From Negaprion brevirostris (Eukaryota): 64,000 nt of DNA. Below the pieces are notes generated by a model. The model worked only from the letters and a program-made list of their open reading frames with translations, had not been told where the DNA came from and ran no database searches. The translations under genes were made by a program, and so were the position numbers. The DNA is taken from assembly GCA_030324005.1 (NCBI GenBank), contig JARDVH010000121.1, positions 27,012,549 to 27,076,548 of the forward strand. Direction: 5' to 3'. This document shows positions 1 to 64,000 of the stretch, piece by piece (position 1 is the stretch's first letter; every line of letters begins with the position of its first letter).

Positions 1-250
1 CCTGAGAGTCAACATTTTTCATACAGTGGGTGGTGCATGTATGGAATGAGCTGCGAGAGGAGGTGGAAGAGGTGAGTACAATAACAACATTTAAAAGACA
101 TTTGGACAAGTACGTGGCTAGGAAAGGTTTAGAGAGATATGGGCCAATTGCAAGCAAATGGGATGCTTTCAGTTTCGGAAACCTAGTTGGCATGGACGAG
201 TTAGGTTGTAGGGCCTGTTTCTGTGTGTATACCTCTATGACTCTATGACA
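1..250 (+). mobile_element. CR1-clade LINE 3' end fragment
   Basis: ORF 30..248 (VWNEL..EV.E..TITTFKRHLD.Y) is the typical C-terminus of CR1 ORF2, followed by a short ctctatga repeat tail. Confidence 0.75.
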
Positions 251-254
251 GTCC

Positions 255-2635
255 TCTGTTTTGCATGGTCTTTAGCGTGTGGGAATACTTAGAACTCCAT
301 GCAGTCTGGATTTGCAGGAAGTTTCGCCTGTTTGACAGCCAGGTTTCAGAGCTTGAGCATTGGTTGGAGGCACAGCTGTGCATCTGCAAGGCTGAGAGGC
401 ATGTGAACAGCATTCTATAGACATGGTCATCTTGCAGCTTTAGGATATGCAATGAGAGAAGGAATGGATCATCAACAGTCAGAAGAAGAGGGGGCAAGCA
501 GGCAGTAAGAAAAGCCCCAGATTGCATCTGACTCAAGAACTGTTTTTCTGTGTGGGAAAATGGTGGGAGTGATGTTTCCTCTGGGGAGAGTAGCCAGAGC
601 CAATTTCACAGCACTCTGGATGACTCAGCTGTACAAGGGGGCAGGAGTAAGAATGGAAAAGCAATTGTGGTAGGAGAACTGATAGTGAATGGTGCAGACA
701 GGCATTTCTGCAGGCATGACTCCAGGATGGCACGCTGTCTCCCTGGTGCCAGGGTCAGAAATGTCACTAAATGGCTGCAGAAGGGGGACGGTAAACAAGC
801 AGAGGTCGTGGTTCACATTCGTACCAACGATATAGGTACAAAGAGGATGAGGTCCAGCAGCAAGAATTTAGGGAGCTAGGTAGCAGACCGTAAAGCAGAT
901 TATAAAGCAGGACCTCAAAGGTTGCAATGTCTCGATTACTTCTGGTGCCATGCTAAATTACCCCAAAGATGTGTCCAAAGATGTGTAGGTTAAGTGGATT
1001 AGACATGATAAATGCATGTAGTTATGGGGATGGAGGTGTGGGCCTGGATAACATGCTCTTACCCATGGGCATATGATATTATTGTTATCAAGAGACATGG
1101 CTAAGGGAGGCGCAGAACTGGCATTTCATTCATGTAGGGTAGAGAATCTCCAGGTGAGAAGGAAAGGTGTAAAAGTGGAGGTTATGTCGCAAGGAGTCAA
1201 TTACTGCAGTGAGGAAAGATAATATCTCATCAGGCTCCTCAATTGAGGCCATATAGGTACAGCTTAAAAACAAAAAGGGGGCAATCATGTGCTGGAAGTG
1301 TACTATAAGAGGAGAGATAGATGAGCAGATATGTAGGTAAATCTCACAAAAGTGCATAAATAGGGTAAAAATAATAGGGGATTTCAACTTCCCCAATCTT
1401 AACTGGGATTAGCAAGTATGAGTGGCTTAGAGGGAGCTGAATTCTTAAAGTGCATCCAGGACAGCCTTTTGAGCCAGCATGTAGGAAGTCCAACAGAGAG
1501 AAGTTGGTACTTGACCTAGTTTTAGGGAATTAAGCTGGGCAAATGGTAGAAGGAGCAGCATTTTGTTGGTAGTGACCATAACTTGNNNNNNNNNNNNNNN
1601 NNNNNNNNNNNNNNNNNNNNNNNNNNNNNNNAATCACAATTCTGAATTGGGGAAGGCTGATTTTAATAGGATAAGACAGGATCTGACTAAACCGGATTGA
1701 GAGCAGCTACTTGTGGGAAAATCCTCATCAGAGCAGTCATTCAAAAAGGAAAAAGAGAGAGTAGAAAGCAAACATGTTCCCGTGAAGGTAAAACGGGTGG
1801 GACCAACAAGTCCTGAGAACCCTGCATGTCAAAGGGTATACAGGATTGGATAAGGGAAAAAAAGGAGGCTTAAGGCAGATACAGGGGGCTCAAAATAGTG
1901 GGTGCCCTGGAGGAGGATAGAACATGCAGCGGAGTACTTAAAAAATAAACTAAGAGACCGAACAGAAGGCATGAAAAAAGACTGACAGACAAAATAAAAG
2001 GAAAACCCTAAGGTGTTTTATAGATATAAGGGCAAGTGGGTAACCAGGGAAAGAGTAGGGTCCATAAAGATGCAATGTGTGTGTAAAGCCAAAAGATGTA
2101 GGTGACTTATTAAATGAGTATTTTGCATCTGTGTTCACAATGGCAAATGGAATTTAACCCTGAAAAGTGTGAGATGATGCCTTATTTTGGGAAAAGGCAA
2201 GGGAATACACAATGAATGGCAGGACACTAGGAAGTACGGAAGACCAGTGGGACCTTAGGATGCATTCCCAAAGATCCTTAAAGGCAACAGGACAGGTAGA
2301 TAAGGTGGGTAAGAAAGCATGAGTATACTTGTCTTTATTCGCTGAGGCATAGAATATAAGAGCAGGGGGGTTTTAATGGAGATGTAGAAAACACTTGTTA
2401 AGCCACAGCTGGAGTACTGTGTACAGCTCTGGTCACCACACTATAGGAAGGATGTACAAAATGTGACTGTACAAGAAAGGGCACAGAGTAGATTCACCAG
2501 AATGTTACCTGGGCTGGAGCATTTCAGCTATGAAGAGAGACTAGACTGTTTTCCTTTTGGTTGAGGTGGGGTCTGATTGAGCTGTACAAAGTTATGGAGG
2601 GACGTAGATAGTGTAGATAGGAAGAAACATTTCAA
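255..2635 (+). mobile_element. Degenerate CR1 LINE (ORF1 esterase, endonuclease and RT remnants)
   Basis: ORF 550..879 has CR1 ORF1 SGNH-esterase motifs (KAIVVG..IV, CLPGARV, VVVHI.TND). There is a GDFNFP-like endonuclease motif at about 1378-1395 and an RPQLEYCVQ.WSPH-like RT C-terminus at about 2400-2440. Many frameshifts are present. Confidence 0.8.
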
Positions 2636-3204
2636 AGAACAAAGAAAACTACAGCATAGGAACAGGCCCTTCAGCCCTCCAAGCCTGCACTGACCACACT
2701 GCCTGACTTAATTAAAACCCCCTACCCTTCTGGGGACTATACCCCTCTATTCCCATCTTATTCATGTGTTTGTCAAGATGCCCTTAAAAGTCAATACAGT
2801 ATCTGCTTCCACTACAGCCCCTGCCAACGAATTCCAGGCATCCAAAGCTCTCTGTATAAAAAATATGCCTCGTACATCTCCTTTAAACCTTGCCCCTTGC
2901 ACCTCAAACTTATGCCCCCTAGTAAATGACTCTTCCACGCTGGGAAAAAGCTTCTGATCATCCACTCTGATCATGCCTCTCATAATCTTGTAGACTTCTA
3001 TCAGGTCTACCGTCAACCTTCATCACTCCAGTGAGAACAAACCAAGTTTCTCCAACCTTTTCTCATAGCTAATGCCCTCCAGACGAGGCAACATCCTGGT
3101 AAATCTTTTCTGCATCCTCTTCTGGTAGTGTGGTGACCAGAATTGAACACTATATTCTAAGTGCGGCCTTACTAAGGTTCTAAGTGCAGCCTAACTAAGG
3201 TTCT
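2636..3204 (-). mobile_element. CR1 LINE 3' fragment inserted in opposite orientation into another CR1
   Basis: Minus ORF 2762..3016 reads DLIEVYKIMRG..RVD...LFP..TRGH. The interrupted plus-strand CR1 resumes at about 3205-3495. Confidence 0.8.
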
Positions 3205-4080
3205 AAACTTCCCTCAGGAAAGGGGTCAAAAACAGGGGACGTAGATTTATGGCAAGGGGATTTGAAGAAAAAGTTTTCACCCAGTGGGTGGTGGGAATCT
3301 GGAACTCACTGCCTGTAAGGCCAGTGGAAGTGGGAACCCTCACTACATTTAAGAAGCATTTAGGTGAGCGCTTGAAACACCACAATATACAAGGCTATGG
3401 ACAAAGTGCTAGGAAATGGGATTAGAATGGATAGGTGTTTGATGGCCTATGCAAAAAAGATGGATCAAAGAGCCTCTGTGCTGTAAAGCTATATCCTACT
3501 GGAAGTCTACAGTCCTAAATGTTGGGTTTTGGTGGCCATTCCAGTTTATATTGCCTGAATACTGGCAAGACTAAAGTAAATGTAATCATGTAAAGTGAAC
3601 TGTTATAGTTGTTTACCTTGTGAGGCTCTTAATGGCGAACAGGTTTCCGCAAAAAATGGAACAAGAATTAACTAGACATACAATTCCAACAACAGAAAGT
3701 TGAACTATTAACCAACATCATGAGTTCATATTCCAGCCACAACTGATATTTGTATTAGTCTTTGCTCATTAGATAAACATGATCAGTCTTTGACCAATTC
3801 AATACCCACAAAGGCATCTGAGATCTTTAGGTACAAGTCTGTCTGACAAGTGCAACTCCAGAGGTACAGAGGGTGACTTGGAAGATGTGTATGATCCTAA
3901 CAGCTTCACATCCCACCATATGCACCTTCCCCCTCCTGGCCCCTCAACTTCCCTTCCCCCCAACACTGCAAACTAGTTTGTAAGAATGAAAATGAAAGAA
4001 AGGTGATTGAAGAAAGCAGTGAGGACATCGTCAAATTAGCAGCCGCTTTAACAGTGTGGGAAGGAGAAACTTATACTGAC

Positions 4081-4226
4081 CTGCTGATGGTCCCCAATCA
4101 AAATAAGGTGTTGGCAAGCACTGCTGAGTGTCGTTATTAAATGAGCTTCCAGAACCTCAGCTGCTTCTTCAACCACCACAATGCGGGGTTGCAGCTCCTG
4201 GAGAACCTTCCGGTATTTAGCTGCAC
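4081..4226 (-). CDS. ZNFX1: ZNFX1 coding exon 10 (helicase motif II VEEAAE and motif [10 protein letters not shown])
   Basis: Encodes [51 protein letters not shown] acceptor at 4228-4227 and GT donor at 4080-4079, in phase with the previous exon. The gene continues left of the window. Confidence 0.95.
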
Positions 4227-4284
4227 CTGTTCCAATGGATAATTCAAGTTTCAGTTGCAGGGCCAGGTGACTCATGATTTTTGG

Positions 4285-4460
4285 ACTAAAGCAAAATACT
4301 GCAGATGCACAAAGGCTAACAAGAAAACAGAAAATGCTGGAAGCACTCAGCATGTCTAAGACAGCATCCACAGAGAGAGAAATAAAAAGTTTAACATTTC
4401 AGGCCTGTGACCTTTCATCAGGATTCCGGCTCTGATGATAGATCATCGAACTGAAACTTT
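4285..4460. mobile_element. Short partly palindromic Penelope-type repeat with hammerhead-like cores
   Basis: Starts AAAATACTGCAGATGC... Related copies at about 10030, 34705, 41025, 44630 and 60615. CTGATGA...GAAA cores occur on both strands. Confidence 0.55.
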
Positions 4461-5692
4461 AGATAAGATGTTTCGTAGCAGAATGGTCAATCCTCCTAAC
4501 CTGCACATCTACTGAATTTTAGACATATTTGAACAGCATATTATGTTTTTATTTCATATCTTTTATGCTTTCCGGCTCATTTTTCTTTGCAATGACTGGG
4601 AAAAATCTACTTAAGCTTTACAATAGACAGGAATTTCACAATCGTTTTGGGGACCTTAAGCTGCAATGTCCACCCCAATGTAAAAGTAGATACACTATTG
4701 ATCTGCTGTGCAACGTGTGGATATAGGCTGTCAACAAGGTGCAATAATTATCTTGTTTTTGAAATCCATATAGATATAGTCAAGCAATGGTAAATTCAAT
4801 TGGCATGTGCCAAATATGCAGCTATGCAAACCAAAATAGGAAGGTAAAAGGTTTGAGGCTGTTTACCAGCAACATTGTGTGGAATGTATCTGACTCATCA
4901 GGCTGGATTTTATTCTTTCGGCTAGAGTTCCACCCAACTTGACCTCAACCCTGACTCATTTCTCTCAGTTGGGAGGTTATTTGATTGTCACAGTAGGCTC
5001 CTGACAGAACTGTTGCCGCCAAAAGGAAGCCTTCCAACGTCTGGTCACAAAATCCAGAAGAGATAAACGGAAATCAGAAGTGTGTTGGAGATCAGGGAAA
5101 TGGCACCCGTCTAGGCCTCAGAAGAGATTTGAGTGTACAAAAGGTAAATGAGGGTTATGTGAAAGGGAGAGAAGGTCACTTGCAAGGCCCTCTCCATCCA
5201 CTGGGGGAACCTGATGATCATTATTCACACAACCACCACTTTCTACATGGTGGGCCCAGGAAACAACAGTAACTGAGATGGACATGAAGAAAATCTGATA
5301 GGATTGCAGATGTGGAAGATGCAGCCAGTAGTGATGCCGATATGGGGAGCACAGTGAAATCGAAGTTGGAAAATGAGAGAGTAGGCTTCACTGCTGGACT
5401 GTGTCTCATTCTCTACCAGTTCAGATGGAATCTTGAAAGAGAACATGACCCTTGGCCTCCTTGCTAAGTGCACCAGGCAAGTCTTCTGCAAACTATTCAC
5501 CGAAACCATAAAGCTCCTTATAAAGAAGGAGTTTACATTTCTGTTACATGCAAGTCATTAAGGAAATGACCTTCTTGCATCCTCACCCAGCTCCACATGC
5601 AGGCTGTTAAAGCAAATGCCTGACCATTTTGACGTTAACGTTATATAATCTGCATTGAATAAGTACAGGTAGTAGATTTAAACACATCAAAC

Positions 5693-5847
5693 CTGTGGTT
5701 GTCATGCCAACAACTTTGGCTTCCTTCAGAACCCAGAGGTCTTCTTGCAGCCTCAACTCTGCCAGTCTGTCAGCTGCTGCTTGGTAGAGCTGTTCATGTT
5801 GAATTATCCGCCGCCGGACATCTGTTTGATACATGGACAACCACAAC
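5693..5847 (-). CDS. ZNFX1: ZNFX1 coding exon 9
   Basis: Encodes RLWLSMYQTDVRRRIIQHEQLYQAAADRLAELRLQEDLWVLKEAKVVGMTTTG. Canonical AG/GT, 155 nt, in phase. Confidence 0.95.
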
Positions 5848-5904
5848 CTAGAATTTTCAAAAGAATTATTATTGCTATAATTCACCCTTAATTCGCAAAA
5901 GGTT

Positions 5905-6530
5905 CACATGTAGGTACAGCAAGTAACTAGGAAAGCTAATAGAATGTTAACCTTTATTGTGAGGAGAATTGATTACAAAAGTAAGGAGGTCCTGCTTCAG
6001 TTATACAGGGCACTGGTAAGATCACATCTGGAGCACTGTGTACATTACTCATCTCCTTGTTTAAGAAAATATGTAAATACATTACAAGCAGTTCAGAGAA
6101 GGTTTACTAGGCTAACTGAATTGGAGAGTTTTCTTATGAGGAAAGATTGGAGAGGTTAGTATCATATTCATTGGAGTTTAGAAAAGTAAGAGGCAAATTG
6201 ATCAAAAACAATTGAGGGTCTTGACAGGGTGGATGTCGAGAGGATGTCTCTTCTTGTGGAAGAATCTAGAAGCAGGGGTCACTTATTAAGGACAGAGATG
6301 AGAAATGTTTTCTCTCAGAAAGGTGTCTCTTGAACTCTCTTCCTCTAAAGGTAGTGAAAGCAGAGTCTTTGAATATTTTTATATTCTTAATTAATAAGAA
6401 GGTGAAAGGTTTCTGGGGGGAGGCAGGAATGTGGAGTTAAAGTTACAGCTAGATCAGCCATGATCTTATTGAATGGCAGAACAGGCTTAAGGAGCCAAAT
6501 GGCCTCCCCCCGCTGCTAATTCATATGTTT
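5905..6530 (+). mobile_element. CR1 LINE 3' fragment
   Basis: ORF 5944..6159 reads YKSKEVLLQLYRALVRSHLEHCVH...VQRRFTRL (CR1 RT C-terminus). Confidence 0.85.
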
Positions 6531-6719
6531 GCACTATTGGAATAATCATAGGTTCAAAAATATTGAAATCATTATGGGGAAATTTTTCAAAGCAAACCAA
6601 AATTGCCAGTATTTCCTCTTCTGGGAGGAAATGTCAACATTTGCTGGAGGTTCTCTCAAACAAATACACACTCCACCTTACATCACAATCCCATAATACA
6701 ATGCTGGAATAAGGAGTAG

Positions 6720-7058
6720 GACGGCATGGTAGCACAGTGGTTAGTACTGCTGCCTCACTGCGCCAGGGACCTGAGCTCAATTCCAGCCTTGGATGACTGT
6801 CTATGTGGAGTTTGCTTGATCTCCCCGTGTCTACATGGGTTTCCTCTGAGTGCTCTGGTTTCCTCCTATAGTCCAAAGGCATGCAGGTTAGGTGGATTGC
6901 TCACGATAAATTGCTCCTTAGAGTATCAAGATGTATACGTTAGTTGGGTAAATATGTGGGGTTACAGGAATAGGGCCTGGGTTTGATTGTTGTCAGAAAG
7001 TCTGTGCAGGCTTGGTAGCTGAATGGCCTCCTTCTGCACTATATGGATTCTATGATTC
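6720..7058 (+). mobile_element. HE1-like V-SINE (tRNA-derived)
   Basis: tRNA-like head GGTAGCACAGTGGTTAG with A/B boxes, V-domain GGGTTTCCTC.G.GTGCTCTGGTTTCCTCC, and a CR1-like tail ending in GATTCTAT repeats. Confidence 0.85.
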
Positions 7059-7829
7059 TAAGTGGATGACACGGTGGAAATTCAAGTATAATTCTAATTA
7101 CTGGCCACTGGAGCTAAAGTTTGTCTGGATAATTTACAGAAATCTGCTCTTATCCTATCTGAGGTTGCTTCTCTGCCCAAACCTACATTTTTGGCTGCTC
7201 CTGTGCCTGGGACTTCTGCGTCTGCCAAACTAGACCAAGAAAAGGTTCACCTCCATCTCCTTTGTCAAGATCTTAATTCCCTGGGAAGGGAGTTCCCTGG
7301 ATCCCTATGTTTCAATGTGCTGTTGGCAAGTTCTAAAATCAGGTTCCCATCAATTACACATGAAAGCATGTTGCATCTCATCATGTACAAAAACTTTTGA
7401 ACTTAAAAGGAATAAAAAGTGCCTTTCAAGAACCACTTAATTAAAACATTAATTTCTATCAAATTAACTTATGGCACCAAACTAATAACACTGTTTTCAC
7501 TAATGAGCACAGGTCAAGAACATCATGCAAAGTTTCAATGTTGTTTTTCCATCAATATCACAAATTTCAAATTTTGAATCTTAACCACTCATTACAGAAA
7601 TTGCGAGCTTCAGTTCTCTGGTAGCAAAATCAAACAAAAATAAATTTCAAGTATTAAACAAAAAAGAAACCATATAGAGTCCCAATGGGGTGTTGTGGAG
7701 GTACTTGTCTGGATTCCAATTCAATTCTCTTCCTGCACCAAGTGGTGCACTAAGGCAGTTTTTTGTCTATTTCCATATCTAGTAATTCCTGGAACAGGTT
7801 GTTAAGCTGACACCAGAAGCTTGATGGAC

Positions 7830-8035
7830 CCTTCTCCACATCAAGCATTACTGACCAGGATTCTCTCTCAGCCTCACCATCAGCCATTGGCATATTTGGA
7901 AAGATTTGCAGGTTGACGCTCAACCCATTTGATCACATTACAAACACACCTTCCTTGGCCATCAAATCCTGGGTGGGACTCGAACCCAGAACTCAAAGGC
8001 AGGGACATTACTAACTGCAGCACAAGTCCTCCTCC
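7830..8035 (-). mobile_element. tRNA-derived SINE fragment
   Basis: Minus-strand Pol III B-box GGGTTCGAGTCCC at about 7975-7987 with an upstream A-box-like segment. Confidence 0.45.
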
Positions 8036-8168
8036 TACCTTTCTGGATGGCTCAGAGAAATGGCAGAAACATCACAGAAAAATCATGATCTCGAGTTCAG
8101 CGTCATTAAGGAGGGTAACTGAAACAGGAAATACAGAGGGAAATCAAAGAGGAGTGTGTGACTCTGAC

Positions 8169-8308
8169 CTGTACAGGCGCCATCTGTCTTTGAGGGAAAG
8201 CATCCAAATATTGAAAATCCCCCTCTCCTCTGCTGCAGTCATCGCGCCACTCTTCCGCAATTCTGCCTGTGCCTTCTGTTTCATTTTCTTTCTTTCGTTG
8301 CGTTGCAC
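8169..8308 (-). CDS. ZNFX1: ZNFX1 coding exon 8
   Basis: Encodes VQRNERKKMKQKAQAELRKSGAMTAAEERGIFNIWMLSLKDRWRLYR. AG/GT boundaries, 140 nt, in phase. Confidence 0.93.
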
Positions 8309-9097
8309 CTGTTTAAAAACAGGAATATTGTGCCAAACATAGGGCCAAATGACCATACAAAAGAGATATTTTAAAATATAAGTGACATCTGGCAAAGCAG
8401 CGGAGATACTTCATCAATTTTTAAAATAACTACAAATGTGATCCAATGCTTCTACAGTGGCCTGTTTTCAAAGTGTGTGCTGGTGACACTGAATCAAATC
8501 CAACCCTGCATATAAAATCACAGACAGACTGCCCACCAATTTCCATCCACAGCACGCCCATTTCCAACTTGCACTGATGACAGGCAAGGTTATCTACTGC
8601 CATGGTGTACTCAGGTGAGTTTGTACTAATGTGTCAACAGCAATCATTGACAATATCAGGACTCAAGAATTTCTTGGGTTGAATAACATGACTTGCGTGG
8701 TCCCCATTCTTGGGGAAGAGCCTGCCCAGGAGTAGAACAGATGCCACAATCATTGTGCAGCATAGCAGTTAATAGGCTGGAAGTGGGTTTTTCATCCCCC
8801 TGGGGAAAAGAAGTCTCATCTTAGAGAGCTACCACCCAAACAAGAGGCCAACAGCTCTTGATATACTAGTAGCGCCAGAGGGAGCAGTGGCCACTGCTGG
8901 TCCTGCTGCCAGATGATGAGGTAAACTAAGATGGATTGGAACTCTGTAGGTATTTGGGGGCAGGTGAAGTGAGTGGAGGCAGCAGTTTGAGAGTCTATGG
9001 TGATGGGGGCAGTTTAAGGGAATTATATTTTGGGGGTCCTCCGAAGGACCCAGGGACCAGTTTAAAAGGGACTCTCCCCACTGCCAGCCATTGAACC

Positions 9098-9171
9098 TGA
9101 TGTGGGTATGCCGGCGTTGGACTGGGGTAAACACAGTAAAAAGTCTGACAACACCAGGTTTTAGTCCAACC
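9098..9171. mobile_element. Penelope-like terminal fragment (runs into N gap)
   Basis: TGATGTGG..ATGCCGGCGTTGGACTGGGG...ACAACACCAGGTT, the same terminus as the copies at about 33355 and 42191. Confidence 0.65.
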
Positions 9172-9416
9172 NNNNNNNNNNNNNNNNNNNNNNNNNNNNN
9201 NNNNNNNNNNNNNNNNNNNNNNNNNNNNNNNNNNNNNNNNNNNNNNNNNCTGTAATTAAGGGTGGCAGCAGGAAAGCCTCCTGTTGGATTCAACATGCTT
9301 CCACCTTCAAATGCACCAGCAAGGGAGTATTAAATCCTGTCCCATTTTTTGATAACTTTAGTTCGAAGAATCTAATTAATAATGACAGTGGTTCTTTAAA
9401 ATTTCAGAACCTTTAC

Positions 9417-9649
9417 CTGCCAGCCACCTTCCTCCTGTTGCTGTGCTCTCTGAGATCCTTGCTTGTTAAGGTTCATTGCTAACAATGTGTTTGCCAGTTC
9501 ATTGAGATCGGCATCTTGTTTCTTCTTAGTCCTCATTTTTGGCTCATCATCATCAATCATTCTCTCTCTCTGGATAAGTTCTGCTTCCTCGGAGATTTGA
9601 ATCAACTCATCCTCTACATCTTCATCCTCCACTTCCTCTTGCATTTCAC
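9417..9649 (-). CDS. ZNFX1: ZNFX1 coding exon 7 (acidic segment)
   Basis: Encodes GEMQEEVEDEDVEDELIQISEEAELIQRERMI...LANTLLAMNL...GGWQ. AG/GT boundaries, 233 nt, in phase. Confidence 0.93.
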
Positions 9650-9799
9650 CTTTAGAAAGAAAGAAGTAAAAAGATTTAAAATGAGGAACAGGAGAAGGCC
9701 GTATGACCTCTTGAGTCTGCTCCATTATTCAATAAGATTATATTGATCTTCTATCTCAACTGTACTTTCCTTCTTGATCCTTGTATCCTTTGAATAAAA

Positions 9800-10028
9800 G
9801 CAAAGTCCCCCTCAAAGCCACTCACCATCCTGACTTGGAAATATATCGCCGTTCCTTCTCAGTCACTGGGTCAAAATCCTGGAATTCCCTCCCTAACAGC
9901 ATTGACAGTCAACCCACAGCATGTCGACTGCAGCGTTTCAAGAAGACAACTCACCACCACCTTCTCAGGGGCAACTAGGGATGGACAATAAATGCTGGCC
10001 AGCCAGCGACGCCCATGTTCCATGAATA
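9800..10028 (+). mobile_element. LINE 3' end (CR1/L2-group family)
   Basis: KSWNSLPN...LQRFKK..HHHLL followed by GGGATGGACAATAAATGCTGGCC. Same family as 19080-19960 and 27735-28720. Confidence 0.7.
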
Positions 10029-10029
10029 A

Positions 10030-10240
10030 AACAAAAATACTGCAGATGCTGGAAATCTGAAATAAAAAGAGAAAATGCTGGAAATCCCAACAGAACTGGC
10101 CACATCCGTGGATAGAGAACAGTGCTAACATTTTGAGTTCATGTGACTTCTTCAGAGAAGAGTCTTCTTCTGAAGAGTCATATGGACTTGAAGCATTAAC
10201 TGTTTCTCTCTCCACTGATGCTACTAGACCTTATCTGCTT
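10030..10240. mobile_element. Short palindromic Penelope-type repeat with degenerate hammerhead cores
   Basis: Inverted arms around 10150-10170, and CTGAAGA-GTC-atat-GGAC-TTGAAGC at 10170-10194. Confidence 0.55.
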
Positions 10241-10789
10241 TTATCCCGCATTCCTTGATTCTCTCGGTGCTCAAAAAAATCTATCAATGTCTGCACTGAA
10301 TATATTCAATGATTGAGTATCCACAGCCCTCTATAGGTGAAAATTCCAAAGACTCTAAACAAAGGAAATTTTCCTCATCTCAGTTTGAAATGACCAATCC
10401 CTTATCCTGAAAGTATTGCCCTGATTTCCAATCTTTCCAGCCAGGGGAAAAGAGTCTCTCAACATCCACCCTGTGAAGCCATCTCAGAAAATTATATGAT
10501 TCAGTGAGAACATTTCTCATTTTTCTAAACTCCACAGACTAGAGGTCCAATCTCCTCATTCTCATTGCACAGGACCATCTATTTTGCAGCCCTCTAAGGA
10601 AAATACATCCATTCTTTGGTAAGGAGGCCAAAACTTTAAACAGTGCTCCAGGTGGGGCCTCTCTAATGCCCTATAATGCAGCAAAATGTCCTTACTTTAA
10701 ACTCCATCCACCTGGCAATTAAGTAATGTAACATTCACTTTCCTGATTCTTTAATGTGTCTGCTTATTAACATTCTGTGATTAAACGAC

Positions 10790-12200
10790 AAACAAAACCA
10801 ACTTGCATTTAGGTAACACCTTTAATGTAATAAAACATCCTGAGGCACTTCACAGATTTTATCAAACATAAGTTTGATGTTAAGTCAGAGCAAGGAGGTA
10901 AAGACATTAGAGGTGGTGCAGAAAAGATTTAAGAAAATGGTTCTGGGGATTGTGCACTTCAAATTCATGGGTAGATTTGAGACATTGAGGCTGTTATCCT
11001 TGGACAGAATAAGAAGTCTCACAAAACCAGATTAAAGTCCAACAGGTTTATTTGGTAGCACGATCTTTCAGAACGCTACCCCTTCATCAGGAACAGAAGC
11101 AGTGCTCTAAAAACTCATGCTACCAAATCAACCTGTTGAACTTTAACCTGGTGTTGTGAGACTTCTTACTGTGCCCATCCCAGTTAAACGCTAACATCTC
11201 CACATCATGGTTATCCTTGGAGAAAGGAAGGTAGAGAGGAGATTTGATAGAGCTATTCAAAATCATGAAGGGTTGAGACACAGTAGGTAAAGGCTGATCC
11301 CATTAGCAGTAGGGTCAAGCTCCATAAGACACTGATATAGGTGATTGTGAAATGAACCTACGACAGGCAGGATGAAGAAAATCTTTTTGTTTTAGATGGT
11401 GAGTCATTAGGATTTGGAGTGCAGTGCTTGAGCGCATGCTGGAAGCAGATACAGTTGTGACTTTCAAAAGGGAATTGGATGATTACCAGAAGAGAAAATC
11501 TTTCAGGGCTACAGGAGAAAGGTGAAGGAATTGGAGTAGGTTGAATTGCCATGCAGAAAGCCGGCATGGATATGGCAGGCTGAAAATCCTCCTTCTGCAT
11601 TGTAGCCATTGTGACTCAATAAAGGATTTTTGAGCAGGTGACCAAAAGTTAGTTTTAAGGAAAATTTAAGGAAGAAATAAAGAGAGGTAGGAAGGTTTTG
11701 GGAAGGAATTCTAGAGCTTAGGGCGCAATCAGTTGAAGGCACTGCCTCTAATGTTGGAGTGAATAAAAAGCAGGAATGTTCCTGAAGCCAGAATTGCAGA
11801 GAAAGCTTGGCAAAACGTAAGGTTGGAGGAGATCACAAAGACAAGGAGGGGAAAGGACACGGAGAAATTTGAGAACAATGGTAAGAATCTTTAAATCGAG
11901 GTCTTGCTTGACCAGGTGCCAGTGCAGCCCAGTGAGTTCAGGGATGATGGGTGAGTGATACTTGATACGAGTTAGGACATGGGCAGCAGAATTTTGAATG
12001 ACATCAGGTTTATTGACAATAAATGAGGAAGCTGGTCATGAATAAAGAATAGTCCAGTCTAGAGGTAACAAAGGCATAGTTAAAGGTTTCAGCAGTAAGG
12101 TCAGAGTCAGCAAATGTTATAAAAGGTAGAAACAGGCAATCTTGGCAATGGAGCAGATATATGATTGGACCCTGATCTCGGGGTCAAAGATAAGACCAAG
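10790..12200 (-). mobile_element. L2-like LINE fragment interrupted by a CR1 fragment and a Penelope fold-back
   Basis: Reverse complement of an L2-type 3' end (...AAATGCAAGT.GTT) at about 10790-10810. L2-like sequence resumes at about 11620. A CR1 3' piece occupies about 10905-11615. Confidence 0.55.
11005..11209. mobile_element. Penelope-like fold-back insertion with 12-bp TSD
   Basis: Inverted arms AAGAAGTCTCACAA..CCAG.TTAAAGTCCAACAGGTT / AACCTGTTGAACTTTAACCTGGTGTTGTGAGACTTCTT. Flanked by GTTATCCTTGGA at 10993-11004 and 11210-11221. Confidence 0.8.
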
Positions 12201-12667
12201 GCTACAAACAAGATTCATGTACAAAGACATCTAAATCCCTCTTCACAACAACACTTACTAGTTGCAATATATTTTGCTTTTCTATTTTTCCTGCCAAAGT
12301 GGATAATTGCACATTCCACCCAATCTGCCACATTCTTGCACATTCACTTAAACTGTCCTTTTGCAGTCTTTTAGTGTTCTCCTCACACCTTACATTTTCA
12401 CCTACTTTTGTATCATCAGCAAACTTGAATATATTACACTCAATCCCCTCAACTAAGTCTTTGACATGGACTACAAATAACTGAGGCCCAAGTAATTATT
12501 TTTGCAGCATCCCACCCTTAACAGCCTACCAACTCAAAAATGAGCAGTTTATTCCTCATCTCTTGTTTTCTGTCCACTAACCAATCCTTAATCCAAGTTA
12601 CCGTATGATACCCAAACTCACTTAATTAGTCCAAATCTTGGTGTCAAGAATAAAGCAAGTCTGTTAA

Positions 12668-12985
12668 GAGGGCACGGTGGCATAATGGTTAGGACTGCTG
12701 CCTCACAGGGCCAGAGACCCGGGTTCAATTCCTAGCTTGTATCACTGTCTGTGCGGAGTCTGCATCTTCTCCTCATTTCTGTGTGGGTTTCCTCTGGGTG
12801 CTCCAGTTTCCTCCCACCCTCCAAAGATGTGCAGGTTAGGCTGATCTGCCATGCTAAATTGACCCTCATGTAAGGGAGATTTGCAGGGTAAATATGTGGG
12901 GTTAAGGGGATAGGGCCTGATGGGATTGTGGTCAGTGCAGACTCGAAGGCATGAATGGCTCCTTCTTCACTGAAGGGATTCTATG
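12668..12985 (+). mobile_element. HE1-like V-SINE
   Basis: GGGCACGGTGGCATAATGGTTAG head, GGTTCAATTCC B-box, V-domain and GGATTCTATG tail. Confidence 0.85.
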
Positions 12986-13608
12986 AAAATTGAGGATTCT
13001 ATGAAAATTGGGAAAAGGACTCCCAATGTCTTGGTGAGGTTCAGTAGTGTACCTGGAAAAGTAAAACATTACATTGCAGGAGTGAGCTGACTGTCAGCTT
13101 GGTCCTGGCCAAGAAGAATTGAAGTCCTTCCAATTAGGGGTAGATCTGGACTTCCTACCAAGGAAAGTCACGACTTTAGGTATTGCAGAGGCAGCAAGAT
13201 CACAAAGTCGATGGGGAATTTAGCCACAATCTTATCGATAATCGATCTAGATTTTGAAACTGAAATGGAAATTAGGTTTTTATTACAGATGTTTGGGGTT
13301 TTTCTGAAAATCTCATCAGAAAAAACATCCAGTTAAGGGATAGCAGTCAAAATGTTCACAGAATAATTCACTACAACTAATGATGTATTCTGACAGGCAC
13401 TTTAAGAGTGACAGGATCAAAGTTGACAATAAGTTTGCAACCCAGACTCTTCAGCCTTTCCAAATAAAGGGGATTATGTAAAGTACTTAATAGTACTGTT
13501 GAAGAGAGAAACTGTCAATGGAAGTAATGGAGGGTGATATTGTTTGTGATTTAGTAACAATCTAGTAAATAATTAAAAAGAAATTCTGAATGTAGTGGCA
13601 GCCTTTAC

Positions 13609-13720
13609 CTGCATTTTCCATGTTCTGAGGATCTGCTCCAGGAATTGTAGTCACACTCATGAACCCAAGGCCCAGCCACTCCAAGATTAATGAAAGCCTT
13701 CCTCCATAATCATTAAACAT
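13609..13720 (-). CDS. ZNFX1: ZNFX1 coding exon 6
   Basis: Encodes MFNDYGGRLSLILEWLGLGFMSVTTIPGADPQNMENA; LEWLGLG is conserved with mammalian ZNFX1 as recalled. AG/GT boundaries, 112 nt, in phase. Not in the ORF track. Confidence 0.9.
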
Positions 13721-14334
13721 CTACAGAAACATTAAAATATTCAGTGAGATGATCAGGCATTCTCCAACATCAACTTCATGTCTGAGCACCATACCTGACA
13801 CGCAGTTTTTATAAAACCTCAAACAACCATTTCAAACAAGTAATAGTGTGTTAGCACATCCTGATAACAAAGAACAACCTTAGACCAACAACAGATAAAG
13901 CACAGTTTATCATACTCCAACTTTAAATTGCACATTGAAGTTAATCAATTAACACACAAATACCCCAATGCAAATAGCAGGGAATCATAAAAATTAGCTA
14001 TCAGGTCCATAGAGTAGAAAGGGAAACCATAGCTCAGTATGTCTGTTCCTGATGCCAACCAGTGACCTCTGCTAGAAGAAACATGAAATGTACTGGTTTA
14101 ATGTTGATAGTTTTGATTAAAATGTCAATGTTAAAATTCTAGGCTCATCTGAAGATTGTCCAATTGTTCAAAACACAGGGCAGGATTTTGCGACCTTGCT
14201 CAATCCGAGACCAGAAAGTCCCACCCAACGTCAATGGACCTTCCCATTGTACACCCCAATTCCCACAGCAGGTAGGGCGGTAGAATTCCAGCGGCAGAAG
14301 AACTGCTAGCATTTAGAACCACATTTCAGTGTAT

Positions 14335-14957
14335 TGTTGTAGGTAAAATAATACCTCTGAGACAGTAAGTCAAAATATAGTGGTTTTTATTACAAAACTC
14401 TGGCATCTTATTCCAGAATTTTGGGAGAAGCCTAGTAATCCATTATTTGTTCGTGTCTTACATGCTTTAACTCTCATTTTTATAAAGACAGATAGTTTAA
14501 TGTGACTGATATTTTGTAGACTTTGCAAATCTTACCTATTTGTGTTAGTTATATTTCGTTACACAGATGGTAGTTTATGATACCGGCTTTTGACAGCTGC
14601 TGATGGCAGATCACAACACCAGCTTTTAACAGGAAGAGTCCTGCTGGGACAGCCACGGTTGCACAAGTAACTTCAAAGACAGGGATGCTGGTACTGCTGC
14701 AGAAGGGATTCTTGTGTCCTGACTGCAGGACTGTAATTCCTGATTAACTCTGGGGCTGCATCATGACCCAGTAAGGAAGAACTGGAGGTCTGGCAGGAAT
14801 TGGAACATTGAATCGTGATCCCTGCTGGAGCTCAATGTATAAATACCCACTTATGTTTGCGTTCTCCCAAAATTCTGGAATGTACGCCAGAGTTTTGAAA
14901 TAAAAAATACTGTATTTTGACTCACCAACAGTCTGAGGTATTATTTTACCTAAAACA
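14335..14957. mobile_element. Non-autonomous DNA transposon (MITE) with ~95-bp TIRs, TGT...ACA ends and 4-bp TSD; Ginger-like
   Basis: 14335-14429 is the imperfect reverse complement of 14862-14957. GTAT flanks both ends directly (14331-14334 and 14958-14961). Confidence 0.8.
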
Positions 14958-15043
14958 GTATTAAAAAGACCCTGTATTGATCAGAAGGGAGAAAATGGTG
15001 GCATGTAGTTGCAGAGGGGTGGGGGTTGCTTGTGCCATCATAC

Positions 15044-15187
15044 CAGTCCATTCTGCAGGCTGTTCCAATGCATTGCAGAGATGTATTTCTCCAAGTACTG
15101 CTCATGAAGAACCCCTTGTGTCGTGCACTCCAAGTGCTGTGCTGCTGCCCGAATCTTCTGCTCTGACTCCCTCATCTGGTTGGTCAC
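15044..15187 (-). CDS. ZNFX1: ZNFX1 coding exon 5
   Basis: Encodes VTNQMRESEQKIRAAAQHLECTTQGVLHEQYLEKYISAMHWNSLQNGL. AG/GT boundaries, 144 nt, preceded by an 88-nt intron. Confidence 0.93.
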
Positions 15188-15275
15188 CTATATTGATTAC
15201 AGATTACGATAACTCAGTGGGTTTTGCTAATACTGATTCCAAATCATGAGACTTCAGCATTAGAGCAAATCTTAC

Positions 15276-15424
15276 TTCAAAATAGGCGCCTCGCAGGTGT
15301 TGGGGAAGTTTTCTTCTGAAATCTCTGCTGTTCCTCAGTTCCTTCAGGGTAAACCTTTTCAGTAATTCACTGTTACTCCTTCCGCCCACCCTAACCAGGC
15401 CAGTGTGCAAAAATCCATAGATTC
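15276..15424 (-). CDS. ZNFX1: ZNFX1 coding exon 4
   Basis: Encodes GIYGFLHTGLVRVGGRSNSELLKRFTLKELRNSRDFRRKLPQHLRGAYFE. AG acceptor and GTAAG donor, 149 nt. Confidence 0.95.
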
Positions 15425-17679
15425 CTGAACGTGAAAAAGACACACATACATTAACTTTATAATTCCTTGGATTCTCCACCTCTACCCAGTGGAGGATCAG
15501 GGCAGGAGGTACACCATCCTGATCCACTTTCCAGGGTGGAGCTGCTTTGTCAGGCCCGGCAGGCTTCCTGTAGGATCCCTACTGGCCAGGGCCAAGTGCC
15601 CACCACAGTCTGCTGTAATCTTCTGTCAATGATACATTGACTGCCAAAATATTACCTGAAAAATGGGACCTTTTAAAGTTTCAAAACTAAGAAGAAATTC
15701 TTTTTTTTTAGGTGTTCACCTATGCCGAGATCTAAAAAGCCACAAGATGAAAGGAGAAAAAATAATGTTGAAGTAAGAATGAGACAGTAAACCACATTGC
15801 CCAATTATGTTGCCTTTGTTCCCAATATCCCACTGATTTGGGGGCTGGATAATGGAACAAAGACCAAGTTTATATTTCCTCATTTATGTTATCTCTTCAT
15901 TAAATTTAGGCTTGTTATCATACGGTGTATAGTTTTACTGTACCATTTTCAAAATTAAAAACAACAGATATTGCAAATCTTAGGTCTAATCTAAACATTT
16001 CCTTGGGTTCAGCAGCAACAAAAGTTCATTTTTGCAAACACATCCCTGCGGAAAATTTTGACATCATTGCATTCAACAGCATTCATTTGCACTCGTTTGA
16101 TATCAACTATGCTCAAAAGCAAGTATTTAGCTGTCATTTCACATTTTCTGCACTCAAAGGTCACTTTAGTCATGTAGGGATGAGAAAATTTAGAAACTGG
16201 AGTTGGAGAGAGGGAGAGACCGAGTGGACGCTGAGCTGTGGGGAGAGAAAGAATTTAGAGAGTGGAAGGATGGGGTGGAGAAAGAATTAGGAGACTGGAG
16301 CCAAGGTGCAGAGGGTTGTGTGTGTTGGGTGGTGGTGGTGGGGGGTGGGGAGGTGCGGTGGGGCGTAGTGTATTTGGAGACTGCAGGAGGAAGAGAGAGA
16401 GAGTTTAGATCCTGAGATTTCTGAGGGTAGAGAATGTAGACCCTGAGACTAAAGGTGAGGGATGGGGAGAATATAGGATCTGAGACTGAGGGGAGACAGG
16501 GAGCTTACACCCTGATGCTGGGGGAGATGAGGGTGGGGGGAGTTTTAGGGAGAATTTATAACCTGAGATGGGGGCCCCCAAATCAAATTGGTGCGTTTTG
16601 TGTCAAATGGTTGCTGATTGTTTTTGAGAGCGCTAAATGCAAATATTATGTCAAAACCTTTAGGTAGGGTATGTTCTTCACAATCTGAAGTTCACCAAAT
16701 CTGCTTTATATCAAATTATAAGCCATCTGAGTAAAAATGTGACTCCCTTGTTATACAAACTGTAAATCATAAACTCAGTTACACTTCTGCAAGCTTCTAC
16801 ACCTTATTCAGATGAGGCCATATATAAATCATTAAATTGTGTTATTTTACAGTCAACAACTAAAGCTACAATCCCTTAAAGTAAATCTCACACTTCTTTA
16901 GTTTCATTTCAACCCCTCCCANNNNNNNNNNNNNNNNNNNNNNNNNNNNNNNNNNNNNNNNNNNNNNNNNNNNNNNNNNNNNNNNNNNNNNNNNNNNNNN
17001 NNNNNNACTGATTTCAGGAATCTCTGGACAGAAAATGGAGGGTTGACTTGTTGTTCCTTGTCAATTAGTTAGTTGGTCAGTCACTGCCCCTGAGTGAAGG
17101 TGTCCGATAACAATTCCTTCCTGCTTTCGGAATAAAATGTGTCATCTTAACACAATCTTGTTGGACTCCTGCTGTCTGATCTTATGACAGGTGATGTTTT
17201 ACAGAGCAGCCTGACTGGATTGGCTTCAATCCATAACTCTGCTCTCAGCACTGGCTAGAAGATGGATTTTAAAAATTTTGTAAACTTTCAACTTAGAAAT
17301 ATCACATCCATATAAACAGCACTGAAACAGCCTTTATCAGAAATGACAGCCTGTGACTCTGACTCTCTCAAAATATGGATGGGATGTTACGGCCTCACTT
17401 GAATCGAGACCAGAAAATCCCACCCTAGGTCAACAGACCTTAGCACTGTGCACCCCTCGCCCACTCCGATTCCTGGGTTGGGCAGAGCTGTAGAGTTCTG
17501 ACGTATATTTCTCCACTTGTCTGAAGCCTAATGTCTAATGTCTGAAGCCTTTGTCTAATGTCTCCTCCGTGGTCTAACAGGGGTTGGGACTACTTTCACC
17601 TCGGTTAATTCGTCATTAACCAGTCATTAAAAAAAGAATCACCTGCATTGACTTCCCTTCCTTGGCAGGGCTCCAAAGA

Positions 17680-18610
17680 TTTCATTTTGACCCCCTCCTG
17701 CTTCTTATCCAAATGCTGCCCTTTAGCAACATCAACTATAAATATTATCAGGTTCCACATACAGACTGACAACAGCCAGCTCTATCTCACCATCACCTTT
17801 CTCTCAAGCCCTCCACTCTCCCTAATTTATCATGCTCTTGATCACATATCCAATTCTAGAGCAGCAGATGTTTTTTCTAAGTGCCAAAAGGCCTGTCACA
17901 TACACCATTACGTAGCTACCAACTCTGTCCATCTCCCTGGACATTGTCTGAGGTGGATGCTGACCTTCTGGAGCCACGTGTCATACTTGACCCAAAATGA
18001 AACCCAAGTCGATCTAGATAACGTTGCCTGACTCCATACCCACAGCAGAAGCTCCCATTCCTGCCTTTGTTATCTTCAGACTTGACATTTCCAACACCTT
18101 CCTGACCAGTTTCCATTTTATGTCCTTTATAAACTTTAACTCATCACAAACTCTGCCATCAATAAGCTAACTTGCGCCATTCCATTCACCAAAATCCTTC
18201 TGCTCACTGACCTGCATTAGCTCCTCGTCTGGCAATGCCTCCATTTAAAATCCTCATCCTTGTTTCCCAAACACTCCCGGGCATCACTTCTCCCCATTTC
18301 TGTAATCTTCTCCAGTGCTAATCCTTCAAGACATCTACATTTAACCAATTGTTGTCTCTTGTGCACCCCTGATTTTCTTCAGTGCATTACTAGCAGCTAT
18401 GTCTTCAGCTGTCTGGACCCGAAGCTGTGAAAAGCCCACCCTTCTGTTTCTCTGCCTCTCTCCTTTAAGAAACTCCGTTAATCTTACCTTTATTCTAATA
18501 CCTCCTTATGTAACTTGATGTCAAATTTTGTTTGATAATGTTCCTGTGAAACACCATGGGACATTTCGCTCTGTTGAAGATGCTATAGCAAATGCAAGTT
18601 GTTGTTGTCG
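17680..18610 (+). mobile_element. L2 LINE 3' fragment
   Basis: FH.(Y)ADD.QLY-like remnant (FHIQTDNSQLY) in ORF 17648..18031, and the L2-type end GCTATAGCAAATGCAAGTTGTTGTTG. Confidence 0.7.
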
Positions 18611-19079
18611 TGCTTGTAGCTATTCACTGAGGAACATTCATGGAACATTTCATAACGTAAGACAGATAACTGGACAACTGGGGCATGGGGTTGAAGGAAG
18701 GAAGCAGGGAGACAGAAAGACAGACAGAAAAACACGGGACAGAATTTAAACAATTTAATTGGTGTCCCGACATCAGCAAAACGCACAGCTAGCTTGCAGG
18801 ACTTCCCTCTTCGATTTTACTGGCAGCAGCTCATTAATAAGTTGCCACTGGGATTCCCCCCTACTCTTGAGAGCTGCTCAACCAATCTGAGGGCTGACAA
18901 CTCAGCAGCACTACCAGGAACAGTGCCCCCGCCCCCCCAATACCACTTACACTTTAATAAAATTTTAAATGATGGAAGGGTAACTACTGTAGTAAATCAT
19001 TGGGGGCCACTGCCTTCTTAGCCTGTGATCAGTCTCGTTTTTGATTTTTAAAAATCTTCCCTCCCGTACTGCCACTGAC

Positions 19080-19960
19080 AGGATGACCGCATTCAGCTGG
19101 CAGCCTCAGGAGTTCCTCAGGATAGTGTTCAACCATCTTCAGCTGCTTCATCAACAGGTCAGAAATGGGGATGTTTGCTGCTTGCACAATGTTCAGCATA
19201 ATTTGAAACTCCTCAGATATTGAAGCAGTCCATGTCAAATCCAATAAGACATGGACAATATCCAGACTTGGACTGAAAAGTGGCAAGTAACATTCATGCC
19301 ATGCAAGTGCCAGGCCATGAATCTCTCCAACAAAAGAGGATCTAAACATTATCTCTTGAGATTCAATGCCAGTACCCTCGCTGAATCCCTCATTATCAAC
19401 ATCCTGGATATTACCATTGACCAGAATCTGAAGTGGATTTGCCATATAAATACTATGGCTGCAAGTTAGAGACTAGGAACTGTGCAGTGAGTAACTCACC
19501 TTCTGACTCCCAGACCCTATCCACCATTTACAAGACACAAGTTAGGAGTGTGATGGAATACTCCTCACTTGCCTGCATGAGTGCAGCTCCAACAACACTC
19601 AAAAAGCTGGACACAATCCAGGACAAAGCAGCCTGCTTGATTGGCACACCATTCACAAAATTCACTTTAATCACCACTGATGCATAGGCCACTGACTGCC
19701 ATCTACAAGATGCATTTAGAAGGACAATGGCAACAGATACCTGGGAACACCACCACCTGGATGTTCTCCTCCAAGTCACATATCATCTTGATTTGGGAAT
19801 ATATCAGTGTCTTCACTTTCGTTGTGTGAAAATCTTGGAACTCCCTCCTTAGCAACACTGTGGGTGTGCCTTCACCTCAAGGATTGCAGTGGTTCAAGGC
19901 GGCAGCTCACCAACACCTTCTCAAGGCCAACCACTAATGGCCCCATCCATTAATGAATTT
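19080..19960 (+). mobile_element. LINE RT 3' fragment (CR1/L2 group)
   Basis: Remnants DNIQTWTEKWQVTF.PCKCQAM and IYKTQVRSVMEYS..A...LDTIQDKA. Confidence 0.8.
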
Positions 19961-21199
19961 ATAAAAGCCTCTGGTAGGCTTGGTAAGATGGCCCTTAATT
20001 GCTCCTTTGCATATTGAAATTGGATTCTTGTACCTGGCAGTCTGTCCATAAGCATTCCCGCCATCGGAAAAATCCTCTCATGTCGGATCATAATCAGGAA
20101 GCCAGAGTTCCCTGAAATTTTACCAGCACACTCCACCTCCACCATGTTCCTGCCTCACATGAACTGATAATGTATCCCCCAAAAACAGAGGAATAGAAGA
20201 GAAATGCACAAACTTAGGTGGAGAGCATGGAGGACGGAGGGGGAGGAGCGGGGGTGGGGGGGGAGGGAGGGTGGAAGGGGTGGGGCAGGGGGTGAAAATA
20301 TAAATTGGGGGAGGAAGGGAAGGAGAGGGAAAAATACAGCTGACTGAAGGAGAGTCCCTGTCAGCCAGTGTCAAGGTCTGTTGTGTAACTTGTGTCTTTG
20401 GGTTATACAGCATTGGTATTTCCCTCTGAGGACCCAGCTTCATCTGGACTGGAGGTGAGGGAAATCAGTCAATTTAAAAAAAGGTTTCACTTTTGTTTTA
20501 TTTATTATTTATAACTTGCTGTATATTGCAAAAAGTTATAAAATGGTGGTAAAACTTCAGTTATAAGATTTGATAGTGATGATTTTATTGAGGCAATAGC
20601 ATTTATTTATCATTTCATATTCCATTTGAGACTGTAGATACAGTTTCGAAACAGCTTTTATTGCTACATTGTGTATCCTTAAATCTTAGGGTTTGGTGTA
20701 TTTACACACACAACATAAATATGTTTACATGTGTAAACAGTAGCAAAAACCACATGATTAAAAGTCTAGGAAAACAAACCAGAGTTGGCAACCCTATGAA
20801 ACCAAGTAACTTGCAGAGCATTTTTACTGGAAATGTTATATTTACATAAATAACTCCCTTGATGGTTACTGGCTTTTCTAAATAATAGAACCTTATCAGA
20901 AACTCAAAAAAATGTGCTTATAATTTAAAAGGATTTGCAGATAAGCACACTCCATTATAAATTACCCAAAATTATGTACATTCTTGACAGAACCAGTGAG
21001 GATTATAGAAAATAGCCAAGAATCTCTACGTAAGCATAAATTATTATAGTAGGGTGTGGAATATGTTTGAATAATAGGTGCTGCTGACATAGGATTGGGA
21101 GTGCAATCCAGAACACTTTGCCCTCAAAGGGGAAACAGACTGCCAGCATTTTCTCCAGGCTCTGGGAAGATAATTAGTTACTGGGTGATTACTAGTACC

Positions 21200-21490
21200 T
21201 ATGGTGGCACAGTGGTTAGCACTGCTGCCTCACAGTGCCAGTGACCTGGGTTCGATTCCTGGCTTGGGTCGCTGTCTGTGTAGAGTCTGCGTGTTCTCTC
21301 CATATCTCTGTGAGTTTCTTCCAAGCACTGCAGTTTCCTCCCACAGTCTGAAAGATGTGCTGGTTGGGTGCACTGACCAAGCTAAATTCTTCCTTAGTAT
21401 ATCTGAACAGATGCCAGAGTGTGGTGACTTGAGGATTGTTACATTGCACTGTTAATGTAAGCCTACTTGTGACACTAATAAATAAACTTT
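21200..21490 (+). mobile_element. V-SINE (HE1-related) with a different tail
   Basis: tRNA head with GGTTCGATTCC B-box and V-domain. The tail is TGTAAGCCTACTTGTGACACTAATAAATAAAC instead of the CR1-type tail. Confidence 0.8.
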
Positions 21491-22312
21491 TAAAAAGTTA
21501 CTATCTTTCGGGAGGGGGAGGTAAATTCAGGCAAGAAAAGTGTTTGTGAGTAAATGGTCAAAGAAAGAACTTCAAATTGATTAAAATGGCTTACAATTCC
21601 TCGGGATGTCTCAATTACAGACAATGAGTTATTTTTGAAGTGTTATCATTTGCTTTGTAGAGATATACTCAAAATATGTCTGGACAAGTGATTCATTTCA
21701 CCATATCATATTAATTGGAGTTGTATTACACAAGCAATTGAGATGAAGTTTCAATGTTCTTGTCCCTAGAGCAGAGTCTTGTGAGATGCTATTTGAAGAT
21801 GGAGTTAGAACAAGCTGCTTCTCCATCTCACGCCCTTCACTGCACACTCACAACTGTGTGGCAAAATTTCAGTCTTACGTCTCAAGCTTGTAACTGATGC
21901 AAGGCTGATTGCAATGTATGTGCATTCGGCACTCCTAAACCGATAAATGATGAGTGAAGCATGCTCCTCTTTCATTCAGATACATTTGCAATTACTTTTG
22001 ACATATTATTACTATTGACAATGTCCTGTACTATTTTTACTATCTACAATGTATTGAATAGATTTGAGACATAAAACACACACTGTAATAAGGACAACAT
22101 TAACATCGCGAGCTACAGCACAATTATTCCCTAACGTTTATTATAAAAAGATACAACTAGGCAGCATCAACAACATTTTGGTTAAATATCCAAGTTAATT
22201 AATGCAACTCAATTCAAAATAGAAAAGTTTATAGTCAGCAAATTAACAACTTAGAATAAAACTTCAATGCTTAATATTAAGAAAAGTCAAACAGATGGAT
22301 GCAAAACCTTAC

Positions 22313-22444
22313 CTTCAAGGAACTGGTCTAGTGCATGGTTTGTGTAGCACACCACCAGAATTGGAAACTTTCTTAACCGTCGCTGCCAAACTGACTCATT
22401 CTTTAAGAGCGTTTGCACAATTTTTAACCCGACGTAGGTTTTTC
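22313..22444 (-). CDS. ZNFX1: ZNFX1 coding exon 3 (completes Walker A GPPGTGKT; motif Ia)
   Basis: Encodes GKTYVGLKIVQTLLKNESVWQRRLRKFPILVVCYTNHALDQFLE. AG acceptor and GTAAG donor, 132 nt, in phase. Confidence 0.96.
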
Positions 22445-23971
22445 CTACAAATGATAAATTGGCATTGCTTAGCCAAGTTTAAAGAAAACCTTTTAAAGGT
22501 TATTACAGACTATATCATCAGTGTTGTATTTACCTACTACAAGATTTTTCAGAAGAAGTAGATACATAAAAATATAACATTTATTAGAAGACTTAATGTG
22601 AATTTGGATAACTTTGTAAAGGACCCCTAGGGTCCTTTACCTGGGATGCCTTTTTGTTTACTCTGCCTAATTAGAATAATAAACTGGAACAATCATTCTT
22701 GTGATTTATTCTACATGTTAGCGCTGAATTTGGATGTTTATTTGCTGTGTGCCACAAAACTGCAAGCAATCCCAGCACAGTGCAAACATACTGTCATTTG
22801 TATATGGTGCTTCAGAATTAATCATATCAATATACCCCTTTCCCATCTGAATGTGCCTAAACAAAATTCTCTGGATTTCATTGTTCTGCTCAATGTATCC
22901 TGAGGCACCATATCCCATACAATTCAAACAAGGTGCTATGAATTATTTTCACACTGTATCAATGCTGATCTCTTTCAACCCAGCTATCAACTGTGGTTTA
23001 CAATGGCAGTATGGGGGAGTGTTTTAACTGGTTTTCAGACAGGCGGAGGCACGACAAGCGTCAATTCCACACTGTAGTATCAGTTTTAGGCATGGGCTAT
23101 ATTTTAAACTCTTGGGCTTCATTTACATTGAGCCAATTAACTACCCGCCTGAAGTAAGCAGAATTAAGCAGCTAGCTGCATTCAGTTGGTTAAAACTTGA
23201 TTTGAGGTCACACATTGGCTATAAGGTAAATATCAGCTCTCAACAGCATCTCAGGGTCAGGAAGATGGGAAAGAGATGCCTAGAGCAGGAGAGGCCAAGA
23301 CTTTGCTTGTGTGACATGTTCAAGCAGTCATGCTCCTTCTGGTCCCATTGAAGAAAGTTTATTACTTCGTTAATGTTGCATGTTCAGTCTTTGGAGCAGT
23401 TTTCAATCAGCTGGTTGGTATTCTGCTCAGACAGCAGTCAGAAGGACACCATGGTATACTGACCCCCTTCAGTATACACGTATGAGGATCCAACCAGATT
23501 GAGGCAAGGTCCGTTATTCATCACCAAAAACTGTGATGTGACCATCCTGTGGAGTGGGATCAGAATCAATAGTGAAGTCTCTCCTTTTTAACTGTCCCTA
23601 TACCTTCTCCACCCAGGCAGATAAATTGAAATTGTACCATGCCTCTCACCTCACAAGTATTCTTAAAATTGGGGGCACTAAACAGGGCATTGTCCAACCA
23701 ATTTCTACCACTGTAGATGACATCAGAATTTCCAGTCTGAGATGTAGGTGCCCATTGGACCGAGGAAAATAAGATGCCCTACCACTGATTCCACATACTT
23801 TGCTAGCCTCTTCCAGCTGAATTTCAATGATTCTCCTGCTACCCGTATTGACAGGGCCAGTATTAGAATTAGACAATAGACAGTTAAATAAAACAACATT
23901 AATAGACTATAAGACTAGATGAAAATAAGTTATAAAATGTTAAAAGAAGTTATAAATATAAGTTATAAAAT

Positions 23972-24280
23972 GGCAACATGGTCGCACAGTGGTTAGCACT
24001 GCTGCCTCATAGCACCAGGGATCCAACTTTGTTTCTGGTCTTGGGTCACTGCCTATGTGGAGTTTGCACATTCTCCCCATGTCAGCGTGGGTTTCCTCTG
24101 GTTGCTCCGGTTTTCTCCCACAGTCCAAACATGTGTGGGTTAGGTTGATTGACCATGCTAAATTGACCCTAGTGTCAAGAGGGTTAGCAGGGTAAATGAA
24201 GGTTATGGAATAGGGTCAGGGTGGGATTATTGTCAGTACAGACTTGATGGGCTGAATGGCCTCCCTCTGATTCTATTCGA
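23972..24280 (+). mobile_element. HE1-like V-SINE
   Basis: Same head, V-domain and tail as the copies at 6720 and 12668. Confidence 0.85.
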
Positions 24281-24808
24281 TGACTATATCTTACATATAA
24301 AGAATGTTATAGCACAGAAACAGGCCATTCAGCTCAACAAGTTTATTGTCCATGCCAGCTTCCTCCCCTTTCACTTCACCTCTTCCAATGATCTTTTTCC
24401 TTTCTCCCTAAATATATCCAAGACACTCATTTCAATCACTCAGATTGGTAGAGCCCCACATTCTAACTGCTCTTGGGGTAAATAAGCTTTTCCCAAATTC
24501 TTTAATGGATTTCATATTGACTACTTATATTTATGGCTTCTAGTTTGGATATTGCTCCACAACTGGAAACAACTGTGGATGGGTATTGAACAGAGGCAGG
24601 TTTGGCATTCACTTCCTACGCCCCACCAGTATTTTACAGCTTAGTGACACTCACTCAATGAGGTGTGATAAACTGCTCAATAGATTTCTTGAAATATCTT
24701 TAACACAGGAAGAGAGAAGGGAGAAAATTGGACAAGAATTAAGAAATTATAAAAATAGTTTTAATTATTTAATCTATTAAAATTCAGATGCTATTTGTTT
24801 GAGTGTAC

Positions 24809-26716
24809 CTGTCCCAGGAGGTCCTTGTATGATAGCCAGTTCCTTAGTCAATGCCATCTGCAGAGCTTGCATCTGTGACTCATCTAGGTTCAGCTCTTCC
24901 TTTGAAGGCCATGACGCAGGATCCAGGACATTGACTTTGCTGTTCCTTTGCAAAGATTCAAAGGTTTGTTCGGTGTTTTCCTCAGAATCCTGTGATTTTC
25001 TATTCATTAAAGCTTCAAGATCATAGCTGTCGTTGAAAGTCAGGTATCTTGGAACTTGGATTTCTGTGTTACAGTCTACAATATACTTTTGAAAAGGAAC
25101 ATCTTCTCCTTGGATCTCCTGTAATCCCTCCAGAACATGGCGGTAGGCTTCAAAATATGCTGTTGTTTCAACCATCAGGAAACAGTCTGAAGGTTCCAAC
25201 TCAGCCAACAGGTGTCGGCTTCGCACATTAAAAGACAGGTGAACAATGCCCTCTTTGAGCTCCACAGGATCCCGATTTGACACAGTTGCAAACAGCAAAG
25301 TTTCAAAGTTATCCTTTGATATACACACGAGAGACCCGTATAGCAGACGCTTTGAATTTTGCCACCGGACAAATTTCAGTGGCCTTGTGTCAAACTGGAC
25401 TTTGTAGCCTACACCAGTGGATGTGCAGAGTGGAACTAGGATGCGGGTGTTGAAATATACTCGAATATCATCGAATTTCCTCCTTCTCAGTCCTTTGTCA
25501 TCATAGTTCCGAAGCAACTCTAAGATCCCTTCTCTCAAAGGTCTCACAAAGTCTTCTCTCAGAAGACGGAAATGGGTATCAAGGTACACTTCAGTATTTG
25601 CATACTTCTCAGTAATGATATTTGGTCGCAGAAATGGTCTCTCTTCCAAATGCACCTCATTGTAGGTGGGATATATGGTCATTGTTCTGTAGTTGTCCTC
25701 AGGACCAGATTCTTGATTGTCTATCAACATATGTGTATCTGTTCTAAGAGTTCCATCTCGTTTTCTCTCTTGGAGGTGATGAATTATATTTTTGACTTTT
25801 TCCAAACTATTTTCAATGTGTTCACCAATTGAAACCCCGGCAGCTCGCAGAGTGTTCACCGTAGGATCCAAAACCAAAATCATCATGGACATCTCTTGAA
25901 CCGAACTGGCCGGAAAAATACTTACCAATTCCTGAAGCAAGAACAGAATGCTTTCAATATATTCAGGGTATTGCTGCCTACGCAAAGGCACTGGATCTGT
26001 GCTCATCTGAACCACATAGCGAGGCAATTGAACCTTCAGAAAGAGAGAGTCCTTTACAATACCCAGCAGATGCTGAATGCTCTGGCGGTCAGTCTTGGAC
26101 CTACAGGCCTTACATAAGACTTTACAAATTAGCTGGATAAAATTTGAATTTAGTTGTTGGCTTAATAAATCCTTTAGGGAAGAGCCATAGGCTAAAGTTA
26201 TAACAATTTCAGACGGTTCTTTGTCCAAAAGGCCCTCCATTGTTTTGTAGCCTAACTTCCTCACGAATGGTTCTTTGTCCTTTGCATGTTCCTCCTTAGT
26301 TACTTCTTGAGGCCTCCTTCTCTGGAAGTGAGGATTTCCTTGCATTTCCACATGTCTGCCCCTACCACCCTCACGAAAGTCATTCCTCCTCCACGGTTCA
26401 ATCCTACGCTCATTGTGCTGATCCCTCCTGCCCTGTTGGGGGACTTGGCGATTTCCCTGGACAACAGGAGCTCGTCCAGCTGGATTTCGATTCGCTCTTG
26501 CAGCATTTTGCCTCCCTTCTGCGTGTCTGGGATTGAGATTAAAGTTCCATTCTTGGTTCCTTCCTCCAATCTCTCTAGTTGCTAGCAACTCCGCTTGCCT
26601 GGGTGTTGAAAGGGCACGTCTGGGTTGTGGTGCATCTCTCTGGTCTGCTGGTCCAGCAGCATCTCTCTGGTTAGCATTATGTCGCCGTCCTCGGAGTTCA
26701 AGACGTTCCAAAGAAG
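24809..26716 (-). CDS. ZNFX1: ZNFX1 large coding exon 2 (N-terminal region, ARM-like domain, start of helicase)
   Basis: The 653-aa ORF contains KLGYK, YPTYNEVHL.ERPFLRPNII, YLDTHFRLLREDFVRPLREGI, VRWQNSKRLLYGSLVC, TAYFEAYRHVLEGLQE and LAIIQGPPGTG, all recognisable from vertebrate ZNFX1. AG at 26718-26717 and GT at 24808-24807. Confidence 0.97.
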
Positions 26717-27287
26717 CTAAAGGTATTAAAAAAAACACGAAAGGATGAATTTTTTAAAGTCGAATTGTTAAGGCCGTGTGTGTTGACACCAGCTTCCTTA
26801 GATGCTCTTGCACTTGTTTTCATTGCAAACTGAATAACAACATTAAAGAGCTTCTCCCCAGACTCTGTGCAATTGTTTGTTTCATAAATGTAATAGCTCA
26901 TTAGTTCTATAAGATCCAGCCCTTTTTATTTGCTGTTTCAAGCATGCATTATACAAGTTATGTAGAACTGACCATTTAGTTAATAGTCATCCAGCTATGA
27001 ATGGTTTACGGTTAACTTACTGCTTTGAATTGTTATGCAAATATTAACTCTCTCAGATCTGAACTGCAGTCTGACTAAACAGGCAAAAAGTAATCTCTTT
27101 AAATTCACAGAATAATGATAATGCAGAAATACCCATTTGACCCATGGGCTAAAACTAGAGTTTTTCCGGTATATTTATTGAGGACCATGCCTAACACCTA
27201 TACTGCTGTTTCAAAATAAAGGAGTCTGCACCTTTATAAAAGATATAAAAAGAAAGTAAAAGGAAATGACGAGAAATAATAAGAAAG

Positions 27288-27700
27288 TACTTGCATTTAT
27301 GTAGTATCTTTTACACCCTCAGGATACCTAAAAATGCTTTGTGGCCATCAAGGTTCTTTAGAAATGTATTGACTGCTATTTGGTTAAAAACAGCAGCTAA
27401 TCTTTGCACAGGATGGTCTCACAAACAGCAATGGGAAAAATAAGGAGAGAAACTGGTTTGCTGTTGGTATTTGAAGAATGACTTTCGGCCAGGGCAACAA
27501 AAAAACTTCTCTGCTCATTTTCAAATAGTGCTACCTGAGCAGGTAGACAAGTTATCTGTTTAACATCTCACCCAAAGACTAGGGCCATTGATGAAGTATC
27601 ACTCTTTCATTATAGACCAACGCCTAGATTGAGCGCTCATGTCCTGGAACAGGACTTTAACTCATAACCTTCAGACTTAGTGATAAGTGCACTATCACTT
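27288..27700 (-). mobile_element. Deu-domain SINE (SacSINE1/AmnSINE1-like), degenerate
   Basis: Reverse-complement L2-type tail (ACTTGCATTTAT.TAG), central CACAAACAGCAATG...CTGCTC.TTTTCAAATAGTGC...TTTAACATCTCA motifs, and a tRNA-like head at about 27650-27700. Recognised from memory. Confidence 0.55.
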
Positions 27701-27734
27701 TCTAATACTTAAAATGAGCAACATTTATTTTTAT

Positions 27735-28720
27735 TCCTTCAGGAGTATGGGTATTGCTGGCTAGGCCAGTAGAATTGTCCATTCCTAATTGTCTTTGAGA
27801 AGGTGATGGTCAGCTGCCTTCTTGAACTGCTGCAGTCCATGTGCAGGTACATCCACTGTGCTGTTAGGGGGGTTGGCGGGGGGCGNNNNNNNNNNNNNNN
27901 NNNNNNNNNNNNNNNNNNNNNNNNNNNNNNNNNNNNNNNNNNNNNNNNNNNNNNNNNNNNNNNNNNNNNNNNNNNNNNNNNNNNNNNNNNNNNNNNNNNN
28001 NNNNNNNNNNNNNNNNNTTGTATTTCAAGGTGGTAGCAGTCATGGGTTTGGAAGGTACTGCTGAAGGATTCTTGGTGATTTCCTGCAGTGCATCTTGTAA
28101 ATGGTACACAGTGCTGCCACTGTGCATCAATGGTGGAGGGAGTAAATGGTTAAGGCGGTCAATGGGGTGCCAATTGAATCTGCTTCAGCCTGGATAGTGT
28201 CAACTTTCTTGAGTGTTGTTGCAGCTACATTCATCCAGGCAAGTGAAGAGTATTCCATTACACTTCTGACTTATGCCTTGTAGGTGATGAACAAGCTTTA
28301 GGAATCAGGAGGTGAATCATGTGTTGCAGAGTTACTGCCAACCTCTGATCTGCTCTTGTAGGCACAGCATGTATATGGCTGGTCCAATTCAGTTTCTGGT
28401 CAAAGATAACCCTATGGTGTTAATAGCGGGAGATTCAGTAATGGTAATTTCATGAAATGTCAAAGAAAAATGGTTAGTTTCTTTCTTGTTAGAGATTGTT
28501 ATTGCCTGGTACTTTCGTGGTATGAATGTTACTTGTCACTCGTCAACCTAAATTTGAATGTTGTCCAGGTGTTGCTGCGTATGGACATGGACTGCTTCAT
28601 TATCCGAGGAGTCATGAATGGTGCTGAACATTGTGCAATGATCATTGAAGATCTGACCTTATGATGGAGGGAAGGTCATTAAAGAAGCTGGTTGGGCCTA
28701 GGACATCACCCTGAGGAACT
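27735..28720 (-). mobile_element. LINE 3' fragment (same family as 19080-19960), reverse orientation
   Basis: Reverse complement of the ...AAGGCAGCTCACCACCACCTTCTCAA tail, and a VPQG.VLGPT.F..NDLP RT motif in ORF 28642..28830. Confidence 0.8.
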
Positions 28721-29839
28721 TGAGCAGAATTTCCAGGAAGGAAAGAAGTGGAAAGTGAGGAAACAAAAGAGTTAAGCAAACGCAAAATAGAATTCCAATA
28801 AGAACTACAGAAATCATAGGTCAAGGTCATCCAGGATGAAAGTTAAAGTTCACAAAATTATGTGGTATTTAAACCATCTGCAGCTTCCCATCACCCAGTA
28901 GACCCTTCACATTACCAATGCATTCTTAAGCCTTTTGGCATGTCCTAAGTAGAGCTTGTTTTATGTAGACCAAGCTTGCCTTTCATTAGATTTGCTGTTA
29001 ATAAACCATAAGGTGACAAACAGCCACATTCAAGTATGACGTGTTAATGGTTAATTTTACAAACTCGAGAGTCTCTGTCCACATCCTGCATTAAGTTATT
29101 CTGAAACAGATCCCTTAATACCAAGATTGTTGCCATAAAGGCTTATGCATAAATCAAGGAAATAAGAGAAAGAAAAGTTAACAATTGAAGAATAAAAATT
29201 TAAAGACAAGCAAAAGTCAAAGAGAGTTAAAGGTACACAACAAGGAAATGGATTTAAACTGCCAGAGGAGACCCTGTCAGAGGATAAATATAAATGTTTC
29301 CTCACAGGAAGGGAGAGAACAATCAACAACTGACTCACCACACTCACTCCCTTTCGGAACACAATAACACTTCACTTTCAAATCACTGGAAATGAATTCT
29401 GCTCCACGAAAGAAACTGCACAATCAATTTTAATTGAAAGTCAAACCTTTTGAAGCGCTCAAATATAACTGTGCAAACTAACACTGAGCTGAGCCATGAG
29501 ACCTGGCTCTAAATGTAACCCTCAACTTCTGACATAGCAAGTTCCCAATCTCTATTGCAATCCAAAGTGTAGAGATGAGGTCCTATGTTTCCTCACAGGA
29601 CAGAAGAATTAGAGGGCAATAAACTGCATGCTGTTCACAAGCACTTTCAGGCAGCTTACTAAAAGTCACACTCGTCAGAACTTGATAGCAGGTCACTTAC
29701 CAGCCTTCCTAGCTTGGGAAGTGTTGAATAGTTCAGTAAGACAGAGAGGTGAAAGAAATAGCACTGGAAAATACAAGATGAAATATACATCCTTCATGGA
29801 TTGCAAGAAAGGTCTGTAATCTTTAATAATCTCTCTCAC

Positions 29840-29963
29840 CATCTCCTCTTCTCGGGTTTTGTCTTGACCGTTCTGCTGTAGCTGCTCTTCTGTTTGGGTT
29901 GTCCAGCTCAGTTTCTCGGCCCCTCCATCGGTGGTGATCTCTTTGCCAACGGTCAGGATCCAT
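29840..29963 (-). CDS. ZNFX1: ZNFX1 first coding exon (exon 29840-29978, ATG at 29963)
   Basis: Encodes MDPDRWQRDHHRWRGRETELDNPNRRAATAERSRQNPRRGD. Acceptor TCTTCACAG ends at 29979 and the donor is G|GTGAG. Phase 1 joins in frame (G|CT = Ala) to the large exon, and the Arg-rich composition matches the start of that exon. Confidence 0.8.
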
Positions 29964-30897
29964 TTGAAACAATTTGCTCTGTGAAGACATCAAGCAATTA
30001 TATAATGCATTATTATTGCAACAAGAGGTGGTACCTTCCGCAAAGGCCTGATGTGAGTACACGGTTTCACAATGAGGGTGAAGGAGGATAATTACTGTCC
30101 TTCTCATTTATTTTCTCTGTTCCCTGTCTTGAGGGCTGTCTTCATTGCTGAGGGTATCTCAGTCAAGTGGTAATAATTATTTGGAAAACTAGATCAAGAG
30201 TGGTAACAACCAATTTGACTAAAGGACAACCATAACCAAATCCAATTTTGTCTTCTCCCAATCTGCCTGAATGTAGACTTTCAGCAGCATTCAATGACCA
30301 ACAATGAGCAGCTGGAATACTGATCAATATTCTATTTCCAATTTACAGGTATTGAGGCCAATTATTCCTCTCCCATGTTCCTTCTGTCTACCAGTCTAGT
30401 TGAGAATAGATAACTAGCAATTGCATCCCATGCTTCCCAATCTGTGCGGCTTAAGCAACTGAACACTGGGGCAGGTTGGTGGGAAGTGAATATTTTAATG
30501 AATAATCTACCAAAAAATATCTGTTATTTCAATTATAGGTGTACATTATTAGATTGAAGGGGACAACTCAAATCTAATATTCAGGAATGCTTTAGCTGTT
30601 GATTCCAGGCAGCTTTTCCTTAGCAGTCTTTGTTTAGTTCTTTTAAGAAATTAATTCTATGGCGTAATAAAGTTGAGCACGTTTTCTTAACCAATTCACT
30701 GTAAGTATGACTCTATAAATCAAAGAATTAGAGTATCCTTGTTTCACATCATGCTACAGTCAGCCAAGAGACTCACATTTGTCTCAAAGGAGAGTTGCGT
30801 TACTTATACTGCAATCCACAAGAGTACACTGCTGACCAATTCCCATTCAGATTAACGGTTAATAATAAATTCAATGCTTGGGAAATAATCATAATAC

Positions 30898-31107
30898 TTT
30901 TTTTTTGTTTTTTATTCCAATTCAATCAAATCAAGTTTGATTCAGAATCTCAACAAGTTGAGACATTCCTGATCCAAACTGACAAGACAGGGCTCTCACC
31001 TCCTGTCTTGGGCTTGATCTACATGATCCAAGCTGATTGCAGTCGGCATAGCTCCTCCTCCAAGGCTTGATCTCATTTGCATCTTAGCCAAAAGGCCGAG
31101 ATGCCGC
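30898..31107 (-). other. Poly(A)-tailed retroposed element with U2 snRNA-derived 5' end (candidate SINEU-like element, not a U2 gene)
   Basis: Minus strand 31101-31081 is TCTCGGCCTTTTGGCTAAGAT, identical to U2 nt 7-27 as recalled. There is no branch-point recognition sequence or Sm site. AATAAA at 30916-30911 is followed by an A-tract. Confidence 0.7.
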
Positions 31108-33354
31108 TTTAAAAAATTGCTTCAAATGAAGCTAAAATGTAACCTAATGACTTCAACTAAGCGCAGCATGTCGATACTACATTTGATCAAGAGAAATTCC
31201 CTGAACCAGGTCCGTAATTCTGACATTTGTAGAGTCAATGGTGCCACAAAAAGTTTGGAAAGAATATAGTGTCCAAGATTATCCTTATATTCAGCACAGC
31301 CATTCATGGATTATGAAGTAACCTTCTCCTGTAAATTTTAGTTCTCCTTCTTAGGAACTGCCAAATATTTGAAGTAGGCCTTCAAAAAACTCCTTGCTAT
31401 TTGTCAGTTTACTCAGCATCCCCAACTAACTGTCCTCTGATACCTCAATCAAACTGTCATCTGATACCACAATCTTCATTGTGATTCTAAAACGGCAAGT
31501 GGGAGTATGTTATCTGGCCATATAAGGCATCTTCGCCAAGCACTATAGCGTCATGATGTTAAGGCACGGACTTACTAGCATGGGTCACTCATTAGTAATA
31601 GGACCAGCAACCCTGACTGCCTTTCCTCTATTTCTTGAACATAATTCAGCCTCAACAATCATCTAGATTGCGATCAGCTAGTCCAGCACTGGACTATTTA
31701 TCAGTAACATGCATTCTGGGAAGAATTGATGTCAAGGAGCATGGGAATGGGTAAGGTTTCAGAGACCTCAATTGAAAGCTTCCTCAGTCTTGGATCCTTG
31801 CAACCAAATACAGCAACAATCAATGGTGATGATCACATCTTTTGTTTATGCTACCATTACAATTTGTGCAAATAGTTAAAAAAAAATCTGCACTTTGTGA
31901 TGCAAGGGAACACTTGTATAAGAACATGGTTGGATTTTTCAGGACATTTTGGATCCTCATTTCTACATTCAATACTTTCAAAACAAAGCAATGATTTCAT
32001 TTTCTGGTGTAGTCATGACTACTTTATGTTAATAAATTAAAACAAGGAACTGTTGCTTGATGACTGTGTAAACAGTGCCTACACAATGTTTCTCTAACAG
32101 CTACTGCTACTCTTTATTACTACAGTAGTACTGAACATAAAACTCCAAATACGCAAGCAGTGTTGCTTTGTTACAAGCAATACCAATACATTACTGAAGT
32201 TCTTATTTCAGCTGTATTTAGTACAATGAAATATTACATATAAAAAACTAGTTCTCTACAACTACAGATCTTCATGCTCAGTTCCATTTTCAATATTACC
32301 AAGGCTGTTTACACAGTATCATTTTAAAGCCTATGAATACTCATCACAATTCCTTTCTCCAAAGGATTTTGATGCAAACAAGTCCATTCAAATAGGAGAA
32401 AAAAAGGCAAACACAACACGTTGACATATAAAGCAGTATATTTATCCCCAAGGTAGGGAAATTTCCCAGCTTGGTGTCCTGCCTCAGGAANNNNNNNNNN
32501 NNNNNNNNNNNNNNNNNNNNNNNNNNNNNNNNNNNNNNNNNNNNNNNNNNNNNNNNNNNNNNNNNNNNNNNNNNNNNNNNNNNNNNNNNNNNNNNNNNNN
32601 NNNNNNNNNNNNNNNNNNNNNNNNNNNNNNNNNNNNNNNNNNNNNNNNNNNNNNNNNNNNNNNNNNNNNNNNNNNNNNNNNNNNNNNNNNNNNNNNNNNN
32701 NNNNNNNNNNNNNNNNNNNNNNNNNNNNNNNNNCCCTATCCATGTCCCCTTATACCCTCCTTCCCAACTCCCATGCCCTCATGGCCTCCAAACCATCCTA
32801 CATTCCTTTACCCATGCTGCCAGCACCCTATGTACCTTCCATGCCAAGCAATGCCTCTCCAGCATCACCACCCCCCCCCCCCCCAACCACATCGTCCTTC
32901 ATACCCTCCACGGCAAACAACAGCACTTTCATGCCAATACATCCAGTACAAGGAACCAATAAACCCTTTGGCAACAATAGCATGTGTGGCAAAGGTTTTA
33001 AAAAATCATTCAATTGCTACATTCTACTTTCCTTTTAAAAAGCTGCTTTTACTACAGCCCTATAAAAGGATTTTGCATCCAGACCAGAGGCTGCTGCCAG
33101 CAGAGGCAACCAAATGGATGAATGCCATTACTGCTCCCAAGGGAGAACATTGCTTAATTGTCAGCCATTTCTCTTTGATCTATTCTGCTGAGTGCACAAT
33201 GTTTATTTACACAAGATAAGGTGTGGAATGCTTGTAGCTTCTGCTATTGATACTTTAAATGTCTGGATGATTTGCACTTTTATTAGGCGGTAGTAAAAAG
33301 TTTTCTTTAGGAAAGTGAAAAATCATAAATGGTTCACTATTTCAGCAAACTTTT

Positions 33355-33645
33355 GATGTGGAGATGCTGGCATTGTACTGGGGTAAACACAATAAGAAGT
33401 CTCACAACACCAGGTTAAAGTCCAACAAGTTTACTTGATAGTAAACCCACTAGCTTTCAGAGTTTGCCCCTTCATCAGGTGAGTACTCATTCAGTACTCA
33501 TTCAGTATTGTGTAAACTGTGTGTGCCTTTATATGCCCTGTGTGTGACCAGAACTCTCCACTCACCTGACAAAACCCCAAAAACTAGTGGGTTTACTATT
33601 AAATAAACTTGTTGGACTTTAAATTGATGTTGTGAGACTTGTTAC
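33355..33645. mobile_element. Penelope-like fold-back insertion with TSD and hammerhead motif
   Basis: Inverted arms; TCAGCAAA[C/G]TTTT at 33342-33354 and 33646-33658; minus-strand CAC-CTGATGA-AGGGG-caaa-CTCT-GAAA-GC-TA-GTG at 33481-33448. Confidence 0.8.
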
Positions 33646-36278
33646 TCAGCAAAGTTTTTCCAGGCATGCTATTGTTACTGTAGTGTCCACAGGTTCTGTA
33701 TACTGACTGAATGGACATGGAGGGCATGAGGGACCTGGGAAGTGGGGCTTGTGGCAGAGCTTGGCATAGGGGTGGACAGGATAACTTGCCTTTCAAAACA
33801 TTCCCTCATGTAAACCACCTGACAGAAGACATAAACCCCTCTTCAAAAAACTGGCCCAACAATATGAACACTGGGGAGGCTAGGCGATGCCCATCCTCAG
33901 AATGGAGCTAGCCAGGTTTGGAGTGCAGGGCACCAGGTCATGACCTGCTCCCTCTTGCAACGTTATGCTGTGCTGGTGAAATTTAGGGACACCAGAATGG
34001 GGCTGGGAATCCCCATTTTAAAGTCCCATAAAGTATCCCCAACTTCATGAAAATCCAGCCCATAATTACAGCATGATTTCAATGCCACAGAGAATAACAC
34101 TGGACAGCTGGCAGACATTGTAAGACTGCACTATTATTAGGATATATCCCAGACAGGTTATTTAACCAGCCAAAAAGCAAGGAGTTAAGCTTCTTTTAAA
34201 TGGAGGGAAAGGAAAGTTAAATTTGTTGCATGTCATTTTTGTTCCTATGCTTTATGATGATGCAATGTCCACATGGTTGAATTCCAGTTTCATTGCCCCA
34301 GTCTTACTTTTTTTCCTCCTGGAGATACCAATTGTTCTTGGAATAGTGTTCCTCAGATGCTGACAGTCAACACCTTCAGAAGATAATCTCTCTCCTCAAC
34401 CTTCACACCATTTCTCTATATTTTATTTTGCTTAATTTTATCAGCTTTCTTTTTCACTTCTATTTTTTCATTTCTCCATTCCAGCTCTCCTTCTTGCAGC
34501 CTGCCCCCCCCCCCAACAGCCCCATTCAGTGTAACTACCACATTTTTCAGACAGTCCTTTAACAATCTGTACCTACATTCTGCCATTCTCGTGCACTGAC
34601 GCACTTTTGGACACTTTTAGTACCTTCTCAGTCTTCTGTATTCTCACTTACACTCCCTTCGTCCAACCTCAACAGTAGAAATCTCTGCTGATTGTCTTTG
34701 TTCTCATCTCAGACGAAGGGCTATCTAGACTTGAAACATTGGCTCTGTTCTTTTCCCACAGATGCTGTCAGAGCTGCTGAGATTTTCCAGTACTTTCTGT
34801 TTTTGTTTCAGATTCCAGCATCTATTTATGTCATCCTGGATGGCAATCAATAATTGAACACAAATCAGACATCGAATATAAAATCTTGCAAGTCTTTATG
34901 TCTTGACATCACAAGTAGTGATCAGAAAGTACAACGGGATTCTGTTTCTGCTTGTTTAGGATCTGAATTCTGAAAATCTACACAAAGACTTTAATAAATG
35001 AATTCCTCCATAATGCACTCGCAGATTTAAAGTGTGATCCATCCTTTACAATTTTAATTCCTTGCTTTCAAGCTTTTCAGTTAAGTTTTTCTGTGAGTTT
35101 GANNNNNNNNNNNNNNNNNNNNNNNNNNNNNNNNNNNNNNNNNNNNNNNNNNNNNNNNNNNNNNNNNNNNNNNNNNNNNNNNNNNNNNNNNNNNNNNNNN
35201 NNNNNNNNNNNNNNNNNNNNNNNNNNNNNNNNNNNNNNNNNNNNNNNNNNNNNNNNNNNNNNNNNNNNNNNNNNNNNNNNNNNNNNNNNNNNNNNNNNNN
35301 NTGAAGTGCATTTCACTGAAATGTAATACTTGGATCCTCCCTTGAACAGTATCATATTATGAAATACCTTTGTAAATCTGAACCAACTATTCTAAACAAT
35401 AGAGGGAAATGTTTAAATACACTCCCACCCAATCTAGGTAGGGCACCTTCTCTGATTTCCTTTATTAAAATCCATTACAAATTAATACAGCTCCAAATAT
35501 GAATTGTGTCTCTTTAACAATCTAGCATCTAGTAACATTTTACATGGCTGAGCATATGGTAACTGAAGATTCTTAAATGAAATTAATGTTAAGACCATAA
35601 GATATAGGAGCTGAAGGAGGCAAATTGAGCCCATCCAGTCTACTCTGCCATTCAATGATATTACTTATCTGATAATATTACGATATAACCTGATCGTTAA
35701 TGCAAGGTTTTATTATCCCATGTATCAGGAAAATTACAGCCAATAAATTCTTGCATTTATCTTTGTAACGCTTATTATAACTGTAAGTGTCATGAGCCAC
35801 TGAGCTGGGTGCTGAAATGAGATGAAATGATTGAATGCTTTCTTTCAGTGTACATCGCCCTATGTCGCTTCTCTCCGCACCTCCCCACCCCATGCGTACA
35901 CACACACTCTCCCTCTCCAGCTCCGACCATACTCTCCTCGCAAACCGTAGGGCAAGGGAGGCCATCCATCACCTCCAGCATAGATGGCAGTGTGGGTGCC
36001 CAGCTTGAAAAACTGCTGTTGACTTACCATCAGGAAGTGCATGAGAACGGGAATAGCTTTACTGTTCAACTCGGTAACACAGACATTACTGCGAATGGCA
36101 AAGCTCAAAACTACCTGCGACCATCCCATGTGCTGAAATCATTTGTATCACGTCACCGTCTAACTGAGATAAAACTTTTGTATATATTATCTATGCAGTC
36201 CTCCCAGGCCGACTGACACACCACTTAACGCTTAAAACCCCCTCAGAATAACAGCATATGATATGATTCAGCCTTCAC

Positions 36279-36590
36279 CTGAGGATTCAGGGAGGTACCA
36301 GTACAAAGTGCCGGCTACTTCCCTATAGAAAGCGGCAACAAAAACAGAAGAAAAATACACAGACATGTCACAACAGCATACTGATACAGATATTCGGCTT
36401 AGATCACCACACGATGGAGCCGTATTTGTGGCAAAGTGGCCAATAAGACAATGAGATGTCAATCTGAGGCGGAGGGAGGGAAACGAAACTTACTAAATTA
36501 TTTACAATAATAAGGTGTAGAGTCAGCAGGACCCAATGAAGCAATGACACCATTTTCACTCCCCTCTGCCTACAGACATGAAACGAAACC
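36279..36590 (-). promoter_or_regulatory. Candidate ZNFX1 proximal promoter / non-coding first exon with ISREs
   Basis: Minus-strand donor CAG|GTGAAG at 36279/36278, CCAAT at 36440, GC box at 36468, and ISRE-like GAAACGAAACT (36480-36490) and GAAACGAAACC (36580-36590). Confidence 0.5.
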
Positions 36591-48050: not shown

Positions 48051-48751
48051 AACTCCCAATATTCCTATTGAATCCATACTTAATGAGTTGCTGTGTACTG
48101 GCTGCAAGTTGACTTGCACTAATTTTGCATAATTTACCAAAGTGGGCATTTGTCTAGGGGACACTACTGTGGTGATGTCTGAAGCTCTGCCCATGTGATT
48201 CATGTACCATCTTAAGATTCTTTTTATATGGAGGCATAAGTATTTGGATACCAATGGAATTTGTTTTGCATATTGGGATGCAATAATACCCACGGAATCA
48301 TAAAACCACAAACTCCATGCAGTCACCTAAATTTGAAATGGAACCCTGGTGTTGAGACAGCAGTGCTAACCACTCCGTCCTAAATATCAGTCAGTATCGG
48401 CATGTGTCTCTAGAATTACTTTACCCAAAATATAGAATTGGCTATGAAATCTGCATCAAATATCTTTTTAAAAACTGAAATTTGAAGTCCCTGGGTGTGA
48501 AAGACTTGTGACTGATCCCTGCTTGGAATATTTCAAGTTGCTTCAATTATTTTCATCAACAGTGCCAATGAACTTGCTAAGTCACTTCAGCAGAGGCAGG
48601 AAAGAGAATTTGATATAGTAAAGGAAAAATAATCATTTAAAGATTTTATAGTCTGTCACATGTAGGTTTACATTAACACTGCAGCAAAGTTACTGTGAAA
48701 ATCACCAATGATTTGAGTATCCATTGTCTGAAAATACTTTTGTTTTTGAAG

Positions 48752-49061
48752 ATGCCAGCCTTGGATGGTCCAAGACGTACTGTGGAATTGAAACAAAATG
48801 CTCAAAGACTGCCTGCTGGAAGTTTGTCAGCACAACATATCGTGTCTTCAAGTAATGCAGGCCAGCAAAATTTACCTCTTCAAACATTGGTTCTGCCTGC
48901 CAATTCAGCTCCAATAAAGCGTCAGGTGTTAACAAATCAAGTAAAACAGACAGGGCAAGTGCCCCTCCAAAAGCAGGCTTGCCGAAAAGCAGAAGTTCAA
49001 CAAATTTCTGAACCTCCCAGAAAGCAAACCAGTGCACAACCTGTTGAGGCATCACGTGATG
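48752..49061 (+). CDS. AURKA: Aurora kinase A coding exon 2 (N-terminal regulatory region)
   Basis: Encodes MPALDGPRRTVELKQ...QTLVLPANSAP...ASRD, similar to GPKRV/QRVLCPSNS in human AURKA. AG at 48750-48751 and G|GTATGT; 310 nt, phase 1. Confidence 0.85.
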
Positions 49062-50299
49062 GTATGTATACTTCTAAAACTGATATGGCATAGAATGTTA
49101 ACAATATTGTCCTCCAATAATTGCTAATTTGTATGGAGTATGGTTTTTATAGTTAACATTTGATTTCTTGTAGAAGATCAGTCAGTGGGGTCCAGTAAAG
49201 TATTTTTCCATTCTTGAATTGTAGTTCTGAGTCCAAAATATTTGAAGTAATATTGGTTGTTGCAGAATTCCCTCTGAAGAGATGTTCAGCAGGTCATGAG
49301 GTTAGGTGCACGTAGGAGATCAGATTTATTTTCAACTGGAGTTGGGTGTCTTGGAATCTGATTGGGAGGCTTTCTAAAATACTTTAGTTTAAAGCTTCTT
49401 GGTTATTGATGTAAAGCCTTTAGCTGCTGCTTGCATGTTCTTCTGTAGTCTGACCTGGTCTGATTCTTTAGATAAGCTGATTTGGGTCACATGACCTATA
49501 CTGGAATCATCCGACCAGATTGTTTTGGACATGTGAAAACCATCACTACGCAATAAAAGACATTTAGATGCCTTTTTCTCAAAGTTTGGATAACTTATTT
49601 TGTCAGCTTTCTTCCGTTAAATTACAAATTTAACAAAGAGCCCAGTTATTCCATCTTTGGAGTAAGATTCAAACACAGATGTGTGCTATCTGGGTATGGT
49701 TAGTCAGGGTGGAGCCCCTCAACCATCACCAGCCAGTGATACAATTGAACCTTCCAGAAGCTTGATGAGCAAAATTCCCATACCTCTTGGCCAAAAGACA
49801 TTTTAAAAATATGAAAGATGCTTCCACAGGAAATAGTTGATGTTGAAAATTATGAATAGGACTTGCCTTCACAAGATCATGCCACACTATTACTGTATTC
49901 TTGTGCTGTCAAATTATCTGCATTTCATTCAGCTACTAAGTTGGGAAAATGAATTGCAGCTGGAACAAAGCATCTTTCATATTTGGCATTTATTGAACTT
50001 TCAGGCCAATACACATAAAGACACTGTCTTTATTTGCAATTTTGTTTTTGCGTAAAATTGATACTTGGAAAGCTTTGCCTGTTTTTGTTATAAAAGCTGA
50101 AAATGTAGTAACTTTTAGGCTTGTTACTGTGATTTCTCTATATGTATTGTCAGAAACTTTGCCTTTTGTGCTTTAGGCTTCTCAAATTAAGTAGTGATGA
50201 GATTTTTTGGGGTTTCAAGCTTCTATAGAGCTAATTGTTTTATTGGTGACTTAACAGACTTTCTCAGAAGACTAAACAATTTGGCATTTTAGCTAAACA

Positions 50300-50755
50300 T
50301 CTTTTACAGATGCACCACAGAGCATTCTTTCTGGTTGTATCATAGCTTGGTAAGGCTCCTGCTCTGCCCAAGAACTGAAGGAATTACAAAAGGTCATGAA
50401 TGTAGCCCAATCTGTCATGCAAACCAGCCTCCCATCCATTGACTACCTTTCCTGCTGCCTCAGCAAAGCAGCCAGCATAATTGAGGATCCCATGCTCCCA
50501 CATTCTCTCTTCCACCTTTTTCTAGGTGAAAAAAATACAAATGTCTGAGGTCGCGTACCAACTGACCCAAGAACAGCTTCCTTCCTGCTGCTGTCAGACT
50601 TTTGAATGGACTTGCCTTGCATGAAGTTGATCTTTTTCTACACTGTAGATATGATTCTAACACATTCTGCACTCATTTCCTTCTCTAGTATATTTTTCTG
50701 TATACATGAAAGAAAAAATACTTTTCGCTTAATACATGTGACAATAATAAATCAA
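50300..50755 (+). mobile_element. Rex1/Babar-like LINE 3' fragment
   Basis: FYRCT.(E)SILSGCI.AW-like remnant at about 50304-50350 and tail AATACATGTGACAATAATAAATCAA (also at about 41545-41570). Confidence 0.6.
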
Positions 50756-52017
50756 AGATCTTTGGAGCCTAATTGCTGCAAAAAAGCCTGTAAAGTGATA
50801 GTATTCATTTAAAAAGTGCAGCTTGAACAATTCCCATTGAACTTCTTGCACACCTTGTCCCTGGTGTATCAGTCTGAAGCATTAAAGTGGAGTTGCACCA
50901 TGTAAAAGTTTAGGAAACCCTGTCCTTGAGTTTGTCTGACTTAATGTTGATTTACCAATAAGGATGTGCTTTTGTCAGATTTTTATTGGTTCATACAGTA
51001 GTTGGGTTGAGCACAGCAAATGAACTCCCTTGAGGTTTTGCCTGATAACCAAATGTTTTTCTAGTCTAGCATCACTGTCATAAGTAAGACTTCACATTTT
51101 CATCTAAAAACAGAAGCTAGAATTTGATCTGTTAGTAACTATCTGCCACCATGTTTTCCTGCCATTCTGGGAAGTACACTGAAAATCAATAACATTTTTA
51201 CACAATGTATAATAATCAAAGTATTAGGTCAAAATTTGATTTTTCTCATTGCTCCTTTTCACCAGCAAAAAAATCCAAGTTAGCTGTTCATATAGTTCAG
51301 GCTGGATATATTTATAAACCCAGCAAACACTCCTGCCACACTTGGATGTACAAATGAATCATTTGCTGATATGATATTCACCTGTGGGTAACAAATGTTT
51401 TCTTGGTGATGTCATGAAAATAAAGCTCATCTTTATTAAAAAGTAGCTGAAAAGTATTTTGTACGGTAGTATTTTAATTGCTCATAATTTACCAGGAGAG
51501 GAATGTTGCTCTTGTGTTTGTGCAAAATGCCACAATGAAAGAGATGGAATTTTACACAGTTTGCAATTTTTATTACTGCCAAAACTATCCCCTGAGCTGA
51601 ATGTATATTGGCCTGAAAGTTCAATGAATGTTGAATATAAAAGATGTTGTTCCAGTTGCACCTCATTTCCCCCAGTTTAGGAGATGAATGAAATGCAGAT
51701 ATTTGACTGTTTTGAATAGAATTGGGAATTTGAGTCTTGCCATGGAATATTGGGTCTGAGCGATCTATCCTAGATGAAGGATATTTGAGCACATGTAGAG
51801 AGTGCATTATTTGCTGAAGGTATGTTTGAGGAATGTATGGGAGGACAAATAGTGATGCAGTTATATCAGAATTAAGTTGTACCTAACAGAACATGTTCTA
51901 TTAGGCCATGTTAAAACCAAATTGGGGAAGGAGTCAAGGAATAGTTGTTTCATAATGGAGGTTTGTGTGTATTAGTACTGTAGACTACATGATGATGAAT
52001 TTTATTGTATTAAATAG

Positions 52018-52075
52018 GAAAACCGGCTGAGAATGCATCGACAGATTGTCATAATGCAAGTGAGAAGAAAAAGAA
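52018..52075 (+). CDS. AURKA: Aurora kinase A coding exon 3
   Basis: Encodes GKPAENASTDCHNASEKKK. AG at 52016-52017 and AA|GTAAGT; 58 nt bridging phase 1 to phase 2 as required. Confidence 0.85.
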
Positions 52076-52771
52076 GTAAGTTTCAACTAGTCTCCACTCT
52101 CTTGAATTTCTCCCTCATAAACTCCGTTAATTTCCATAATGGACCCCTGTACTCATGTGGCCTCTACTCACATTTTGTCGATCATTAAGGTTCTCCCTGA
52201 TCATCTTGAACCATTCATATCCCCCTCTGAACCCACTACCTCCGTTCACACAGTCCACAGCTGGAGAGGGAAAATTCCAAACTGCTTGGTCTTAGGCCAT
52301 TTGTTCACAATTATATAGTTTGTTTATGGCAAATAATTGCCTTCATTTATCACCAGATATTGTTGACCTGTAACAGTACTATATCAAGTCCTCTTCTCAG
52401 CCAAAGCTGCTCTTCAGGATCATTCAAGAGCGCAAAGCCAATTCTCTGTTCCTAGATTACAGCCTGTCTTCTGGAACTTCCCCACCATTATCAACAAATG
52501 TAAGGTGCTTCCAAACTTTGTCACTGAGATTGTGGCCATGTATTTAACTGTCTTTCCCTTTCCTCTTCCAGCCCTATGATCCTCCAAGATCTGTGCTTCT
52601 ACATTCATGAAGAACTGCAAATTATCTGCCAGGACACTAACCCCTAGAATATCCTCAGCCTTTACCCTTCGTCCTTTTAAGTGTTCCTTAAAATCTACCT
52701 GTTGATCAGGCTTTTGGCCACCTATCCTAATGGCTCCTCTTGTACTATGTTAGTGCTGTAGTGTACATATG

Positions 52772-52862
52772 TGAAGATGCTGGTGTTGGACTTTGATAAA
52801 CACAGTAAGAAGTCTCAACACCAGATTAAAGTCTTTAACCTGGTGTTGAGACTTCTTACTTG
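52772..52862. mobile_element. Miniature Penelope-like fold-back with 11-bp TSD
   Basis: AGTAAGAAGTCTCAACACCAG.TTAAAG/CTTTAACCTGGTGTTGAGACTTCTTACT palindrome. GTGTACATATG at 52761-52771 and 52863-52873. Confidence 0.8.
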
Positions 52863-53469
52863 GTGTACATATGCAGGTTATGGGTGTACCATGCAAATAA
52901 TGCATTCAGCCTGCAAGTTAAACATTGATGTGAAACAATTCATTAATACCACTGGAAAGTGTTTGTAATGCCTTCGATCCACTCCACTCATGTTGAACAT
53001 CCTTGGCAGTATTAAGAATGGCCTAAATTGGCTGATTTATTTTGGACTAAGAGCTGGAACTTTTCAGCCCCTCTGCCTGCCCCTATTGTAGGTTTCCCTG
53101 CAAGGAGGACCAGTAGGTATTAAAATTTCTTCAACGGGATCACGGGTTCCTACCACTGGCTGGAAAATTCCAACCAAGGAGTTGTCAGATTTCCCAAAAA
53201 AGTTTGCAGGGTATTAGCAAGAGCATGAATAATGACTCTTGCCCATTTTTAATTATTTACTCAAGGTTTTTGAAAAATCCTACCAGGGTAGCTCTATTCC
53301 TCATAGTTTTCTCTTAAAATCTGGAGAAATTGCTGAATGTTTGTAGATGAATCAGTGTTTTAAAAAATTGCCTGATGCAAGTGAATACATTGACCAAAAC
53401 AACATGTTTTCCAGTTTGCTGAGGACAAGTTCTGTAATACTGGGAACCATGGATGTCTAGGGCAATTTG

Positions 53470-54540
53470 AGACTGGGTGAGAAGACAAAGGCTTTTAGCA
53501 AGCCCAGAGGGAGCAATTCAGCTGTAATCTTGGAGGAATATAGGAAGTGCAAGAGGGAACTTGAAGTCCTTAGTGGAAAGGGAGCATGAAAATGACTTGT
53601 GAACAGGATTAGAGAGAATCCTAAGATTTTGTGAATACATTATAGGGAAGAGAGGTTAACCAGGGAAAGCGTCGGATACATTAGGAGCAAGTGGTCAATC
53701 TGTGAAGCCACAGGATATTAAAAGGGTGTTAACTGAATACTTCGGCCTTCACTCTGGAAAAGGAAAATTTTTTTCAGGAAAAGGGACTGAGGAACTTGCA
53801 CTGAAATGGGAAGATATTGGAGACTTTGACAAGATTAAACAGACCTATGGTGTGGATGCATTCCATTCCAGGCTGCTGTGGATGCAAGACAAGAAACTGC
53901 AGGGGCTCTGACACATTTTTAATTTCTGTCCAAGGGGGGAGGGGGTCCACTTTTTCAAGGGTGGTAGAGATGGAACACAGGCAAGTCTCATGTCAGGAAG
54001 TATTGGGAAGAATTAATATCCAAAGGCATGGCTTTGTCAGAGGGAGGCCATGCTCAACAAATTTGTTAGAACTTTTTGAAAATGTGATCACATGTGTCAA
54101 TTGGGGAAGTTCAGTTAATGTAGCTTATTTGGCTCTTGAAGCTTTTGAAGTCCCATGTGGGAGACTGAAGGTTAAACCACATGGAATTTAGGGAAACTTG
54201 CCAAGATGGATCAGGAACTGGCTTGACAGTAGGACACAGGGTAGTAATAGAAGGCTGAAGAAACTGGATAGCTTTCTTTAGAGCCAAATGAGTGGGAAGC
54301 AGCTGTTTCTCTTGATTGGGGGAGGGGGCATAGTTTTGAGAAAACAGCTTCACTCAAGGATGGTTGGAATCTGGAGTGCTCTACCTGGAAAAGTAGTGGA
54401 GGTTGGAAACTGCAACCTCTAAGAAAAAAGTATTTGGATGAGAACTTGAAATGTAACTTTCAAGGATATGGGATTAGTGCACTTTGGTAGTTATAAATAA
54501 TGCACATTTGATGGGCTGAAGAGCCTTTTCTGTATGACTA
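53470..54540 (+). mobile_element. Degenerate CR1 LINE ORF2 fragments
   Basis: Remnant QRHGFVRGRPCSTNLLELFENV...G..VNVAYL...AF.VP.GRL (RT domain). Confidence 0.8.
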
Positions 54541-54658
54541 ACTTCAGTCTCTTCTGTGGTGCTATTGGCCTTTAGGGAACAGCACATCAATTTCTGAAAT
54601 TATAAAATTCAGACTCAAGAATGCTGAACAATCCAATGTGATCAATTTTATTTCTTAG

Positions 54659-54850
54659 AAAGCAGTGGTGTTTGGATGACTTTGAAATTGGCCGACCACT
54701 TGGAAAAGGCAAATTTGGAAATGTGTACTTGGCCCGTGAGCGACAATCCAGATTTATCCTGGCATTGAAAGTGCTTTTTAAATCACAACTTGAAAAGGCT
54801 GGTGTGGAACACCAACTCCGAAGAGAAGTTGAAATCCAGTCACATCTCAG
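54659..54850 (+). CDS. AURKA: Aurora kinase A coding exon 4 (kinase subdomains I-III)
   Basis: Encodes [64 protein letters not shown]. 192 nt, AG/GT. Confidence 0.97.
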
Positions 54851-55899
54851 GTATTATACTTAAATTTTTCTTTGTCAATGTGCATAGTGGACAGGATAAG
54901 CCCTTAATCCATCTCCTTATGGTGCCTGTTCCTTTAGTACAGTGATGCATGCCTTAGTACCACTTTGTTTATAGAATGCCTGCCATAGACAGTTTGGGCA
55001 GTTAAATAACTCCGCTGTAAGATTGAATCAGATCTTGGACAAATAACTTAATGTATGCAGTAATTGATATGAAAACTGGCAACCAATTCAATTGAGAAGT
55101 TGCAAATGTAGACTTTGCTAGTTGACTCATACTGTTTGTTTTGCACAAATGGTATAATTTCCCTTGGCCTATGGCATTGTATGAACAACTATCAATCTTT
55201 TTCTCAAAAGGAACAAATGTTTCAATCTGTAGTCAATTGTTTGGCTATTTACTGTTTCAAAGCTTTCTATTTTTCTGTATTTGATTTGACTCAATCCGTA
55301 CTTTCGTTTTCCCTTTATTTCTCCATCCTTAAGTGTCACTGGTATGGAGTAAACTTGATTCTGCTGTTCAAGTGTCAAATGTGCTAATGTTAATCAGCTT
55401 GCAATTCCAGCAGGTTACAGTGCACAAATTTTGAACAGATTTGGTCACAAAGTCCTAATAGGACATGCCACATGATTCCTTGCTCTAGCAGGGTTAGTAG
55501 TTAAAAACCCTGTCTTCCATAACCAAAGATTCACTTNNNNNNNNNNGTGAGCACATATAATTGGTTTAGCTATCCTGATTTGACAGCTTTGATCCTTCAT
55601 GATCAACTAGGGTTGTTATCTGGAGCTAAATGCAGTAGGTGTGTTTATTACATGTGCTGGTTGAGAAAGTAACAGCCAACTGTGTTTCAGCTTCTGTTCT
55701 ACCAGTTTGTTTTGGTTTGAAAACTTCTGGTGCTTTTGTCATAGTACCAGCCACTAGATGGCACTGTTTAGAAACAGTTATAAATTACAATATACAAACC
55801 AGACTAGAAACATAGTATGGCAGCATTAATTATTAGCAGTCAGAGCATTTTCATGTTGAAGGGATAGCCAAAAGTTTACACTCCAAGCTATTAAGTAGC

Positions 55900-57065
55900 G
55901 TGAACAAAGAAAATGACAGCACAGGAACAGGCCCTTCAGCCCTCTAAGCCTGCACTGATCATGCTCCCCTACCCTTTCGGGGACCATGTACCTCATTCCC
56001 ATTTTATTCATTTACCTGTCGAGATACCCCTTAAAAGTCACTACCGTATCCAGTTCCACTACCTCCCCTAGCGTCAAATTCCAGGCACCCACTACTCTGT
56101 ATATTAAAAATCTGTCTCGTACATCTTGGTTAAACCTATGCCCCTTAGTAATTGACTCTGCCAACCTGGGAAAAAGCTTCTGACCATCCATTCTGTCAAT
56201 GCCTTTTATAACCTTGTAGACTTCTATCAGGCCACCCCTCAACCTCTAATGTTCCAGTGAGAACGAACCAAGTTTCTCCAACCTCCCCTCATAGCTAGTG
56301 CCCCCCGTACCAGGCAACATCCTGGGAAGTCTTTTCTGTACCCTCTCCAAAGCCTCCACATCTTTGTAGTGTGGTGACCAGAATGGAACACTATATTCCA
56401 AGTGCGGCCTAACTAAGGTGCTATAAAGCTGCAACATGATCTGCCAATTTTTAAACTCAATACCCTGGTCAATGAAGGTAAGCATGCTGTATGCCTTCTT
56501 GACTACCTTCTCCACCTGCATTGCCACTTTGTGATCTGTATACCCAGATCCCTTTGCCTATCAATACTCTTCAGGGTTCTGCCATTTTACTGTATATTTC
56601 CTATTTGTATTAAACCTTCCAAAATGCGTTACCTCACTTGTCCAGATTAAACTCCATCTGTCATCTCTCCACTCAAGTCTCCAACCAATCTGTCTCTGGT
56701 CCTCATTGCTAGCCACAAATTTACTAATCAAGCAAGTTATATCTTCCTCCATTGTAATATTACAAACAGCAAAGGTCATGGCACTAATCCCTGAGGAACA
56801 CAGCTTGTCTCAGCCCTCCATTCAGAAACATACCCTTCCACTGTTACCCTGTCTTCTTTGAGACAATTTTGTAGCCACCTTGCCATCTCACTTCTGATCC
56901 CATGCAACTTCACCTTTATACCAGTCTGCCATGAGGGACCTTGTCAAAAAAGCCTTACTGAAGTCCAAATAGACAACATCCACTGCCATCAGTCATCACT
57001 GTAATTCCCTTGAAACTCAATCAAGTTCGTGAGACATGACCTCTCCTTAACAACCATGCTGCCTC
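55900..57065 (-). mobile_element. CR1 LINE RT 3' part, reverse orientation
   Basis: Minus ORFs read LQLYSTLVRPHLEYSVPFWSPHYKDVEALERVQKR and RGGLIEVYKVIKGIDR. Confidence 0.88.
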
Positions 57066-57616
57066 ATGTAGGTAGAAGAGACCAATCAGGCTTTTTAAGT
57101 TACCTGAAACTCGTATTTAGCAAATGCTAATAAGCAACCAGAAACCACCACTACTATTTTATGTGGAATAGAAACGAATAGGGCATATTTAGGATGGGGA
57201 GTTCTCTTGCATTGTACAAGAGATTTGGGGGTTTAAACAAAAAACACTAATCCAAACTTAGGGGGGGAACTGAAGGAAGTATAGAAGCTGGTTACTGAAA
57301 TGGTGTGATGCTGTGGATGCATGCAATGAGGATCATGAGATTTGGAGCTCCTAGGTCCCAGTAATATCTCCAAGCAAATCAATACCAGATAGCCTAAGAA
57401 CATGAACAGGAGTAGGCCACTTGGCCCCTCAACCTTGCTCTGCCATTCAATATGATCATACTTTTTTGTGGGCTCAGCTCCACTTATCCACTGCTCATCA
57501 TAACCCTTGTATTTGAACAGTAAAAAGAATTATCTCGCTTTGCCTTAAAAACATTCAATGAGGTAGCCTCAGCTTCATTGGACAGGGAATTCCAGATTCA
57601 CAACCCTTTGGGTGAA

Positions 57617-59750
57617 GATTGCAACATTTCTCCATGTGGTGGGATGTAAAACTACTAGAAGGCCCAGTCCATCCAGCAAAGCCAGGAGTTACACCTGTAA
57701 GGAATTGACAAAGATGTTAAAGCATTTTCTGTTGCAGAAAGATTTAGTTTCCACTGCTGAAGCCAGGATGAAGGCCAAAGCATTTTAGTGTCTGGCAAGT
57801 TAAGTATTGCAAATTTGATGTGACAGTCAATAGTACTCTGATGGGTTGGTATGTAGACTCCAGAATGAAACTATCCAGAGAAAGCTGCTCACAAAGTACA
57901 TCAATTTGAAATCAAAAGTAGAAATGCATTGTCAATGGAGTTGGCTGCAAGAGGCTTTGCAGAAAGCTTGGAGGGGTGGGGTTGAGTCACAAAATGGAGA
58001 CTCCTAGGGATAAATCTGCAAAACTAAAAGCATTCACACAATGTGCATAAATTGGGAGAATGCTGGAGTAGAGAAAACTGCAAGTATTGTGGCATAAAAG
58101 GCCATATTGCCAAAACATGCTGGACACAGTAAACTGATATACCAAAAATGCACAAGATGACAGTCAAAGATAATGTGCCAAGATAAATTCAAGAGCTGAA
58201 GCTAGGCATCTTTTCAGTACAGGATATTCTATTTTTGAATATCTGCAAAACTGTGGTAAACTAGTCAAAATATATAGGTCAATACTAGAGTTGCTGTGTC
58301 TCTCATCTAAAGTAACTGCCATTGAAACCATTAAATTTTGTTCAGGAATGTACAAGAGGTTATACCACAATTTTATAATTATGCTTCCACTGTAAATGGG
58401 CAAGCAGCAGACTTGGCTCCATATCTTCCATGGGAAATTTCCTGCTCTATTTGGTCAAGCATGGTTGGGGGGGAATTAATCTTGAGCTGTAAATTAGCCA
58501 ATAGGAAAACTGACCTATAGAAATTTCTGTACATTGATGCTTTATCAAGATTGCCATTGCAAATCAAAGAATCTGAAGAGAATTTTTGACATCCTGTATT
58601 TCTGAAGTGAATAGTGTACCAGGAACACATCTAGTGATGGGAAAGGTTATGGAAATGGTCCTAAAATGGAATGATGTCAAAAGTACATGCAAGCTGTACT
58701 TCACAAGACTTGACCTGACAGTCCATGATGGAGTTTCATTACGGGGAATTGGTGATTATTCTTCCATGCCTGTGTTGAAGAATCCTTGAACAGCTTTGTC
58801 CTTGAAGGACATCCAGATGTGGTGAGAATGAAGGAACAGGCATGTAGCTTTTCTTGATAACCAGGTTTGGATACCCAAATCAAAGTGAAACAATGTTAGT
58901 CTTGTGCGAAACTAAGAACTCCACTGCTACAACCCAACCTGTATATCCTTGAATAGTCAACAGCCATGTCAGCAAGTGCACAGATTACACTGGTCCAGAG
59001 GAGGAGTATATGTTCCTCGTAATTTATGTACACCTAAAATGGCCAGAATGGTGATTGTGAAATCCACAGCATCCAAACAATACTGAAGCTGGATGAAATA
59101 TTTGGTAGACCAGAGGAAATAGTAAGTGATAATGGGGTACAGTTTCCTTCCAAGGAGTTTGAAGTCTACTTGAAAGGAAATGCACAACACAAGTTATCTC
59201 TGTACCATCCAGGCATTAAAGGACCCAAGGTACACTGCCAGGACAAGCAAATAACCTTGATACAGGAACACCTGCCTGCAACAAAGTCCACCAATGCAAT
59301 GCAGCTTTAAAAAGAAAGCTAAATGTTTAGCCTGTTGATGTCACCTGATACTTCAGACATGTCAAACAACAAAAAGCAGATTGCTCAGAGGAAACAGGAC
59401 TCTTCAGAAAGAACAAGTACTAGCTAGAAGTTGCACTCCAATGAAAAATGGCATAACCTGCTGTTACCCAAGCAAAGACCAGCCCAACATCTTGCACTGT
59501 ACAGGCAGATGAGAGTTTGGCAACATCACAGACCAGATACTCACCTCGGTGAAACTTGTAGTTTGGAAATTTCAAGTAGTAATCTCTGAACTGAGACAGT
59601 TCCAGATTCAACTTCTAAAGAAACTCCAACACCAATTGAAACTGATATCAAAATGGGCTCAAGAAAGAGGACACTTACAAAGGTCTAAGCAGCCAAATTC
59701 CAGAATGTCTAGCACAACCAAAATAGTTGTCTGCTTGAGACTTATTGTAT
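57617..59750 (+). mobile_element. Degenerate, internally deleted Gypsy/Ty3 LTR retrotransposon (gag, protease, integrase remnants)
   Basis: CCHC knuckle CKYCGIKGHIAKTC at 58079-58120, protease-like VNTRVAVSLI at 58278-58307, DALSRLPL at 58536-58559, LEGHPDVVRMK at 58801-58833 and FGRPEEIVSDNGVQF at 59101-59145. LTRs were not identified. Confidence 0.8.
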
Positions 59751-60085
59751 TGTTGAAAAATGATACATTTAATGACAAGTTTGCATTTAGAACTAAAGTA
59801 GTTGCATTTCTGGTAGAACATCACATAACCATAGTGTCATATGCAAAGAATTTTACAGGCTTTTGAGGCACTTCGTCTTGGTCCTTGGGCAAGCAACATT
59901 TCCTGAAACCTGCAATATTTTTTAACCCAGGAGTGTGGCAACTCCCTTTTGAAATTCCTGGTCAGTATAGCTTATTCAAATGAGCCACACATGAAATGAG
60001 GACCATTCTATCCCTGTATGTTCAACTCACTATTTGAAGTAGTGATTAAGCATTTTCATCTATATTGAATGTTTTCTTTCCACAG

Positions 60086-60224
60086 GCATCCAAATATTTT
60101 ACGGCTATTTGGCTACTTCCATGATGATTCTAGAGTTTATTTGATCTTGGAGTATGCTCCTCGTGGTGAACTTTATAAAGAACTGCAACGATGTGGAAAA
60201 TTTGATGACGGGCGAAGTGCTATG
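60086..60224 (+). CDS. AURKA: Aurora kinase A coding exon 5
   Basis: Encodes [46 protein letters not shown]. 139 nt, AG/GT. The Gly in GYFHD (human G198 equivalent) marks Aurora A rather than B. Confidence 0.96.
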
Positions 60225-60868
60225 GTATGAGAAAACTATTGTTCTTGGAACGCAAATAGGAATTCCAATCAGCACAAATATATGAAGGTTGTAGTTTAAT
60301 TTTTACTCTGGCACTTGTAATCTGGGGCATACCTAACCAGCTCCTTGGAGAGGCATCACTCTTAAAGACCCTTACTACTGTCTGAGTGTTTTTTAGTGAT
60401 CATGACTGGATTGCAACTGCCTTCAACCATTCCCATTGTTCATTCACTAAACCCAGCAATGCAGTGCTTGTTATGTCCTTTTTATTGCTGCTCTCCTATC
60501 CTGATCAATTAACTCCACACAGATCAGAAATTGTGTACGGTCTAAGACTTGGTGCATAGAGCCCACTATGCTAGTTCAAACATCACTATCTCTTCCTGGG
60601 TGCACACAGCTGCTAAACAAAAGAGCAAAATTCTGTGGCAGCTGGAGAGGTCTAGGAGTGGGAAAAATACTGCAAATACGCAGGTCAGGCAGCATCTATG
60701 CAGAGAATTGGCTTATTTCTAACTTGCATGCTATTTAATAGCTGAACAAAATGTAGACTAAAATCAGGATGGTTAAGGATTTATATCCACATAACCCCAA
60801 TGAGTTATTAGATTTGATTCTGCAGGTACTACCAGCTAACAATTTTATAACCTTTTATCCTTTTTCAG

Positions 60869-61017
60869 TACATGTCTGAGCTGGCTGATGCACTAGTATA
60901 CTGTCATTCAAAGAAAGTGATTCATAGAGACATTAAGCCAGAAAATTTATTACTTGGAGCAAATGGCGAGCTGAAGATTGCAGATTTTGGATGGTCTGTG
61001 CATGCTCCAGCATCCAG
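60869..61017 (+). CDS. AURKA: Aurora kinase A coding exon 6 (HRD, DFG)
   Basis: Encodes [50 protein letters not shown]. 149 nt, AG/GT. The gene continues beyond the window. Confidence 0.97.
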
Positions 61018-61789
61018 GTACTAATTTTAATGGGCATATATCTACATGAAATCCTGTAATTTTTGCCTTCTGATACTAGAATAGATGTATCCTGTCAGCT
61101 TAATCATTTCATTGCATTGGGTGCATAACTTTTGATTTTTGAAAAAAACATTCAATTTTGTTTAGCTTTTGCAATGTGATGGGACTTGACTAACTTTTAG
61201 GAGCCCAATTATTTTCCAGCCTGTTGATTACACTTCAGTTCCATTTGTCTTATGTTTTTTGGGCTACAATATTCCTTCAAGCTGTTAAAGGTTCTGATTT
61301 TGGCTTTCATGGCTCCACATTTCTTAATTTTCAACTTGCATTTAGTATTGGTAGGTTTCCATGTGACAACCTTTAACTGGTGAGGGAGTAAAGTGTGAAT
61401 GAGAATTGAGGAAGCTAATTTTGACTGACTATTTGGGTCACTGTCAGAAGTCTGATTCAGCATACTTGCAGTCTCCAATTACTTGTTTGAAATCTAACAA
61501 TGGATCCAGATTTTTGGCCTTGTGGTAAAATGTTCTGTGTAAAGCATGATCGTAAGTGGGAAGTATTACATCCTGTTGAAGTACAACACAGAAGGGGTAA
61601 ACTGGCTCTCCTTTTACTCAGCCTCCTTTAACTGGTCACAATGTTGAAGTTTAAGGATATGCTTTTTCTGAATCTATTTTGGATGTGAACAATGAGAAGC
61701 CGATTGAATCGGGTTTCTCAAGTCAGCAAACTTATTATCCACTAAACCTGAAAACTAATACATGATGTCAAACATTCAGCTCTTGGGCA

Positions 61790-63626
61790 CAAATAGAAAC
61801 TAGGAGGAAGCCATTTGGCCCCTTGAGGCTGCTTCACCATTCATCATGATCATGGCTGGTCATCCAACTCTAGCTTAATTCTGCTTTCTCCCCATAACCT
61901 TTTGATCCCATTTGCCCTAAGTGCTATATCTAGCCAGTTCTTTAAATACATTATTTTGGCATGAACTGCTTCCTGTAGTAATGAATTCCACAGGCTCACC
62001 ACTCTTTGGGTAAAGAAATATCTCCTTAGCTCTGTTCTAAATGGTCTGCCCTGAATCCTCAGCCTGACTGCTAGTTCTGGACTTCCCCCACCATCAGGAA
62101 TATCCTCCTGCATCTACTGTCTAGTCCTGTTAGAATTTATGTCTTTGCAATTTCTCCCTCATCTTCTGAACTCCAGTGAAAACAATCTCAACCTTGACAC
62201 TCTCCTCATACATCAGTCCTGCCATCACTGGACTCAGCCTGAACTGTGCACAGTATTCTAGGTGTGGCCTCACCAAGGCCCTGTGTAATTGCAACAACAC
62301 ATCTCTGCTCCTGTACACTCAACCCCTCTCAATGAAGCCGTTTGCTGCCTTTACAACACTATCTGCTGCGCCTACATGCTTATCTTTAGTGACTGGTGCA
62401 CAACGATGTGCAGGTCTTGCTGCACACTTTCCCTCTCCCAACTTGCAGCCATTTTGATAGTAATCTGCCACCTTGTTCTTGCTTACAAGTGAATACCCTC
62501 ATTTATCCAATTATACTGCATCTGCCACTGATTAGCCTGTTCAGATCATGCTGGAGGATCTCTGCATACTCTTCAGTTCACCCTTGCACCCAGTTTGGTA
62601 TCATCTGCAAACAGATGTTACATTTTGTGTGTTCATCCAAGTCATTGTATATTGTAAATAGCTCAGGTCCCAGCACTAATCCCTGTGGCATCTCACTAGT
62701 TACTGCCTGACAATCTGAAAAGGATCCATTAATTCCTACTTTGTTTCCTCTCTGCCATCCAGTTTTCTATCCATCTCTAACTCTTTCCCACCTCATACCC
62801 CTTAATCTCATGATTAATCTCTGATACAGGACTTTGCCAAATGTTTTCAAAGTCCAAATGATCACATCAACTGGCTCCCCCTTGTCAACTGTGCTAGTTA
62901 CAATTTTGAAGAATTTTAACATTTGTTAAGCATGATTTCCCCTTCATAAATCCATGCTGACTGATCCTGCCACTGCTTGTTAAATGCTCTGCTATAAATC
63001 ATTTATAATAGATTTGAGAAATTCCCCACTACAATACGAGGCTTACTAGTCTAGTTCCCTGTTTTTTTTAAATATAGGAGTGAGTTAGCTACCCTCCATT
63101 CTGCAGGCATTATTCCAGAATCTATAGAATCCTGGAGGATGACCATCAATGCAGCCACTATTTCTAGAGCCACTTAAGTACTTGGATGTAGATTATCAGG
63201 CCCTACTAATATTGATCTCCTTCAGTTCTCTCTTACATTCTCCAACATTTCAGGTATCTGATTTGTCCTCTTTAGTGAAGACAATCAAAATATATATTCA
63301 GTTGCTCAGCCATTTTTGTCCTCCTATTATACATTTCCCCCACTTCTCTAAAGGTCTTCACCAACCTCTTCCTCTTAAGTATCTATAGAAACTTAGTGTC
63401 AATCTTTATGTTCCTTGGAAGCTTTTGTATTGTATTTTTCTCTTAATTGCTTGATCCTCCTTTACTGAATTCTGAACTGCTCCCAATCCTCAGACCTATT
63501 TGCCTTGGCCAATCTATGCATTTTCCTTGGATCTGATACTATCTCTAATTTCCTTTGTAAGCCATGGATTGGCCCTCTTGCCCATTTTGCTTTTGTGCCA
63601 GACAGGAATAACCTGTTGCTATTTGT
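61790..63626 (-). mobile_element. CR1 LINE ORF2 fragments, reverse orientation
   Basis: Minus ORFs read RSRDVLLQLHRALVRPHLEYCAQF and PFRTELRRYFFTQRVVSLWNSL. Confidence 0.85.
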
Positions 63627-63726
63627 NNNNNNNNNNNNNNNNNNNNNNNNNNNNNNNNNNNNNNNNNNNNNNNNNNNNNNNNNNNNNNNNNNNNNNNNNN
63701 NNNNNNNNNNNNNNNNNNNNNNNNNN

Positions 63727-64000
63727 CCTTATGAAGATAGGCTGAGGGAGCTAGGTCTCTTCCTGGAGCGACAAAGGTTGAGAGGTGACCTGATAGAGGT
63801 TTATAAAATGTTGAGAGGAATAGATAGGGTGCATTCTTGGAGGCTATGTCCCAGGGCTGAAATGGTTGCTACGAGAGGACACTGGGAAGCAAGTACAGAG
63901 GAGATGTTAGGGGTAAGTTTTTCACTCAAAGGTGGTGAGTGGAATTGGCTGCCATCGGTGGTGGTAGAGGCAAACTCGCTGGGGTCTTTTAAAAACTTCT
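63727..64000 (+). mobile_element. CR1 LINE 3' fragment
   Basis: YEDRLRELGL...RLRGDLIEVYKMLRGIDRV is readable after the gap. Confidence 0.85.

Follow-up and report, generated by a model that had tools for sequence, protein, structure and literature searches.

The closest described systems to the repeat analyzed here are the SINEU elements, whose heads derive from U1 or U2 snRNA. In the accessible text of their description, SINEU-1, -2 and -3 are found solely in crocodilians and their mode of transcription is left open (Kojima 2015, PMC4494074); the crocodilian-only distribution is repeated in the available part of a 2017 review (PMC5381603). The same portion of the original description gives them U2-derived 5' sequence with repeated U2 additions and partial duplications, a length below 500 bp, a poly(A) tail, internal oligo-T without a Pol III promoter, TSDs that are not always present, 10^3-10^4 copies and a likely Tx1 partner (PMC4494074). 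Two further elements, Keno (Tx1 clade) and Utopia, form a junction with U2 near nt 38-40 and, in the sections of their description that were available, are autonomous, protein-coding and followed by U2 nt 39 onward (PMC4640811). The SINEs reported from sharks, HE1 (V-SINE), SacSINE1 and SINE2-1_CM, are short, abundant and non-autonomous, with tRNA heads and CR1-type partners according to the accessible parts of the sources (PMC3747384, PMC10468316).

The window, by which the whole 64-kb stretch of DNA under analysis is meant, contains on its minus strand one copy of a shark repeat family that resembles SINEU in the features listed above, with a Tx1 LINE as its probable partner. The element is below 500 bp, ends in a poly(A) tail, carries a U2 head and internal oligo-T without an internal Pol III promoter, and belongs to a dispersed family of shared structure with recurrent snRNA addition and partial duplication. 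While SINEU heads come from U1 or U2, no U1 part was found in the shark family; furthermore, a branch-point fold-back and compensated twin hairpins are predicted in the shark family but are not described in the portion of the SINEU text that was available (PMC4494074). The comparison is one of described traits and not of body sequence, and the shark family probably has an origin separate from that of crocodilian SINEU. With Keno and Utopia the family shares the position of the U2 junction, but it is 0.3 kb long, non-coding (no frame of at least 120 aa overlaps 30898-31188) and dispersed, with neither insertion into a U2 gene, in the window or among the 3' ends listed, nor a reverse transcriptase and endonuclease. 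Like the shark SINEs it is short, abundant and non-autonomous; unlike them it has a U2 head and no CR1-type ending, and the tRNA, 5S or 7SL head and internal promoter that mark Pol III SINEs are absent. U2 snRNA (RF00004) and its truncated retropseudogenes have exact nt 7-27 and near-exact nt 25-40 in common with the element, but the rest of U2, with stem-loops II-IV and the Sm site, is missing, and an unrelated structured body, an AATAAA and an A tail are present instead.

No snRNA-headed SINE of sharks was encountered in a literature search that covered subscription papers and Repbase Reports thinly; one further paper gives, in the part available, class totals without family names (PMC13434710). 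The family is likely to be present in automatic shark repeat libraries, unnamed or labelled as a small RNA, and the chance that a curated entry of the Repbase or Dfam type already exists is about one in four. If the assignment is true, the shark family would extend the SINEU type beyond crocodilians for the first time, and a second abundant family would mean that such a design arises repeatedly where Tx1 elements come together with U2.

Extent, dispersal and genomic setting

Among 22 listed public runs, 20, from 12 studies, contain all or some of the repeat stretch; none of those listed is an RNA run, although X6 and X13 may be of RNA or of DNA. Four runs from four different organisms were aligned to window positions 30400-31600, and matching contigs numbered 4,994 in X1, 12,024 in X7, 183 in X13 and 277 in X6, which excludes the single-copy case that the preliminary description had named as its refutation. 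In all four, depth steps and loose contig ends fall at 30898/30899 and at 31188. The jump in depth covers 30892-31188: summed contig depth is 27,000-236,000 on the element versus 5-9 on the flanks in X1, and 41,000-346,000 versus 5-9 in X7, with element-to-flank ratios at seven positions of 1,303-28,344 and 2,502-49,028, respectively. Summed contig depth is not copy number, and at the order of magnitude that alone holds, a family size of approximately 10^3-10^4 copies is likely.

A firmer floor for the number of copies is set by the 103 X1 contigs that match the A tail to its end and leave it at two positions with long flanks that are mutually unlike (55 + 48 at 30898 and 30899; 94 contigs, 47 + 47, in X7). 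Beyond the A tail, the 3' flanks agree mutually just 0.34-0.36 in X1 and X7, and the copies are therefore dispersed. Among the best 24 of 564 rows, the flanks are mixed, AT-rich and not U2 nt 39 onward. The shark family thus shows no sign of one preferred target, whereas SINEU, in the accessible text, favours Mariner-N4_AMi (PMC4494074). A satellite, which was also considered, is ruled out by the unrelated flanks. The body of the element is common to thousands of contigs from the four organisms, together with A tails and unrelated flanks, and the element is accordingly an abundant dispersed repeat family rather than a one-off. Go-back joints at 31097-30973 (X1 and X7) and 31130-30902 (X7) represent modular or tandem forms, and a second subfamily is represented by approximately 40 X1 contigs, and as many from X7, whose sequence departs from the element 5' of 31132. 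There is no second copy within the 64-kb window, and pattern scans for the element gave no match in metagenome contigs or viral contigs.

These data both extend and correct the preliminary description. Its view of a SINEU-type family, as opposed to an ordinary truncated U2 pseudogene, is borne out by the shared body in thousands of contigs. It had the element begin at 31107; repeat depth reaches 31188 in the four runs, 81 nt further 5', and the TTTTTT/AAA that it took for an L1/Tx1 target in the 5' flank therefore lies inside the element. The features of the complete copy are collected in Table 1.

Table 1. Features of the repeat copy and its context, in window coordinates.
Feature	Position	Strand	Remarks
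ZNFX1 first coding exon	29838-29990	minus	context; element 0.9 kb upstream, same sense
Whole copy, 5'-truncated, U2-headed repeat	30898-31188	minus	291 nt; depth step and loose ends
A tail, one C within	30898-30913	minus	other copies match to tail end
AATAAA polyadenylation-type signal	30911-30916	minus	
Closing stem, 3' arm	30924-30944	minus	predicted; degenerate 5-nt repeats
Hairpin 3, 7 bp	30947-30964	minus	
Twin hairpin unit 2	30971-31020	minus	outer stem and internal loop as unit 1
Twin hairpin unit 1	31025-31073	minus	8-bp outer stem, internal loop, 9-bp inner stem
11-nt insert inside U2 sequence	31070-31080	minus	overlaps octamer
Octamer ATGCAAAT	31082-31075	minus	overlaps 11-nt insert
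U2 block B, stem-loop I, U2 nt 4-27	31081-31104	minus	23/24; 21 exact at 31101-31081
Internal T run and AAA	31108-31116	minus	not Sm consensus
Small 5-bp hairpin	31119-31132	minus	predicted
Closing stem, 5' arm	31133-31152	minus	pairs with 30944-30924, predicted
Fold-back arm, complementary to U2 nt 25-39	31155-31169	minus	predicted
U2 block A, U2 nt 25-40	31173-31188	minus	15/16; 16/16 with majority letter at 31182
Branch-point recognition sequence GTAGTA	31175-31180	minus	predicted paired

ZNFX1 is encoded on the minus strand of the window, and the element is in the same sense, as had been reported. The large exon of this gene is 98% identical to that of Mustelus asterias and 94% to that of Scyliorhinus, with 77-81% for rays and chimaera and at most 64% for the named bony vertebrates, values that mark the host as a shark, most likely a carcharhiniform. 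A CpG-rich stretch at 36-38 kb is likely to be the ZNFX1 promoter, and the element probably lies in the first intron of the gene, in sense orientation. Nothing in the family points to an effect on ZNFX1. Elsewhere in the same region, an inverted pair of approximately 315 nt with 77% identity (42218-42534/43408-43714) stands beside a CpG-rich stretch and has shorter relatives at 9.1, 11.0-11.2, 33.4-33.6 and 52.8 kb. On the plus strand, positions 48677-49093 hold a 138-aa Q/P/S-rich frame with no Pfam match, which may be an exon of an adjacent gene arranged head-to-head with ZNFX1.

At this locus, X6 contigs span both junctions between element and flank, and X7 pieces enter the element 29 and 30 nt from the two flanks against a threshold of 31 nt. 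These flank pieces differ by approximately 2-4% from the window, and the insertion is common to related organisms. X13 has zero cover at 30646-30891, so it is silent on presence at ZNFX1, and no empty site was found among the four runs (0 joints that skip the element, among 15 of 21 listed). At no fewer than 12 of its 291 positions, as judged from the best 40 of 89 rows, the window copy departs from the majority letter of the family, and it has no convincing TSD, the longest match being 5 nt, in agreement with the preliminary description. The copy is probably inert. In the flank, a 12-nt stretch at window position 30450 occurs in contigs of three other organisms and is absent from the window and X1.

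U2-derived sequence, tail and transcription signals

U2 positions are numbered after L004, a vertebrate-type U2 gene retrieved by the U2 motif. The exact 21-nt match to U2 nt 7-27 recorded earlier was recovered within block B, with a chance expectation of approximately 5e-6 in the window, as were the 11-nt insert and the octamer that follow it. Within the 62.8 kb of the window that are readable, the octamer ATGCAAAT is found at 7 places; its presence in the element therefore carries little weight, and its candidacy as an internal enhancer found no support. What had been overlooked is block A, nearer the 5' end. It contains GTAGTA, the U2 branch-point recognition sequence, so that the sequence formerly thought to have been replaced is in fact present.

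Past 31188, 67 X1 contigs run on as U2 nt 11-24 (13/14) and 81 X7 contigs as U2 nt 12-24 (13/13). Several joints connect 31176-31185 to a copy of stem-loop I, and in some copies joints to 31081-31083 put the head at U2 +1 or close to it. As read from these sequences, full copies would begin with approximately U2 nt 7-40 or more. Since other copies extend into stem-loop I, the window copy, which starts at U2 nt 25, is 5'-truncated, measuring 291 nt versus approximately 315 nt for a full-headed element. In one X7 contig, U2 nt 28-52 (23/25) is joined at 31141 as a separate U2 addition. Pieces from all four runs cross block B and the insert without a gap; with the U2 blocks at fixed internal places, this indicates that the chimera was inherited and not remade from copy to copy.

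No U2 match is detectable in the element beyond approximately nt 40. For the 65-nt stretch after block A, 393 and 372 of 500 shuffles reach the score against U2, and unit 2, which the preliminary description had compared with U2, resembles U2 nt 40-55 weakly, with 22 and 28 of 500 shuffles reaching the score for the two references (p ~0.05). The Rfam U2 model (RF00004) scores 19.5-19.7 bits at the element against a cut-off of 46, and no family attained its gathering score in an Rfam scan of the window; matches to CRISPR-DR45, purD and mir-218 at E 3-9.4 were taken as chance. A consensus pattern for the Sm site had no match in the element. The T run had come up as a candidate Sm site through a full-length U2 alignment (E 0.5) and was rejected, the stretch after block A being at shuffle level. 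Lacking an Sm site and any U2 match beyond approximately nt 40, the element contains nothing to suggest entry into the spliceosome. A spliceosomal role appears unlikely from the sequence, and the family does not point to a new spliceosomal RNA.

The two tandem units of approximately 53 nt noted in the preliminary description are alike to a degree reached by 0 of 500 shuffles, and the CAAGACAGG/CCTGTCTTG stem, the TCTCAAC hairpin, the AATAAA and the A tail are likewise all present. Neither an A-box nor a B-box consensus was matched in the element, and runs of four or more T occur inside it at 31116-31111 and 31093-31090; together these argue against Pol III. An AATAAA ahead of the A tail fits Pol II. 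ARAGORN and Rfam gave no tRNA, 5S or 7SL head match at the element. The idea that the 5-nt repeats near the tail form an L2-type tail found no backing in the single paper compared.

Four copies of a tRNA-headed SINE with a ATTCTATG-type tail also lie in the window (6717-7055, 12673-12986, 21201-21403 and 23977-24269). They have no significant match to the U2-headed element and are presumably of the HE1/V-SINE kind.

Predicted fold of the RNA

The claim that the element is highly structured holds for the predicted fold. The stretch originally reported (30898-31107) has a lower folding energy than any of 200 shuffles (z -3.5), and the 291-nt window copy has a folding energy of -89.0 kcal/mol (z -3.6). 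With 12 majority letters introduced, the energy falls to -103.9 kcal/mol, a value reached by 0 of 1000 random substitution sets of the same spectrum (mean -88.0, best -103.3), and the shuffle z falls to -6.0; the opposite strand folds at just -83.0 kcal/mol. Predicted pairs take up 10 of the 12 majority letters, which are depth-weighted with subfamilies mixed, three of them having just a 50-69% share in X1. The model suggests a compact RNA composed of a fold-back, the closing stem, U2 stem-loop I, the twin hairpins and hairpin 3.

In the fold-back, an arm just downstream of block A would pair with the U2 sequence itself. All 15 pairs form with the majority letters (10 Watson-Crick, 5 G-U; pair probability 0.97), versus 13 of 15 in the window copy, where the helix is partly formed (mean pair probability 0.44; 0.94 for the inner 7 bp). 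The RNA is thereby predicted to mask the U2 branch-point sequence over 15 bp. The earlier proposal that the RNA could pair with U6 but not recognize branch points, their recognition sequence having been replaced, is not supported in that form: GTAGTA lies 70 nt upstream of the start then assumed, and it is predicted to be masked. Relative to an exact complement the arm carries 5 changes, four A-to-G and one C-to-T, and a G-U pair is retained at all 5, for which P is 0.0002-0.006 depending on the transition bias assumed. These wobble-keeping changes would fit either selection at the level of the RNA or fixed A-to-I editing.

The twin hairpins offer a second set of paired changes. Between the two inner stems, 4 of the 9 pairs have changed, each on both sides, and all four are intact in the window copy; in unit 1 the inner stem has 7 of 9 pairs in the window copy and 9 of 9 with majority letters. 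The covariation is that of two units of one copy plus majority letters, and not that of an alignment of copies. Two considerations count against selection as the cause of the fold: a fold-back or tandem duplication yields complementarity without it, and a majority sequence folds better than a decayed copy in any family with a structured master. The ATCAAA/TTTGAT hairpin of the preliminary description did not survive. It is private to the window copy; with the majority letters, 3 of the 6 pairs become wobbles, and the predicted probability of pairing is 0.00 with either set of letters.

Origin of the family and competing explanations

Taken together, the data are best explained by a SINEU-type non-autonomous retroposon that is copied by a Tx1-clade LINE and whose RNA is predicted to mask the branch-point sequence, a reading to which a probability of roughly 0.7 is attached. 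An A tail without a CR1-type ending points to the L1/Tx1 group. Chondrichthyans have no full LINE1 and do have Tx1 elements, as stated in the accessible part of a whale shark paper (PMC8455134). One or a few master copies would be transcribed by Pol II from an outside promoter, either a U2-type promoter or host read-through, and the transcript would be polyadenylated at AATAAA. Its A tail would be bound by the Tx1 ORF2 protein and the cDNA inserted by target-primed reverse transcription at AT-rich sites, where reverse transcription would often halt early and leave 5'-truncated copies such as that in the window. Pieces of the U2 5' end would be gained repeatedly through template switching. The fold may have been kept since it aids survival or capture of the RNA, and the masking of the branch-point sequence may limit interference with splicing. 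If the master sits under a U2 promoter, this would answer how such SINEs are transcribed, and many copies in several species are available for tracing the master locus and the partner LINE. The predicted masking hints that retroposons bearing the intron-pairing region of U2 face a constraint, one that is open to testing. In addition, insertions of the family can serve shark phylogeny as presence/absence markers, and annotation of shark U2 genes should mask the family.

A more ambitious form of this reading is tentative, and we place it below even odds. Under it, an abundant U2-headed SINE would have arisen independently in sharks, and selection for folding would act on its RNA, which would disarm its own branch-point sequence in a wobble-rich fold-back, in which the four A-to-G changes are possible fixed ADAR edits; the twin compensated hairpins would bind a protein, much as the arms of Alu bind SRP9/14.

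It is also conceivable, if unlikely, that the family descends by internal deletion from a Keno-type Tx1 LINE that targets U2, as a non-autonomous derivative that has lost target specificity. The master would then sit in a U2 gene under the U2 promoter, and would consist of a head of U2 nt 1-40 and the two ends of the LINE. Block A ends at U2 nt 40 and thus adjoins the site of Keno and Utopia, which insert just before nt 39 in the available sections of their description (PMC4640811), so an origin from a U2-gene insertion is possible. A U2 promoter would account for both the U2 head and the absent internal boxes, and Tx1 elements occur in sharks according to the whale shark text cited above. However, the mixed, AT-rich 3' flanks, among the best rows listed, are not U2 nt 39 onward, the sequence past nt 40 is a fold-back of U2 and not obviously LINE, and the second U2 block, like the U2 addition that ends at nt 52, accords with template switching. 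This scenario overlaps with the SINEU-type reading and differs from it mostly on origin.

Quite unlikely is the proposal that a functional host RNA, shark-specific and U2-derived, with its own gene and a cellular job, gave rise to the copies by retrocopying. BC200 is the analogue of such a host function for Alu. The strong, strand-specific predicted structure, the compensated pairs, the wobble-keeping changes and, in some copies, a head at U2 +1 or close to it speak for a host RNA. Yet the division into subfamilies, the modular duplications and a copy count in the thousands agree with a selfish lineage, nothing in the window reaches an Rfam gathering score, an Sm site is absent from the element, and no source gene was seen.

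Truncated and chimeric U2 retrocopies are well known, as far as the accessible parts of the sources go (PMC4494074; PMC5322556), and the Rfam U2 score is just 19.5 bits against 46, but it is very improbable that the copies are an aggregate of separately made U2 retropseudogenes, chimeric or truncated, or that an unrelated repeat happens to adjoin a chance U2 match, given the gap-free pieces over block B and the insert in all four runs, the fixed places of the U2 blocks and the exclusion of chance by the expectation of ~5e-6.

Other sequences of possible LINE origin were seen in the window. Two repeat pairs of approximately 550 nt with 71-75% identity (2637-3182/55902-56423 and 19182-19714/28089-28638) are probably LINE fragments, and a frame at 53805-54191 is CR1-like by eye, with no Pfam match.

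U2-like sequence also turned up in unrelated collections. Forty-nine stretches of bacterial-genome contigs (L004-L052) contain the U2 motif, many of them as tandem arrays, an indication of host DNA in those assemblies. A MAG contig of eukaryote-like DNA (L007:401-422) has U2 nt 1-41 followed by unrelated sequence, a possible junction of a U2-targeted retroelement. Three IMG/VR viral contigs of 1.77-1.86 kb (L001, L002 and L003, at 401-422) carry exact U2 nt 12-40, extending to approximately nt 1-42 in L002. In L001 and L002, convergent Rep-like and capsid-like frames were recognized by eye, with the U2 piece between the stop codons, a layout resembling that of circoviruses.
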